From an uncultured delta proteobacterium (GTDB lineage: Bacteria; Desulfobacterota; Binatia; UBA9968), in the NCBI GenBank assembly GCA_963727625.1, contig CAVSHR010000004.1, positions 1,216,001-1,280,000 of the forward strand: a stretch of 64,000 nt of DNA. Direction: 5' to 3'. A program made the position numbers and the translations under genes. Positions within the stretch are counted from its first letter, which is position 1, and each line of letters starts with the position of its first letter. Below are positions 1 through 64,000 of the stretch, one piece after another. The notes under the pieces are model-generated. The model was not told the DNA's origin, made no database searches, and worked only from the letters and a program-made list of their open reading frames with translations.

Positions 1-19
1 AGCAGGGCTCCCGGCCCGT

Positions 20-75
20 CACTTGGCGCGCTCGGCCTCCCTTCGGCATTACACAGGACAAGCTTAGCGCGAGAA
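20..75. repeat. REP-like short repeat
   Basis: CCCTTCGGCATTACACAGGACAAGC flanked by near-direct repeats CTTGGCGCG/CTTAGCGCG. Resembles REP-type extragenic elements; only one copy in the window. Confidence 0.3.
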
Positions 76-164
76 ATCCCGCTCTACCTAAGTTGCGCAA
101 ACTCTCAATACCGTTCCTTCAGGTCAGCCGACGAAAAAAAGTAAACTAGCAAAGGAGAATCGCC

Positions 165-1130
165 ATGCAGCGAAACTTTTTCACGGCCCTGGTTTTCTTC
201 CTGGCGGTGAGTTCCGGGCCTCATGATCTGTTCGCGCAGCTAAAGAACGTGCGGTTGTCCGTTCCCTCGATCGGTACCAACTCGATGCTTTTCGGTCTTG
301 CGGCGGAGCATGGCTTCTTCCGTGAGCAAGGGTTGGAGGTGGAGCGAATCAACATGCGGGGTTCGCTGGGCGTCAAAGCTCTGATCGGCGGCGATGTCGG
401 CTATTCGGCTGCGTCCGGCTCGATCATTACGGCGGCGCTCCGCGGCCTCAACGTCAAGCTCGTCTCCGTACTGTCACCGGTTCCGGTATTCCGCATGATC
501 GCGCTGAAAGAGATCAAGTCCATGAAGGATCTCAAAGGAAAGACGGTGGCTCTCTCCTCGCGCGGCGGCACGATCGATCATCTGACCCGCATCATGCTCG
601 AGAAAAACGGACTGGTCCCGGAAAAAGAGGTTACCTTGGTAGTTGTCGGCGGTCAGCAAACCATATGGAATGCGATCCGAGCACATCGGGTCGCCGCCGC
701 ACTCATCAATCTGCCCGGCTACCTGATTCTGGGCAAAGAGGGATTTACGGACCTCGGCGCGGCGCGCGACTATTTCGCGTACCATCCGACTGGCGGATTG
801 GGCGTGTCGGATGAAAAGATCGCCAAAGACCGTGGCGAGGTCGTCGCGTTCCTCAAGGCGACGTTGAAAGCGCGGCGATTGTATTTGAGCGATCGCGCGG
901 CGGGGATCAAAGCTCTCCTCAAGCATGGCGGGCTCACCGATGAATCCCTGGCCGGTGCGACCTATGACGAGTATCGACGGGTTCTCTCGCCCGACGGTTT
1001 GGCAGACGAGAAATGGATGGAGAAGGCCATGGAATTCATCCTCAAGGGTATCGAAACCAAAGGGTCCATTTCACCCGGGAAGGTTTTCGATTTCAGCCTC
1101 AGTCAAGAAGCCCTGGCGCAAATGAAATAG
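165..1130 (+). CDS. ABC transporter substrate-binding protein, NitT/TauT (SsuA/THI5-like) family
   Basis: AAGGAG RBS, N-terminal signal peptide, GFFREQGLEVE and DLKGKTVA motifs typical of the family. Confidence 0.85.
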   Translation: MQRNFFTALVFFLAVSSGPHDLFAQLKNVRLSVPSIGTNSMLFGLAAEHGFFREQGLEVERINMRGSLGVKALIGGDVGYSAASGSIITAALRGLNVKLVSVLSPVPVFRMIALKEIKSMKDLKGKTVALSSRGGTIDHLTRIMLEKNGLVPEKEVTLVVVGGQQTIWNAIRAHRVAAALINLPGYLILGKEGFTDLGAARDYFAYHPTGGLGVSDEKIAKDRGEVVAFLKATLKARRLYLSDRAAGIKALLKHGGLTDESLAGATYDEYRRVLSPDGLADEKWMEKAMEFILKGIETKGSISPGKVFDFSLSQEALAQMK

Positions 1131-1299
1131 TAGAAGGACTCAACATCAGAGCAAAGCGGCCGGAGCTCCTTTGGCGTCTGAACGAGGTTCGGTCGCGAAC
1201 CCCGAGCGCGCGCTCGACCGAAACCGTTGTTGCCGGCTCGGACTGCGCTGGGCCCTTGGAGCGAGTCTGGCAACGACGCCGCGTCCTCCGACTGTGTGC

Positions 1300-1452
1300 T
1301 GGGGACGTTCCCACGTTTTGAGAAATCTCAAGACCTGCAAGCTCCTCTGTTTCTTGCTTGACTTAAACGTTTTGAACGTAGCGAAGCGATTGAACGGCTT
1401 GAACGATTTGAACGAGTTTCCATTTGGAAGTCTTGAACAACTTGAACCGTTG
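1300..1452. repeat. GTTCAA/TTGAAC-rich dispersed repeat, copy 1 (core inverted relative to copies 2 and 3)
   Basis: Reverse complement of 1365-1413 (CGTTCAAATCGTTCAAGCCGTTCAATCGCTTCGCTACGTTCAAAACGTTT) closely matches 4363-4412. Confidence 0.75.
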
Positions 1453-1576
1453 ATTCCGACCGTTGCCGATTGGACGGGTTGGGCGTTCGTTGTTATATTT
1501 TTCAGCGCAAGTACGTCAAATGAAATATCGGGATCGACGGACGGCTGATGCAGATCCGATATTAAACTTCGCCATC

Positions 1577-2014
1577 ATGCGAACAAGCTATTTTCTTGCC
1601 GCGGTGATTTTGCCGTTGACTGTGGTCGCCTGTGCATCGCAGCGCCCCGTACTCTATCCGAACCAACACTGGCAACGGGTCGGGCACGGCGCGGCCGACC
1701 GCGACGTCAATGAATGTATGCACCGTGCCGAGGAGTATGTTGCCTCGGGTGGCGGCACAAGCGCGTTGGAGCAGGCCGCCGTCGCTGGCGGCACGGGAGC
1801 GACCATCGGCGCCGCGGCGGGAGGAGCCGGGGGCGCGGTACTGGGCCGCGCCGGCGCCGGCGCGGCGGTGGGCGCTGCCGGCGGCGGGGCCGCCGGTGTC
1901 ACACGCGGCTTGATTCACGGTCTCACGCGCAAGCAACGCCCGAGGCCGGTTTACAAGAATTTCGTCAATCGATGCTTGCGCGAGAAGGGCTACGAACCGA
2001 TCGGCTGGCAATAA
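1577..2014 (+). CDS. Glycine-zipper lipoprotein
   Basis: Hydrophobic leader ending in lipobox-like VVAC; long GxxxG/Ala run; C-terminal CLREKGY motif. Start moved to ATG 1577. Confidence 0.75.
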   Translation: MRTSYFLAAVILPLTVVACASQRPVLYPNQHWQRVGHGAADRDVNECMHRAEEYVASGGGTSALEQAAVAGGTGATIGAAAGGAGGAVLGRAGAGAAVGAAGGGAAGVTRGLIHGLTRKQRPRPVYKNFVNRCLREKGYEPIGWQ

Positions 2015-2538
2015 CCCCCCTGCATGCCAGAAGAGCAAAGTGAAAGGCCTGATCCTCAGGGTTGCTTTTTAGAATTGGGCAACTTAGGCAAATCAGCCAC
2101 GGCTTCTCTCCTTAATGCTCGCTCTATTCGCGCTGCTACGAAAGTTGACGGGGGAGTTCAGCGGCATTGGGAAGACTCTGTGAGAGCCGCCCAGTTTGTG
2201 ATTACGCCCTGACTTTTTTACCCGAGCGTAGGTTATTTCTCGTTCGGTCATACGATTGCAAATTTCAGTTTTCCCCGTGCTTGCCGGTTTCCCCACACGA
2301 CCGAGCCTTTTAGATCGATTCTCAAGCTCATTTCACATCTTTTCCTTTCATCAGCGGGTCATCTCTTGCGCCGACGGAAATGACCGATTTCCCCGCTTCG
2401 CAAAAAAGGAAAGTTTTGACCCGGCTCCTATCATCACGCAGTAGTGAAATTTGCGCTTCACACCCAGCGGATTTCGCCCGACTGAGAAATTGCCGCCGTT
2501 CACAATGTTAAATCACTTCTGTTTCCGCCATGGCAATC

Positions 2539-2554
2539 TGGCGCAATACTTGCT
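2539..2554 (+). promoter_or_regulatory. Candidate sigma-54 (-24/-12) promoter
   Basis: TGGCGCAATACTTGCT fits TGGCAC-N5-TTGCW with exact GG/GC spacing, 57 nt upstream of the ORF at 2612. Confidence 0.55.
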
Positions 2555-2611
2555 CGCTTCGTACTGGCAGTTACGCGATGCATTGAGTTACAGAAAAAGG
2601 AGAATCGGACC

Positions 2612-2962
2612 ATGAAAAGAAGAGAGATGTTCTCCGTGATAGTGAGCGCACTTATACTGTTCTCTTCGGGCTGCGTCGTTGCGGAAAGACCGGGAGACCT
2701 GCGTTTGGAAACCTACTATTACTATCCCGACGCCGAAGTCTACTACTATCCGCGCGTGACAAAATATTATTGGTATGACCGCGGCGTGTGGAGAAACGGT
2801 CCCAAGCCGCCGCCGCGCTTCGTGCTCAGAGATCGCGACAGGGTGCGAATCGATTCAGACCATGAACCGTACAGGGATTACGACAAATACAGCAAGTCTT
2901 ACCCGCCGGGCCGTCATGATCGAGATGAGCGGAGAGATGACAGAAAAGACGACCAAAGATAG
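2612..2962 (+). CDS. Small Tyr/Pro/Arg/Asp-rich lipoprotein, hypothetical
   Basis: AAGGAG RBS, lipobox SSGC, YYYYPDAEVYY segment, charged low-complexity tail. Confidence 0.75.
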   Translation: MKRREMFSVIVSALILFSSGCVVAERPGDLRLETYYYYPDAEVYYYPRVTKYYWYDRGVWRNGPKPPPRFVLRDRDRVRIDSDHEPYRDYDKYSKSYPPGRHDRDERRDDRKDDQR

Positions 2963-3461
2963 GGCTGGAGATAAACTCGGGCTACCGAAGACTTGACAAT
3001 TACCGTTGGTTGCGTCCGCTGCATGGCTTCCGACAGGCGAATGACCGCGACCGTAAATCGGGCACGCGGGAAGAATTTAGAACAGGGTAAGCCACGCTTT
3101 AGGCGCGGCAGATCGATCGGCTTGTGATACCAACCCGGGAATAACCTGAGCCCTTCGGGCAGCGGCGAGTCGGAGCGCAGGGGCATCCGAGTTGATCCCA
3201 ACGAGACAGGGATTGATAATTCTCAAAACATCCAAGCGAGCGCCGACGGAGGTACCGGATCGCAGCTGATAACTTTCTAAAATTTAACTCTCGATTATTT
3301 TGGCAGTTCGGCAAATCGCCTGATCACAGCGCGGGCGTAATTCTTCGTCCCGATATCGAGGTCGGGATGCGCCATGGCTGTATGAGATTTAACCTTTATC
3401 CTTTAGCTTCATCTTTTCACGCCCGGCCCTTTTTGGAGGGGGTATTTCAGCGCGAGATCTT

Positions 3462-4022
3462 TCAGTCTTTTCTCACAGTCGGGTCGACGGACACTTTGAG
3501 TGCGACGCCGAGCGTCAATGGGCTTTCGCCGATGCTCAAGATTGTCCCTGCTTGTTCCATGTCGTAGGACGAGACCTTCTGCTTCGAAATGCTTTCTTTC
3601 GTAGCGGCATCCAAGGTATCGGCTGCGGGTGTTTTGATCAGGTATTTGGCACTGCTGCCGTCTTTGAGCGTGACCAAGAGCACCATCGCCTTGCCGTCTT
3701 CCATCGCCATCGTCTGAATCGCGGCAATTTGCGTCGTACCGGTGGTTTTGTTCACGGTATAATTATACAGCCAGATGAAGGAGCCGATAATGGCGACCAA
3801 AACCAACCAGCCATACTGGCCGACCCGTTTCTGTCTCTTTACAGCTTGTTTTCTCTGTAAATCAAAGAACCGGCGGTAAGCATCTCCTTCCGCCGCCGCT
3901 CTCTTTACCGGATCTTGCTCCGTTGAACTTTGCGGCTGGTCGAAGGAGAGCCCGATACTGTTCAATACCATGCCGACGATCACCAAAACGATGGGAATTG
4001 CGACTATCAACATAGGATTCAT
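3462..4022 (-). CDS. Hypothetical two-TM membrane protein, paralogue A
   Basis: AAGGAG RBS, two hydrophobic segments, collinear similarity to 4570-5127. Confidence 0.8.
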   Translation of the reverse strand: MNPMLIVAIPIVLVIVGMVLNSIGLSFDQPQSSTEQDPVKRAAAEGDAYRRFFDLQRKQAVKRQKRVGQYGWLVLVAIIGSFIWLYNYTVNKTTGTTQIAAIQTMAMEDGKAMVLLVTLKDGSSAKYLIKTPAADTLDAATKESISKQKVSSYDMEQAGTILSIGESPLTLGVALKVSVDPTVRKD

Positions 4023-4180
4023 AATTCTCTCCTTAGATTAGGCTTTTGATAAGCCTTTGAAATTTATTAAGAGGCAAGGGTCCGGCAGTGAAAATTCAGT
4101 CACCGTGCAACCGGCGCCGAACTCCATACCACCGTTGCCGTTGGTGGGCCGGCTGTCTATATCCTCTTACGCGCCATTAA
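4023..4180 (-). promoter_or_regulatory. Conserved 5' leader A, candidate cis-regulatory RNA
   Basis: Shares motif blocks and complementary segments (AAGAGG/CCTCTT, AGGCT/AGCCT) with 5128-5275. Confidence 0.4.
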
Positions 4181-4360
4181 GATGAACGGAGAATCTCGCA
4201 TCAATCTATATCGGTCCGAAGGCGCACTAGCAAGGGAACGCCGAATTAACAACGCTGCGCTCACAAATGGGCATGCGGCGTGAGGCAACCGTAAGAAACG
4301 GATCGTTTCAGCCGTCCAACCGCTATCTTATGACTGCAGCCCGTTCATCATGGGGATCGG

Positions 4361-4507
4361 ACCGTTCAATACGTTCAAGCCGTTTAACCGCTTCGCTCCG
4401 TTCAAAACGTTTGGGAGTTGAGGCGGTTCAACGGTTCAATCGTTCAAGGACAGACTCGGAGCGGGGACTTTCGTGATTCGGGAATTCTCGCGATGTTGAA
4501 ATGACGG
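4361..4507. repeat. GTTCAA-rich dispersed repeat, copy 2
   Basis: Similar along its length to 5452-5584, including TTCAAGGACRGAYTCGGAG and GGGAATTCTCG...GAAATGA. Confidence 0.8.
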
Positions 4508-4508
4508 C

Positions 4509-4547
4509 AATCAGCCTGAGGCGCCGGATCGGCGCCTCAGGCTGATT
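4509..4547 (-). terminator. Perfect 18-bp hairpin, probable terminator of paralogue B
   Basis: AATCAGCCTGAGGCGCCG-GAT-CGGCGCCTCAGGCTGATT, 22 nt downstream of the stop at 4570; U-tract is weak. Confidence 0.65.
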
Positions 4548-4569
4548 TAGCTCTGTGTAAATCTCGCGT

Positions 4570-5127
4570 CTAACTGGGATCGATTGCTACTTGGGACATC
4601 TTCAGCGCGACTCCCAGCGGCAATGGATTATCGCCGGTGCTTAGAGCCGTGCCTAATCTTTCGATCTCCCACGATGACACCTTGTCACTGGCCGTGGCTT
4701 CTGTTGCGGCGACCTCCAATTTATCGGCTTCAGGCAACTTGATCAGGTATTTGACATTGTTGCCGTCGCTTAGAGTCACCGAGAGAACCATCTGTTTGCC
4801 CCCTTCGGTTGCCAATGTTTGAAGCCCGGCAATTCGATTCGAAAGGTTCGTCTTGCTCACGGTATCCGAATAGAGCCAGATAAAGGCGCCGACGAAGGAG
4901 GCCATCACCAACCAGGCATACTGGCCGACCCGTTTCTGGCGCTTTGTCGACCGGCTTCTCTGGAGATCAAAGAATTTGCGATACGATTCCTTTTCTGCGG
5001 TCAGTTTCTTGACTGGGTCTTGCTCAGTCGAACTCGGCGGTTGATTGAAACCGAGATCGATGCTGTTCAGTATCATACCCAGGATCAGCAACCCCAGTGG
5101 AACAGCGATGATCAATAGAGGATTCAT
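4570..5127 (-). CDS. Hypothetical two-TM membrane protein, paralogue B
   Basis: AAGGAG RBS; shares SSTEQDPVK, FFDLQR, KRQKRVGQY, KYLIK and LGVALK with paralogue A. Confidence 0.8.
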   Translation of the reverse strand: MNPLLIIAVPLGLLILGMILNSIDLGFNQPPSSTEQDPVKKLTAEKESYRKFFDLQRSRSTKRQKRVGQYAWLVMASFVGAFIWLYSDTVSKTNLSNRIAGLQTLATEGGKQMVLSVTLSDGNNVKYLIKLPEADKLEVAATEATASDKVSSWEIERLGTALSTGDNPLPLGVALKMSQVAIDPS

Positions 5128-5275
5128 AAGTCTCCTTTTTCAGGCTCATCATAGCCTTTGGATATTGGAAGAGGGAGGGATCTGAACCGCGAACATGCTG
5201 GCTGCCGAACCGGAGCGAAAGCCCATGCCGCCGTTGGCTATGTCGACGGGACTTCTACCTCTTGCGCGCCATTAC
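5128..5275 (-). promoter_or_regulatory. Conserved 5' leader B, candidate cis-regulatory RNA
   Basis: Same motif blocks and complementarity as 4023-4180. Confidence 0.4.
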
Positions 5276-5343
5276 AGATTTCGAAAATCCATTAGATGTT
5301 TCACGCTATTTTTATTAATCTAACCAGATTCGAGATGAATGTC

Positions 5344-5359
5344 TGTCTAATATTGGACA
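5344..5359. promoter_or_regulatory. Near-palindromic putative transcription-factor site
   Basis: TGTCTAATATTGGACA (one mismatched pair) in AT-rich DNA upstream of paralogue B. Confidence 0.3.
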
Positions 5360-5451
5360 ATCTTGAAAAGATTAAAAAACCTGCTCGGGGGCGTCAGATA
5401 AGGAGAAAGGCGAAGGGATAGGCACGACACGGCAGGCAACAGTCGGAACGG

Positions 5452-5584
5452 AACCGTTCCAATTGTTCAACCGCTTTGCTCCGTTCAAGTCGTTTCAGAC
5501 TAAAGGGGGTTCAAACCTTCAAGGACGGATTCGGAGATGAGAACTTCCAAGTTTTGGGAATTCTCGAAACGTCGAAATGAACGG
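5452..5584. repeat. GTTCAA-rich dispersed repeat, copy 3
   Basis: Collinear similarity to 4361-4507. Confidence 0.8.
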
Positions 5585-5616
5585 GTTACTTTCCTAAACC
5601 GAGGCGGCACGGCGGT

Positions 5617-5877
5617 TCAATCGTTTTCTTTTTCCTCCGGCAGATCCTCGAACGGCTTGAACTGCAACTTGCCTTCTTTGTCCTTCACCAGAACATCGAT
5701 CTTCTTTTCCACTTCGTTGAGCTTTTGATTGCAGATCTTAACCAGCCCGACGCCTTTTTCGAACGCGGCGAGTGAATCTTCCAGGCTGAGCTCGCCGGAT
5801 TCGAGCTGCTCGACGACTTGTTGCAGTTCTTCCAACGCGGTTTCGAATTTTTTGTTTGAGGCGTCTTTACGGGCCAT
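5617..5877 (-). CDS. xseB: Exodeoxyribonuclease VII small subunit
   Basis: FETALEELQQVVEQLESGELSLEDSLAAFEKG signature; start moved to ATG 5877. Confidence 0.95.
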   Translation of the reverse strand: MARKDASNKKFETALEELQQVVEQLESGELSLEDSLAAFEKGVGLVKICNQKLNEVEKKIDVLVKDKEGKLQFKPFEDLPEEKEND

Positions 5878-6802
5878 CTTGCTTCTCCGTTTCATCGGGC
5901 CGTAACTCGGCTTGCTGCGCCGGCTGCCAGCGGCTAGAAATTTTCTTGAGCAATTCGAGCGGGTCGATGCGGGCGTTGGCCAGGCGCGCACCCCAGTGCA
6001 GGTGCGGCCCGGTAACCCGCCCGGACGATCCGGATAGCGCGATGACCTCGCCCTTCTTCACCACCGCGCCTTCTTCGACTTTAAGCTCCGAGAGGTGAAA
6101 GTACATGGTGAATAGGCCGCCGCCGTGATCCAACACCACGCTGCCGCCGGCGAAGAAAAAATTTCCCACCAGGACAACGCGGCCGTTGTTGGCGGCGAGC
6201 ACTTCGGTGCCCAACGGCGCGGACAGATCCGTGCCGCTATGGGGCGCGCGCGCCACGCCGTTGATGATCCGGCGGGAGCCGAAGGAGGAGGCCGACGCCT
6301 CTTGGGGCACAGGCCGGACGAACGGTGCGTCCCAAAGCCGCTCGGGGACCGACGACCCGAAGGCCTCGGCGAAGGCGGAGTGTTCGTGGCGGATCTCTTG
6401 GAGATTTTCCGGCGTCATCTGGTCGAAGCCCGGCGGCACGGTAAAAGATTCCCTGCGAAAGGCTCTCGCTTTAACTTTGAACGGCACGGCGCCGCTCATT
6501 GCTCTGCCGGCGCGGTTGATCGCCTTGAGCAGGAGCTTTGCGGCGCCCGGCTTGGCGGCGACGTCGGCGCCGACGATGGCACCAAAAGTGGAGTCTCCGT
6601 TAGCATAAAAGAAAATCTTTTCCTTGCCGAGCTTGCCCTCAACGCTCGCGAGCCCGTCGCCCGAGACGTTGACTTCCGCGAGTTCGCCCTGAAAAATCTC
6701 GACGCGGTTCGGCCAGACGATCTTGCTCCCGCCGGCGGCGCCGGAGCGGTTCGGTGCCGTGAAAATTACCGCGAGCAACGCAACCCAGACCAGCGCGCGC
6801 AT
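5867..6802 (-). CDS. M23 family metallopeptidase
   Basis: Signal peptide; HSGTD (HxxxD) and HLH motifs; lies between xseA and xseB; start ATG 6802. Confidence 0.9.
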   Translation of the reverse strand: MRALVWVALLAVIFTAPNRSGAAGGSKIVWPNRVEIFQGELAEVNVSGDGLASVEGKLGKEKIFFYANGDSTFGAIVGADVAAKPGAAKLLLKAINRAGRAMSGAVPFKVKARAFRRESFTVPPGFDQMTPENLQEIRHEHSAFAEAFGSSVPERLWDAPFVRPVPQEASASSFGSRRIINGVARAPHSGTDLSAPLGTEVLAANNGRVVLVGNFFFAGGSVVLDHGGGLFTMYFHLSELKVEEGAVVKKGEVIALSGSSGRVTGPHLHWGARLANARIDPLELLKKISSRWQPAQQAELRPDETEKQDGP

Positions 6803-6803
6803 C

Positions 6804-8042
6804 TCACTCTTTCTCCTCGACGCGGCAGCGCGCTTTGCCCGCGGCAAAGGAGATCCGCACGAAATCGCCGGCTGCCAGGGTTGCGGCATCTTTGACAATG
6901 GTCTCCTCCGGCAGCTTGTGCGTGATGCTGTAGCCGCGATTGAGCACCGCAAGCGGGCTGAGCGCGCTCAACCGATCGGCCTGCCGGGCCAGATGATCTC
7001 GACACCGGCGCAGGCGATCTTGGAATCGGCGCATCAGATCGACCGACAGGTCGTCAAGACGTTGCTGATTTTCCCTGAGCTTACGGCCGGGGTCCGCGAG
7101 CCGCTTGGCCAGGCCGCGACAGGCTTCTTTTAGAAAATCGATCTTGAGATCCATGGCGCGCTGCAACTGGTCGCCGATCATGCTCAGCTGCTCAGTTAAA
7201 TCTGTCTTTTGCGGCACGACCATTTCCGCCGCCGCGGTGGGCGTCGGCGCGCGCTGGTCGGCGACGAAGTCGGCAATGGTGAAATCGATTTCGTGCCCCA
7301 CCGCTGAGACCACCGGGATCCGCGATGCGTGAATAGCGCGGGCGACGACTTCTTCGTTGAACGCCCACAAATCTTCCAGCGAGCCGCCGCCGCGCCCGAC
7401 GATGATCACGTCGACGCCGTCCAACCGATTCAAATCGGCGATAGCCTCGGCGATTTCCTTGCCGGCGCCGTCGCCCTGGACTTTCACCGGACGGATCACC
7501 ACCCGCCGATCGGCGAAGCGGTCGCCGAGGATACGCAGCATATCATGCAATGCCGCGCCCCGGTCGGAGGTGACGATGCCGATCGACTCGGGCAAGAACG
7601 GCAAGGGACGCTTGCGTTCCGGCGCGAAAAAACCTTCCGCCGCGAGCTTACTTTTGAGCTGCTCGAAGGCGAGATAAAGCGCACCCTGACCTTGCGGCTC
7701 CATATCGTCGACGTAGAGCTGCAGGTCGCCGCGCGCCGAGTAAACACTGACCCGGCCGAAGCACAAAACCGCCATGCCGTTTGCCGGCACGAAGCGCAAC
7801 CGCGTTCCCTGGCGGCGAAACATCACCGCGGAGATCTGGCTCTTGTCGTCCTTGAGCGTGAAATAATAGTGGCCCGACGGCGGCACGCGAAAGTTGGAAA
7901 TCTCGCCCTCTACCCAAAGCGCGTCGATCTGTGCTTCCAGCGTGCCTTTGATGAGCTCGTTCAGCTCGCTGATAGTGAGAAACTTTCGGCCGACGGCGCC
8001 AAACAGCGGCAAATCTTCGTCTTGTTTGATGGCTCTGACCAT
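6804..8042 (-). CDS. xseA: Exodeoxyribonuclease VII large subunit
   Basis: WVEGEISN, SGHYYFTLKD, RGGGSLEDLWAFN, GHEIDFT and APTPTAAAE motifs; start uncertain. Confidence 0.95.
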   Translation of the reverse strand: MVRAIKQDEDLPLFGAVGRKFLTISELNELIKGTLEAQIDALWVEGEISNFRVPPSGHYYFTLKDDKSQISAVMFRRQGTRLRFVPANGMAVLCFGRVSVYSARGDLQLYVDDMEPQGQGALYLAFEQLKSKLAAEGFFAPERKRPLPFLPESIGIVTSDRGAALHDMLRILGDRFADRRVVIRPVKVQGDGAGKEIAEAIADLNRLDGVDVIIVGRGGGSLEDLWAFNEEVVARAIHASRIPVVSAVGHEIDFTIADFVADQRAPTPTAAAEMVVPQKTDLTEQLSMIGDQLQRAMDLKIDFLKEACRGLAKRLADPGRKLRENQQRLDDLSVDLMRRFQDRLRRCRDHLARQADRLSALSPLAVLNRGYSITHKLPEETIVKDAATLAAGDFVRISFAAGKARCRVEEKE

Positions 8043-8062
8043 TTGCTCTTTAGCCTTAGCAC

Positions 8063-8098
8063 AAAAAAATTGGCCCTCCGAGGGGAGGGCCAATTTTT
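8063..8098. terminator. Bidirectional intrinsic terminator after ctpA
   Basis: AAAAATTGGCCCTCC-GAGG-GGAGGGCCAATTTTT with flanking A and T tracts. Confidence 0.8.
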
Positions 8099-8127
8099 AC
8101 AAAAGGCAATTGCCAACCCGCCAAGCG

Positions 8128-9489
8128 CTAAGCCGCCCGCTTCTGCACCACCTGTTTGAAGACTTCCCAACTTTTCAACAGATCGAGGGCCCGTTTCAGC
8201 TGGGCGTCCTTATCAATGGTCTCGTCACCGGTCGGGCCCGAAGAAGGAATTTGTTTTTCCTGCTCGCGGTCCACTTGATTCGGTTGGGAATTCGGCGACT
8301 GCGTCGGGTTTTGCAAGTGGCCCGGCAAATTTTCCTCGCGCAAACTCGGCCGGCGCGCCGCCGGTTCGGCCTTGCCGTCCACGGGCGTGTTGTCCAAGAT
8401 AATATCCGGCACGATGCCCGTGGCTTGGATCGACCGGCCATTGGGCGTGAAGTAGCGCGCCGTGGTCAAGCGCAGCGCTGAGTTGTCGTCGAGCGGCAAG
8501 ATCGTCTGCACCGAACCTTTACCGAACGTCTTGGTGCCCAACACCACCGCCCGTTTGTGGTCCTGCAATGCGCCGGCGACGATCTCAGAAGCGCTGGCGC
8601 TGCCGCCGTTAACCAAGACAACTATTGGAAAGTCCATCCAGGTACCGTCCTTCTGGGCGAAGTATTTCTGCTTCTGCGCTGCGATCCGCCCTTCGGTGTA
8701 AACGATTAAGCCGGAGTCTAGAAACATGTCCGAGACCCGCACTGCTTGGGTCAATAGACCGCCCGGATTGTTGCGTAAATCGAGCACCAGCCCCTTGATG
8801 CCGTTCTTCTCGGCGGCGATCTTTTCGAGCGCCCGCTGCATATCGCGGTCGCTGCGCTCTTGGAATTGCGCCAGCCGAATGTAGCCGTATCCCGGTTCCA
8901 GCGTGCGGCTGCGCACGCTCTGCACGCGGATGATGTCACGCACCAGTGTGAAATCCAAGAGATCGGCGACGCCCTCGCGTTTGATCGACAAATTGATCTT
9001 GGAACCTTTGACGCCGCGCATTTTTTTCACCGCGTCGACCAGCGACATGTCTTTGGTAAATTCCTGTTCGATCTTGAAGATTTGATCGCCGGGCTTGATG
9101 CCGGCCCTGGCGGCCGGGGTATCTTCGATGGGCGAGACCACCGTCAAGATCCCGCTCTTCACCGTGATCTCGATGCCCAAACCCCCGAATCGGCCCTGGG
9201 TATCGCTCTGCAGTTCTTTGTAAAGCTCGGGAGTGAGATAAGCACTGTGCGGGTCGAGGGAGTTGAGCATTCCGTTGATCGCGCCGCTGACTAGGTTTTT
9301 GGTATCGACCTCTTCGACGTAATTTTTTCTGACGATCGCAAGGATGTTGCTGAATGCTTCCAGGCTTTCGTAATCCTGCCGACCCACCGCCGCGACGTTA
9401 GGCACCCAGTGGGCGGAAAGGAAAAATCCCAAGGCTAGGCCGACAATTAAAAGCAACAACGGTGTCCCATGTTTTTGCACCATACGCAT
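8128..9489 (-). CDS. ctpA: Carboxy-terminal processing protease, S41 family with PDZ domain
   Basis: LDPHS, DLRNNPGG, SASASEI and TFGKGSVQ motifs. Confidence 0.92.
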   Translation of the reverse strand: MRMVQKHGTPLLLLIVGLALGFFLSAHWVPNVAAVGRQDYESLEAFSNILAIVRKNYVEEVDTKNLVSGAINGMLNSLDPHSAYLTPELYKELQSDTQGRFGGLGIEITVKSGILTVVSPIEDTPAARAGIKPGDQIFKIEQEFTKDMSLVDAVKKMRGVKGSKINLSIKREGVADLLDFTLVRDIIRVQSVRSRTLEPGYGYIRLAQFQERSDRDMQRALEKIAAEKNGIKGLVLDLRNNPGGLLTQAVRVSDMFLDSGLIVYTEGRIAAQKQKYFAQKDGTWMDFPIVVLVNGGSASASEIVAGALQDHKRAVVLGTKTFGKGSVQTILPLDDNSALRLTTARYFTPNGRSIQATGIVPDIILDNTPVDGKAEPAARRPSLREENLPGHLQNPTQSPNSQPNQVDREQEKQIPSSGPTGDETIDKDAQLKRALDLLKSWEVFKQVVQKRAA

Positions 9490-9555
9490 TGGCTATCTCC
9501 TCGACGGGTTCGGACCTAAAACTCGCTCAAGTTTATCGCAACGCAAAAAAAATAT

Positions 9556-10725
9556 CTATTGCTTCTTGAACCACGGCACCGGGTCGAGCGAATGGCCGTC
9601 CTTGCGGATTTCGAAATAGAGCTTCGAGCCCGCCAAGGAGTCGCTGTCACCGGCCCGTCCAAGGACTTCTCCCCGCTTCACCTCGTCGCCGGTTTGTTTA
9701 AGGATTTCAGAGAGATGCCCGTAAATCGTATAGTAACGCTCGCCGTGGTCGACAATCACCATATTACCATAGCCGGAAAAACGATCGGCGTAAACGACCC
9801 TGCCCTTCTCCACCGCTTTGATCTCCTCGCCCAGGGGCGCGTCGATGTCGATGCCCTTGCGCACGATCTCGGCCGCGAACACCGGGTGCTTATACTTGCC
9901 AAAGGGGGCGGTGACCCGGCCGTGCACCGGCCATTCCAGGTGACCGCGCAGGGCTTCGAGGCCGACGCCGGGTGACGGCAGCGATGGCGCCGCTTTGGGT
10001 CGGGCCAAAGCGCGCCGGGCAATTTCCTCCAACATTTTTTCCAAGCGCTGCGCCGCTGCTTCCATTTCCTTGAGGGCACGCAAACGGGTTCGCTTTTCCC
10101 GGCGCACACTGCTCAATAGCAATTTTCTCTTCTGCGCCTCCTGGCTGATCGCTTGCTTGGCAGTTCCCAGGGCTTTTTGCTGCTCGGCCAGTTCGGCTCT
10201 TTTTTCCGACAACTCGCCAAGCAGCGTCGCTTGCCGTTCGCTTTCGGCGCCGAGCTTGGCGAGCAGCTCGCGATCGAAGGACAGCGCTGCCTCCAAATAA
10301 TGTTGGCGCTGCATGAAATCCGCTAGCGACACACTGCCGTTAAGAACCACCAGCGGGCTTCCGTTGCGCTGCCAGCGATAAAGCGCGGCGGCGCGCTTGG
10401 CGAGCAGCGCTCGCCGCGCCGCGATCGAAGCGGCAAGGCGCTCGGCTTCGGTCTCCTTGGCTTTAAGCTCGCTGCCGATCGACGAGAGCTTGGCCGCGGC
10501 CCGGTTTAGCTCCTTTGTCCGCGCGGCGAGCACGGTTTGGATTTTCCCCAACGATTGGAGCACGGAGGTTTCCTTCTTTTTTAATCGGGAAAGATCTTTT
10601 TTCTCGGTCTCGATTTTTTTGCGCATGCCCTCGAGTTCGCCTTTGACCGCCGCCGCGCCCAAGAGCCCCGGCGCCATGAAGCAAATGAGCAGCGCTATCA
10701 GGCCTGCGCGCTGGACGCTTTCCAC
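9556..10725 (-). CDS. envC: Murein hydrolase activator EnvC family (coiled coil plus degenerate M23 domain)
   Basis: Follows ftsEX; long coiled coil; M23 domain lacking the Zn ligands (RKGID, KLYFE). Confidence 0.85.
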   Translation of the reverse strand: MESVQRAGLIALLICFMAPGLLGAAAVKGELEGMRKKIETEKKDLSRLKKKETSVLQSLGKIQTVLAARTKELNRAAAKLSSIGSELKAKETEAERLAASIAARRALLAKRAAALYRWQRNGSPLVVLNGSVSLADFMQRQHYLEAALSFDRELLAKLGAESERQATLLGELSEKRAELAEQQKALGTAKQAISQEAQKRKLLLSSVRREKRTRLRALKEMEAAAQRLEKMLEEIARRALARPKAAPSLPSPGVGLEALRGHLEWPVHGRVTAPFGKYKHPVFAAEIVRKGIDIDAPLGEEIKAVEKGRVVYADRFSGYGNMVIVDHGERYYTIYGHLSEILKQTGDEVKRGEVLGRAGDSDSLAGSKLYFEIRKDGHSLDPVPWFKKQ

Positions 10726-11621
10726 GTCTTGATAAACCTCCGCAACGAAATCAGGCTGCCCGCCCCGCCCAATAGCCAGCCGGTGATGAGCAGCAGGACC
10801 ATGCCTTTCACGTCCAAAAACTGCGGTTCGCCGAGGGGGGCTAAAAAACCGCCCAGCGCCGGCACTTCGCTACGCAAAAGCAGGTAAACGATCCATAGCC
10901 CGGCAAGCGAAAGCGCACCGCCGGCGAGTCCCTGAATCATGCCTTCGATTACGAAGGGCGCTTGGATGAGGTTTTCCGAGGCGCCCACCAACTGCATGAT
11001 CTCGACTTCGTCTTTGCGCGCCAGGATCGCCAGCTTGACCGTGCTGCCGACGATAAAAAATGTCGCCATGAACAGCACGCCGCCAAAAATCCATTTGATC
11101 CATTCCACCGCGAGCACAGCTAACGCGAGCCGCTCGACCCATTCCTGCGGAAATTCGACGCTGGCAATCTGCGGCGCTTTTTTCAGACGCTGGGCCAACT
11201 CATCGACCATCGGACCGTCGCGGAAAGCCGGTTTGAGCGAGATCTCGAGGGATGCCGGTAACACCTCACGCGGCAGACCTTCCAACAAACCGGACTGGGC
11301 GCCCAAGGCGGTTTGAAAATCGCGCCAGGCTTGCTCTTGGCTGACGTGCCGGACCCGTTCGACCTCGGCCATCGCCGCGACACGTCGCACTAGCCCTTGG
11401 ACTTCATCGGGCGCCAAGCCGTTGTTCAGGTACGCGGTGATTTGAATCTGGTCGCCCCAGCCCTTGAGCAGATGTTGCAAATTGGCTTCCAGCAGCATAA
11501 AGCCGCCGAAAACAAACAGTGTCATCGCCGTGGTCCCGGCGGTCAGCGTGTGCGTCCAAATGAGCTGGCGCAAATTGCTGCGCACACGGCGCAGCACGAA
11601 ACCGAGCAGCGAAATTTTCAC
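10698..11621 (-). CDS. ftsX: Cell division permease-like protein FtsX
   Basis: Four TM segments, EVEIMQLVGA...IQAPFVIEG motif, overlaps ftsE. Confidence 0.93.
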   Translation of the reverse strand: MKISLLGFVLRRVRSNLRQLIWTHTLTAGTTAMTLFVFGGFMLLEANLQHLLKGWGDQIQITAYLNNGLAPDEVQGLVRRVAAMAEVERVRHVSQEQAWRDFQTALGAQSGLLEGLPREVLPASLEISLKPAFRDGPMVDELAQRLKKAPQIASVEFPQEWVERLALAVLAVEWIKWIFGGVLFMATFFIVGSTVKLAILARKDEVEIMQLVGASENLIQAPFVIEGMIQGLAGGALSLAGLWIVYLLLRSEVPALGGFLAPLGEPQFLDVKGMVLLLITGWLLGGAGSLISLRRFIKTWKASSAQA

Positions 11622-12307
11622 CCGCCGTGCTCCGCAGGCAAGATCCGGGTCAGGTCGTCGACCAAAACGCCGCGCTTCAAGGAAAGCACGCGCGTGCCGT
11701 AACGATTGATCATGGTCAAATCATGAGAAGCGACGATGACCGTTGCACCACGGTCGCGCATTTTGACAAACAGGCGCATGATCTCGTCGGCCACTTCGGC
11801 GTCGAGATTGCCGGTCGGCTCATCGGCCAAAATCAACAATGGATCGTTGATCAACGCCCGCGCGATGGCGACGCGCTGCTGCTCGCCCGCCGACAGCGCC
11901 AACGGCTTGGCGTCGTAGCGCTCTTTCAAGCCGACTTCGCGCAGCAACTGATACGCCCGGGTGCGGCTCTCGCGTTTCGACAAACCGACGACTTCGGCGG
12001 CCAGCGCAACGTTTTCCAGCGCCGTCAGACCCGGCAACAGTTTGAACTCTTGAAAGACCAGGCCGATTTTTCGGCGCAGTTGGGCCACGCCGCGGCTCTT
12101 CAGCCGCGCGACGTTTTTGCCTTCGAGCAAGATCTGTCCTTCGCTCGGCTCTTCCTCCCGAAACAACAGCTTGAGTAGCGTCGATTTGCCGGCGCCGCTG
12201 GGGCCGCCGACGAAAATGAACTCGCCCGTGGCGATTTCTAAAGTGAGATCGGATATCGCCCGGTAGCTTGGCGCATAGATTTTCGAGACGTGAAAAAACT
12301 GAATCAT
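11618..12307 (-). CDS. ftsE: Cell division ATP-binding protein FtsE
   Basis: Walker [18 protein letters not shown] signature, ADEPTGNLD. Confidence 0.93.
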
Positions 12308-12356
12308 CTAAACCGCAAATTCCGCTGACAGAATCGCTATTTAATGGAAAACAAAC

Positions 12357-12385
12357 TTGACATGAGAGGGGGTGGTTGTTAGAGT
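12357..12385 (+). promoter_or_regulatory. Sigma-70-type promoter for the radical SAM gene
   Basis: TTGACA-N17-TAGAGT with an extended -10 TG. Confidence 0.65.
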
Positions 12386-12450
12386 TGTTGAAACTACCGC
12401 GCTTAACTTATCTATAAAGAAAGCCGCACCAACTTACAAGCACAGGAGAG

Positions 12451-14670
12451 GTGACGGATCCAATGCTCGAACAAATCAAAAAATTTCATATCGTTTTGAT
12501 CAAACCTTCCAAATACGACGACGACGGCTATGTGATTCGTTTCTGGAAAGGTGTCCTGCCGAGCAACACGCTCAACGTCTTGCACGGCCTCACCGAAGAC
12601 ATCAAAACGCGCGGCGTCTTCGGCGCGCTGCCGATCGAAGTCACCACCTTCGATGAAACCGCCGAGAAAGTGCCGCTCAAGCAAATCATTCGCTGGAGCA
12701 AGGCACCGGGCACCAAGCTGCTTGTCTGTTTGGTCGGCGTGCAGACCAATCAATTTCCCCGCGCACTGGACATGGCGCGCATCCTCAAGGCCGAAGGCAT
12801 CACGATCATCATGGGTGGTTTTCATACCAGCGGCACGATCAACATGCTTGGCGACCAGGAACCGGATATTCAGGAACTTTATCGTGAAGGCATTTGCATG
12901 GTTTCAGGCGAGGTCGAGGGCAAGTGGGAAGGCATTCTGTCGGATTACCTGCACGGCCAACTCATGCCGCTCTATAGCTTTGCCCAGGATCTGCAAAATC
13001 TCGTCGATATCGAAGAGGCGCCGCTGCCGAGAACCAGCGCCAAGACGATGAAGCATTTCGCTTATCCGAGCTTCGCCACCGCCGATACCTCGCGCGGCTG
13101 CCCGTTCGCGTGCAGCTTCTGCACGATTATCAACGTGCAGGGGCGCAAAATGCGCGAGCGCAGCCCGCAGAGCATCGCCGCGATGATGCGCCGCAACTAT
13201 CTCGATCACGGGCTGTCTTTTTATTTCTTTACCGACGACAATTTTGCGCGTAAAAAACTCTGGCGCGAAACCTTCGAAGAGATCATCAAGCTGCGCGAAG
13301 AAGGCCTTGACGTTTCCTTCATGATGCAGGTGGATCTGGCGAAAAAGCCCAAAGACTTCGTGCCGCTGGCCGCCCGCGCCGGCTGCACGCAGGTCTTTAT
13401 CGGCATGGAGAGCGTCAACCCGCAAAACCTCGAAGCCGAAGGCAAAAAACAGAACAAGGTCGAAGAGTACCGCAGCATTATCAAGGAATGGCATGACGCC
13501 GGCGTGCTGGTGCACACCGGCTACATCATCGGCCTGCCCTGGGACTCCAAAGAGCAGGTCGCCGCCGATGTGCGTTTCTTGATGGACGAAGTCGCCCCCG
13601 ACCAAGCGTCCTTTTTCATGTTGACGCCCCTGCCCGGCTCCCACGATCACCGCGAGATGAAGAAGCGCGGCGACTGGATGGATCCGGATTTCAACAAACG
13701 CGACTCTTTCCACGCCACCATCAAGCACCCGCTGATGAGCAGCGAAGAATGGACCGAGGCCTACGAGAGCGCCTGGAAAACTTTCTACAGCAAAGAAAAC
13801 ATGATCCGGAGTTTGTCGCGCTGGACCAACGAGCCGAAAAATTATTGGAACTTGATGTCGATTTTCTTCTGGTACAAGAACGCCGCGTTGATCGAAAAAC
13901 AGCATCCGATGGTGGCGGGCTTCTTCCGGCTCAAAGACCGCAAGACCCGGCGCGCCGGCTACGCGGTAGACTCGATTCCCGTGCATCTGTGGAAGCGCAC
14001 CCGGGAGAACACTAGACTGATGATCACTTGGGCGAAGTTCCTCAAGGAGATGGAAGAGGTCTGGCTCCAAACCCGCAAGAGAAGCGAGACCGAGGAGCGC
14101 TGGCTCGAACAGATACAGAAATTACAAGCCGACATCTGGCAGGCGTTGAGAATCGGTGAGATCCAAAAACTCTACAACAACGCCAAAGAAAACCTGCCGG
14201 AGCGGGCGCGCGTACTGCTCGAACCCCTGGAAGATCTTTCGTCGCGAGTGGTCTATAACCGCAACGACCTCAACCGATTTCTAAAGCAATGGGATAACCT
14301 GACGGAAACAATTCAGGATTTGCGGCCGAAAGAAAGCGAAGCGGCGCGCCGTTTGCTCGACGAGATCCACCATATTCAGACCAGTGTCCGTTTGGGTGGA
14401 CGCATCCATGAGTGGCAGGAGGCCTATACCCGGCTGCGCGGCACCCTGCCGTCAAGAACCCAGCTCAGCCTGATCAAGTTCGATGCCATCAACAATCGCG
14501 TGGTCTATTCGCGACAGGAGCTGCAGCGCGTTTGGTCGCAAACTTTGCTCAACCTGCGCCAGCTGAAGCTGTGGCAGATTCGGCCGTGGAAGTTTACCAA
14601 GGCGATGGTCAAAGACTTTTCGTTGACGACATCCTTCGCCAGTAGTTTTCGGGAATTTTCCAGACAGTAG
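12451..14670 (+). CDS. B12-binding domain radical SAM protein with a C-terminal repeat extension
   Basis: GTG start after AGGAG; B12-binding-like IIMGGFH region; SRGCPFACSFC (CxxxCxxC); FTDDNF; IGMES. Confidence 0.88.
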   Translation: MTDPMLEQIKKFHIVLIKPSKYDDDGYVIRFWKGVLPSNTLNVLHGLTEDIKTRGVFGALPIEVTTFDETAEKVPLKQIIRWSKAPGTKLLVCLVGVQTNQFPRALDMARILKAEGITIIMGGFHTSGTINMLGDQEPDIQELYREGICMVSGEVEGKWEGILSDYLHGQLMPLYSFAQDLQNLVDIEEAPLPRTSAKTMKHFAYPSFATADTSRGCPFACSFCTIINVQGRKMRERSPQSIAAMMRRNYLDHGLSFYFFTDDNFARKKLWRETFEEIIKLREEGLDVSFMMQVDLAKKPKDFVPLAARAGCTQVFIGMESVNPQNLEAEGKKQNKVEEYRSIIKEWHDAGVLVHTGYIIGLPWDSKEQVAADVRFLMDEVAPDQASFFMLTPLPGSHDHREMKKRGDWMDPDFNKRDSFHATIKHPLMSSEEWTEAYESAWKTFYSKENMIRSLSRWTNEPKNYWNLMSIFFWYKNAALIEKQHPMVAGFFRLKDRKTRRAGYAVDSIPVHLWKRTRENTRLMITWAKFLKEMEEVWLQTRKRSETEERWLEQIQKLQADIWQALRIGEIQKLYNNAKENLPERARVLLEPLEDLSSRVVYNRNDLNRFLKQWDNLTETIQDLRPKESEAARRLLDEIHHIQTSVRLGGRIHEWQEAYTRLRGTLPSRTQLSLIKFDAINNRVVYSRQELQRVWSQTLLNLRQLKLWQIRPWKFTKAMVKDFSLTTSFASSFREFSRQ

Positions 14671-14680
14671 CGCGCCGCCG

Positions 14681-15514
14681 CTAGTGGAGCAACGTCACCC
14701 GCTTCGCCAAACTGATGAGCTGCTCGCGCACCGCCGCGGCGTCATCGGCCTGCGGCGCCAAACGCAAATAGGTCTCGAAATCCGTGCGCGCCTGCGGATA
14801 ACACTCGAGCCTTGAATACACCGATCCGCGATCGCGGATCTCCTCGGCGCCGGCCGGCGCCAAAATAATCGCGCGGTCAAGCACCGCCAGAAGCTTTACC
14901 AAATCGTTGGCTTTTAGATAAATCGCCTTGAGATTGCCGAGCATCCGTTTGAGAATTTCCGTTTTGCTCGCGGGCTGGAGAAATTCGGGCCTAAGTCCGA
15001 CCGCCCTGCCGTACATCCTCTCGAGCATCCGGCCCAACTCCTCGCGCGATTTAATCTCGCCGTTATCAAACGCATCGATGACAATTTCCGCGCCGTCATC
15101 GGTGCATTTAACCAAAAAATGGCCGGGAAAGCCGACGCCGTCCAGTGCCAGGCCGACACGCTGCGCCACTTCCATGTAAAGCACGGATAACGTGATCGGA
15201 ATGCCGGTCTTACGCTCGATGACTTCGTTCAAGAAACTGTTTTTGGGGTCGTAGTAATCATCGCGGTTGCCGCGAAAGCCGTGTTGACGGAACAACACGT
15301 AATTGAGCGCGGCGATATGCTGGTAGTGGCCGGCGCCCGCGTCGCAGCGATGGACCACCTCCACGGCGAGCTCGTCGACGCGCGCCAGATAAGCGGCGAT
15401 ATCGAGATCGGGATAATCGTTTAAAGCGATCGTCAAGGCCGCGCGACCAAGGTCGATTTTCTCTTCCGGTCGGTCGACGGCCTGACGAAAGGCTTGATAC
15501 GGATCAGTAACCAA
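14681..15514 (-). CDS. SirB1/transglutaminase-like domain plus TPR protein
   Basis: GNRDDYYDPKNSFLNEVIERKTGIPITLS and GVGFPGHF motifs; C-terminal TPR-like helices. Confidence 0.9.
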   Translation of the reverse strand: MVTDPYQAFRQAVDRPEEKIDLGRAALTIALNDYPDLDIAAYLARVDELAVEVVHRCDAGAGHYQHIAALNYVLFRQHGFRGNRDDYYDPKNSFLNEVIERKTGIPITLSVLYMEVAQRVGLALDGVGFPGHFLVKCTDDGAEIVIDAFDNGEIKSREELGRMLERMYGRAVGLRPEFLQPASKTEILKRMLGNLKAIYLKANDLVKLLAVLDRAIILAPAGAEEIRDRGSVYSRLECYPQARTDFETYLRLAPQADDAAAVREQLISLAKRVTLLH

Positions 15515-15526
15515 CTGTCGATTGAC

Positions 15527-17341
15527 TTACCGAGGTTCGGCGATCACGTCCACGAGATACGGCATCTGCTTCTCCTTGACAAATTTTACGCCGCGCTCGA
15601 TGGCTGGCTGCAAATCAGCCGGATTCACCACCGGTCCTTCGCCGTGGACGCCGAAGGACTTTGCCAGGGTGGCGAAGTCGATGGCCGGATCATCCACATG
15701 CGTGCCGATGCCGGCATTTTCTACCGGACGCTTGCGGAACTTAGCGACTTCAATGCCGTGTTCTTCGGAGTTGTAGTAGGACTGATTGTTGTGCATGACC
15801 ATCAAGAGCGGGATGCGATGCTTCGCCGCGGTCCACAGCGCGCTTGAAGTCATCAGCATATCGCCGTCGGACTGGATCGCCACCGCGAGCTGACCGTTGC
15901 CTTTGAGCGCCAGCGCCGCGCCGATCGACGCGCCCGGGCCGTAGCCAAGACCGGCGCCGCCGCTTCCGCCGAGAGACTGATTGGGCTTGGTGAAATCCCA
16001 TAGCCGGCGCGTCCAACCGTTGGAAGTGCCGTTGACCAGTACCCAGTCTTCCCGCTTGACCGCCTCACCCACTTCCAAGCCCAACCAAGCAGTGGAAATT
16101 TCTTTCTGCGAGCCCTTGGCCTCGGCGTCGGCGCGCCATTTGGCGCGGCGGTTCCGGCTCTTCTCGGTCAATTCTTTTTGGCGTGTTTCGATGGCCGCCT
16201 TTTTCTTGGCGTCATTGCCGACCAGCTCCCGGCACAGCCTGGTGAGTTCCGGCACGGCCACTGCCGTATCCGCGCTCATCGGCACATCGATCGGCTGCAG
16301 CGCCTGGTAGTCGTTGGCCCAAGAATGCACCAGCATGTCGTTCATCGAGATACTAGCGATCTTGACTGCGGGCGACGTAATGTATTCGCAGTTGCGCGTT
16401 TGCTTGCTCACCGTGGTCAGGGAGCCGAACAGATCGGCCACGTCGAGGGCCAAAATAAAATCGGCTTTCTGGAGCAGCTCGCGGGCGCCGTCCGTGGCGT
16501 CCAACGGATGATTCGATGGAAAATTGAAGCGGCCGCCCTTGTCTACCACCGGCACGGCTAACAGTTCGGCGAGTTGAATTAACGCCGGCACCGTTTTCGG
16601 ATTGCGTCCTAACGTGTCGGCGATGATCAGCGGATTCTGGGCGTTGACCAGCATCTCGGCGGCGCGGCGCAGTGACTCGGGGTTCGCTTGCATCGGCGCG
16701 GGCGCGGAATAACGATTCACATCCGGGATATCGAACGCGCTGGTGAGCGCGTCTTCCTGAATGTCCGCATCATAGTTGATGTAAACCGGGGCGGTTGGGT
16801 CGGTGGTCGCGATCCGGTAGCCGCGAATGAAGGAGTCCGGCACGTCGGCTAGGGAGTAGGGCTGATCGTCCCACTTGGTATAGTCGCGGACCTGGTTGCC
16901 CTGCACCAGCGCGGTGTGGATCCAGTCGATGCGCGGGCGGCGCCGTTTGGAATTCATCGGCCCGGTGCCGCCGAGCACCATCATCGGCACCCGGTCTATA
17001 TAGGCGTTGAAAATCGCCATGCTGGCGTGCTGCAAACCGACCATGTTGTGCACGATGGCGATCATCGGTTTATTTTTGGCCTTGGCGTAGCCGTGCGCCA
17101 CCGCGACCGAAATTTCCTCATGGTGGCAGAAGATCACCTCCGGCTTGTAATTGCCGCCGTAATTGACGATGGAATCGTGAATGCCGCGAAAAGTCGCGCC
17201 CGGGTTAAAAGCGGCATATTCGATATCGAATGCCTTCATTAAGTCGACGACAACGTCGGAGCCGTATTGCGGTTGTTTTTTTTCTACTCGGGACACTGGT
17301 CTATATCCTCCCTCAAATTCGTGTTCTGCACTCCATACCAA
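15527..17341 (-). CDS. Thiamine diphosphate-dependent enzyme (acetolactate synthase/benzoylformate decarboxylase-like)
   Basis: NPGATFRGIHDS, catalytic HEE, ThDP motif DGD...NN. Confidence 0.88.
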   Translation of the reverse strand: MVWSAEHEFEGGYRPVSRVEKKQPQYGSDVVVDLMKAFDIEYAAFNPGATFRGIHDSIVNYGGNYKPEVIFCHHEEISVAVAHGYAKAKNKPMIAIVHNMVGLQHASMAIFNAYIDRVPMMVLGGTGPMNSKRRRPRIDWIHTALVQGNQVRDYTKWDDQPYSLADVPDSFIRGYRIATTDPTAPVYINYDADIQEDALTSAFDIPDVNRYSAPAPMQANPESLRRAAEMLVNAQNPLIIADTLGRNPKTVPALIQLAELLAVPVVDKGGRFNFPSNHPLDATDGARELLQKADFILALDVADLFGSLTTVSKQTRNCEYITSPAVKIASISMNDMLVHSWANDYQALQPIDVPMSADTAVAVPELTRLCRELVGNDAKKKAAIETRQKELTEKSRNRRAKWRADAEAKGSQKEISTAWLGLEVGEAVKREDWVLVNGTSNGWTRRLWDFTKPNQSLGGSGGAGLGYGPGASIGAALALKGNGQLAVAIQSDGDMLMTSSALWTAAKHRIPLLMVMHNNQSYYNSEEHGIEVAKFRKRPVENAGIGTHVDDPAIDFATLAKSFGVHGEGPVVNPADLQPAIERGVKFVKEKQMPYLVDVIAEPR

Positions 17342-17368
17342 GAATCCGGCCCTCTGGCTAGGGTTCGA

Positions 17369-18274
17369 TTAACAATTATCCACGGGTCGTATTTGCAGCA
17401 GTCCCTTGTGGTAAAACAATTCCAGCGTTTCCGGCAAATCCCCCTGACGCCCGCCGCTTGCCGAGGCTTGACCGGTTTCCAGAGCAGCGATCGCCTCCAG
17501 TACCTTTTGCACCGCCGGCGCCATGACCGACCGCATGCCATGGTGATTGAAAGTCCGCTTGAGCTCGTCCATCTCTTCGGCGCGCCGGCCGGCGTGAACG
17601 CGCAAACCGATGATCGAGGGCGCCACTTTGTCGAGCAGACCGGGAAAACTTTCCTCGTACTGGGCGCGCACCTCGTTGAGCAAACCGAAGCGCCGAGCAC
17701 CCATCAAGAGCTCGCAGAACAACCCCTGCAGCCCCTTGGTGAGTCCGGCGTAGACGACTTTGAAGGCCGACGCCTGGTTGGTGCGGGGACCGAGAATCTT
17801 GACCGGAATGTTGAACGACTCGAGAGCCTGGAGCCGGCTCGCCTCCGGACCGGAAACGTAGACGATGGTTCCTTTGCCCATCTTAGCCGCCGAGCCAATG
17901 ATGCAGCCGTCGATAAAATTGACCCCGGACGGATTCAACACTTCAGCGATGGCGTCCGCGGTCATCGGCGAAATGGCATTGGCGTCGAGAAACAAAAGAT
18001 CCTTGCGCCCGGCTTTTTTAACCGCCTTAGCGACGTTGGCCGCCACCCGCTTAGCCGCCGACGGCACGACGATGGAAACGATCAGCTCCGCGCTCCGGAC
18101 CAACTCAGCCATCGACGCCACCGAAGTGACGCCGGCGTTCGCGCCGCGCTTGCGGCTCACCTCGCCGCGGTCTTTATCATAAGTCAATACTTCCACGCCA
18201 TGGCTCTGTAACAGCTTGGCCCAGTGAAAGCCCATCTCGCCGACACTCATGATGCCGATTTTTTGCAATGACAC
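17369..18274 (-). CDS. NAD(P)-dependent oxidoreductase (6PGD/3-hydroxyisobutyrate dehydrogenase-like, DUF1932-type C-terminus)
   Basis: Rossmann-like SVGEMG, DANAISP, ASAFK catalytic Lys, HAGRRAEEM; GTG 18274 follows an AAGGAG RBS. Confidence 0.8.
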   Translation of the reverse strand: MSLQKIGIMSVGEMGFHWAKLLQSHGVEVLTYDKDRGEVSRKRGANAGVTSVASMAELVRSAELIVSIVVPSAAKRVAANVAKAVKKAGRKDLLFLDANAISPMTADAIAEVLNPSGVNFIDGCIIGSAAKMGKGTIVYVSGPEASRLQALESFNIPVKILGPRTNQASAFKVVYAGLTKGLQGLFCELLMGARRFGLLNEVRAQYEESFPGLLDKVAPSIIGLRVHAGRRAEEMDELKRTFNHHGMRSVMAPAVQKVLEAIAALETGQASASGGRQGDLPETLELFYHKGLLQIRPVDNC

Positions 18275-18506
18275 GATGATCTCCTTGACTGGATTATTGC
18301 CGGGGAAGGAAACTTCTCGACGCCGCGGCAACGCCTCCTCTATGACATAACCGTCCCGCTTTTTAAAGTAATCCTGCTTGGCCCTTCGGCACCGCCCAAA
18401 CAGAGCCGAGCTGGCAACGGCGGTAAAATCTGTTATTCCTGAAACGGTTTAGGCGGTGTCTTACAACAAATCTTCAAGTGGCTGGCCGGAAAGCAAGGAG
18501 CGATGC

Positions 18507-19862
18507 ATGGACGACGCGGTCAAAAGTGAAGTGGAAAAATTCATGCAGGGACTCATCCGGCGCAATCCCGGCGAGGTTGAATTCCATCAGGCAGTGCGCG
18601 AAGTGGGCGAGTCGCTCATGCCCTTCCTCCTCGATCATCGCAAATATTACGACGCGAACATTCTCGAGCGCATGACCGAGCCTGACCGCACCGTGATCTT
18701 TCGCGTAAGTTGGGAAGACGATCAAGGCAACATCCGCGCCAACCGGGCCTGGCGCGTGCAGTTTAACAACTCGATCGGCCCTTACAAAGGCGGCCTGCGC
18801 TTTCATCCGAGCGTCACTCAATCGGTACTTAAATTTCTCGGCTTCGAGCAGGTATTTAAGAACTCGCTCACCGGCTTGCCCATGGGCGGCGCCAAGGGCG
18901 GCTCGAACTTCAATCCCAAGGGCAAAAGCGACCGCGAAGTGATGCGCTTCTGCCAGTCGATGATGATCGAGCTGTTTCGCCATATCGGGGAGGATACCGA
19001 TGTGCCCGCCGGCGACATCGGCGTCGGCGCCCGCGAAATCGGTTTTTTGTTTGGCCAATTCAAACGGCTCGCCAACCGGGTCACCGGGACGCTGACCGGC
19101 AAAGGTCTCGCCTTCGGCGGCAGCCTGGTGCGCACCGAAGCGACCGGTTACGGCTGCGTTTATTTTTGCGAAAACATGCTGCAGCATCGCGGCGACACCA
19201 TCGCGGGCAAGATCTGCGCCATCTCCGGTTCCGGCAACGTCGCAATTTATTGCGCTGAAAAACTCATCCAGCTCGGCGCCAAGGTCGTAACCATGAGCGA
19301 TTCCAACGGGGCGATCTACGACAAGAAGGGGATCGACGCCGAAAAACTCGCTTTCATCAAAGATCTAAAAGAGGTACGGCGCGGCCGCATCACCGAATAC
19401 GCCGAGAAATTCAAAGCCGCCGAGTACCGCGAAGGCAAGCGGCCTTGGTCGGTAAAATGCCACGTGGCCTTTCCCTGCGCCACGCAAAACGAGGTCAGCA
19501 TGGAAGACGCACAGGCGCTGCTCGGTCACGGCGTTCTTGCGCTCTGCGAGGGCGCCAATATGCCTACCAATCTCGACGCCACGCGCTACTTACAGGCAAA
19601 CGGCGTGCTTTTCGCCCCCGGCAAGGCGGCCAACGCCGGCGGCGTCGCGGTTTCCGGTTTGGAGCAAAGCCAAAACGCCCTGCATCTCAGCTGGCCACGC
19701 GATGAAGTCGAAGAGCGGCTGCGGAAGATCATGAAGGAGATCCACGCCAAGTGTCTGCAATACGGCGGTTCGGCCAAAGGGCGGGTCGATTACATCAAGG
19801 GCGCCAACATCGGCGGCTTCGTCAAAGTCGCCGACGCCATGCTCGCCTACGGCATCGTCTGA
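18507..19862 (+). CDS. gdhA: NADP-specific glutamate dehydrogenase
   Basis: GPYKGGLRFH, GGAKGG, DVPAGDIG, RTEATGYG, GSGNVA, EGANMP; AAGGAG RBS before ATG 18507. Confidence 0.96.
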   Translation: MDDAVKSEVEKFMQGLIRRNPGEVEFHQAVREVGESLMPFLLDHRKYYDANILERMTEPDRTVIFRVSWEDDQGNIRANRAWRVQFNNSIGPYKGGLRFHPSVTQSVLKFLGFEQVFKNSLTGLPMGGAKGGSNFNPKGKSDREVMRFCQSMMIELFRHIGEDTDVPAGDIGVGAREIGFLFGQFKRLANRVTGTLTGKGLAFGGSLVRTEATGYGCVYFCENMLQHRGDTIAGKICAISGSGNVAIYCAEKLIQLGAKVVTMSDSNGAIYDKKGIDAEKLAFIKDLKEVRRGRITEYAEKFKAAEYREGKRPWSVKCHVAFPCATQNEVSMEDAQALLGHGVLALCEGANMPTNLDATRYLQANGVLFAPGKAANAGGVAVSGLEQSQNALHLSWPRDEVEERLRKIMKEIHAKCLQYGGSAKGRVDYIKGANIGGFVKVADAMLAYGIV

Positions 19863-20175
19863 GCGGTGTCCGACGCGCTGCGTATCATCCGCGACTCACG
19901 AGGCATAATGAAAATGTTGCCAACGATCCGGATGAAGAATATACCTAGGGTTCTAAACATCGGCGTTCATGACGCGAATGCGCAGCTCCGCAACCGGGAA
20001 ATTTAAACAAACTTTAGGAACCTGAGCTTTGCTCACCAATAGCCGCTGGAAATCGCCTTGAATTTTGAGGAAAAGCACGCGACTTAACCCTATCAGGCGC
20101 GTCCAAATTGAGGGCTGCGCGCATCGGGATCAGCGCGGCCGCCAGTGCGCCGGCGGCGCTTCCTGCACTCCCCCC

Positions 20176-20607
20176 CTAAGCTTTTTCCGGCCCGGACGGA
20201 ACGACAAGAATCGGACAGGGCGAGCCGCGTAGAACTTTATCGGTCACACTGCCGATCAGCATGCGGGAAAGACCGGTGCGTCCATGGCTGGACATGACGA
20301 TCAGATCGATTTGCTCATTGTCCGCGCATCCGACGATTGCGCCGTAGGGCTGGCCGGCATCGACCAGTTGGCGAATTTTCAAATCGCTGGCGAGATCGGC
20401 GATGGTCTTGGCAACGAATTCGGCGAGCCGTTGTTTGTGCTGTTCCATCTCCTGTTTACTGATGCGGTTGGTTTCATCGAGCATCACGACATTGAGGATG
20501 ACAACCTCGGCTCCTACCTCCTTGGCGGTTTGGCAGGCGTAACGCACGCCCTTGGCCGAGAGCTCGGAAAAATCCGTCGGCGCGAGAATCTTTTTTATGA
20601 TCGGCAT
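20176..20607 (-). CDS. Universal stress protein
   Basis: ILAPTDFS and IVMSSHGRTG...GSVTDKV motifs. Confidence 0.93.
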   Translation of the reverse strand: MPIIKKILAPTDFSELSAKGVRYACQTAKEVGAEVVILNVVMLDETNRISKQEMEQHKQRLAEFVAKTIADLASDLKIRQLVDAGQPYGAIVGCADNEQIDLIVMSSHGRTGLSRMLIGSVTDKVLRGSPCPILVVPSGPEKA

Positions 20608-20763
20608 AACCCACACTCCTTTTGAGGTAACTCTCAGGTAATTCGACGCAGGCTATAAAACGCCCGCCCAATTCCCAAAGACAGTAACTCCAAATGCGCC
20701 TTAATCTCAATCGAAATATTTACCTGGATAGGGCTCCGGCGGCTTGCCTGATGCGCACTCGTG

Positions 20764-21561
20764 TCAAGCCAATCCGAACAGCCGTTTGGCGTTGAGCGCA
20801 AGAATATTTTCCTTGTCAACGTCATTAATCTTCGCCGCCTGGATTTCCTCCAGCGTCGCGCAGCGCTCATAGCTCGCTGGCTGCGAGTAGAACAGGCTGC
20901 CGAAGATCAGCCGGTGGGAGCCCACCGCTTCAACGAACTGGCGCACGAAGGCCGAGCCGCGCACATGGGCGGTGTCGAAGATGATATTTGGCGTGCGCTT
21001 GGCGATGTCGAGAGCCAGCTGGCTATTGGTGTTGGTCGTCAGCGCGTCCATCGCCACCAGCGTGAGCTCGGGAAATTCCAGCGCGAGCCGTTCCAAGCGC
21101 CACACCGCTTCGAGGTTCGACTCGGCATTGGTGTGGATCAGCGGCACGAGGCCGAGTTCGCTGACTTTCTTGAGCAGCGGCCGCATCAGCGGGTGGTCGA
21201 CGGCCAATCCCTGAAACCGGTTGTGCCAAACTACTCCGTCAAATCCCAAGTCAAATTTTATCCTTTCCAGCTCGCCCAGCGAGCGCGAGCCGTGGAGCGG
21301 CTCGACGATGCCGCAAGCCACCGGAAAGCGCCTGGGATTAAGCCTGCGATAGGCAGCTACGCTATCGTTGCAGCGCATCGTGTCCTTGATACCGTCCGCC
21401 TGAATGTATCCCGTGGCGGCGAGAATTGCCGCCAGAGCCACGCCGTTGGCGTCCATGATGCGCACCCGGTTGGCGTAATCGCGCTCCTGCCAGCGTTCGC
21501 CTCCCTGCAGGCTGCCGCCGCTCAGGGCACCGAGATGATGATGGATATCGAAGATTTCCAT
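20764..21561 (-). CDS. Amidohydrolase-2 family protein
   Basis: N-terminal DIHHH, TIM-barrel pattern, C-terminal KENILALNAKRLF; GGAGGAG RBS. Confidence 0.8.
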   Translation of the reverse strand: MEIFDIHHHLGALSGGSLQGGERWQERDYANRVRIMDANGVALAAILAATGYIQADGIKDTMRCNDSVAAYRRLNPRRFPVACGIVEPLHGSRSLGELERIKFDLGFDGVVWHNRFQGLAVDHPLMRPLLKKVSELGLVPLIHTNAESNLEAVWRLERLALEFPELTLVAMDALTTNTNSQLALDIAKRTPNIIFDTAHVRGSAFVRQFVEAVGSHRLIFGSLFYSQPASYERCATLEEIQAAKINDVDKENILALNAKRLFGLA

Positions 21562-21804
21562 GGCTCCTCCTGAAAACTTTCAGCCGTTCATAAGCGGCCT
21601 TGCGAGCCCGAATCAAGCAGCCTGCACAGCGTTCGGCAAGGCAAACTTACCGGATTGAGTTCGGGCGAACGACTCCCAATGAACGCCACAGAAAAACATT
21701 ACGCGTTTAGACTCACCTAAGATCGGTTTGGTCGATGCACACACCGGCGGCGTGCACTTTCGGTCCAGCGGGTTGGCATTACCTCGGCGCTGCGCGCAAT
21801 GCGC

Positions 21805-21933
21805 TCAGGCCGTTTTTGCTTGGGGCGGCGGCGTCCGTTTGCCGATCTGCTCGCCCCGGGGCAGCTGCTGATACTTTAAAGTGACGCGCTGGTCCATCGC
21901 CGCATAGGTCTTCGCCCAATCATTCCGGCTCAT
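21805..21933 (-). CDS. Small hypothetical protein, 42 aa (below the ORF-track size range)
   Basis: MSRNDWAKTYAAMDQRVTLKYQQLPRGEQIGKRTPPPQAKTA after a strong AAAGGAGA RBS, 36 nt after the upstream stop. Confidence 0.5.
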   Translation of the reverse strand: MSRNDWAKTYAAMDQRVTLKYQQLPRGEQIGKRTPPPQAKTA

Positions 21934-21969
21934 CGGTGAATCTCCTTTTTTACTATGAAAACAATCATT

Positions 21970-22731
21970 TCAAATTGCCGGCGCGTAATTCCCGCTCAGC
22001 AACGTACCGCCGCCGGGGACCTGATTCTCTATTTTTAGCATTCGATAGGTCAGCCACATCTCCGCCGCCAGCGCCCAGATGACTTTGATCTTCAAGTCGC
22101 GCTCCAGATAATCGATCGCCGGCGCGGCGTCCCAGCCGCCACCGTTAATGTAAACCGCTTGCACCGAAGGCAGCTTTGACAGGCCGTTTTTGCAATGGCG
22201 ATAAACGTCCATATGCGAAACTTCATCCAACGCGGCAAGCGAAGTCGTATACAGCCCGGAGTTCTGCCCAGTCATGCTCAAGCCCGACATCAGCTCCGAT
22301 TCGATGCCGAAGCGGGAGAAATATTCGACGATCGCTTGATTGAGCTCGCGGCCGTAGTAAGTCGCCACTGCCACTTTTTTAACCCCGAGCGCCTGCAGCG
22401 CCATGGCGTGCGGCTCCATCGGCGTCACCACGGGCAGGCCGATTTTCTCCGAGAGCTCGGCCGCCCACTGCCGCTCGAAATCGAGACCCTTGAGTAGAAA
22501 CGGCGGCGTGCCGCTGACCGAAATAATATCGCAGCCGACCTCTTTCAGTTGAACGGCCAGCTCTTCGGCTTTCTTGAAGCCTTCGAGAAAACTCTCGCGC
22601 CGTTCGCTGCGAAAACCGATGAAGGTCGGCACGATCTCGACCCCCTCCGGCGCGTGTTTATACCAGTAGGCAAATGACTTGCCGCGATGGGTCGGCTTGA
22701 TCAAACCAATGCGCGCGCGCCACGCAACCAT
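21970..22731 (-). CDS. Maleate isomerase/arylmalonate decarboxylase-like (Asp/Glu racemase superfamily) protein
   Basis: WRARIGLIKP start, ALGVKKVAVATYY, LERDLKIKV and GGGTLL end typical of the family. Confidence 0.8.
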   Translation of the reverse strand: MVAWRARIGLIKPTHRGKSFAYWYKHAPEGVEIVPTFIGFRSERRESFLEGFKKAEELAVQLKEVGCDIISVSGTPPFLLKGLDFERQWAAELSEKIGLPVVTPMEPHAMALQALGVKKVAVATYYGRELNQAIVEYFSRFGIESELMSGLSMTGQNSGLYTTSLAALDEVSHMDVYRHCKNGLSKLPSVQAVYINGGGWDAAPAIDYLERDLKIKVIWALAAEMWLTYRMLKIENQVPGGGTLLSGNYAPAI

Positions 22732-22777
22732 TCAACGATCCTCCGTATTCGTGATTGATTCGCTTCACTGATCGATC

Positions 22778-23509
22778 CTAAAACAAGAGCTCGAAGACGG
22801 CTAGCAAATAAATTCCGGCCAGTTGTTTAATTTCGGCCGCTTTAAGACATGCCTCATACATCTTTTTGTAACGATTGCGCAATTTGCTCAACTCCGCATC
22901 GGGCGCCAAACACTTGGATGGCGGAAACGACGGACCCGCTAGATCGCGATCATTCGCGCCATCTGTGACTTTGGCCAGGCCATGTTCAAACAGCGGCAAC
23001 GCGTCGGCGTGACGGCCGGTCTCGTGATAGGTCGCCGCCAGCGGCAGATTGGTGAAATACTGATCGGGTTGTAACTGTAAAGCCAGCTTCTGAACAAACT
23101 CCGCTTCTTTATAGCTCCCTGCTGTTTGCAGACGAAAACCGAAAGCTGAGAACAAGCAAGCGATCTCCGCCACCGCCGCCTCCGGCTCGAGCTTAGCGAA
23201 TTCGGGATATTGCTTGCGCTGATAACCGGAATCTTCCGAAACCGAGACAAAACGCATGAGGTCTTCCTTGCTTTCGAATCGCGAAACCAATTCGGCGATA
23301 AGACTCAGCGGCAGCTTTTTCCAATGCGCCCGGGTTGCGAGCAGCCGCAAAAGCGCTTCGCGCTCGTTGAGACCGGCCTTTTCCAGCGCGCGGTAGCGGC
23401 GCAACATCGCGGTCACCCGCGCCTTGGGCGTACCGACCCGTCGCGTCGATAATCGATAGAAGGTCACGGCCGCAAACAAACACAAAAGCCAGAAAAACAA
23501 ATTATCCAT
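22778..23509 (-). CDS. Hypothetical membrane-anchored protein with a TPR-like segment
   Basis: N-terminal hydrophobic segment; NLPLAATYHETGRHADALPLFEHGL resembles a TPR. Confidence 0.6.
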   Translation of the reverse strand: MDNLFFWLLCLFAAVTFYRLSTRRVGTPKARVTAMLRRYRALEKAGLNEREALLRLLATRAHWKKLPLSLIAELVSRFESKEDLMRFVSVSEDSGYQRKQYPEFAKLEPEAAVAEIACLFSAFGFRLQTAGSYKEAEFVQKLALQLQPDQYFTNLPLAATYHETGRHADALPLFEHGLAKVTDGANDRDLAGPSFPPSKCLAPDAELSKLRNRYKKMYEACLKAAEIKQLAGIYLLAVFELLF

Positions 23510-23894
23510 CCGAACCCGCCTGTTTCATGAAAAACACGCAACCCTTTTAGGGTCAAGTCATGGTGGCGGCAGTCAGCCTGGCACAGCGGACTAGCCGTTT
23601 CTAATCGCTCGAGGGCGCAAACCAAAACGCCTCCTGCTCGGCACAAAGAGTTTCACGACAGCTAGAATTGTCGGTCCGTTCACCGGCGGTATTTAAAACT
23701 TGCAGTTTACAAGGGTACCAGGCTTTACACCGCAATAGAATGACCGAATCCGCCATACTTTGTACAATATTGTTATTTATTGACTAGGGATGATTCCCAA
23801 GAATTCGCTCAAAACCCGGCCGGCGGCCGCTTTCAATGATACAACTCCCTGTCCAAGCTATACTTATCCGCTCTTGACGGATCCGAGAAGTTCT

Positions 23895-23910
23895 AGGCAT
23901 TGGACTTGCT
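23895..23910 (+). promoter_or_regulatory. Candidate sigma-54 promoter
   Basis: AGGCATTGGACTTGCT with correct GG-N10-GC spacing, upstream of the ORF at 24070. Confidence 0.4.
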
Positions 23911-24069
23911 TATGGTTGAGTCAGTGGCGCCATTTACCGTGAAACACACTCTCGAACAGGGCGTCAAGCATGGGAAATTGAGCGTCGGAATCGTGATGCG
24001 ATCATTCCTTTCGTCGAGTGCCGTTGAGTAGGACAGCAGGAATTTGAAAAATTAAAGGAGCTTAGAGCG

Positions 24070-24345
24070 ATGATTGAACCCGACCAGTTGACCGATCCTG
24101 AACGAAAATTGTGGGCCCACGTGCTGCTGCAAGCGCTAGCGGATCTTGGCAATCACGATCCCATCGCGCGACCTGCGCGGCATTGGTTTACTTCTAGGGA
24201 TGATTCCATCGGAAGCTTTATTTGGATCTGCCATCATTTGTCGATGGATCCGGCTGCCGTGCGCCAACGCGTTCTGAGAGATGCGAATCAAAAGATTCGC
24301 GAATCGATTGCTGCCCGGGCCCAAGCGACCAATCGCGCCGCGTAA
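24070..24345 (+). CDS. Hypothetical small helical protein
   Basis: AAAGGAG RBS; ERKLWAHVLLQALADL...ARHWF...SFIWICHHLSMDP pattern. Confidence 0.7.
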   Translation: MIEPDQLTDPERKLWAHVLLQALADLGNHDPIARPARHWFTSRDDSIGSFIWICHHLSMDPAAVRQRVLRDANQKIRESIAARAQATNRAA

Positions 24346-24759
24346 GCAAAAGATTGCTTCACAGCCGAGTCGCACAGGCTTTGGAGGCTTTCACCGGTGG
24401 CCGATGTCTCCGGCTTCAGCGAGCACGATAGGGTGTCCAACCTTATCGCGAATCGTTGAGTCAACCGAACGACTCTTGGCTTCACCACGCTAGGTAAATA
24501 AGTTAGTCGGCCACTTGCGTAGATTGCGCCCGCGGCGCCATGCTCTTCATTTATCAAATTTCATGTCCCGAGCGAACCGAATCCTGGGCGCGAAAATTTC
24601 GCTTATTCGCGCTCAGCCTCAAATTCCACAACGGTCGAGATCGGGGCAAACTTGATTTCTAGATCCCGCTAGGATTGTCAAAACAACTCCATTGCGCTAA
24701 CTCGGATTGGCAATGTATCTCAGCGGATTCGGCGTTTCATATGCACCCGAGGGGAACCT

Positions 24760-25833
24760 ATGAGCCAGGATTTCGTCACCAATCACGAAATCATAATGGC
24801 GGCGCGGCGCAATCTTACGGACAATGTGTGGCACTACTTAACCGGCGGCGCCGAGTCCGAAACCACCATGCGGCGCAACCGCTTCGGCTTGGATAGCCTC
24901 GCCTTTCGTCCACGCGTGCTGGTCGACGTGTTCAAGATCGACACCGGCGCGACATTTCTCGGACAGAAACTTAAGATCCCCGTCATGCTCGCGCCAATCG
25001 GTTCTCTGCAATCGATCACGCCCGCCGGAGGCGTCGCCGTCGCCAAGGCCGCCGAAGAATTCGGCACGGTGAATTTCGTTAGCTCGGTGACTCAACCGAG
25101 TCTCGAAGAGATCGCCTGGGCCAGCCGTAACCCAAAAATTTTTCAGCTCTACGTGCAGGGAGACCTAAAGTGGGTCGAAAATGTTCTGACGCGCGTCAAG
25201 CAGTCCGGCTACGCGGCTCTCTGTTTGACCGTCGATACGGCGCGCTATGGCCATCGCGAGCGGCAGATGATGGACCGCTGGCTGCCGCCCAGCCGGCGCG
25301 GTGCCGGCTACGAATATCGCGCCGGCCTCACCTGGGAAATCATGGACGCAATCAAGGCGCTGGCTGGGCTGCCTTTCGTTCTCAAAGGCGTGGCCACGGC
25401 TGAAGACGCGGCCCTAGCCGTCGAGCATGGCGTCGCCGCGGTCTATATTTCCAATCATGGCGGGCGCCAGCTCGATTTTGGCCGGGCAACTATAGCGATG
25501 CTCCCGGAGATCGTCGCCGCCGTCGGCGGCAAGGCCGAGATCGTACTCGACGGCGGCATCGTGCGCGGCACCGACGTGCTCAAGGCGATTGCGCTCGGCG
25601 CGCGCGCCGTGGCCATCGGCAAGCTCCAGGGCTGGGGACTCGCAGCGGCCGGTCAAACCGGCTTGGTGCGGGTTTTGGAAATACTCGAAGGCGAGATTGT
25701 AACCGCCATGGGTTTGCTCGGCGTCACGCGGCTTGACCAATTGACGTCGGCCTATCTGTGCAACGTGCAACCTCTAGCTCCGACCCATGAAATGAGCGCC
25801 TTCCCGCATGTGCCCGGCGGCCGCCTGCTATAG
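24760..25833 (+). CDS. FMN-dependent alpha-hydroxy acid oxidase/dehydrogenase
   Basis: FRPRVL, FQLY, LTVD, SNHGGRQLD and DGGIVRGTD motifs. Confidence 0.93.
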   Translation: MSQDFVTNHEIIMAARRNLTDNVWHYLTGGAESETTMRRNRFGLDSLAFRPRVLVDVFKIDTGATFLGQKLKIPVMLAPIGSLQSITPAGGVAVAKAAEEFGTVNFVSSVTQPSLEEIAWASRNPKIFQLYVQGDLKWVENVLTRVKQSGYAALCLTVDTARYGHRERQMMDRWLPPSRRGAGYEYRAGLTWEIMDAIKALAGLPFVLKGVATAEDAALAVEHGVAAVYISNHGGRQLDFGRATIAMLPEIVAAVGGKAEIVLDGGIVRGTDVLKAIALGARAVAIGKLQGWGLAAAGQTGLVRVLEILEGEIVTAMGLLGVTRLDQLTSAYLCNVQPLAPTHEMSAFPHVPGGRLL

Positions 25834-25886
25834 AGCCAGACGAACAGCCGAAGTTTGCTCAGCGCCCGGCGACAAAGTCTAGACCG

Positions 25887-26999
25887 CTATTTTTGCTTAA
25901 CCTTGGCCAAAATTTCGTCGACCAGTTTTCGCAGCGGCTTGACATCTTCGTATTGCGGCAGGCTGGACAAGAGATACCTGCCCCCCTCCTTCGGCACCTG
26001 TTCATCCCGGTAGCGAATCATATCCTTGGGAATATCGGTGCGAAACGAATTTCGCCCGGTGAGTTTCTGCCAAGTGAGTTGGCCGTCGCGTGACAGAAAC
26101 CAGTTGATGTAAACCTTGGTCGCGTTGGGATGGGGACCGTTTTTAAAAGCGACGATATGTCCCGACCCGGTACTGATCGTGTCGCCCTCTTTCTCGCTGA
26201 AAATCTGCCTAACCGGCAACCCTTGTTTGCGCGCGTTTTCGGTGTTCTCGAACTTCGCGAGCACATGCATGTAATATTTTCCGGAGCCGACCCAGTCCAT
26301 CATCTGATGCTCGTCGGCGGCGAAAGTTATTTGCGTCTCGGTGAGCAGCCGCGTGATGTACTTCGGGCCGAGATCGGGACTGTAGTATATAAATCTCCAA
26401 TTGCCGATATTGCCAGCCGAATTCGGATCGGTCATGACCAACTTGCCGCGATATTTGGGCGCGAGCAGGTCCCACCAAGAGTCGATTTCGCCGAGTTTGA
26501 TAAAATTGGTATTGATCGCGCCGATGCCCGAGCCTGCATCCCCCTGGGCCATAAAAACATACTTCCCTTCGGGATCGGAGTAGAGATGCTTCTTTGACCA
26601 CCATTTCGCCGGATCGACGACGTCGGGAAGAATCAACTGGGGGGGGATCGGCTGCAACAAACCGCCCTTGTAATAGACCAACACCATGGTACCGCCGCCG
26701 CCAATGCTCAAATCAACGAGATGTTTATCGGCACGGCGCTCGGCCATGATTTTTTTCGCCAGGTTGCTTCCCGAACCGCCGACGAAATTGATTTTAATCT
26801 TCGGATAGGCGTCCTTAAACGCAAGTATCGCCCTGCCCACGCCGGCACGAGACTGACCGTAGATCGTCACCTCGCCTTCCTTTTCAGCCGCGGATACGGT
26901 CTTGTCCCAATCCTGCTTCCAATCGCCGTAAACCGATGCCGCAAGAGTGACGTTAACCACCAATACCGCAAATAAATTTGCCGTGAGTGAAATTTTCAC
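25887..26999 (-). CDS. ABC transporter extracellular solute-binding protein (Fe3+/polyamine-like cluster)
   Basis: Signal peptide; AAEKEGEVTIY, SWWDLLAPKYRGK and PHPNATKVYINW motifs. Confidence 0.85.
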   Translation of the reverse strand: MKISLTANLFAVLVVNVTLAASVYGDWKQDWDKTVSAAEKEGEVTIYGQSRAGVGRAILAFKDAYPKIKINFVGGSGSNLAKKIMAERRADKHLVDLSIGGGGTMVLVYYKGGLLQPIPPQLILPDVVDPAKWWSKKHLYSDPEGKYVFMAQGDAGSGIGAINTNFIKLGEIDSWWDLLAPKYRGKLVMTDPNSAGNIGNWRFIYYSPDLGPKYITRLLTETQITFAADEHQMMDWVGSGKYYMHVLAKFENTENARKQGLPVRQIFSEKEGDTISTGSGHIVAFKNGPHPNATKVYINWFLSRDGQLTWQKLTGRNSFRTDIPKDMIRYRDEQVPKEGGRYLLSSLPQYEDVKPLRKLVDEILAKVKQK

Positions 27000-27350
27000 C
27001 GGACACCACCTTTCATGTTTTTACCGCACTCGGCCAAAGTAGCCGCTCTTTTGCTGATAGCCGCGTAAAGCTTTACGGTCAATAGCGCGGCCAATTTCGT
27101 GCTGAGTAGTCGCCCTCGCCGGCTGGACAAACTTATTCTGGGATTGAGAGCTCTGCGCCTGCGCCAATACCAACGTCGAGTTCCATACTCGAAACGAGTC
27201 GCGGCGCAAGAACTAATCTCGATGAGTTGAAAAATGCGTCGGCATGACAGCGAGAGCGGGCCGATCGTAGAGTTCTCGCACGCCCATCATGCTCGCTTAA
27301 TGCGGGAATCGCCGCGATTGCAACCGCCCGTAGACGAGTTTCAATAACCG

Positions 27351-27439
27351 TGGTGCCCGGAGCCGGACTCGAACCGGCACAGACCTTTCGGTCCGAGGGA
27401 TTTTAAGTCCCTTGTGTCTACCTATTCCACCATCCGGGC
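27351..27439 (-). tRNA. tRNA-Leu (anticodon TAA)
   Basis: Sense GCCCGGATGGTGGAATAGGTAGACACAAGGGACTTAAAATCCCTCGGACCGAAAGGTCTGTGCCGGTTCGAGTCCGGCTCCGGGCACCA: cloverleaf, long variable arm, encoded CCA. Confidence 0.97.
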
Positions 27440-27447
27440 ATGATCAG

Positions 27448-27508
27448 GTGAAACGTGAGACGTTAGGTGTCATGGTTTACCCATCGACCCCTAACGCCTC
27501 ACCTTTAC
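27448..27508. repeat. Imperfect inverted repeat with about 7-nt periodicity
   Basis: GTGAAACGTGAGACGTTAGG ... CCTAACGCCTCACCTTTAC between hppA and the tRNA. Confidence 0.5.
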
Positions 27509-27547
27509 GCGATACTGAAAGGTAGCTTACATCGGTTGGAAGTGTTT

Positions 27548-29671
27548 TCAAACAAACAAAGGCGCCAGCACGAGTGTGATCGTCGCGAGAAGCTTGATCA
27601 AAACGTGCAAGCTCGGGCCCGCAGTGTCTTTGAATGGGTCGCCGACGGTGTCGCCGACCACCGCGGCTTTGTGCGTCTCGGAACCCTTGCCGCCGTAAGC
27701 GCCGGACTCGATATATTTTTTGGCATTGTCCCATGCTCCACCGCTGTTATTTAAGAATGTGGCCATCAAAATGCCGGCAATGGTGCCGACCATGAGTAGA
27801 GCCGCGACCGCCTCGGCGCCGACACCGAACATGCGAAAGATCAGGCCGACGGCGACGGGTGTACCGACAGCAATAATGCCGGGCAGTATCATCTCTCTCA
27901 GCGCGCCGACGGTGACGATGTCGACACAACGCGCGTAGTCCGGCTTAACTGTTCCCTGGAGAATTCCGGCATTTTCCTTGAACTGCCGCCTGACCTCGTT
28001 GATGACAACGTAGGCGGCCTTGCCCACCGCGCGGATCGCCAGCGCGGAAAATAGAAAAACCAATGTCGCACCCAACAGCCCACCGACAAAAATTTCAGGC
28101 TTGGCGATATTGACCGATTCGAGCTTCGCGCCGTAATGAGCGACTTCGTCCAGGTAAGCAGAGAAAAGCAAAAACGCGGCGAGCGCCGCCGAACCGATGG
28201 CATAACCTTTAGTGAGAGCCTTGGTGGTATTACCGACCGCGTCGAGGCGGTCGGTCTTCTGGCGCACCTCCTCGGGTTGCCCGCTCATTTCGATAATTCC
28301 GCCGGCGTTATCGGTGATCGGCCCGAAGGTATCCATTGCCAAGATGTATGCCGCGGTTCCCAACATACCCATGGTCGCCACCGCAGTGCCGAACAAACCC
28401 GCGTTGGGGACGCCGCTCGCTTTTCCGAGATAATAGGCGCTGAGAATCGCGATCGAAATCACGATCACAGGGGGAAACGTACATTCGAGCCCGACCGCGA
28501 TACCCGTAATAATATTGGTCGCTGGACCTGTCTGCGATGCTTCGGCGATCTCTCTCACCGGACGGTATTTGTATTCGGTGTAGTACTGCGTGATGTAAAC
28601 AAACGCCTGCGCCATCGAGATGCCGATGACACCACACAGGAAGAAATAGAACCACGCAGAGGTCGCCTCCGGATGGGCGACGGGATCCACGGCGAGCAGC
28701 CATTTAGCTGCAAAGAAAAAGCCGACGATGGCAAGGACGCTGGTGACATAATAGCCGCGGTTGAGCGCGTGCATCGGGTCTTCGTCTTCCCGGCATTTAA
28801 CGATCATGACGCCCACGATCGAAGCCAACAGTCCGAAGGCGCGCGCGACGAGCGGAAAGAGAATGCCCTTGAGGCCAAAGAACGGATAGAGACCGACGCC
28901 GAGAATCATCGCGCCGATATTTTCTGCCGCAGTCGATTCAAACAAATCCGCGCCACGGCCAGCGCAATCGCCGACATTATCGCCGACAAGATCGGCGATA
29001 ACCGCTGGATTGCGCGGATCGTCTTCGGGGATACCGGCTTCGACCTTGCCGACGAGATCGGCGCCAACATCCGCGGCTTTGGTATAGATACCGCCGCCGA
29101 GCTGGGCAAAGAGCGCGACGAAGGAGGCGCCAAAGCCATAGCCGACGATCGTAAACGGAATCTTTCGCGGATCGTGTCCGAGCGTTTCCAATAAAGCGTA
29201 TAATCCGCCCACACCGAGCAAGCTCATCGCGACGACAAACAAGCCGGACACAGCGCCGCCGCGCATCGCTATTTGCAAGCCCTCGTTGAGGCTCGATCGC
29301 ACGGCGGCAGCGGTCCGTATGTTTGCCCGAATCGAGACCCACATGCCGACGTAACCGGCGGTCACGGAACAAGCCGCTCCCAAGACGAAAGAAAAGGTTG
29401 TCCAGAAGGCCATCTGCACCGGTGGCACGGGATCGGCCGGGCTCGGAGTGCGCGCATAGGCGTAGAGGACAAAGATGAACGCCGCCAAAACCGCAGCGAG
29501 ACTTATGATCGTTCGATTTTGCCGCGACAAGAAGGCCTCGGCTCCTTCTTTAATCGCGTTAGAAATCTCCTGCATCTTTGGCGTGCCGGTGTCGTGTTTA
29601 AGCACGTAGCGGGCCAAATAGACCGCAAAGACCAACGACAGGCAGCTAATCGCAATTACAAACGAGATCAT
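27548..29671 (-). CDS. hppA: Membrane-bound pyrophosphatase, K+-independent H+-pumping type
   Basis: [35 protein letters not shown] and [10 protein letters not shown] motifs; GNTTKA has Lys at the K+-determinant position. Confidence 0.95.
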
Positions 29672-29700
29672 TACTCCTCCTCATCCCTGATACCTATTAA

Positions 29701-30429
29701 TCATTCGGGTCTGCGCCATATATACGCGATACCTATACTGAGGATGTAAAGCAGCAGCATCGGCACCGCGAGAAGACTTTGATTGATCACGTCGGGGGTC
29801 GGCGTCAAAATTGCCGCGATAATGAAAATAGCGACGATCGCGTAACGAAACGACCGAAGCATCAATCGATAGTCCCAGATGCCGACTCGCACCAGGAAAA
29901 AAGTGAAAACGGGCAATTCGAATGTCGCTCCAAAAGCCAAAACCATGCGAAAGAAAAAAGTAAAATATTCGCCAATCCGAATCGCTGGACTGACCCCCAT
30001 GCTCTCGTACTGCTCGATAAAATACTTAAACGCGACCGGCAAGACGAAACGATAACAAAAATAAGCGCCAGACACGAAAAATAACGTGGCGCACAAGACA
30101 AACGGTAAAACCCATTTCTGCTCGCTGCCCGAAAGGCCCGGCGCAACGAAGCCCCAGATCTGATAGAAAATCACCGGGCATGAAAAAAGCACACCGGCAG
30201 CGAGGGCGACTTTTATTTCAACAAAAAATGCTTCAGTAACACTGGTGCCGATGAGATTTTGACCTGGCTGCAAGTTCTGCCGCAGCGGCGCCACCACAAA
30301 ACCGAAAATCGCATCGGAAAAAAAATAGCTAATGCCCGCGGCGAGGACAACGGCCAAAACCGATTTTAGAACGCACCAACGGAGCTCCTCGAGATGCTCC
30401 GTCAGCGTCATATTTGAATCCCTCGCCAA
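29701..30429 (-). CDS. tatC: Twin-arginine translocase subunit TatC
   Basis: MTLTEHLEELR, YQIWGFVAPGL, FELP and AILTPTPD motifs; true start may be ATG 30411. Confidence 0.95.
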   Translation of the reverse strand: MARDSNMTLTEHLEELRWCVLKSVLAVVLAAGISYFFSDAIFGFVVAPLRQNLQPGQNLIGTSVTEAFFVEIKVALAAGVLFSCPVIFYQIWGFVAPGLSGSEQKWVLPFVLCATLFFVSGAYFCYRFVLPVAFKYFIEQYESMGVSPAIRIGEYFTFFFRMVLAFGATFELPVFTFFLVRVGIWDYRLMLRSFRYAIVAIFIIAAILTPTPDVINQSLLAVPMLLLYILSIGIAYIWRRPE

Positions 30430-30455
30430 AATCCACTACCACAAACCAAAATCAC

Positions 30456-30488
30456 AAAAAAGGGGAAGGATACGATCCCTTCCCCTTT
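30456..30488 (-). terminator. Intrinsic terminator after the small lipoprotein gene
   Basis: Minus strand AAAGGGGAAGG-loop-CCTTCCCCTTTTTT. Confidence 0.75.
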
Positions 30489-30528
30489 CCGGTTGGCAAA
30501 AAACCACCTAGGTCAGATCAATGGACCT

Positions 30529-30762
30529 TTACTTGGTTTTCGCGTCCTCTTTCTTTTCTTCGGCCTTTTCCGGCTCCGGAGCCGCATCCTTCATAGCCTC
30601 ATCCGGTTTTTGCTCAGCCGCAGGAGCAGCAGACTCGGCAGGCGCCGCAGGTGCCGGTGGTGGAGGCGGAGCTGGCTCTTCCTTCTTACCGCATCCGACA
30701 AAGGTCAGAGTAAAAGCGAAGAGGGTAATTGCCGACAACGAAACGAATTTTTTTCCCATCAT
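30529..30762 (-). CDS. Small Pro/Ala/Glu/Lys-rich lipoprotein
   Basis: AAAGGAGG RBS, lipobox FVGC, disordered mature part. Confidence 0.75.
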   Translation of the reverse strand: MMGKKFVSLSAITLFAFTLTFVGCGKKEEPAPPPPPAPAAPAESAAPAAEQKPDEAMKDAAPEPEKAEEKKEDAKTK

Positions 30763-31496
30763 TGATTCACCTCCTTTCCCGTCACACTTCTAAAAAAGCC
30801 CCATCTGTTGACCCATTGATATCGCATAAGTTGTTAGGATATTCAAGTGTACTATGCACCATGATCGGCCATTGCGCAATTTTCAACACAGAGATCACGG
30901 TTCAAAACAAATGACCTTGCGGCAATGGTCCCAGCGAATTTCTTTAAACGTGGTTATGAAATGTGAAACGAGTATCTGCACTGGCCAAACCATCCGAGCC
31001 GCCAAAAGCCAAAGTCAGCGTTCCTGCCGGCACAAACCGAGCACCCATTGAACCTACCGGGGAGCCGGGGCTGCGGCTTGGAGACTGCTCACAGAGCAGA
31101 ACGCTTGGATTCAGGGAAAACTAACACCGAATGTTCATAACTTGTTGATAACTTAAGCCGCGCATGGGCCAGAAGGCCAAAATTAGCGGAGCCGAGCGAA
31201 TTGCTTAATTTCTCAGCGCTATTCTATAATAACTTTCAACTAGTTGGCAGAATTTCTAAAATATTTAAAAAATACCATAACGAATGATCGTGGGGATTTT
31301 GACCGGTCGCGGCACCAACATCAATCGAACCTGCTTTGTGCACGCCAGCTAAGGGGGGAATCCGACGTGAAAGTAAAGTCCTTGCCCTGGAGGATAGGAT
31401 ACCAAACTGCCGGTTTTGGACAGGCTACGCGTGGGTAGGTGCCAGCGCTAATGGGTTCTTAGGGATTGTCTAGGCTGCGCAGGGTTGAAGCACTCG

Positions 31497-31525
31497 TTGA
31501 CTCCACCGGAAGGCAATGGTAAAAA
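31497..31525 (+). promoter_or_regulatory. Probable sigma-70 promoter of rpsT
   Basis: TTGACT-N17-TAAAAA with TG upstream of the -10. Confidence 0.45.
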
Positions 31526-31553
31526 TCGTTAAAGTTAAACTTGGAGGAATTCC

Positions 31554-31826
31554 TTGGTCATACATACTTCGGCCATCAAGAGACACCGTCAAAACCTAAA
31601 AAATCGGGTACGCAATATCGAGACGAAATCAAAGCTTAGAACTTTGATCAAAAGAGCACGCCAAGCGATTGAGGTCAAAAATCAAGAAGCTGCTGCAAAC
31701 CAAATCCGCGCCGTAAACAAAGCCTTAGGATCTGCCGTTAGCAAAGGCATCATCAAAAGCAACACCGCGTCGCGCTGGTTATCCCGTCTCTCCCGTTCCG
31801 CGTCACAGCTTTCCAAAGCTGGTTGA
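31554..31826 (+). CDS. rpsT: 30S ribosomal protein S20
   Basis: SAIKRHRQ...KSKLRT...KGIIKSNTASR; TTG start after GGAGG. Confidence 0.95.
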   Translation: MVIHTSAIKRHRQNLKNRVRNIETKSKLRTLIKRARQAIEVKNQEAAANQIRAVNKALGSAVSKGIIKSNTASRWLSRLSRSASQLSKAG

Positions 31827-31890
31827 TTTTTGTTGAATATCGCCGGTCAGCTTGGCTGAGAGACCAACCGAAACCAGAACGAATTCGCTC

Positions 31891-32505
31891 TCAAAACATT
31901 TCCATGACCCGCTCGTGAAGTTCTTTCGCAAAGCGCTCCATCAGATCGTTGCGAACCGCCCGTCGCTGGATTTCCGTCAGTTGAATATCGGTCATCCGCC
32001 GCACATCCGACGCGTTTAATGTTCCGGTAAGAAACTCCGACGAGGTCGTCACCACCGCCGCGCGGGACCCAGCTTGCACGTCGCTTAAGCGCACGCCTTG
32101 CCCCCTCCACAAGATCTCATTGGGCTCCCGGCGCCGTAGTGTTACGTCCAATGTGAGCACCGATTCGTACTGCAACACTTCGTCTTTTCGGTTGACCGAA
32201 GCGGTCCTTTGCTCAAGCGATCGAACCACGCCGCTTAAAATCAGGTCAGCCTGCTCGGGTTGCTCGACGACCTTAAGGCGGCCACGGCGATAGAATTCTC
32301 CCCGCAGCGCCGACGTGAGCTCTTTGTCCATTCCGACATCGCGGCTGCGATTGACGAAGGGTTCCACATATACGGTCCGGGCGTCCTTGGGTAAGAGCGA
32401 ACTCTCCCCGGCGAATTGGTAGCCGCATCCACCGAGGGCCGGCAGCAATATCGCCACAACGAGATAATTCCACCAACGCCGCCGGAGCCCATCGCGATCG
32501 TGCAT
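31891..32505 (-). CDS. lptE: LPS assembly lipoprotein LptE family
   Basis: Lipobox GGCGY; directly downstream of leuS; start moved to ATG 32505. Confidence 0.8.
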   Translation of the reverse strand: MHDRDGLRRRWWNYLVVAILLPALGGCGYQFAGESSLLPKDARTVYVEPFVNRSRDVGMDKELTSALRGEFYRRGRLKVVEQPEQADLILSGVVRSLEQRTASVNRKDEVLQYESVLTLDVTLRRREPNEILWRGQGVRLSDVQAGSRAAVVTTSSEFLTGTLNASDVRRMTDIQLTEIQRRAVRNDLMERFAKELHERVMEMF

Positions 32506-32509
32506 TGTC

Positions 32510-35107
32510 TTAGCTCTCCACAACGATATTCACTAAGCGGCGCGGTACATAGACTACGCGCTGAACCTTTTTACCGAGTAGCAACCCGGCGACCTTGGGA
32601 TCGGCCAGGGCGTCGGTCTCGATCCGCTCTTGTGCTACGTCCGCTGGGACCGTGATTTTACCCCTTACTTTTCCATTGACCTGAACGACGATCAACAATC
32701 GTTCTTCCTCGAGCGCGTCCCCGGAGTAACTCGGCCACGCCACCTGATCCACTCGCTGATCGTAACCAAGCGCTTCCCACAACTCGGTCGCCGCATGGGG
32801 AACGAAGGGCGCGAGGAGCAACACCAAGGTCTCTAACCCCTGCCTTCTCACCTCTGCGGCCGCGCTCGAATCGGCGCTTTGCTGCGAGGCGGCGCTCAAG
32901 GCATTGAACAGCTCCATGATCGCGGCAATGGCGGTATTGAAGTGGAACCGCCCGTCGATGTCGTCGGAGACTTTTTTGATGGTTCGGTGAATCGTGCGGC
33001 GCAGATCGCGCAGATCGGCAGATAGCTCCGTCGCGCCGGCCGCCGGCCGACCCTGTGACCACAGGCCGCGCTGATGATAAATCAACCGCCACAGCCGGGA
33101 CAAAAACCGGTAGGCGCCCTCGACGCCTTGATCGCTCCATTCCAAATCTTTTTCTGGCGGCGCCGCGAAAAGGGTAAATAGGCGGGCCGTATCAGCGCCG
33201 TAGCGATTCACCAGATCTTCCGGATCGATAATGTTACGCTTCGACTTGGACATCTTTTCGACTCGGCCGGTGATTACCGGGCGGCCGCACTTGGCGCATT
33301 CCCAACTGTCCTTCTCCGAACCTGTCAGATCGCCGGGAAAAAGCCAGCCATGCTCGCTGCAGCGATAGGTTTCTTTCGATACCATTCCTTGGGTGAGCAG
33401 ATTGGTGAACGGTTCGTCGATCTCGGCGAGTCTCAAATCGCGCAGCGCTTTGGTAAAGAAGCGCGCATAGAGCAAATGCAGCACAGCATGCTCGACACCG
33501 CCGATATACTGATCCACGGCCATCCAGTAGTGCGCTTTCTCAGAGTCGAACGGCGCGCCGTCGAAACCGGCGGAAGTGTAACGGAGAAAATACCACGACG
33601 AATCGACAAAAGTGTCCATGGTATCGGTCTCGCGCCGAGCTGCGGTGCCGCATTTTGGACAGGCAACTTGCAGGAAAAGCTTGCTTTCGCCCAATGGCGA
33701 GCTGCCCTTGCCGCTAATCGGTACTTCCTTAGGCAACTCCACCGGCAAATCATTTTCCGGCACCGGCACGGTGCCACAGCGGTCGCAATAGATGATCGGA
33801 ATCGGCGTGCCCCAATAACGCTGTCGGGAAACTCCCCAATCGCGCAAACGGTATCTAATCGCTTTTTTGCCCCAGCCCTGAGCTTCGGCATGAGCGGCAA
33901 TTTTTTCCTTGCCGTCTAGGTTCGCCAGGCCGGAAAATTCAGCGCTATCGGCCATCACACCTTCATCGACATAAGCTTCGGCTAGCAATTCGGCGCTAAG
34001 AGATCGGTCCCGCGGTTGAATCACGACGCGAATCGGCAGACCGTACTTTTTGGCGAATTCGAAATCCCGTTGGTCATGGGCGGGCACCGCCATCACCGCA
34101 CCAGTACCGTACTCCATCAAGACAAAATTCGCCAAGTAAATCGGAATTGCCTCACGGGTAAACGGATTGCGGCAGTAGGCGCCGGTAAAAACACCCTCTT
34201 TCTCGGTCTCTTCGTCGCCCCGTTTGGCCTGGCTGATTTTTTTAAATTGGTCTATGAATTTTTCGACCGCCTGCTGCTGCGTCGTGCCGCGCGCAAGTGT
34301 GAGCGCCAGCGGATGCTCTACCGCTAAAGATACAAAGGTTGCGCCGAAGATTGTGTCCGGCCTGGTGGTAAAAATGCGCAGCGAGCCGTCATGCCCCTGC
34401 AGCGGAAAGTCTATTTCCGCGCCGATCGACTTGCCGATCCAGTTGCGCTGCATGGTAACGACTTTTTCAGGCCAACCGCTGAGCTTGTCCAAATCCTGGA
34501 GAAGTTCTTCAGCATAATCCGTGATCCGGAAGAACCACTGCTCCAGCTCCTTTTGTACGACCGCAGAATCGCAGCGCCAGCAGGCACCGTCGACCACCTG
34601 CTCATTGGCCAGGACCGTTTCGCAGGACGGACACCAGTTGACGAAGGAATTTTTTTTGTAAGCCAGTCCCTTTTTGAAAAACTGCAGAAAGATCCATTGA
34701 TTCCAACGGTAATATTCCGGTTGGCAAGTGGCCACCTCGCGCGCCCAATCGTAGGAAAGACCCATACGTTTGAGCTGGGTCTTCATGTAGAGAATATTTT
34801 CCTCTGTCCAAGCTTGGGGATGCACGCCACGCTCAATGGCAGCGTTCTCCGCGGGCAAGCCGAAGGCGTCCCAGCCCATCGGATGGAGCACATTGAAGCC
34901 GCGCATGCGCTTGTAGCGCGCCACCACGTCGCCGATGGAATAATTGCGCACATGGCCCATGTGAATGCGCCCCGATGGATAGGGGAACATTTCCAAGACG
35001 TAGTACTTTGGCTTTGACGCATCTTCCACGACGTCGAACGATCGATCTTCCGCCCAGATTCGTTGCCACTTCTCTTCGATAGCTTTGGCTTGATAGCGCT
35101 CTTCCAT
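32510..35107 (-). CDS. leuS: Leucine--tRNA ligase
   Basis: [29 protein letters not shown] and VQVNGKVRG motifs. Confidence 0.98.
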
Positions 35108-35112
35108 GGAAT

Positions 35113-35577
35113 TTAAATCACTGATTTTTTCAAATTTTGCGATTGCAGGATTTGATCCAGCACTCCGTTAATAAATTTGGCAGACTCCTCATTGCCGAAG
35201 CGCTTGGCGATCTCGATGGCCTCATCGAAGCTCACCGAAGAAGGAATATCTGGGCAATGGATCAACTCGTAGGCTGCCATGCGCAGGATCACCAAGTCCA
35301 CCTTGGCCAAGCGGGCAAGCTTCCAGTTGTCGGTGCACGCCTCGATCATCCGGTCGATCTCTGCATGTTGACTGACGACACCCGAGACCAGGCGGCGGGC
35401 GAACTCTTTGGCCTGCGCGTTACCTTCAAAATGGCGCAAAAAAAGTTCCACCGCGCCCACCGACGGATCGCCGGTGATTTCGATTTGGTACAACGCCTGC
35501 AAGGCTAACTCTCGCCCCTTTCGGCGCGTGCCCTTGACTGCGTGGACCACAGTCGATTCCTGGTGATTTTCTGACAA
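35113..35577 (-). CDS. nusB: Transcription antitermination factor NusB
   Basis: [24 protein letters not shown] and FINGVLD motifs; start uncertain. Confidence 0.95.
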
Positions 35578-35619
35578 TGAATACTCTGCGATTTATTTGC
35601 GGCGCCGCATGCAATCGCG

Positions 35620-36087
35620 CTATGGCAGTTGCCGAATGACATGCGCCATTTCGACGGCCGTCAGCAGCGCCTCATAGCCCTTATTGGCGTCCTTGGCACC
35701 GGCCCGCTCCATGGCCTGCTGCACGTCGTCGGTGGTCAACACGCCGAACCCGATCGGGATTTTGTAAGTCCGCACGGCGTCGCCGATGCCGCGCGTTACC
35801 GCGTCGCAAACGTAGTCAAAATGCGGCGTGTCGCCGCGGATCACCGCGCCGAGACAAACCAGCGCGTCGTATTTGCCGCTCGCCGCCATCTTTTCCACGA
35901 TTAGGGAAATTTCAAAAGCACCGGGGACGCGCACGATGGTCAGCTTGTCGTCTTCGCCGCCGTGGCTCTTGAAACCGTCGATCGCGCCATCGAGAAGCTT
36001 TTCGGTGATAAAATTGTTGAACCGGCTGCAGACGATGCCGATTTTTAGCCCCTGGGCGTCATTCTTCCCCTCGAGAACCTGTGCCAT
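35620..36087 (-). CDS. ribH: 6,7-dimethyl-8-ribityllumazine synthase
   Basis: SRFN, VPGAFE, GAVIRGDTPHFDYV and FGVLT motifs. Confidence 0.97.
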   Translation of the reverse strand: MAQVLEGKNDAQGLKIGIVCSRFNNFITEKLLDGAIDGFKSHGGEDDKLTIVRVPGAFEISLIVEKMAASGKYDALVCLGAVIRGDTPHFDYVCDAVTRGIGDAVRTYKIPIGFGVLTTDDVQQAMERAGAKDANKGYEALLTAVEMAHVIRQLP

Positions 36088-36111
36088 GAATCACTGCGCC
36101 GCCCTGAGCGC

Positions 36112-37338
36112 TTAGCTTTTGGCGGACTTGCCTTCGAGGTTTGACAGCAGATGGCCCAACTTCCTCTGCTTGGTGCGCAGGTAGTGGATGTTGCTCTCCC
36201 TCGGCGTCACCTCGAGCGGAACCCGTTCCGCGACCTTTATGCCGTAACCTTCGAGTCCTGTGATCTTGCGTGGATTGTTGGTAAGCAACGCAATCTTTTG
36301 CACTTTGAGGTCGCGCAGGATCTGTGCGCTTATGCCGTAATCGCGGAGGTCCTCCTTGAAACCGAGGTCGAGGTTCGCTTCGACCGTATCGCGACCCTGG
36401 TCTTGCAGGGCGTAGGCACGAATCTTGTTCGTCAGGCCGATACCGCGCCCTTCCTGATGCATGTAAATAAGCACACCTTTACCCTGCTGATCGATCAACC
36501 GTAGCGACTGGCGGATTTGATCACCACAATCGCAGCGCTCCGAGCCGAAGACATCCCCGGTCAAACATTCCGAGTGAACCCGTACCAACACACACTCGGC
36601 ATTTTCCACATCGCCTTTGACCAACGCCATATGCTCGACGTGATCGACCTCGTTGCGATAGACGATCGCCCGATACATACCGCCGTGAAGCGTCGGAAAC
36701 TCCTGTTCGGCGACCCGCTGGACCAAACTTTCGCTGCGCAGTCTATAGGCAATTAAGTTCGCCACCGAAATGACCTTAAGGCCCTGCTGATCGGCGAGTC
36801 GTTCGAGCGCCGGCAGCAATGCCACTGAACCGTCCTCGTCCAAGATTTGGCAAATCGCCCCAGCCGGCTTGAAACCCGCCAAACGTGCCAAATCCACTGA
36901 TGCATCGGTCCGCCCTGAACGCGCTAACACTCCGCCGCTACGTGCCTGGAGCGGCTGCACGTGACCGGGGATGACCAGATCTTCGTGCTTAGTTTGGTCC
37001 GCGATGACCGTCTTTATCGTATGGGCGCGGCCTTGCGCCGAAACTCCGTGCACGCCTTCCAAACTTATCGAGAAAGACGCGCCGCAAATCAGACCCGCCA
37101 GCCGGCTGTTCTCCTCCGGAATCATCGGCATGCCTAGCTCGCGGATCCGTTCATCGGTTAAGGTCACGTAGATTATCCCGCGACCAAAACGCAGCATGTA
37201 ATTAAGACTCTCCGGGGTCACCTTCTCGGCGGCGACACAAAAGAAACCGTCGCTGTCCGGCGCGTCTTCGTCGACTAAAACAATCACGCGACCGTTACGA
37301 ATTTCCTCAAGACCTTCTTCGATGGTGGAGATTGGCAT
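36112..37338 (-). CDS. ribBA: RibBA-type fusion: GTP cyclohydrolase II with a degenerate DHBP synthase domain
   Basis: C-domain has intact RVHSECLTGD...RCDCG, QEGRGIGL and TNNP; N-domain has the RibB layout but altered catalytic motifs. Confidence 0.9.
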   Translation of the reverse strand: MPISTIEEGLEEIRNGRVIVLVDEDAPDSDGFFCVAAEKVTPESLNYMLRFGRGIIYVTLTDERIRELGMPMIPEENSRLAGLICGASFSISLEGVHGVSAQGRAHTIKTVIADQTKHEDLVIPGHVQPLQARSGGVLARSGRTDASVDLARLAGFKPAGAICQILDEDGSVALLPALERLADQQGLKVISVANLIAYRLRSESLVQRVAEQEFPTLHGGMYRAIVYRNEVDHVEHMALVKGDVENAECVLVRVHSECLTGDVFGSERCDCGDQIRQSLRLIDQQGKGVLIYMHQEGRGIGLTNKIRAYALQDQGRDTVEANLDLGFKEDLRDYGISAQILRDLKVQKIALLTNNPRKITGLEGYGIKVAERVPLEVTPRESNIHYLRTKQRKLGHLLSNLEGKSAKS

Positions 37339-37375
37339 GGGCTAGAGCAGGGTTAGTAAACGAATCCTGGTTGGG

Positions 37376-37969
37376 TTATTTGCGCTGTTTCATGAATCTT
37401 CGGACATATTTACCGATTAGATCGGTTTCGATGTTGACTTTATCACCAACCCTGCGACCGCGCAAATTCGTATGACGCAAGGTAAATGGAATGATCGCGA
37501 CCGAAAACCGGACGGCCGTGCATTGATTCACGGTAAGACTGATGCCGTCGACAGCGACCGACCCCTTCGACACCAATAATCCACCCAAGTGGCCCGGAAT
37601 AAGGAAGCTCAAGATCGTAAAGTCGCCCTGTTTCTTGATCGCTGCGAGGGTACCGACGCCGTCCACATGACCGGTCACCAGATGGCCGCCAAGCCGTTCT
37701 TGCAGGCGCATCGGTTGCTCGAGGTTAACCAGGCTGCCGGCATTCAGGCTTGCCAGGTTGGTCCGGCCAAGAGTTTCCGGCGAAACATCCACGGTGAACG
37801 CACTCTTGTGCTTCTTGACGACAGTCAAGCACGCACCGTTGACGGCAATGCTGGCGCCGAGCGGCATCGACCGAACCGTTAGTTTGGTCTTGATCGTCAA
37901 TACCGCCGCGCCTTTTTTCCTCTTCAGCGCGCTGATGACACCGATATCTTCAATCAATCCGGTAAACAT
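37376..37969 (-). CDS. ribE: Riboflavin synthase (alpha chain)
   Basis: MFTGL start, SIAVNGACLTV, GGHLVTGHVD and VDGISLTV motifs. Confidence 0.96.
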   Translation of the reverse strand: MFTGLIEDIGVISALKRKKGAAVLTIKTKLTVRSMPLGASIAVNGACLTVVKKHKSAFTVDVSPETLGRTNLASLNAGSLVNLEQPMRLQERLGGHLVTGHVDGVGTLAAIKKQGDFTILSFLIPGHLGGLLVSKGSVAVDGISLTVNQCTAVRFSVAIIPFTLRHTNLRGRRVGDKVNIETDLIGKYVRRFMKQRK

Positions 37970-38021
37970 ATGCCCAGCTCAATCATGAATTTTCGTCGAC
38001 GGCATCGCTCGCGCTCCGCGC

Positions 38022-39125
38022 CTACAGATAACCGGTCATCAACAAGTCGCCGCCGGATCGGGTAAAACGGCAATTTTTGACAACGATCGCTTGTTTGACC
38101 CGCCGTAGCCCCAATCCATCGATCATCGGCCGGCCGTCGCCACCGAGAATTTTGGGCGCATAGAAAAACAAGACTTTGTCGACAATCTTTGCCTTGAGGG
38201 CGGAGGCCGCGATAGTTCCGCCGCCTTCGATCAAAATGCAGACCACACCCAAACTCGCCAGTCTTCTCAGCAACGGCCGCCACGCCACTTGCCCGCGCTT
38301 GAGCGGCAGGCGCCACACCTGCGCGCCGAGCGCTTTGACGGCTTGTTCCTTGGGCGTAGAAGCACGCGCGCCCGCCGCGACAATCGTCTTTTGCACGTCC
38401 GCTTGATGAAGCACCTGGGCCGCGAGCGAGATGCGCAGGCGACTATCCAAGATTACCCGCCGGGGATTGCGACCGCCGGCGATTCGACAAGTCAATTGCG
38501 GGTCATCCGCTCGCAGCGTGCCGGAGCCAACCAAAACGGCGTCGACTTCGTTGCGCAGCCGATGCACGGCACGGCGCGACCGTTCACCGCTGATCCAGTG
38601 CGAATCTCCGTTCGCCGTGGCAATCCGCCCGTCCAGCGACGCCGCCAATTTGAGCGTCACGAACGGCATACGCCGGGTGATGAATTTCGCAAATTCCTCG
38701 ATCAATTCGCGACATTGTTCTTCAAGCACGCCGACACGAACCTTGACGCCCGCTCGGCGCAGCTGGCGAATGCCGCGCCCCGCGACCAGAGGGTTGGGAT
38801 CCCTCGTCCCGCACACAACTTCGGCGATGCCGGCGCGAATGACCGCGGCCGCGCAGGGCGGCGTGCGGCCATGATGGCTGCACGGTTCGAGAGTGAGGTA
38901 CAGTGTTGCGCCTCGAGCCTTCGCTCCGGCGCCCTTGAGCGCGATGATTTCGGCATGGTCGCCGCCAGCGAATCGATGGTAGCCGCTGCCGACGATCTTG
39001 CCGGCGCGTACGATTACGGCGCCGACCATCGGGTTGGGGCTGGTTCGGCCCGCCGCTCGCCTGGCTAGCCGGCAGGCAATGCGGAGATAATATTCGTCTT
39101 GGGCGTCGCGGCGAGACTCAGCCAA
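38022..39125 (-). CDS. ribD: Bifunctional riboflavin deaminase/reductase
   Basis: PNPMVG, HAE, LEPCSHHGRTPPC and EGGG motifs. Confidence 0.96.
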   Translation of the reverse strand: MAESRRDAQDEYYLRIACRLARRAAGRTSPNPMVGAVIVRAGKIVGSGYHRFAGGDHAEIIALKGAGAKARGATLYLTLEPCSHHGRTPPCAAAVIRAGIAEVVCGTRDPNPLVAGRGIRQLRRAGVKVRVGVLEEQCRELIEEFAKFITRRMPFVTLKLAASLDGRIATANGDSHWISGERSRRAVHRLRNEVDAVLVGSGTLRADDPQLTCRIAGGRNPRRVILDSRLRISLAAQVLHQADVQKTIVAAGARASTPKEQAVKALGAQVWRLPLKRGQVAWRPLLRRLASLGVVCILIEGGGTIAASALKAKIVDKVLFFYAPKILGGDGRPMIDGLGLRRVKQAIVVKNCRFTRSGGDLLMTGYL

Positions 39126-39130
39126 CGATG

Positions 39131-39634
39131 CTATTCCCGTTTCTGCCGCAGCTCGGCGACCTTGGCCGAGGGCGCGCCCTTGCGCTCTTTAAGCAGCTCT
39201 TCAAGCTCGACCATGAACTCGCTAATGTCTTTGAACGAACGGTAAACCGAAGCGAATCGCACGTACGCGACCGGATCGGTGTCATGCAGCTCGCGCATGA
39301 GGGTTTCACCGATCACCGAGCTCGCGATCTCCTTCTCGCCGCGCTCCTGCACCGACCGCTCGATGTGATCGGCGATTGCTTCGATGGTGTTGATGCTCAC
39401 CGGCCGCTTTTCGCAAGCGCGCTTCAGGCCGTTGATGATCTTCATCCGGTCGTAACTCTCGCGCCGCCCGTCCTTTTTAACCACCATAGGCATCATCTCC
39501 TCGACCCGTTCGTAGGTCGTGAAGCGGCGGGTGCAGCGCTCGCATTCGCGCCGGCGCCGGATCATGTTGCTGTCCTTGCTCAAGCGCGAATCGATGACGC
39601 GATTTTGGGTTTCGTGGCAAAAGGGACACTTCAT
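39131..39634 (-). CDS. nrdR: Transcriptional repressor NrdR
   Basis: CPFC...RRRRECERC zinc ribbon, ATP cone, AYVRFASVY. Confidence 0.97.
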
Positions 39635-39691
39635 AACAAATTTCGTACCTACCGGAGCGTCATTCGAAAACGGCGATCGGCAAATCCCAAA

Positions 39692-40945
39692 TTAGTCCTT
39701 CCCCAGCCGGTGGGGGTAGACCGGGAATTGCTTGCACAGCGCGCCGACCTCATCGGCGATGGCGCGAAGCGCCGCATCGTCAGCCACATGATTGAGCGCG
39801 CGGGCGATGAAGTCCGCGATCGCCGCCATTTCATCTTCTTTCATCCCGCGCGTCGTCACCGCCGGCGTGCCGATGCGAATGCCGCTGGTCACGAACGGCG
39901 AGCGGGTGTCGAACGGCACGGCGTTGCGATTAACCGTGATGCACGCCTTATCCAAAGTCTCCTGCGCCGCTTTACCGGTGAGCTCGGATTTGCGTAGATC
40001 GACGAGCATCAAATGATTGTCGGTGCCGTCGGAGGTCAGGCGAAACCCCTTGTCCATTAATCCATGAGCGAGTGTTTGCGCATTTTTCACAATCTGCCGC
40101 TGGTAATCCTTGAAATCGGCGTGTAAGGCCTCTTTGAGCGCTACGGCTTTGGCTGCGATTACATGCATCAACGGCCCGCCCTGCATACCGGGAAAGACCT
40201 TGCTGTCGATCCCTTTGGCGTGCTCCGCTTTGCACAGCACCATGCCGCCGCGCGGGCCGCGCAAAGTCTTATGTGTGGTCGTGGTCACAAAATCCGCGTA
40301 GGGCACCGGGCTCGGATGCAGTCCGGCCGCCACCAAACCGGCGATATGGGCCATGTCGACCATGAGCAGGGCGCCAACTTCATCGGCGATCCGGCGAAAT
40401 CGCGCATAATCGATGATCCGCGGATAGGCGCTGGCACCGGCAACGATCAATTTGGGCCGGTGTTCCTTCGCCAATCGATCGAGTTCATCGTAATCGATGG
40501 TTTCGGTTTTTTCAGCGACACCGTAAGGAATGACTTTGTAAATAAATCCGGAAAAGTTCACCGGACTGCCCATCGACAGATGGCCGCCATGGGCGAGATT
40601 CATGCCGAGATAGGTATCGCCGGGCTTCAAAACGGACAGGTAAACCGTCATGTTCGCCTGTGACCCGGAATGAGGTTGCACGTTGGCGTGATCGGCGCCG
40701 AAAAGCTCTTTGGCCCGGGCAATCGCCAGCGACTCGACGACGTCGACACATTCGCAGCCGCCGTAGTATCGCTTGCCGGGATAGCCCTCGGCGTATTTGT
40801 TGGTCATTACGCTGCCCTGCGCCTCCAGGACCGCTTCGCTCACCACGTTTTCCGAAGCGATCAGCTCGAGGTTGCCCTCCAGCCGGCGAGTCTCATTTTG
40901 AATCGCCGCGAACACCTCGGCATCGGTTTTTTCCAGAAATGTCAT
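39692..40945 (-). CDS. glyA: Serine hydroxymethyltransferase
   Basis: [21 protein letters not shown] and [13 protein letters not shown] motifs. Confidence 0.98.
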
Positions 40946-40963
40946 CTCAGATCCTTCGTTCGG

Positions 40964-41446
40964 TTACTTTTTCTGCGCTTCGTCTGGGAGCCGAACGCCG
41001 AGATGGGCTTCGACTTGGTTGATCTTATCGATGCGGCGCTGATGCCGCCCCCCGGCAAACGGCGTCACTAACCAAGCCTCGATAATTTGCCGCGCTAAAG
41101 CCTTGTCCGTCTTGGCCCCGCTTAGGACCAGGATGTTAGAGTCGTTGTGTTCTCGGCTCGAGCGCGCGCCATCGACATCTTGGACCAGAGCAGCGCGCAC
41201 CCGGGGGAATTTGTTGGCGATGATCGACATTCCGATCCCGCTCGTGCAAATCAGCACACCGCGCTCGGCTTGACCAGAGGAGACCGACAGGGACACCTCC
41301 TTGCCGAAGTCCGGATAGTCCACCGATTCCCGCCCATGGGTGCCGAAGTCGCGCACCTCGACCCCCATGGAGTTCAGCTCGTTGAGTAAAAAGTCTTTAA
41401 GGTCGACGCCGCCGTGGTCGCAGCCGAAAGCGATCATTTTCTCCAT
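40964..41446 (-). CDS. rpiB: Ribose-5-phosphate isomerase B
   Basis: GCDHGG, DYPD, CTSGIG, REHND and GGRHQRR motifs; start moved to ATG 41446. Confidence 0.95.
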   Translation of the reverse strand: MEKMIAFGCDHGGVDLKDFLLNELNSMGVEVRDFGTHGRESVDYPDFGKEVSLSVSSGQAERGVLICTSGIGMSIIANKFPRVRAALVQDVDGARSSREHNDSNILVLSGAKTDKALARQIIEAWLVTPFAGGRHQRRIDKINQVEAHLGVRLPDEAQKK

Positions 41447-41610
41447 CAACCAACTCGCCAACTTCGTTTGGCAAAATCGCGCCGGAAATAAAAGAAAATC
41501 GCAGGGCCATGGTCGCGACCATCGCTCCCCTGCGATCTGCGAAGTTTTTTGGGGTCGAAGTTTGGCAACCAAACTAACTGCCCCACTCTTATGCAAGGCC
41601 GCGGGAAATC

Positions 41611-41847
41611 TTAGCGATGGGCCTCGATATAGGAAATAACATCCTGGACGGTCTTGATCTTTTCCGCGTCCTCGTCCGAGATCTCCATTTCATATTCTTC
41701 TTCCAGTGCCATCACCAATTCGACAATGTCAAGCGAGTCGGCCCCCAGATCCTCGATAAAGGAGGCTTCCGGTGTTACTTCCTCCGCACTTACTCCGAGT
41801 TGCTCGCACACGATTTCTTTCACTCTGGCCTGAACAGATGCCGCCAT
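41611..41847 (-). CDS. acpP: Acyl carrier protein
   Basis: [19 protein letters not shown] phosphopantetheine site. Confidence 0.97.
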
Positions 41848-41874
41848 CTTCACGTACCTCCTGCTACAAATTCC

Positions 41875-42618
41875 TCACATGTACAGCCCGCCGTTAATAC
41901 TAAACACCTGACCGGTTAAATATCCCGCTCCCGCCCCAGCCAGAAATACAATCATCTCGGCAACTTCAGCGCAAGTGCCGAAGCGGCCGACGGGAATTGC
42001 CTTAAGAAATTCCTCGCGCAGCTTTTCCGGCAGCTTCGCCGTCATGTCCGATTCGATGAAGCCCGGGGCTACCGCGTTAACCGTCACCCCGCGCGCGGCG
42101 ACTTCTCGCGCAACCGCTTTGGTAAAACCGATGATCCCCGCCTTCGAGGCAGCGTAGAGAGCCTGCCCGACGTTACCCATCTGCCCCACCACCGATGAGA
42201 GATTTATGATCCGCCCATAACGCTGGCGGATCATGTAACGGGATACGACTTTTGTGCAGAGGACCGTACCTTTGAGATTGGTACCGATAACTTGGTCCCA
42301 ATCCGCCGGCTTCATGCGTATCAACAGATTATCGGAAGTTACGCCAGCATTGTTGACGAGAATATCAATTTTTTTGTGGGCGTCAACGATTTTTTTCACG
42401 GCCACGTCGACTTGCTCTTCCACGACGATGTCAAAGGGAAGAAGCTCGCCCTGTCCCCCCAGGGCCACGATCGCCGCCAAGGACTCTTCGGCGGCGCCCT
42501 GATTACCCCGGTAATTAACAATAACGTAAGCACCGGCTTGCCCGAACGCTAGGGCAATCGCCCGGCCAATGCCTCTGCTGGCTCCGGTGACCAAGGCAAT
42601 TTGACCTTCGAGCCTCAT
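41875..42618 (-). CDS. fabG: 3-oxoacyl-ACP reductase
   Basis: TGASRGIG, NNAG, YAASK and APGFI motifs. Confidence 0.95.
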   Translation of the reverse strand: MRLEGQIALVTGASRGIGRAIALAFGQAGAYVIVNYRGNQGAAEESLAAIVALGGQGELLPFDIVVEEQVDVAVKKIVDAHKKIDILVNNAGVTSDNLLIRMKPADWDQVIGTNLKGTVLCTKVVSRYMIRQRYGRIINLSSVVGQMGNVGQALYAASKAGIIGFTKAVAREVAARGVTVNAVAPGFIESDMTAKLPEKLREEFLKAIPVGRFGTCAEVAEMIVFLAGAGAGYLTGQVFSINGGLYM

Positions 42619-42622
42619 AGGT

Positions 42623-43558
42623 TTAAGCCACCGCCAGCTTCGTTAGATCTTGCGGCGTTTCGAAGTTATCCACTTCCATGGTCAGCGCGATGCGCTTGAT
42701 CAGCCCTTTGAGCACTTTGCCCGGACCGATTTCTACCGTGCTGCGGCAACCCAAGGAGGCCAGCCTGCGCACCGACTCCTCCCAGCGAACCGGACAAACC
42801 GCCTGTTCTATTAATAAACTCTTGACGCGCTCGGTGTCGAAATTGACGTCGGCTTCGACGTTCGTGACCACACCGACGTTAAAAGGATGGATTGAAATCT
42901 TACCCAACGCTATTTTCAAGCCGTCTGCGGCCGGCTGCATGAGCTGGCAGTGGAACGGCGCGCTGACCGGCAGATCCAACACACGCTTGGCGCCTCGCTC
43001 CCGAGCCAGAACCATCGCTCGCGCGACGGCGTCCTTCACCCCAGCGATAACGACCTGCCCGCCACCGTTAAAATTGGCCGGCGATACCACATCCCCCTGA
43101 CCCGCCTCGGCACAGAGGTTGACTACCGCGTCCATATCCAGACCGAGCACCACTGCCATCGCGCCTTGGCCAGCTGGAACCGCCTGCTGCATCAAACAGC
43201 CGCGCTCGCGCACGACTTGCACCGCATCACGGAACTCGAGCGCCCCGACGGCGACCAACGCGCTATATTCACCGAGGCTGTGCCCGCCAACAAATGCCGG
43301 ACGCAATGGCGTTTCCGCCTCCAACACGCGCAAGGCGGCGATCGACGCGGTAAGAATCGCCGGCTGAGTGTTTTCGGTCAGTTTGAGATCGGCTTCGGGG
43401 CCGGCGAAGCAAAGCTCGCTCACAGAGAAACCAAGCGTGTCATCGGCTTCGGCAAAAACCTCCCGGGCTGCGCTGAATTGTGCGCAGAGTTCTTTGCCCA
43501 TGCCGACATACTGGGAGCCCTGGCCGGGAAAAACGAATGCAACTCGGCTACTCGTCAC
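42623..43558 (-). CDS. fabD: Malonyl-CoA:ACP transacylase
   Basis: FPGQGSQ, GHSLGE and VSAPFH motifs; GTG 43558 overlaps the end of plsX. Confidence 0.95.
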   Translation of the reverse strand: MTSSRVAFVFPGQGSQYVGMGKELCAQFSAAREVFAEADDTLGFSVSELCFAGPEADLKLTENTQPAILTASIAALRVLEAETPLRPAFVGGHSLGEYSALVAVGALEFRDAVQVVRERGCLMQQAVPAGQGAMAVVLGLDMDAVVNLCAEAGQGDVVSPANFNGGGQVVIAGVKDAVARAMVLARERGAKRVLDLPVSAPFHCQLMQPAADGLKIALGKISIHPFNVGVVTNVEADVNFDTERVKSLLIEQAVCPVRWEESVRRLASLGCRSTVEIGPGKVLKGLIKRIALTMEVDNFETPQDLTKLAVA

Positions 43559-44666
43559 TCTTCCTCCCCTCCTCCGGCTCGCTTTTGGTTTCAGATTTTT
43601 CACCCAGGGATTCGATTTTGGACTTGAAGCGCTCCCACAATTTTCGCGGCAAGCCTTCCGTCTTCAGACCGGCAACGCCCTCCGCTTCGCTCAACGCCTC
43701 GGCGATATGTCGATTCATCTCCTGATCGACGGCGTCGCGCGCCACTCGAATCGCGTTTTTGATTGCCAACGGATTGGAGCCGCCATGGGCGATAATCCCA
43801 ACGCCGTCCAAGCCGATCAACGGTGCACCGCCGTATTCCGCATAGTCCAAGCGGCGGTACGCTTCCGTGAGTGAATTGCGGCTCAACAAATAACCGACCC
43901 GGCTTGGCCAATTCTTTTGAAATGCGCCCTTCAAGACGTCGCTGGCAAAGCTTGCCACCCCTTCCATCGTCTTAAGCGCGATATTTCCGGTAAATCCATC
44001 GCAGACGACCACATCGACCTTGCCGTTGAAGATGTCGCGTCCTTCGACATAACCGATATAATTGAGGGTCGTCCCTGAAAGCAATTCACTCGCGGCCCGG
44101 GTCAAATCATTACCCTTGCTGTCCTCTTCGCCGTTGCTCAGCACGCCTACGCGCGGTCGGTGCACACCCAAAACCCGCTCGGCATAGATCGAGCCCATGA
44201 AGCCGAATTGAGCCAAGTGGCGCGGTTTGCATTCGACGTTGGCACCAGCGTCGACGATCACCGTCCCTTTATCCCGATTGGGCACGACGACGAGAATTGC
44301 CGGGCGGACGACTTGCGCCAAGGTACCCATAACAAACATGCCGATCGCCATCATCGCGCCCGAGTTTCCCGCGCTGACCATAGCGTCGACGTCGCCGCGC
44401 TTCATCAGCTCGAAACCCACCGCCATGGAGGATTCTTTTTTACGCAGCGCCGCGCTCGGCGACTCGTGCATCGGCACGACTTGAGTTGCGGCAACGATGT
44501 CGAATTTCGGCGCGCCGCGATGCTTGGCCAACTCGCCTCTAATGGCATCCTCTTGGCCGACGAGGACCAAGTCGACGCCGAGATCCTGGGCTGCCAGCAA
44601 GACACCCTCGATCACCGCTCGCGGAGCGTGGTCTCCCCCCATCGCGTCGATGGCGATTTTCGGCAT
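43548..44666 (-). CDS. plsX: Phosphate acyltransferase PlsX with a C-terminal extension
   Basis: IAIDAMGGD, SAGNSGA, DAGAN, CDGFTGN and YGGAPL motifs; start moved to ATG 44666. Confidence 0.96.
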   Translation of the reverse strand: MPKIAIDAMGGDHAPRAVIEGVLLAAQDLGVDLVLVGQEDAIRGELAKHRGAPKFDIVAATQVVPMHESPSAALRKKESSMAVGFELMKRGDVDAMVSAGNSGAMMAIGMFVMGTLAQVVRPAILVVVPNRDKGTVIVDAGANVECKPRHLAQFGFMGSIYAERVLGVHRPRVGVLSNGEEDSKGNDLTRAASELLSGTTLNYIGYVEGRDIFNGKVDVVVCDGFTGNIALKTMEGVASFASDVLKGAFQKNWPSRVGYLLSRNSLTEAYRRLDYAEYGGAPLIGLDGVGIIAHGGSNPLAIKNAIRVARDAVDQEMNRHIAEALSEAEGVAGLKTEGLPRKLWERFKSKIESLGEKSETKSEPEEGRKSDE

Positions 44667-44683
44667 ATTTACGGGAAAACTGG

Positions 44684-44866
44684 TTAACTCTCTTGGACTT
44701 GGATCACGGCTCGCCCGCGGTAAAAGCCGCAATGGGCGCAAGCGCGATGCGGCAGCACGGTTTCACCGCAGTTGGAGCAAGTGCTCCACTGCGGCTTGGC
44801 CAGGCCGTCGTGAGAACGGCGTTGATTCTTCACTCGCTTCGAGGTTCTTCGTTTGGGTACCGGCAT
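44684..44866 (-). CDS. rpmF: 50S ribosomal protein L32
   Basis: MPVPKRRTS...RRSH, CxxC...HRACxxCGFY zinc ribbon. Confidence 0.96.
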
Positions 44867-44932
44867 CGGCTCAGACCTAATCTTTCTCCGCGCCTTCGCG
44901 GCCGCAACATTTTTTAAACTAAATTCTTGGAC

Positions 44933-45469
44933 TTAACGGTCGACTTTGAGAGTCCGGAAAAACGCCATGCGCGGATCGCCCGTTGCGGCGGAACAAACAC
45001 AGGGTTCCATGTTAAGATTGGCCCCACATCCGCCACACAGGCCCCGGCAGTCATCGGAACAAAGAGGTCTAGTCGGTAATGCCAGCATCACTTGTTCCAT
45101 GATCAACGGCGTCAAATTGATCTCATCGGTCGAATAAAAACTCAAGCCCAGCTCGTCGGCATGGAGCTCCCCGGCGCCGCGGTCCAACTTAGCCGGGTCG
45201 GGTGTCAAAACAAAATCGAATTTTTTGCTCAAAATAAAACTGTAATTTTCCAAACAACGGCCGCAACAGCCGGTAAAACGCCCGCGAAAATTGCCCCAAA
45301 AAAATAACTCCGAGCCGGAACGATAGTACACAAGCTCCACCTCCAGCAAGGCGGGAAAATTAAAATCCCGGTTCTTGCTCCGGGGGTAGATCTGGTTAAG
45401 TTCCTCAACGCTTTCGGAGAATTTTATCTCTCTGGGAGTTTGAGGAATCTCGTCGACGGAGATTTTCAT
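44933..45469 (-). CDS. yceD: DUF177/YceD family protein
   Basis: CGRCL, LCSDDCRGLCGGCG and DPRM motifs; upstream of rpmF. Confidence 0.92.
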   Translation of the reverse strand: MKISVDEIPQTPREIKFSESVEELNQIYPRSKNRDFNFPALLEVELVYYRSGSELFFWGNFRGRFTGCCGRCLENYSFILSKKFDFVLTPDPAKLDRGAGELHADELGLSFYSTDEINLTPLIMEQVMLALPTRPLCSDDCRGLCGGCGANLNMEPCVCSAATGDPRMAFFRTLKVDR

Positions 45470-45501
45470 CAGCGGTCGTGCGGGCCGTTCAGCGTTCTCT
45501 G

Positions 45502-45529
45502 ACTATAGACAATTCCGCTTCATTGTCAA
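45502..45529 (-). promoter_or_regulatory. Sigma-70 promoter of the yceD-rpmF-plsX operon
   Basis: Minus strand TTGACA-N16-TATAGT. Confidence 0.6.
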
Positions 45530-45685
45530 GTTGAGAGCAATTTGCCAAAGTTGAAAACATCATGATTTATTCGTTACTTCCAAACCCATAGGCAGCGTCG
45601 AAACGGGGTTTTCGAAGGCTTTCGCCAGAGCCTGCGCCGCCTTGAGTATTCCGGTGCTTTTTGTTAACCCTTTTTTGTTTATTCC

Positions 45686-46096
45686 ATGAATTTTCCATGC
45701 TCACTCAACGCCCTGTGGCGCGACAAGCGTTTGATTTCTTTCAATCGCGCTCTCGGCCATGCATTCAGCACCCGGGTCTATAAAATCGGCCTGCGCTTCG
45801 GTTTGCAGGGCGAAAGCCGGAAGGAAATTTTTGCCGCGCCCAAATTTCTCAATCGGCTTGATATCGATGGCGTCAAGCGGCATAACTTGCACGTTGTCAA
45901 CGGCACGGCTCTGGAGAAATATTACCAAGCGAATACGGTTGCTCCGCAATGGTCGATCAATACGCTCGGCATTCACAATGTCATCTTCAAGGCACCCGAA
46001 AGCCGTGACACTTGGCAAGGTCGATTCTTTCCGCACGAACGAGAGAGCCTTATCGAGCAAGCGATGCCCGGTTCGCTCCAAGGAGTGGCGACTTGA
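45686..46096 (+). CDS. Hypothetical protein
   Basis: 136-aa ORF whose TGA stop overlaps the TTG start of the next gene; no recognisable motif. Confidence 0.45.
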   Translation: MNFPCSLNALWRDKRLISFNRALGHAFSTRVYKIGLRFGLQGESRKEIFAAPKFLNRLDIDGVKRHNLHVVNGTALEKYYQANTVAPQWSINTLGIHNVIFKAPESRDTWQGRFFPHERESLIEQAMPGSLQGVAT

Positions 46097-46995
46097 ACGG
46101 TCATATTGGTCTCATCCATTCGATCCTGCCGGCCACGGTGGATCTCCAGGTAAAAATTCCGGAGAGCCATCCGTCAGCGCGCAATCTCGGCTCGGAACGG
46201 GTCGGCTCCGGCACGATCGTCGACCCCGACGGTTATATTTTGACAGTTCATTACGTCACGATCGGCGCCGCCTCTATCACGGTGACCCTGCCTGACGGCG
46301 AGCAATATCCCGCGCAAGTCGCCGCCCAAGACCAAGAGACCGGCCTTTCCCTGGTGAAGGTTGCCGAGCGAGGGTTGCCCTGCCTCAAGTTGGCAGCGCC
46401 CGATTCGGTCGAGCTCGGGCAACCCGTGGTCATGGTCGCGAGCAGCGGCCAAGCGGCGCGCCGCGTCAGTGGCGGTTATGTAACGTCGCTGGAGTGTTAT
46501 GACGGCCAGTGGGAATACATGATCGACAAATCGATCCGAATCACTGCTATCAACCCCGGGTTCGGCGGCGGCACCCTGGCGAATTTCCGAGGTGAATTGA
46601 TCGGCGTGGTGTCGTTGAACCTAAGCGAAGTGGGCAAATTCTCGCTCGCTATTCCGATCGAGTACTATCGAACCTACGAACAAGAACTCAAACACTACGG
46701 CCAGGTTCGCACCCGGCCGCGCCGCCCATGGTTGGGTATTTACCCCCAAGCGATGGCCGGACATGTGGTGATCGGCGGCGTCGTGCCCAACGGTCCAGCC
46801 GCTAAATTCGGCTTGTTGCAAGGCGATATTATTTTAACTGTCGAAAAAATAGAAATCCGCACCCGCGGGGAGCTTTACCAGGAAATGTGGAAGAAGCGCC
46901 CGGGAGAACGGATCTCGTTTCACATACTGCGGGACGATCAGTCTTTTGATCTGGAGGTTGTCGGCGGCGATCGCGCCGACCGTTATCGCTCCTAA
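46093..46995 (+). CDS. Trypsin-like (S1C/HtrA-type) fold plus PDZ protein, catalytic Ser absent
   Basis: GSGTIVDPDGYILT, INPGFGGG in place of GNSGG, C-terminal PDZ (RPWLGI, GPAAKFGL..GDIIL); TTG start after AAGGAG. Confidence 0.85.
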   Translation: MNGHIGLIHSILPATVDLQVKIPESHPSARNLGSERVGSGTIVDPDGYILTVHYVTIGAASITVTLPDGEQYPAQVAAQDQETGLSLVKVAERGLPCLKLAAPDSVELGQPVVMVASSGQAARRVSGGYVTSLECYDGQWEYMIDKSIRITAINPGFGGGTLANFRGELIGVVSLNLSEVGKFSLAIPIEYYRTYEQELKHYGQVRTRPRRPWLGIYPQAMAGHVVIGGVVPNGPAAKFGLLQGDIILTVEKIEIRTRGELYQEMWKKRPGERISFHILRDDQSFDLEVVGGDRADRYRS

Positions 46996-47417
46996 TCGTC
47001 GCCTCCGGCTTTTTTAATTTTACCCTTTCCTGTGACTTTGACAGCGATCGCTGGGGTGTAAGCTTGCGGTTGGTACTTGATCAACGCTTGATCGGTCACT
47101 TCCAAATCGCGCAGCTTGACGTTGGCGCCGTTCTTTTCGATCTTGGTCTTCTCGTCTACGCCCACGACCTCTTGTCGAACCTTGCCCTTGCGCACCAATT
47201 GAAACGTGATCGTTCGCTGGCCCACGGAGCTAATCACCCCTTGGACCTCGACCACCTTGGTCTTGGCGGCTTTCTTACTGGCGGCTTTCGCGGTTGCCGG
47301 CGCCGTTGCCGCCGGCTTCGACGCGGCTTGCTTTTGAACCGAACTGCACGCGACAAAAAGTGAGCTCGCGAAAAAAATCCCGACGAGCACGGCAGCATAT
47401 TTGACTGCACTATTCAT
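46992..47417 (-). CDS. Hypothetical lipoprotein with an OB-like beta domain
   Basis: AGGAGGAG RBS, lipobox FVAC, Ala/Lys linker, beta-rich domain; start moved to ATG 47417. Confidence 0.75.
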   Translation of the reverse strand: MNSAVKYAAVLVGIFFASSLFVACSSVQKQAASKPAATAPATAKAASKKAAKTKVVEVQGVISSVGQRTITFQLVRKGKVRQEVVGVDEKTKIEKNGANVKLRDLEVTDQALIKYQPQAYTPAIAVKVTGKGKIKKAGGDD

Positions 47418-47730
47418 TCTTTCTCCTCCTTGGGGTACTGCAAAAGTGCCTCCGATAGTCTTTGTTGCGATTTCGCTCAAATAAAATTTAGAAGCTTAAA
47501 CCATAATTGACTTTGACTTGTCAAGGCGATGCTCCCAACCGGAAAGATTCACCGAGCTTGAGGTCGTTTTGTGACTGCGTGAGCAGCCTTTGGTTAATCA
47601 CTTGGTCCGCCCGAGCGTGGAAAAAGTTTTTGATGATTGAGCGACGGTGTGAATTTGGCCTAACGTGGGGTGTGACCGGCGGGCGACATGCATTGAGAAA
47701 ATTTCGAAAAGGCCGTACTACTCGCTTACT

Positions 47731-48156
47731 ATGGGAAGCGCGCCGGCAAAGCTCACCAACGTCACCTCGTACCGCGTGATCTATGGCGACACCGACCAGA
47801 TGGGCGTAGTCTATTACGCCAACTATTTGCGCTGGTTCGAAAGGGGCCGCTCGGAGTTTCTGCGCCAGATCGGTTTACCCTATTCAATCGTCGAACGTCA
47901 GGGCGTGCACTTTCCTGTGCTGGAAGTGACCTGTTGTTACACGCAATCCGCCCGCTACGACGACTTGATCGAAATCGCTACCGATTTGGCGGGGATTGGG
48001 CGCGCCTCTTTAACATTCAACTATCGCATCTCGCGCCCGGCTGATCAGTGCATCTTGGCCACCGGAGCCACCAAGCATGCGTCGCTCGATAGCTCGGGCA
48101 GGATCGTGCGAATACCCAAGATCTTGGTCGATGCCATTAGCGCCGCTGGTGGTTGA
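47731..48156 (+). CDS. Acyl-CoA thioesterase, YbgC/4HBT family
   Basis: RVIYGDTDQMGVVYYANYLRWFERGR signature. Confidence 0.92.
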   Translation: MGSAPAKLTNVTSYRVIYGDTDQMGVVYYANYLRWFERGRSEFLRQIGLPYSIVERQGVHFPVLEVTCCYTQSARYDDLIEIATDLAGIGRASLTFNYRISRPADQCILATGATKHASLDSSGRIVRIPKILVDAISAAGG

Positions 48157-48165
48157 GCCGGCAGA

Positions 48166-49332
48166 TTAGCGCAAGTCCCCCGCCGTTGCCACGCTGATCG
48201 CGCCATTGATTTCATCTTGAACTTCGCCGTTGACTTCGACCCGCAATCGCCTTTGGAGTGCGTCGAGCATCGAGCGCAAGCCGATCTGTCCCAGGGCCCA
48301 AGCCGCGTGCCCGCGCACCAAAGGCTCGTCGTCATCGAGCGCGCGAATCAACGCCGCCTCGGCTTCCACGGACTTGAGATTGCCGAGAGCCACCGCGACG
48401 TTGCGCAGTAGTCCCCGCCGTTTCGCACGGAGAATCGCGCTGCCGCGGAAGCGCCGGCGAAACTCCTCCGAAGTAAGGGCTAAAAGCCCGATCAACTCGG
48501 GCGCGTGCAAACCGGCTCTCGGCTGGAATGCAGTTTCGGCGCTGGCCGGAGCTTTTACGTTGTACGGGCAAACTTCCTGGCAAATGTCGCAGCCGAAAAT
48601 ATGATTGCCGATCAGCGGCCTTAGATGCAGCGGAATCGAACCTTTTAATTCGATGGTCAGATAGGAGATGCAACGCCGCGCATCGAGCAGGTAGGGTCCG
48701 ATGAACGCGCCGGTCGGACAGGCCTTCAGGCAAAGCTCACAGCGACCGCACCGATCACGGACCGGCCGGTCATAGACGAGCGGCAGGTCGAGAAATAACT
48801 CACCCAGAAAAAACCATGAGCCGCGGCGCGGCGAAATTAGATGTGTGTTCTTACCAATCCAGCCGAGCCCGGCAACACCAGCCAGATCCCTTTCCAATAC
48901 CGGACCGGAATCGACGAATGCGCGCCCTTGCACCGGTCCGCCATGCAATTTTGTGATGTGATCGAGCAACTCATCGAGCCGGCGCCTAATCAAATCGTGA
49001 TAGTCATCGCCCCAGGCATAGCGCGAGATCCAACCGCTCGATCCGCCGCTTGGATCGGGACGTGGTAACGGCTTGTAATAATTCATGCCGACCGAAACCA
49101 CGGAGGCGGCCCAGGGCACCAAGATTTTTGGATCGCGCCGGAGCATCTCGGTCCGTTTCATGTAAGCCAACTCGCCGGCCAGCCCCCGGCGCAGCCAGCG
49201 CGCGAAGGATTCCTCGTGCGCCGGCAGCTGCACCGCCGAGATACCGACCAGCTCGAAGCCCAACCCTTCAGCCGTTTCCTTGATGCGCCGAGACAGCTTG
49301 GCAACGACCTGCTCAGGGAAATGGTTCATCAC
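48166..49332 (-). CDS. queG: Epoxyqueuosine reductase
   Basis: SRYAWGDDYH, FVDSGPVLER, CGRCELCLKACPT, RCISYLTIE and GCDICQEVCP motifs; C-terminal HEAT repeats. Confidence 0.96.
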   Translation of the reverse strand: MMNHFPEQVVAKLSRRIKETAEGLGFELVGISAVQLPAHEESFARWLRRGLAGELAYMKRTEMLRRDPKILVPWAASVVSVGMNYYKPLPRPDPSGGSSGWISRYAWGDDYHDLIRRRLDELLDHITKLHGGPVQGRAFVDSGPVLERDLAGVAGLGWIGKNTHLISPRRGSWFFLGELFLDLPLVYDRPVRDRCGRCELCLKACPTGAFIGPYLLDARRCISYLTIELKGSIPLHLRPLIGNHIFGCDICQEVCPYNVKAPASAETAFQPRAGLHAPELIGLLALTSEEFRRRFRGSAILRAKRRGLLRNVAVALGNLKSVEAEAALIRALDDDEPLVRGHAAWALGQIGLRSMLDALQRRLRVEVNGEVQDEINGAISVATAGDLR

Positions 49333-49414
49333 CGAATTCTATTTGCCCTTTTACCGATCGACAAGCACAGGCCCGGCTCGTAGCACCGCGATTTCGCCAC
49401 GGCCAAGGACCGAA

Positions 49415-49864
49415 TTAATGATAGGAGACGTTGTCGTCAGGATCGGAGTCTTCACCATCAAGCAGCGGTTTACGCCCGGCGAAACCGTCTTCGATGCGAT
49501 GCCAAAAACTCACGGTCGGTTCGCCGATCTGCCAACAAAGAAAAACCACCTCGGTGCCGAGCATGCAGGGAAAGTCGATCAACCCCTGCTCCACGCCCTT
49601 GCACACACAGCCATAGGCGTTGACTTCGTCGACCCAGCCGGTGACCTGTCCGATGAGTTTGGCGATCTCGCCGTCCTCGCGAAGCCGGTTCATGAGATTG
49701 GGCGCCTCGGGGTCGAGATGCTCTCTGCGGATCGTCGTTTCACTGGTGCTCTTCAAGCGCCGAACATTTTCGAGAATCTGTTCGACGAGCGGGCGCAGCT
49801 TGGGCAACAATGCGTTGGCTTCGTTGACGGTAAAAAGCCGCGGGTAATTAGGCGAAAAAACCAT
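49415..49864 (-). CDS. DUF2203 family protein
   Basis: FTVNEANALLP, GLIDFP, LCWQIGE and WHRIEDGFAGRKPL motifs. Confidence 0.88.
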   Translation of the reverse strand: MVFSPNYPRLFTVNEANALLPKLRPLVEQILENVRRLKSTSETTIRREHLDPEAPNLMNRLREDGEIAKLIGQVTGWVDEVNAYGCVCKGVEQGLIDFPCMLGTEVVFLCWQIGEPTVSFWHRIEDGFAGRKPLLDGEDSDPDDNVSYH

Positions 49865-49925
49865 GAGCAGATGCTTCCATCCAGTGAATCTTTAATTCGC
49901 GCCGTCTTTTTTCGACCCGCCGCCG

Positions 49926-51224
49926 TTACAGATTCATACCGCTGCGAATCTGCTTGAGCAAGGCGATGTTATCCGAGTGGCCGGTCATACAGGCTGAAAT
50001 CGCGCCGCGGAGCGGCCGGCCGAGCAGATAGAAATCGCCCAAAATATCCAAAATTTTATGGCGCGCGAGTTCATTGGCGAAGCGCAAATCCGTATTGATG
50101 ATTTTATCGTCGCCGATGATGATGCAATTGTTGAGCTTGCCGCCGCCCGCCAAGCCCATGGTTTGCAGTTTTTCGATATCGCGCATGAACCCGAAGGTGC
50201 GCGCCGGGGCAATTTCCGCTTTGAAAAAATCCAGCCCTTGGAACTGGTAGGTGTGCTCTTGTTCGCCCACCGGCTCGGGATAGCGCAACAAATAATGCAC
50301 CGAAAAAGATTCCGCCGGCGCGATGCTGATCGACTCGCCGTTCTTGGTGTGGATTTCGTACGGTTGGTCAATGACGATCTCGGTACATTGTTCGGACTGC
50401 TCCTCGATACCGGCTTCTTCGATCGCCTGACAAAACTCGATCGCCGACCCGTCCATGATTGGCACTTCGCCTTGGACCTTCACGAGCAAATTAGTGATCC
50501 CATAACTGTGCAGCGCGGCGAGAAAATGCTCCACGGTCCCCACGGCAAAACCCTTGGAACGCAACGAGGTTGCGTAGCCGGTTGAGCCGACGTAATCAAG
50601 GTGCGCCGGCAGCGTCACGTCGCCGGAAATTCCGGTAAACAAAACGCCGCGATTGGCCGGTAGCGGATGGAGAATCAAGCCGGTTTTGACACCCGAGTGA
50701 AGCCCCTGTCCGGAGAGCACCACGCTTTTTTTCAGGGTCTTCTGTTTGATCGCCTGCGAGGCCGCGCCGTCTCTCGGCGCCGCCGTCTTTGTTGGCCGGC
50801 CTTTGCGCGTCCCGTTCGCCGGTTTTTTATGCGCTTCAGTTCCCGGCATCGGGCCGAGAGCGCGCTGCACCGTGAGCAAAAGACCCTCCAGCGAAACCGG
50901 CTTTTCGATGAAGTCAAAAGCGCCGAACTTGGTGGCGGTCACAGCGGTGTGAATATTGCCATGCCCCGAAACCATCACGACGTTGATCGCCGGTTCTTCG
51001 GTTTTAATCTCCCTGAGTAAGCCGATGCCGTCCACCTGGGGCATCCAGATATCCAGCAAAACCAATTCCGGTTTCTCTTGCTTGATCATCTCCAGCACGC
51101 GGGTGCCGTCGGCCGTATCGACGACCCGGTAACCTTCGTCGGTCAAGACCTCGCGCACCGATTCGCGCACGCCGTCTTCGTCGTCGACGACTAGAATCGT
51201 TTTTTGCGTAATCAATTCTTCCAC
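49926..51224 (-). CDS. lpxC: Response-regulator receiver domain fused to UDP-3-O-acyl-GlcNAc deacetylase (REC-LpxC)
   Basis: aa about 8-123 are REC (VVDDE, LLD58IWMP, S86GHG, FIEK108P); aa about 160-432 are LpxC (QKTL, GLHSG, TVEH, EVPIMDGSA, APARTFGF, HKILD, GH); single ORF, GTG after GGAGG. Confidence 0.93.
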   Translation of the reverse strand: MEELITQKTILVVDDEDGVRESVREVLTDEGYRVVDTADGTRVLEMIKQEKPELVLLDIWMPQVDGIGLLREIKTEEPAINVVMVSGHGNIHTAVTATKFGAFDFIEKPVSLEGLLLTVQRALGPMPGTEAHKKPANGTRKGRPTKTAAPRDGAASQAIKQKTLKKSVVLSGQGLHSGVKTGLILHPLPANRGVLFTGISGDVTLPAHLDYVGSTGYATSLRSKGFAVGTVEHFLAALHSYGITNLLVKVQGEVPIMDGSAIEFCQAIEEAGIEEQSEQCTEIVIDQPYEIHTKNGESISIAPAESFSVHYLLRYPEPVGEQEHTYQFQGLDFFKAEIAPARTFGFMRDIEKLQTMGLAGGGKLNNCIIIGDDKIINTDLRFANELARHKILDILGDFYLLGRPLRGAISACMTGHSDNIALLKQIRSGMNL

Positions 51225-51245
51225 TCATCCTCCTGGGAAATCGGT

Positions 51246-53477
51246 CTAAAAAATTGCCGCCTTCTGGGCGATCTCATCGACGCTGGCGTCAGCGCCCACT
51301 GGAAATTCAACGGTAAAGCGGGTCCCCCTCGGCTCGTTGGGCCAAGCGCGGATGTAACCGCGATGGTCTTCGATGATTTGACTGACGATCGTCAGGCCCA
51401 GACCCGTGCCGTTCTCCTTGGTGGAAAAATACGGTTCAAATATTTTTGTCCGGATCTCCTGCGGCAAACCGCAACCGTCGTCGGCCACTTCCAGCGTTAC
51501 AACGCCGCGCGCCGGGTCATAGACCGTCGCCAGCTTGATCTCGCCTTGGCCTCTAACCGCCGCCACCCCGTTGTCCAATAGGTTGATCAACACACGCTTG
51601 ATTTGATCCCGGTCCAATTCAAGGGGCGGGATCGGCCCGGCGCGAAAATGGAAGTGAATGCCGTGATGGGCTTCTTTAAACAACACCAGAGCGTCCCGGA
51701 CAATCTCGTTGAGGTCGTTCGGCGCAAGCTGTGCCGACGGCAAGCGGGCAAACTGGGAAAATTCATTGACAAGATTTTTGAGCTCATCGACTTGCTGGAT
51801 AATCGTGCTCGTGCACTTGTCCAGGATCGCGCCGTCGCCTTCGAGCATTTTGGCGTAGCGTTTACGCAGCCGCTCCGCTGATAATTGGATCGGCGTCAGC
51901 GGATTTTTGATTTCGTGGGCGATGCGCCGGGCCACCTCTCGCCAGGCTTCCATGCGCTGGACCTTTTGAATTTGCGTGATGTCGTCGACAAACAACATCA
52001 CGCCCAAAATCGCGCCATCGTCGTCGCGTAGCGTGGCCGCGCTGACCAAAAGAGTTAGCAAGCGGTCCAACAGCGAGAGCTTGATCTCCTTCTCAACGGT
52101 TTCTCGCTCCACCACGCTGTCAACAATCTCGCGAATCTCGCGCAGCGCTTCGGCGCGAAAAACCTCGCGATAATTTTTTCCCAGCGCGTGATCGGCTTGC
52201 ACCGAGAGAATTTGCTCGGCGGCCTTATTCCAGGTGGTAATTTTGCCCGCCGGATCGACGGATACGACCCCTGCCGCAATATTGGCAAGCAGCGTTTCCA
52301 CCACCTTGCCGCGTCGCTCGAGTTCCAGCTTGATCTGCTTGAGATCACCGGTCATATGGTTAAACGAGTTCATCAGCACGCCGATTTCGTCGTCGCGGCC
52401 CGACTCGATCTTGTAATCCCAGTTTCCCTGCGCCACCTCGTGTGTGCCTTCCGCCAGCTTCTGGATCGGCACGGTAATGCCCTTTGAGAGATAGATGCCG
52501 CACCAAGTCGCCGCGAAGATGATCACCAATGTCATCAACAGCATCGTCAGAATATAGCTGTTTTTGACCGGCGTCTTGAGAAAAGTCAGATACTTGTACT
52601 GCTCGTAGGATTGTGAAATCTGCAGTGCCTGTTTGGAAATGCTCTTCGGCACGTAGTCATCGACCACCACGACGCCGCGAATGCGTCTATCGCGGTCATA
52701 GAGCGGCACGCCGCTGCGGATCACATCGCCGTCGCCGAAAACTTCCGTGCGTGTCACTTCCAGACCACGCAGTGCCCGGTCGAGAAATTCCGCTTCCGGC
52801 TTGATGACCTCGCCGGTCGGTACTTGCCGGTTAAACGCGACCACTAAGGCTTTACCGTTAGGCAAGAACACCTCTACGGTGCCGAGGTTATACTCACGCT
52901 GTTTGGCTTGAAGGAATTCTTTCAGCGCTGCCGTGCGTTGGGGATCGAAGAGACCATCGTCGGTAATCCGTTGGCTCAACTGTCGGGCATAGAAAATCGC
53001 GTTATTTGCCGAGTTTTGATAATAGGTCTGACCTATTTCCAACGAGCCCTGCAGCGCGCTTTCAACTTTGGAATCGAACCACCGGTCGAAAGACCGAGTC
53101 AACAAGCCGCCCGCGATAGCGAACAGCAGAACGCTCGGCACCAAGGAAAGCGAAACGAAAGCTAAAACCAAGCGCACTTGCAGGCGCGAACCGAGAATAC
53201 GCTGTTTGCGTTCGACGATCAGCTTGATCAAATTGCGCACAACGAGAAAAACCAGCAGACCGAGAAGAATAATATTGACGTTGATCAACAGGAAGAAAAT
53301 GATATTGCTGCCGGTGGAATTTTCCGGCGACACGTCGGGCAACTGAACTTCGAAATAAATGAGCGTGGCGACCATCAACGCGGTGACCAGGATGACGATC
53401 GCTTCGCGTTTGCGGCGCTTGCTTTCCTCCCGTTTGAGAGTCTCTTCGACGAACGTGGCGGAATTTGAGTTTGGCAT
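51246..53477 (-). CDS. NtrY-like sensor histidine kinase (TM, periplasmic sensor, HAMP, PAS, HisKA, HATPase)
   Basis: GSRLQVRL...WFD N-terminus, [36 protein letters not shown]-box, NLLDN, DDGCG and GTGLGL. Confidence 0.93.
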
Positions 53478-53518
53478 CGGCTATCCGGCGCTAAGGGCCT
53501 GGAAAATTTAGGAAAAGT

Positions 53519-53731
53519 CTACCTTCTAAAGAAGTAAAGGACAAGCGACACGATGACGCTGATCAAGATGCAAGTGGCAATTGGAAAATAAAAGGAATAG
53601 CGGCCGCGCTGGATCCCAATATCGCCTGGCAGATCGCCGAGCCAGGGCAGCTTGCCGGCGAGCGAAAAAATCACACCGACAACCACCAAGAACAGTCCAA
53701 GGTAAATAAGAGTCTTGCCGAATCCAGCCAT
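53519..53731 (-). CDS. DUF2905 family membrane protein
   Basis: LGDLPGDI...FYFPIATC signature, two TM segments. Confidence 0.9.
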   Translation of the reverse strand: MAGFGKTLIYLGLFLVVVGVIFSLAGKLPWLGDLPGDIGIQRGRYSFYFPIATCILISVIVSLVLYFFRR

Positions 53732-53784
53732 ATAACTAGGCTTTAAATGGAATGAATCGCCATGGTTTCGCGTGCCAAACGCAT

Positions 53785-54810
53785 CTAGAACAACGTCGGT
53801 TGTTTTCTCGGTGCGCCGCCCGCCGAAACGTTTGATTCGCGACCGAAATGATCGAAGGCCAGCCTGGTGGCGACCCGGCCGCGCGGCGTCCTCTGGATGA
53901 ACCCGGCTTGGATGAGAAAGGGCTCATAAACATCTTCGATGGTGTCCTTTTCCTCACCGATTGCCGCGGCCAGGGTCTCTACCCCGACCGGTCCGCCGGC
54001 GAACTTGTCGATCAGGGTGAGCAATAACATCGTGTCCATTTTGTCCAGCCCGAGCCGGTCGACTTCAAGCATCTGTAGCGCTTGATCGGTCACCGCTTTG
54101 GTGATCGTGCCGTCGCTTTTGACCTGAGCGTAGTCGCGCACGCGGCGCAGCAAGCGATTGGCAATGCGCGGTGTGCCGCGCGCGCGCGACGCGATCTCCG
54201 CGATGCCATCGTTTTGCTCGCGCACGCCGAGAATCGCCGCGGAGCGCTTGAGGATTAGAGACAGCGCCGCGCTGTCGTAAAAATCCAGACGATGAATATG
54301 GCCGAAACGATCGCGCAACGGAGAGGTTAAGAGTCCTGAACGGGTCGTAGCGCCGATGAGAGTGAATTTTTTTAACTCCAATTTGATCGATCGCGCCGCG
54401 GGCCCCTGGCCGACCATGATGTCGATCTGGTAGTCCTCCATCGCCGGATAGAGCACTTCTTCCACCACATGGTTCAAGCGGTGAATTTCATCGATAAAAA
54501 GAATATCGCCTTCTTCGAGATTGGTCAGCAGCGCCGCCAGGTCACCGGGGCGCTCCACCACCGGACCGGAAGTTGCCCTGATGTTCACGCCCATTTCACG
54601 CGCGATGATGTACGCCAACGAGGTTTTCCCGAGCCCCGGCGGCCCGTGAAACAAAATATGATCGAGCACGTCGCCGCGCTTACGCGCCGCGGCGATCGCG
54701 ACCTTGAGAATGGCCTTGACCTGCTCCTGGCCGACATACTCATCGAACGCGCGCGGGCGAAGGTTGACCTCGTAAGTTAGATCTTCTTCAGTTTTATTGC
54801 CGGTCAGCAT
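53785..54810 (-). CDS. ruvB: Holliday junction branch migration helicase RuvB
   Basis: [23 protein letters not shown] and RGTPR motifs. Confidence 0.98.
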
Positions 54811-54844
54811 GGGAATAAGGTCGGCACGAATTCGGCCAAGCGCG

Positions 54845-55438
54845 CTACGGGCTCATGCGCCGCAGCGCTTCTTTCAAAACGTTTTCCAGTGAACTCTCGC
54901 CCCGCTTGAGCACTTCGCCGACCCTCTGTTCAGCCTCAGTTCTTTTATACCCCAGATTGACCAGCGCCGAAACCGCATCCAGCATCAGCTGCGACCCGCC
55001 GTCCTGCTTTGCGCTCGCCGGCGCGGCCGGAGCCAGCGTGGCAAGTTTATCCTTGAGCTCGACGATCATGCGCTCGGCAAGCTTCCTGCCCACGCCGGGT
55101 ATCGCCACCAAGCGAACCTGATCACCTTCTTTTAAAGCCCGAGCTAATTCTTCCACCGCAATACCAGATAGAATATTGACTGCGAGCCTTGGACCGATTC
55201 CCGAGACACTGAGCAGCAGCAAAAAGAGCTGTTTTTCGCCCGGATCTTGAAAGCCAAAAAGCTGAATCGCGTCCTCGCGCACATGGGTGAAAATTTGCAG
55301 GCTCACCGAAGCCCCGACTTCAGGCAACCGATAAAACACGTTGAGCGGGATGAACACCTGATAGCCCACGCCGCCGACGTCGACAATGATTTCGCCGGGA
55401 ATCTTTTGGGCTAATCTGCCGCTGATTTGCGCAATCAC
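54845..55438 (-). CDS. ruvA: Holliday junction branch migration protein RuvA
   Basis: [30 protein letters not shown] and ALVNLGY motifs; start moved to GTG 55438. Confidence 0.96.
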
Positions 55439-55481
55439 GTTGACATCAAAAAAGGCAACGAAACGGCGCTCCGGGGAAGGC

Positions 55482-56075
55482 TCACCGCCGGGAAGCCGTT
55501 TCGCGATAGTTGCGCCAACTGGCCGCCTTAGCGCTACCGGGCAACGACCGCACCAGTAGGTTGTCAAATTTACGCCGGTGGATATGGCAGATCGCTGCCG
55601 CCAGAGCGTCGGCGGCGTCCGCGCGCAGCGCACCGCGCAAACATAACAGCGCGCTCACCATTTTTTGCACCTGCGCCTTGGTCGCCTGACCGTAACCGAC
55701 CACCGCCACCTTGATTTCCGCCGCCGAATACTCAGCGACGTCTATTTGATTTTCCGCCGCCGCCAGCAAGGCCACGCCGCGCGCTTGGCCGAGCTTCAGG
55801 GCGCTTTGCACGTTGCGGGAAAAAAATACTTTTTCCAGGCTCACCGCCGTGGGTTGACAGTGTTCGATGATCTCCCGCAGACCGCGATAAATCCCGCTTA
55901 AGCGTTCCGCAATGCCGAGCGACGCGGGCGCAGCGATGGTTCCATGGGAGTGGCAATGAAGCTGATTCGCGTTGACTTCGACCAAGCCCCAGCCGGTGAC
56001 AAGGGAGCCCGGGTCGATACCGAGAATGATTTCGCGATGGAGCCGCCTGGCGCTGCTCTTTAGCGTCGGCGTCAC
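55482..56075 (-). CDS. ruvC: Crossover junction endodeoxyribonuclease RuvC
   Basis: ILGIDPG, LGQARG and DAADALAAAICH motifs. Confidence 0.96.
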   Translation of the reverse strand: MTPTLKSSARRLHREIILGIDPGSLVTGWGLVEVNANQLHCHSHGTIAAPASLGIAERLSGIYRGLREIIEHCQPTAVSLEKVFFSRNVQSALKLGQARGVALLAAAENQIDVAEYSAAEIKVAVVGYGQATKAQVQKMVSALLCLRGALRADAADALAAAICHIHRRKFDNLLVRSLPGSAKAASWRNYRETASRR

Positions 56076-56079
56076 TTGT

Positions 56080-56826
56080 TCAACTCGCCTTCTCCATCAA
56101 TTCGGTGGGAATATTGAAGTTCGCAGAAACGCTTTGCACGTCGTCGTGGTCTTCGAGCTCTTCGGTAAGCTTCAAAATCTGCTCGACATGCTTGGCGTCG
56201 ACATCGACCGTGTTCTTCGGCACGAGAGTCACCTGGGCATTGGCCGCGGCAATTTTTTCCTGATCCAGGCGGTCTTTAACCGCGGCGAAATCTTCCGGCG
56301 CGGTGACGACTTCGAACATATCGTCCTCTTCGCGGACATCCTCGGCGCCGGCTTCTAGAACGATTGCCATCAGCCGCTCTTCGTCGACCTGCGATTTCTC
56401 GACCGTGATCAGTCCCTTGTTATCGAACATCCAGGCGACGCAACCGGTCTCGCCCATGTTGCCGCCATGTTTGGTAAAGAGCCGGCGAATTTCCGAAACC
56501 GTGCGATTCTTGTTGTCGGTTACAACCTGCGCGATGATCGCCGCGCCGCCCGGCCCATAGCCTTCGTACTGAATTTCTTCATAGGTAACCCCTTCAAGCT
56601 CGCCCGTACCTTTCTTAATTGCCCGCTCGATATTATCGTTCGGCATGCTGTTGCTGCGCGCCGCCAGCACCGCCGTGCGCAAGCGCGGGTTGGCATTGAT
56701 ATCGCCGCCGCCCATGCGCGCCGCAACGGTAATTTCTTTTATGAGCTTGGTGAAGACCTTGCCCTTTTTTGCATCCTTGGCAGCCTTCTTATGCTTGATC
56801 GTGCTCCACTTCGAATGACCGGACAT
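56080..56826 (-). CDS. yebC: YebC/PmpR family protein
   Basis: [22 protein letters not shown] and LEDHDDVQ motifs. Confidence 0.96.
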
Positions 56827-57099
56827 AACTTAAACCTTCCCTTTGAATTCGCTGGTAAAGTAACACAAACGACTTGCCGGGTAAACCATGTGCAGACTCC
56901 ATTACCCCTTATCCACACGACTGAAACAATCACCAGCCGTGCCTGCGATCGCGGTCGACGCACGCCGGGTTTTATCATGCAAAAATAAATGACTGCGATT
57001 GAATGGTGCAGTTTACTTTTTTCTCGCCGCGTTTTTCGCTATACTTCGGCCACGATGGGCTGTGTAATCACGTCACGCATGACTCCCGTCGGCTCTCCA

Positions 57100-57756
57100 A
57101 TGCCGTCGCGTCTTAAGCACGCGCCTCTGTTTTTTATGCTCTTGCTGATTCTGGGTTGTTCGATACCACCGAGCAAGGTTCGAGTCCCGGAGCGGTATAC
57201 AGCTCAGTTAAGCCAAACCGGAATCGCCTCTTGGTATGGCCCGGGATTCCACGGCAAAGCCACCGCCAGTGGCGATATTTATAATCAGAACGATCTGACC
57301 GCAGCGCACCAAACCCTGCCGCTCGGCACCCGTGTCATGGTCACGAACCTGGAAAACGGCCGTGCCGCCGAAGTGACCATCAACGACCGCGGTCCTTTCG
57401 CGAAAAGCCGTATCATCGATCTCTCCTATTCAGCGGCGCAATCACTCGATATGGTCGGACCCGGCACAGCGTTGGTTCGCGTCGACGTGATCGATAGTCC
57501 GACCAAGATTCAAACCATCCGTTCTTCTCTCGATTACACGCTGCAACTGGGTTCTTTCGCGCAACTCGAAAACGCCCAGCAGCTGCGCAATCGCCTGGCA
57601 AAATCATTCCGCGACGTGGTGATCGCGCCGTTACTGTCCAAAGACGCCACCTACTACCGGGTGCACTTGGGAAAATTTGCCAGCCGCTCGGATGCCGAAG
57701 AGCAGGCACGGCAGGTGTCCCAAGCCGGCTATTCGGTCATCATCATGGAGCAGTAG
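57100..57756 (+). CDS. rlpA: Septal ring lytic transglycosylase RlpA family (DPBB plus SPOR)
   Basis: Lipobox ILGC; ASWYG, TAAHQTLP, INDRGP and IDLS motifs; SPOR domain (LQLGSF); start uncertain. Confidence 0.92.
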   Translation: MPSRLKHAPLFFMLLLILGCSIPPSKVRVPERYTAQLSQTGIASWYGPGFHGKATASGDIYNQNDLTAAHQTLPLGTRVMVTNLENGRAAEVTINDRGPFAKSRIIDLSYSAAQSLDMVGPGTALVRVDVIDSPTKIQTIRSSLDYTLQLGSFAQLENAQQLRNRLAKSFRDVVIAPLLSKDATYYRVHLGKFASRSDAEEQARQVSQAGYSVIIMEQ

Positions 57757-57792
57757 GTAGATGAACCTAATCGGCTAAAAGTTACCTCTAAA

Positions 57793-59163
57793 TTGCATCC
57801 CCCCTTCCCGGTAGCCCATCATCCTCCGCTGTTTCTAATTCTCGCTATCGTGTTCGCCGGTTGTCTTTCTCCCGAGCGTCAAGTCACTCCGCCGCCCTCG
57901 CCGCTCGCCTTCCAGGAACTCGTCCAACCGCTGGCCCAACGACGCGGGCTACCCGTCAAGGAAGAAATTCGGATCAATCTGCAGGCCGCCCATGGCGCGC
58001 CGGGCATCGTGGGCGAGTTTTCCGGCGCAACGCCAATCGCAGAAATCGAGCGCGCCTACAAAAGCCTCGGCCTGTTGGCTGATAACGCACGACTCGGCCA
58101 CGCGTTTGGTGAATACCGGAGGATTTCGCGGCTAATAGACTATGACCGCACGACCGGCGAGGTGAGCCTGGGGCCGGAAGCCTACCGGCTAGGCGCGCCG
58201 CTTGAGAAAGCGAACCCGCGCGCCGCGCGTGAATTGCCCGTCGCACTGGGAATCGCCTTGGCGTTGCAAGATCAACATTTTAATTGGCGTGAGCGGGTTA
58301 GCTCGATGGCGCGCGAAGACCGCCACGCGGCTTTTCTCGCCCTGGCCGGCGGCGACGCGGCGCTTACGGCGCTTTCCGTGAACACAGGCGAAGACAGCGC
58401 CAATCAGCCGGCGGCGAAACTCCTACTCTCTGCTCAGATCGCCGCCGAAATCGACAAGCTGGCGGCAGCGTTGCCCAACTACTTGCGCCGCCAGTTGACG
58501 CTCCCCTACCGCGCGGGCAGCCAGTTTGTCTATTGGGCCTTCAAAGCACGGGGCTCGGTCGGCGTCAACGGCCTTTATGCTGAGCCGCCGCTCACCACGT
58601 CGGAGATTCTCCATCCGGAAAAATACTTTATCGAACACGCCGCGCCGCTGCGTTTTTTCCCAGCGGCGCTGCTGCGCCGATTCAAAGACGCCCCGATCGT
58701 TGACCGATCGTTAGGCGAAGACTGCATTGCCGGCCTGCTCAGCGGCGCGCACGAGGAAAAATCTGCCGAGGCGACGGCCGCCGGCTGGCGCGGCGACCAG
58801 CTCTTGGCATTTCGCGACGGCGTCAATCTCTCTACGGTCTGGTTCAGCTCGTGGAAAAGCGAAAATCAAGCCCAAGAGTTTTTGCGCGACTATCGAATGG
58901 TCATCGAGGCGCGTCATGGGGTCCGTTTCGGTTTTGCGTCCGCTCCAAAAAATGCGCTTTGGATCGCCAGCGCGCGCGACCGGCGCGGTTGGCTACTGCA
59001 AAACCATGGCTCGGTGGTGCTGCTGGTCAGCGCCGCTTCGGCAGGCCGTTTGGTCGAGCTTGCCAACGACGCTTGGCTGGATTTGGAGATCGACACGGAA
59101 ACGATGGAGCTACCGCTTGACTGGGCGAAGCTCAGCCGTCAATGGTCGGTCGCCAGTAGATAG
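57793..59163 (+). CDS. Hypothetical lipoprotein, zincin-like with a degenerate metal site
   Basis: Lipobox FAGC; ALQDQHF, GDA, PY..G..FV and PPLTTSEILHPEKY segments. Confidence 0.6.
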   Translation: MHPPFPVAHHPPLFLILAIVFAGCLSPERQVTPPPSPLAFQELVQPLAQRRGLPVKEEIRINLQAAHGAPGIVGEFSGATPIAEIERAYKSLGLLADNARLGHAFGEYRRISRLIDYDRTTGEVSLGPEAYRLGAPLEKANPRAARELPVALGIALALQDQHFNWRERVSSMAREDRHAAFLALAGGDAALTALSVNTGEDSANQPAAKLLLSAQIAAEIDKLAAALPNYLRRQLTLPYRAGSQFVYWAFKARGSVGVNGLYAEPPLTTSEILHPEKYFIEHAAPLRFFPAALLRRFKDAPIVDRSLGEDCIAGLLSGAHEEKSAEATAAGWRGDQLLAFRDGVNLSTVWFSSWKSENQAQEFLRDYRMVIEARHGVRFGFASAPKNALWIASARDRRGWLLQNHGSVVLLVSAASAGRLVELANDAWLDLEIDTETMELPLDWAKLSRQWSVASR

Positions 59164-60053
59164 CGGGCACCCTCGCGCTTCACCCGCCCCTCGCGCATCA
59201 GTTTCTCTAAATGCGCCTGCACGGAGAACTCCGCGACCCGTTGCAGCGCCGCCGACACGTCGGCGTATATCATCTGCGTGATATCGCCGATGGTGTTACG
59301 GCCCGCCCGCAGCGCGCCAAGCACCTGTTGCTCGCGCTCGAGGCGGTGCTTGATGTACTCGCGAATTTTCGCTTCGGCTTTGCCGATCAGCGGGCCGTGG
59401 CCCGGCAGGATCAAACTGATATCGAAGCCGAGCAATCGCTCGAGGGTCTTCATATAGTCGGTCATGTTGCCGTCGGGCGGATGGATCACCGCGGTGCCGT
59501 AACCGAGGATGTTGTCGCCGCTGAACAAAACTTTGTCGGCGCTTTCATAGAAGCAGCAGTGTCCCGACTCGTGCCCGGGCGTATGGAGCACATTGAGTTC
59601 GCCGTTGCCGAAGGATATCCGATCGTTGTCGTCGTATTGAAAATCCTCCCCGCCAAGATAACCCTTGCGCGACCGATGAATGCCCAGTTTGGCGCCGCAA
59701 CGCTTTCTGAGCGCCAACGCGCCGCCGCAGTGATCGCTGTGAATATGGGTGAGCAAAATCTTGTCGATTTTTTTGACTCCCATGGCCTCGGCCTGCTCGA
59801 TAATGCCGTCCATATTAGAATCGGCGCTCAGCGCCACGTCGATCACCAAACCGCTCTCTTTCCCGACGATATATTGGTTGGTCCCCTGCAGCGTCATGAT
59901 GCCGGGATTGTTCGCGGTAAACTTGCCGATGAATTCCGGTGTCGCCATCGCGGTCCCTTCAGCGGCGGATTCGTCGCCGCGCAAAATTGAATTGGCAAAA
60001 AAAAGTGCCAGCGAGGTTTTGCCCAAAGTCGCCAGCGCTTCTCGTCGGTTCAT
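59139..60053 (-). CDS. MBL-fold metallo-hydrolase, LACTB2-like, with a C-terminal winged helix
   Basis: NPGIMTLQGTN, THIHSDH, TPGH, FSGD, PGHG and AHLEKL motifs; start uncertain. Confidence 0.9.
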   Translation of the reverse strand: MNRREALATLGKTSLALFFANSILRGDESAAEGTAMATPEFIGKFTANNPGIMTLQGTNQYIVGKESGLVIDVALSADSNMDGIIEQAEAMGVKKIDKILLTHIHSDHCGGALALRKRCGAKLGIHRSRKGYLGGEDFQYDDNDRISFGNGELNVLHTPGHESGHCCFYESADKVLFSGDNILGYGTAVIHPPDGNMTDYMKTLERLLGFDISLILPGHGPLIGKAEAKIREYIKHRLEREQQVLGALRAGRNTIGDITQMIYADVSAALQRVAEFSVQAHLEKLMREGRVKREGARYLLATDH

Positions 60054-60071
60054 TAGAAATGCATTGAGTTT

Positions 60072-60143
60072 AGGGTCCAAGGTCTAGAGTCTTGGCTCGT
60101 TAATAACGACTAAAGACGCTGGACCCGGGACGCCAGACGCCTG
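60072..60143. repeat. Imperfect inverted repeat with about 7-nt periodicity downstream of acnA
   Basis: GGGTCCAAGGTCTAGAGTC ... GACTAAAGACGCTGGACCC followed by GGGACGCCAGACGCC. Confidence 0.5.
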
Positions 60144-60144
60144 A

Positions 60145-62838
60145 CTAATTCGCCAGCAACTGCCGCAGCACGTATTCCAAGATCCCGCCGTGACGGTAGT
60201 AATCCAGCTCCGCCGGCGTGTCGATGCGGCAGATCACTTTGAACTCCGTCGACTTGCCGTCGTCCGTAGTGGCTTTGACCGTCAACTCTTGGCGCAACTT
60301 CAGACCAGGCCCGATACCGAGAATATCGAACTTTTCGAAACCGGTGAGCCCATGGGTCTTGAGATTCTCTCCGGGTTTAAAAACCAGCGGCACGATACCC
60401 ATGCCGATCAAGTTGCTGCGATGAATACGCTCGAAGCTCTCGGCGATAGCCGCTTTAATACCGAGCAAGCGCGGCCCCTTGGCGGCCCAGTCGCGCGATG
60501 AGCCGGTGCCGTACTCTTTGCCGGCGATGACGACCAGCGGTGTCCCTTCTTTTTGATACTGCATCGACGCGTCGTAGATCGACATCTGTTTTTTGTCGGG
60601 CAGATGGACGGTCACGCCGCCCTCGGTGCCCGGCGCCAGCATGTTTTTCAAGCGAATGTTGGCGAACGTGCCGCGCATCATCACTTCGTGATTGCCGCGC
60701 CGCGCGCCATACTGATTGTAATCTTTGGGGAGTACGTCATTGTTGGTGAGATAGCGCGCCGCCGGACCGCTTTTCTCGATGGCGCCCGCCGGTGAGATGT
60801 GGTCCGTGGTCACCGAATCGCCGAGCAACGCCAGCACTCGCGCGCCGGCGATCGGTTTCGGTTCCACCGGCGTTTTGGTCATGCCTTCGAAATAAGGCGC
60901 CTCGCGCACGTAGGTCGACTGCGAGTCCCACTGAAACAGCTCGCCGCGCGGCACCGGCATCTTCTTCCACTGCTCGTCGCCTTCGGTGGCCTGGCTGTAT
61001 CCTTTCTTGAACATCTCCTGGCGCACCGATTTACGCATGGTCTCATTGACCTCTTGGGGCGACGGCCAGATGTCTTTCAAGTAAACCGGTTTGCCCTGGG
61101 GATCGTTGCCGAGCGGATCGTTGTAGAGATCCACGTCCATGCTGCCGGCCAGCGCATAAGCCACCACCAGCGGCGGCGATGCCAAATAATTGGCGCGCAC
61201 GCTGGCGTGGATACGCCCTTCGAAATTACGGTTACCCGACAACACCGCGGCGGCGACCAGGTCGCCTTCTTGGATGCCGTTGGCGACCGCTTCCGGCAGC
61301 GGGCCACTGTTGCCGATGCAAGTCGTGCAGCCGTAGCCGACGAGATTAAAACCGATCTTTTCCAGATAGGGCAGCAAGCCGCTGTCTTTGAGATATTCCG
61401 TGACCACTTTCGACCCCGGCGCCAGACTGGTTTTCACCCAGGGCTTGCGCGTCAAGCCTTTTTCCGCAGCTTTTTTGGCCAAGAGGCCGGCGCCGATCAT
61501 CACCGAGGGATTGGAAGTGTTAGTGCAGCTCGTAATCGCGGAGATCACCACCGAACCGTGTTTGAGCTGAAATTTGTCGCCGTTCATCTGCACGGCAACG
61601 CTCTTGTTGGCGTTGCCGCTCTTCATGAGCGAAGGCAGCGCTTCCTTGAACGCCTTCTTGCTTTCGGTTAGGGAAACGCGGTCCTGCGGCCGGCGCGGCC
61701 CCGCCAAGCTTGGCACCACCGTCGCTAAATCGAGTTCGAGGCTGTCGCTGAACATCGGTTCCGGCGAAGCGTCGGTACGAAACATGCCCTGCTCTTTCGC
61801 GTAAGCCTCGACCAGCTGAATCTGCTGCGAGTCGCGTCCGGTCAAGTCCAGGTAGCGCAGCGTTTCGTCATCCACTGGAAAGTAGCCGATGGTCGCGCCG
61901 TACTCCGGTCCCATGTTGCCGATCGTGGCCCGGTCGGCGAGGCCCAAACTGGAAAGTCCCGACCCGTAAAACTCGACGAACTTTTCGACCACGCCCTTCT
62001 TGCGCAACATCTGCACGACGGTGAGCACGAGATCCGTTGCGGTGGCGCCTTCGGGAAGCCGGCCATGCAATTTAAAGCCGATGACCTCGGGAGCGAGCAT
62101 GATGATCGGCTGTCCTAGCAGCGCCGCCTCCGCCTCGATGCCGCCGACGCCCCAGCCGACTACGCCCAGACCGTTGATCATCGTCGTATGCGAATCGGTG
62201 CCGACCACCGTGTCGGGATACGCGAACTGCGCGCCGTCTTTCTTGGTGCCAAAAACCACCGGCGCGAGATATTCGAGGTTGACTTGGTGGCAGATGCCGG
62301 TGTCGGGCGGTATCAGCCGGAAGTTGTCGAAGGCGGTCTGACCCCAGCGCAAGAAGGCGTAGCGCTCGACGTTGCGCTCGAACTCGATCTCGGAATTTTT
62401 CCGGAACGCATCGGCCGAGCCGAAAAAATCCACCTGCACCGAGTGGTCGATCACCAGGTCCACCGGCGCGAGCGGATTGATTTTCTTCGGATCGCCGCCG
62501 AGCCGCTTCATCGCCTCGCGCATCGCCGCGAGATCGACGACTGCCGGCACGCCGGTCAGATCCTGCATCAGCACCCGCGCCGGCATGAAGGCGATTTCTT
62601 TATCCGGCTTCGCCTTCGGATCCCAGTTGGCCAAAGCCTCGATATCGGCTTTGTTGACGTGATGGTTATCTTCCTGCCGCAGCAAATTTTCGAGCAAGAC
62701 TTTCAGTGAAACCGGCAGCCGCGAGACGTTTTTGAATCCGGCTTTTTCCAGCTCCGCCAGGGCGAAGATATCGTAGCTTTCACTGCCGACATGGAGTGTC
62801 TTGCGCGTGCCGAAACTGTTCACATACTTTTGTGCCAT
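60145..62838 (-). CDS. acnA: Aconitate hydratase A
   Basis: [36 protein letters not shown] and [10 protein letters not shown] motifs. Confidence 0.98.
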
Positions 62839-62991
62839 TGATCGCTCCTTAGTAAAGCTCTCCGTAGGTAACTTTATTTTTTAGCTAGCGCGACCGGATA
62901 AAGCAACAGTCGCTTTCGGTTCTTCTGCAAAATTTCAACCCAAGGATCATATTATTTGATGGAATCACCAGACACAGGAAAGGATCGCTCG

Positions 62992-63290
62992 ATAAATATA
63001 AGCAAATTCAAAACCTTAACGCCGTGCTTTTCGTTCGCAGCGATGCTTTGGCCCGGCGTCGGCCTGGCACCGATGACCCAGATTAACGCAGGCGACATCG
63101 CGATCAGCGGTGACGCTTTGCCCGCCTGGATCGCCAAGGACTCGGGCATTTCTGAAAAAACGGCCACGAAGTGCATTTGGTCTTCTTTACCGGCGGCACG
63201 ACCGCCGTGATGGTGCTGGTCTCCGCCGACACGCCGATCGCCCAACTGGCCGGGCCGGCGGTGGTTAATTCGGCTTCTCGCGGTGGCGTC
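62992..63290 (+). pseudogene. Truncated, frameshifted NitT/TauT-type substrate-binding protein remnant
   Basis: AISGDALPAWIAKDSGISEK continues as NGHEVHLVFFTGGTTAVMVLVSADTPIAQLAGPAVVNS after a one-base loss in the A6 run at 63155-63160; ATA follows the RBS where ATG is expected; similarity ends near 63290. Confidence 0.7.
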
Positions 63291-63354
63291 GCGCCCGAAA
63301 TATGCCGCCACTTCTTTTACCATGTGACCAGCACGGCGCACCAATACATAGATC

Positions 63355-64000
63355 TCAACGCACAATCGAAATCGCGATCGTTCCCGACACAACGCATATT
63401 GCGCCGAGCACGGTTCTAATCGTCAGGTTTTCAATGCCCCTGAGAAACAGCGTGGTGCCGAGAAGAATCCACAGCGGACTGGTCGCCACGATCGGCGAGA
63501 CGATGACGACCTGGCCGACGCTTAGAGCGACGATCACCAGAAGTATTCCCAGGGTTTCAAAAACTCCGGCCACAAGAAACGGTCCGATCGCTTGGCGGTG
63601 CCACACCGGCCGATCGCGAGCGAGCGGCGACAGCAAATAGCCGCCCAACCAAAAGAGCGAGACCAGCCCCACCGTCGCGGCAAAGTAAAGCGGCTCGTTG
63701 GCCAAAGTGAGCGCGTAGCGGCGGATCGGATGGCTGATCCCCGCCAGCAACGCCGCGCCAAGGGGAAAAGCGACATGCCATAAACGAAAGGAAGCTCGCT
63801 GCGCTTCGCTCCGCCAAGAGATCAACGTCACACCGCCGACGATCAGGACGGTGCCGAGTATAACCGGGAGGCTCGGATTCTCGCCGAGAAAGAGAATTGC
63901 GAGGGTCGTGCTGAACAAGGGATGGGAACCGCGCACCGTGGTGCCGCGTGCCGCGCCCATGTAAAAAATTCCAGCGTAAGTAAAAACCCGAATCAACGGC
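63355..64000 (-). CDS. EamA/DMT family transporter (5' part outside the window)
   Basis: Multiple TM helices; PLFSTTLAILFLGE and VSPIVATSPL motifs. Confidence 0.85.
   Translation of the reverse strand, partial: PLIRVFTYAGIFYMGAARGTTVRGSHPLFSTTLAILFLGENPSLPVILGTVLIVGGVTLISWRSEAQRASFRLWHVAFPLGAALLAGISHPIRRYALTLANEPLYFAATVGLVSLFWLGGYLLSPLARDRPVWHRQAIGPFLVAGVFETLGILLVIVALSVGQVVIVSPIVATSPLWILLGTTLFLRGIENLTIRTVLGAICVVSGTIAISIVR

Follow-up and report, generated by a model that had tools for sequence, protein, structure and literature searches.

The only LpxC protein encoded in the genome of the uncultured delta proteobacterium studied here is fused to a receiver domain and lies beside its presumed sensor kinase, which suggests, as far as the sequence can tell, that outer-membrane lipid synthesis may be switched directly by a two-component signal. 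LpxC catalyses the first committed, flux-controlling and essential step of lipid A synthesis and is a major antibiotic target. We consider it likely that the fusion protein is a response regulator with LpxC as its output, that an NtrY-type kinase phosphorylates residue D58 and in this way sets the lipid A flux post-translationally, and that the protein evolved from a three-gene module. The features discussed below are located in a stretch of 64,000 nucleotides, referred to as the window, and are listed in Table 1.

Table 1. Coordinates of the REC-LpxC fusion gene, its parts and the neighbouring kinase gene in the window.
Feature	Position	Strand	Details
REC-LpxC fusion gene	49926..51224	-	432 aa, GTG start, TAA stop included; only LpxC of the genome
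REC domain, residues 10-119	50868..51197	-	PF00072; D14/D15 acidic pocket, D58, S86, K108-P109
Basic Lys/Arg/Pro/Ala-rich linker, residues 120-160	50745..50867	-	predicted disordered
LpxC deacetylase domain, residues 161-426	49947..50744	-	PF03331; E232, H233, T343, H389, K390, D393, D397, H416
Shine-Dalgarno AGGAGG	51229..51234	-	4 nt 5' of the GTG, inside the 21-bp gap after the kinase stop; sequence read directly
NtrY-type sensor histidine kinase, 743 aa	51246..53477	-	Pfam NtrY_N, HAMP, PAS, HisKA, HATPase_c

An earlier note, made from the sequence alone, had described a single uninterrupted open reading frame coding for a receiver, a linker and a full LpxC. The frame is indeed unbroken and lies on the minus strand, on which the note was silent, and the Pfam matches to Response_reg and LpxC bear out the layout. 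All residues that had been singled out, namely D14-D15, D58, S86, K108, E232-H233, H389-K390-D393 and H416, were found where they had been placed, with the codon of the phospho-acceptor D58 at positions 51051-51053. The protein also ends right after the last LpxC helix, as had been claimed, with two residues following helix 416-430 in the predicted model. The AF2 model of the whole fusion protein has a pLDDT of 86.9.

Judging from sequence and predicted structure, both domains look functional. The receiver matches the Pfam model PF00072 with an E-value of 3.9e-31 and 107.9 bits (cut-off 30.2), which places it among the receivers, and is modelled as a (beta-alpha)5 fold with five strand-helix units, from E9-13/H17-29 to E104-107/H112-123. 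Among solved structures, it is closest to those of the NtrX receiver from Brucella (4d6x/5m7n), and its best NCBIfam match is likewise NtrX; the fusion protein itself falls outside the NtrX family (NF051870), with 131.8 bits against a 600-bit cut-off and a match restricted to profile positions 3-120. The LpxC domain covers positions 1-266 of the 268 in PF03331 (E 9.6e-83, 278.2 bits, cut-off 27), and the fusion scores as an LpxC with TIGR00325 (252.5 bits, cut-off 187.25). The motifs of this domain line up with those of Pseudomonas aeruginosa LpxC; among them, we take H233, H389 and D393 to be the Zn ligands and E232, H416, T343, K390 and D397 to be the catalytic set. The two-domain beta-alpha-alpha-beta fold of LpxC is recovered in the AF2 model, and a Foldseek comparison with solved LpxC structures gave TM (target) scores of 0.84-0.95, with an rmsd of 1.4-2.2 Å for most of them.

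Conservation was assessed in an alignment of 57 fusion sequences, which reaches down to 31% identity. The receiver residues D15, S86, K108 and P109 and the LpxC residues E232, H233, H389, K390, D393, D397 and H416 are invariant in this alignment, D14 and T343 are kept in at least 90% of the sequences, and D58 is present in 56 of the 57. The preservation of the pocket over such distances implies selection on phospho-chemistry. In a small subclade (P0143, P0151), the acceptor aspartate is replaced by asparagine or serine, indicating that at least some fusions work without phosphorylation. The basic Lys/Pro/Ala/Thr linker, for which a length of about 35 residues had been proposed, was found as well; it spans 41 residues, with 9 Lys/Arg, 5 Pro, 8 Ala and 4 Thr. 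Residues 126-152 are predicted to be disordered, with pLDDT values below 50, and the linker differs in length among relatives, some of which carry HTH or AAA+ remnants at this position. Being disordered and variable in length, it contains no rigid coupling element that would hint at a signal route to the active site. A complex prediction for the LpxC domain (residues 155-432) and the receiver (residues 1-125) gave a score of 0.01 and a mark of 0.32, which bears neither way on docking.

The search for a second, stand-alone lpxC that the earlier note had called for found none, and the fusion is the only LpxC match in this 98.45%-complete genome. The same genome has two lpxA-class matches above the cut-off and lpxD-like open reading frames, and the fusion is therefore presumably the working LpxC. 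A single LpxC match was also found in 188 of the 191 LpxC-positive genomes of the phylum, the exceptions being G034, G074 and G199.

A search for proteins combining Response_reg and LpxC, likewise suggested in the note, revealed that the architecture is widespread and old. Within the phylum, 48 of the 201 genomes sampled carry the fusion; it is also present in 9 of 101 Acidobacteriota genomes and in MAGs labelled Nitrospirota, Binatota and Nitrospinota, although, since related genomes are not independent, these genome counts exaggerate how many separate observations there are. In a tree of the LpxC domain, one branch (SH-like support 98) has all 79 fused rows and 7 rows that are probably truncated on one side and 100 stand-alone LpxCs on the other. 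A literature search, with response-regulator censuses (Galperin) and supplementary files outside its scope, returned no description of the REC-LpxC architecture.

The kinase gene is located upstream of the fusion gene on the same strand, with a gap of 21 bp. Its product contains four hydrophobic stretches, a loop of about 175 residues between the third and the fourth, and an intact H-box (H521). It is the only NtrY_N match of the genome, at just 40 bits with a weak model, and no NtrX above the cut-off was found elsewhere in the genome. Of the 201 genomes of the phylum, 186 encode a full-length homologue of this kinase, among them all 48 that carry the fusion. The kinase directly precedes the fusion in 13 of these 48 genomes, as well as in 14 of 38 named loci from several phyla; it is not adjacent in the other 35 fusion genomes or in any Acidobacteriota locus inspected. 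When five genomes with orphan fusions were searched for NtrY_N, for which the Pfam model is weak, matches were obtained in two. We infer that the window kinase is the phosphodonor for D58. A scan of the 400 bp preceding the kinase gene detected no sigma54-like element, and a promoter and terminator scan of positions 48000-54000 gave nothing above the shuffled expectation. A search of sequencing runs returned one soil-metagenome DNA run (word share 0.05) and no RNA run.

Where might such a protein have come from? Most relatives without the fusion possess a cluster in which lpxC with a sigma54 promoter is accompanied by the same kinase and by a response regulator that depends on sigma54. A REC-AAA+ regulator follows the kinase in all seven non-fusion loci inspected, with lpxC as the close upstream neighbour of the kinase in six of them; in at least 40 genomes, a stand-alone lpxC is found no more than 1.4 kb upstream of the kinase. 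In five of seven such unfused loci, a sigma54 -24/-12 element precedes lpxC by 45-80 bp. The unfused regulators adjoining the kinase retain the GAFTGA motif and the Walker B DE (7/7 each), and neither is present in any of the 21 fused AAA+ forms, which have lost the Walker B glutamate. NtrX is likewise not known to carry GAFTGA. The fused forms can be arranged in a deletion series, REC-AAA+-HTH-LpxC, REC-HTH-LpxC and REC-LpxC, and HTH_8 remnants were detected both in REC-AAA-HTH-LpxC and in REC-HTH-LpxC proteins. The window protein itself is without an AAA+ domain and is not a sigma54-dependent (NtrC-family) activator. The receiver of the fusion is the reciprocal best match of the receiver of the unfused regulator, with 128.8 bits against 86.9 for the next match in genome G000, and the fusion is the top match of the unfused regulator's receiver in four of five other fusion genomes. 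A receiver-domain tree (139 columns, quick search) places other NtrC-family receivers of the genome close to the fusions and is too poorly resolved to unite the fused receivers and the unfused regulators adjoining the kinase in one clade; for this link, we relied on the reciprocal best matches instead.

These comparisons support a descent of the fusion from a kinase and a regulator whose genes keep synteny with lpxC throughout the phylum. The best reading would be that a dedicated lpxC-regulating two-component system has been rewired from transcriptional to direct post-translational control. In more detail, we propose a module of a sigma54-promoter lpxC, a kinase and a sigma54-dependent regulator as the origin, in which the regulator gene became fused to lpxC and the AAA+ and HTH modules decayed and were then deleted, giving rise to REC-LpxC. 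Our judgement is evenly balanced on the broader idea that an ancient, single-purpose envelope-sensing circuit of NtrY-type kinase, sigma54 regulator and lpxC promoter was short-circuited by the fusion of the regulator to its target, with the three fused architectures as living intermediates between the two modes of control.

In the mechanism that we favour, the membrane-bound NtrY-type kinase would sense an envelope or periplasmic cue and phosphorylate D58 of the receiver, and the phosphorylation state of the receiver would set the LpxC output post-translationally and hence the flux into lipid A. The phosphotransfer, the effect of phosphorylation on LpxC and the sign of this effect are all putative. 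As the tether is flexible, the signal would most likely be passed on by phosphorylation-dependent dimerization of the receiver, or by its docking to and undocking from the catalytic domain. In CheB (methylesterase), PleD/WspR (GGDEF) and RpfG (HD-GYP), phosphorylation relieves inhibition or drives dimerization. Like the fusion, these proteins combine an N-terminal receiver, a flexible linker and a C-terminal catalytic domain; their outputs, however, are signalling enzymes, whereas the fusion has as its output an essential enzyme of biosynthesis that acts at a committed metabolic step.

One might argue that the fusion gene is an artefact of assembly or of a frameshift error that wrongly joined a single-domain regulator gene and lpxC. 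The only circumstance that could be held in favour of this is the nature of the source assembly, which is multi-contig with an estimated contamination of 6.3%. The unbroken reading frame speaks against it, as does the presence of both Pfam domains in all 120 of the best listed database clusters (75-100% identity, many independent assemblies), in dozens of 50%-identity clusters, and in MAGs as well as one cultured isolate, Desulfopila sp. IMCC35006. Since independent assemblies show the same architecture, the misassembly that the earlier note wanted checked is excluded, and we regard an artefact as next to impossible. A different objection would be that the gene is genuine and the receiver merely structural, the fusion being a neutral by-product of the joining of adjacent genes and LpxC being constitutive and regulated by transcription, proteolysis or other means. 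The lack of an obvious coupling element in the disordered, variable linker and the loss of the acceptor aspartate in the P0143/P0151 subclade would fit this, as would the unlinked position of the kinase in most fusion genomes; moreover, the AAA+ and HTH parts of the same ancestral regulator have clearly decayed after the fusion, showing that parts of it are dispensable. Yet it is these parts that were repeatedly lost, whereas the receiver is kept in all 79 fused rows across several phyla, with a phosphorylation pocket that hardly varies over the whole range of identities. None of the sampled fusion genomes has lost the kinase and, where the kinase is without an adjacent regulator, the best-matching receiver is that of the fusion. 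We therefore think it unlikely that the receiver is vestigial.

Phosphorylation could also govern the abundance or membrane localization of LpxC rather than its catalysis, for instance if the receiver acted as a phospho-gated degron, as an adaptor-binding module or through binding to the kinase. The abundance of LpxC is the regulated quantity in E. coli, according to a recent review (PMC12444477), and the C-terminal tail is missing from the fusion. Proteins with a strong resemblance to LapB (E <= 1e-74) are encoded in 45 of the 201 genomes of the phylum and in only one of the 48 fusion genomes, G034, which also has a stand-alone LpxC; the best LapB match in G000 reaches 47 bits against a cut-off of 363. 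On the other hand, several fusion families have weaker TPR proteins of about 460 residues whose match extends over the entire LapB model, and the complementary distribution of LapB and the fusion tracks clades and may simply reflect phylogeny. Any protease or adaptor involved would be hypothetical, and control of the amount would be a sub-mechanism of the main explanation and not an alternative to phospho-control. We consider this version improbable and continue to favour a receiver that acts on the LpxC output in response to phosphorylation of D58.

The comparison with FtsH/LapB control in E. coli, drawn in the earlier note, holds as a contrast. The TIGR00325 match ends at position 272 of 297, so that the C-terminal degron tail is absent, and the best match to LapB (NF008757), at 47.3 bits, stays far below the cut-off. 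A candidate LapB Zn-ribbon in G000 was rejected, as the match belongs to a RadA-like protein. Control by FtsH/LapB/YejM in E. coli and activation by MurA in P. aeruginosa are, like the mechanism proposed here, post-translational (PMC12444477), but control of the fusion would come from a receiver in cis.

The unfused relatives resemble two-component systems described in Desulfovibrio, a member of the same broad lineage, in layout (sigma54-like promoter, lpxC, kinase, GAFTGA regulator). For D. vulgaris DVU2934, lpxC is reported as the single target (PMC3333781), and the sigma54 regulator Dde_3003 of D. alaskensis receives its signal from the kinase Dde_3000, again with lpxC as the only target and with lpxC up-regulated in the Dde_3000 mutant (PMC4045070). 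The lpxC gene of Syntrophobacter fumaroxidans adjoins the orthologous operon, according to the 2011 paper on the Desulfovibrio system (among PMC3333781, PMC4045070, PMC4641369). The unfused module, likewise with a kinase and an NtrC-family regulator, may be orthologous to DVU2931/DVU2934 and Dde_3000/Dde_3003. Whereas the Desulfovibrio systems act on transcription via sigma54, the receiver is here covalently joined to LpxC and the parts for activating sigma54 have degenerated or been lost. NtrYX also affects lpxC transcripts in alphaproteobacteria (PMC7240162, PMC12444477), with an 8.8-fold increase in lpxC mRNA reported upon loss of NtrYX in R. sphaeroides (PMC7240162). The window kinase shares NtrY_N, HAMP and PAS with the alphaproteobacterial NtrY proteins of Rhodobacter sphaeroides, Caulobacter and Brucella; NtrX, however, binds DNA, governs a large regulon and affects lpxC indirectly, whereas the window protein has neither AAA+ nor HTH.

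The control of LpxC outside Enterobacteria and Pseudomonas is an acknowledged gap, and a 2025 review lists no mechanisms beyond proteolysis, activation by MurA and a few effects on transcription; the words 'receiver', 'fusion' and 'fused' are absent from that text (PMC12444477). If our reading is true, REC-LpxC would represent the first instance in which a two-component system exerts direct phospho-control over the step that commits the pathway to lipid A, and a rare response regulator with an essential biosynthetic enzyme as its output. The fusion might also serve as a 'Rosetta stone' that links a widespread kinase of the NtrY type with lipid A homeostasis and so opens to experiment the long-standing question of what NtrY-like systems sense and do, and the intermediate series would document, with unusual completeness, how a regulatory circuit has shifted in nature from control of transcription to post-translational control. 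With Desulfopila sp. IMCC35006 as a cultured carrier, phospho-control can be tested directly in a simple in-vitro assay.

Another natural LpxC-containing fusion is LpxC-FabZ of Bacteroidota/Chlorobi (PMC516016; NF009667), against which the window fusion scores 217 bits (cut-off 465). In LpxC-FabZ, the partner is a C-terminal enzyme that is a neighbour in the pathway, whereas the partner in the window fusion is an N-terminal signalling domain.

The uninterrupted 432-aa frame in which the earlier note had seen a receiver domain joined to an intact LpxC is present on the minus strand, and the residues it had named (D14-D15, D58, S86 and K108 of the receiver; E232-H233, H389-K390-D393 and H416 of LpxC) are all at the positions it gave. 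The best NCBIfam match of the receiver is the NtrX receiver, and the fusion scores 252.5 bits with the lpxC equivalog TIGR00325 (cut-off 187.25). Among solved structures, the closest in sequence are the Brucella NtrX receiver for the N-terminal part (4d6x, E 6e-28; 5m7n) and Pseudomonas aeruginosa LpxC for the C-terminal part (E 4.5e-51). An AlphaFold2 model based on a 57-sequence alignment (mean pLDDT 86.9, pTM 0.80) contains a receiver with a (beta-alpha)5 fold, a disordered stretch at residues 126-152 and a last LpxC helix at 416-430, with the stop two residues further on; a Foldseek comparison of the model with solved LpxC structures gave target-normalised TM values of 0.84-0.95.

Features of the fusion gene, its product and its neighbourhood (window positions; residue numbers for protein domains)
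Feature	Position	Strand	Details
queG (tRNA epoxyqueuosine reductase)	48166-49332	-	after DUF2203 gene
DUF2203 gene	49415-49864	-	61 bp downstream of fusion
REC-LpxC fusion gene	49926-51224	-	unbroken frame, 432 codons, GTG start
Shine-Dalgarno AGGAGG of fusion gene	ends 4 nt before GTG	-	sequence
Response_reg	fusion residues 10-119		Pfam, E 3.9e-31
LpxC domain	fusion residues 161-426		Pfam, E 9.6e-83, profile positions 1-266 of 268
NtrY-type histidine kinase, 743 aa	51246-53477	-	NtrY_N, HAMP, PAS, HisKA, HATPase_c (Pfam)
ruvB-ruvA-ruvC-yebC cluster	53785-56826	-	directly upstream of kinase
RlpA-like lytic transglycosylase, cell-envelope gene	56989-57756	+	DPBB_1 + SPOR
456-aa ORF	57793-59163	+	no Pfam family at E <= 1e-4; after RlpA-like gene

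The fusion is the only LpxC that a PF03331 search returned from the window's genome (6.6 Mb, 15 contigs, 98.45% complete, 6.3% contamination); the second, stand-alone lpxC that the earlier note had considered was not found there. Two lpxA-class matches above the TIGR01852 cut-off, one of them adjoined by lpxD-like frames, indicate that the lipid A pathway is present. Both lpxA-class genes (contigs C4:434833-435594 and C9:5568-6323) exceed this cut-off, so that duplicated first-step acyltransferases stand beside a single receiver-fused LpxC. In a 5.8-billion-protein collection, all 120 of the top listed clusters (75-100% identity) combine PF00072 with PF03331, and a 50%-identity library holds dozens of full-length fusion clusters, down to 34-37% identity; the fusion is not an assembly artefact. 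The source names of the best listed clusters, where given, read only 'UDP-3-O-acyl-N-acetylglucosamine deacetylase', which leaves the receiver invisible, and near-identical fusion proteins carry the conflicting taxon labels Binatia, Verrucomicrobiae and Syntrophobacter.

The architecture is widespread. Fusion-type LpxC was found in 48 of 201 same-phylum genomes including the window's (E <= 1.2e-85), 11 of which are counted by frame length alone, and full-length fusions in 9 of 101 sampled Acidobacteriota genomes. Both domains are matched in one stretch in 26 of the 48; the other 22 match mainly LpxC, within open frames of 450-840 aa, and all 11 of these that were inspected have an N-terminal receiver, followed either by a Sigma54_activat AAA+ domain and AAA_lid_14 before LpxC (six) or by a long linker only (five). 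LpxC was detected in 191 of the 201 genomes (PF03331), as a single match in all but three (G034, G074 and G199), so that a genome with the fusion seldom has another LpxC. The closest named relatives, at 77% and 71% identity, are labelled uncultured Syntrophobacter/Syntrophobacteraceae; other named carriers are labelled Deltaproteobacteria, Candidatus Binatia/Binataceae, Thermodesulfovibrionia (Nitrospirota) and records labelled as the Acidobacteriota Holophagae, Thermoanaerobaculia, Aminicenantes and Terriglobia, and the AAA+ form occurs in Nitrospinaceae and Desulfomonile. The one cultured isolate among them is Desulfopila sp. IMCC35006 (G201). In a PF03331 search of five genomes outside the phylum sample, the fusion was the only LpxC in three (Holophagales, Thermodesulfovibrionia and 'bacterium' MAGs), one Holophagae MAG had a second, partial match, and Desulfopila (L061) had a stand-alone LpxC besides the fusion.

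Across REC-LpxC alignments of 18 and 57 sequences, reaching down to 31% identity, D15, W60, D65, G66, S86, K108 and P109 of the receiver and E232, H233, H389, K390, D393, D397 and H416 of LpxC are invariant, and D58 is kept in 56 of 57 fusions. The exception, the library cluster P0143, has Asn, and its AAA+-containing sister P0151 has Ser at this position. Such conservation shows that both active sites are under purifying selection, save in this one small subclade. P0143 and P0151 have lost the acceptor Asp and kept the LpxC catalytic residues; they look like pseudo-receiver variants, which would have to work without phosphorylation.

The LpxC part of the fusions probably has one origin. In a quick FastTree search of 186 LpxC domains (full-coverage rows among the best 150 library representatives plus 80 named loci, leaving out shorter fragments and the unnamed loci L003-L025, and biased toward relatives of the query), one branch with an SH-like support of 98 parts 86 rows from 100 stand-alone LpxCs. 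The 86 comprise 53 REC-LpxC, 21 REC-AAA-LpxC, five AAA-LpxC rows that look N-terminally truncated and seven LpxC-only rows, mostly fragments, one of which (L054) has a receiver in the named-record data. AAA+ and non-AAA+ forms are interleaved on this tree with 12-14 changes, including the sister pairs P0137/P0144 and P0143/P0151, and because of this interleaving we read the AAA+ module as having been lost repeatedly.

The gene directly upstream, 21 bp from its TAG stop to the fusion, encodes the NtrY-type kinase, whose H-box is at H521; its four hydrophobic stretches (24-46, 54-89, 99-127 and 304-331) flank a loop of some 175 aa, which we infer to be periplasmic. NtrY_N has no other match in the window's genome, where no protein reaches the NtrX cut-off and at least 16 NtrC-family regulators are encoded elsewhere. 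The 307 bp that separate ruvB from the kinase gene hold no sigma54-like element. A full-length homologue of the kinase (38-50% identity over residues ~15-730) is present in 186 of the 201 phylum genomes and in all 48 fusion genomes, and lies directly upstream of the fusion in at least 13 of these 48 and in 14 of 38 named loci. The order fusion-DUF2203-queG is kept in L027, the closest relative with enough flank, and not in more distant fusion loci.

Stand-alone lpxC lies at most 1.4 kb upstream of the kinase gene on the same strand in at least 40 phylum genomes, at least 38 of which lack a fusion and two of which, G034 and G199, have one. Ten kinase loci were inspected in detail. All seven from non-fusion genomes encode a REC-AAA+ regulator of 450-477 aa after the kinase, and six of them have lpxC before the kinase; no regulator follows the kinase in G053 and G124 (fusion genomes with an unlinked kinase) or in G034, where lpxC stands before the kinase. 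All seven unfused regulators are canonical sigma54 activators with GAFTGA or GSFTGA and the Walker B 'FLDEI', and the two scanned both have HTH_8 (Pfam). In five of seven loci, the coding start of stand-alone lpxC is preceded at a distance of 45-80 bp by a sigma54-type -24/-12 element; at the same threshold, these loci as a whole (6-9 kb, both strands) contain only one or two. Among the 21 fused AAA+ forms, none has GAFTGA or the Walker B glutamate and 19 have Walker A. Fused proteins in which HTH_8 exceeds the Pfam cut-off are two of the REC-AAA-LpxC form and P0137, a REC-HTH_8-LpxC without AAA+; the alignment of one REC-AAA-LpxC protein with Brucella NtrX spans the full length of the latter (chain positions 6-454). 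A search of the window's genome with the receiver of the unfused regulator of locus L130 ranks the fusion receiver first (128.8 bits, 50% identity; next match 86.9 bits), as do the searches of four of five other fusion genomes (all but G034).

Published work describes two-component control of lpxC. The Desulfovibrio vulgaris regulator DVU2934, which shares an operon with the kinase DVU2931, has lpxC as its single target, and the orthologous operon of Syntrophobacter fumaroxidans is immediately preceded by lpxC (Rajeev et al., 2011, PMC3333781); DVU2934 has also been tabulated with GAFTGA and the target DVU2917 (Kazakov et al., 2015, PMC4641369). The sole target of the sigma54 regulator Dde_3003 of D. 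alaskensis G20, to which the kinase Dde_3000 signals, is lpxC, a gene with a sigma54 promoter; mutation of the kinase leads to strong up-regulation of lpxC (Kuehl et al., 2014, PMC4045070). Mutation of ntrYX in Rhodobacter sphaeroides raises lpxC mRNA 8.8-fold, and no NtrX site lies upstream of the gene (Lemmer et al., 2020, PMC7240162).

The most economical reading is a three-step path. A dedicated ancestral module, in which an NtrY-type envelope sensor controlled lpxC transcription via a sigma54 activator, would have been followed by in-frame fusion of the regulator gene to lpxC in one ancestor, for which tandem duplication of the lpxC-kinase-regulator cluster, placing lpxC after the regulator, is a candidate route. 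Sigma54 activation would then have become pointless, the GAFTGA loop and ATPase glutamate would have been lost, and the AAA+ and HTH modules would have been deleted repeatedly, the intact receiver always being kept. That both the receiver's phosphorylation chemistry and the kinase have been retained is an argument that LpxC itself has become the target of the signal; as the mode of action, dimerisation of the receiver upon phosphorylation or its reversible docking would best suit a tether that is flexible and variable. A live alternative is that the signal controls LpxC turnover: strong LapB-like proteins occur in 45 of the 201 phylum genomes, only one of which (G034, which keeps a stand-alone LpxC) is a fusion genome. 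However, this distribution follows clades, and weaker LapB-like TPR proteins are found in some fusion families. In the fusion the signal may either raise or lower LpxC output. During laboratory growth, the G20 kinase reduces the activity of its regulator (PMC4045070).

The proposal of the earlier note, that two-component phosphorylation may set LPS flux post-translationally, is supported by all available comparative tests. Response regulators with enzymatic outputs are a known kind and LpxC is a known regulated step. A 2025 review of lipid A regulation treats FtsH/LapB, MurA, Lon, NtrYX/ChvGI and Ght, and 'receiver', 'fusion' and 'fused' do not occur in its text (PMC12444477). Searches of the full-text literature under several names, with response-regulator censuses and supplements outside their scope, returned no description of the REC-LpxC architecture, its origin or its breadth.

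Stand-alone LpxC and REC-LpxC are found together in G201, G034 and G199, and in the last two the stand-alone copy adjoins the NtrY-type kinase; these genomes, one from a cultured isolate, may represent intermediate or dual-control states. Three genomes of one genus (G079, G146 and G177, 99-100% complete) have no LpxC match and no kinase homologue at E <= 1e-60, and G041 of the same family has both, a pattern suggesting that lipid A synthesis and the kinase were lost together, in a single lineage.
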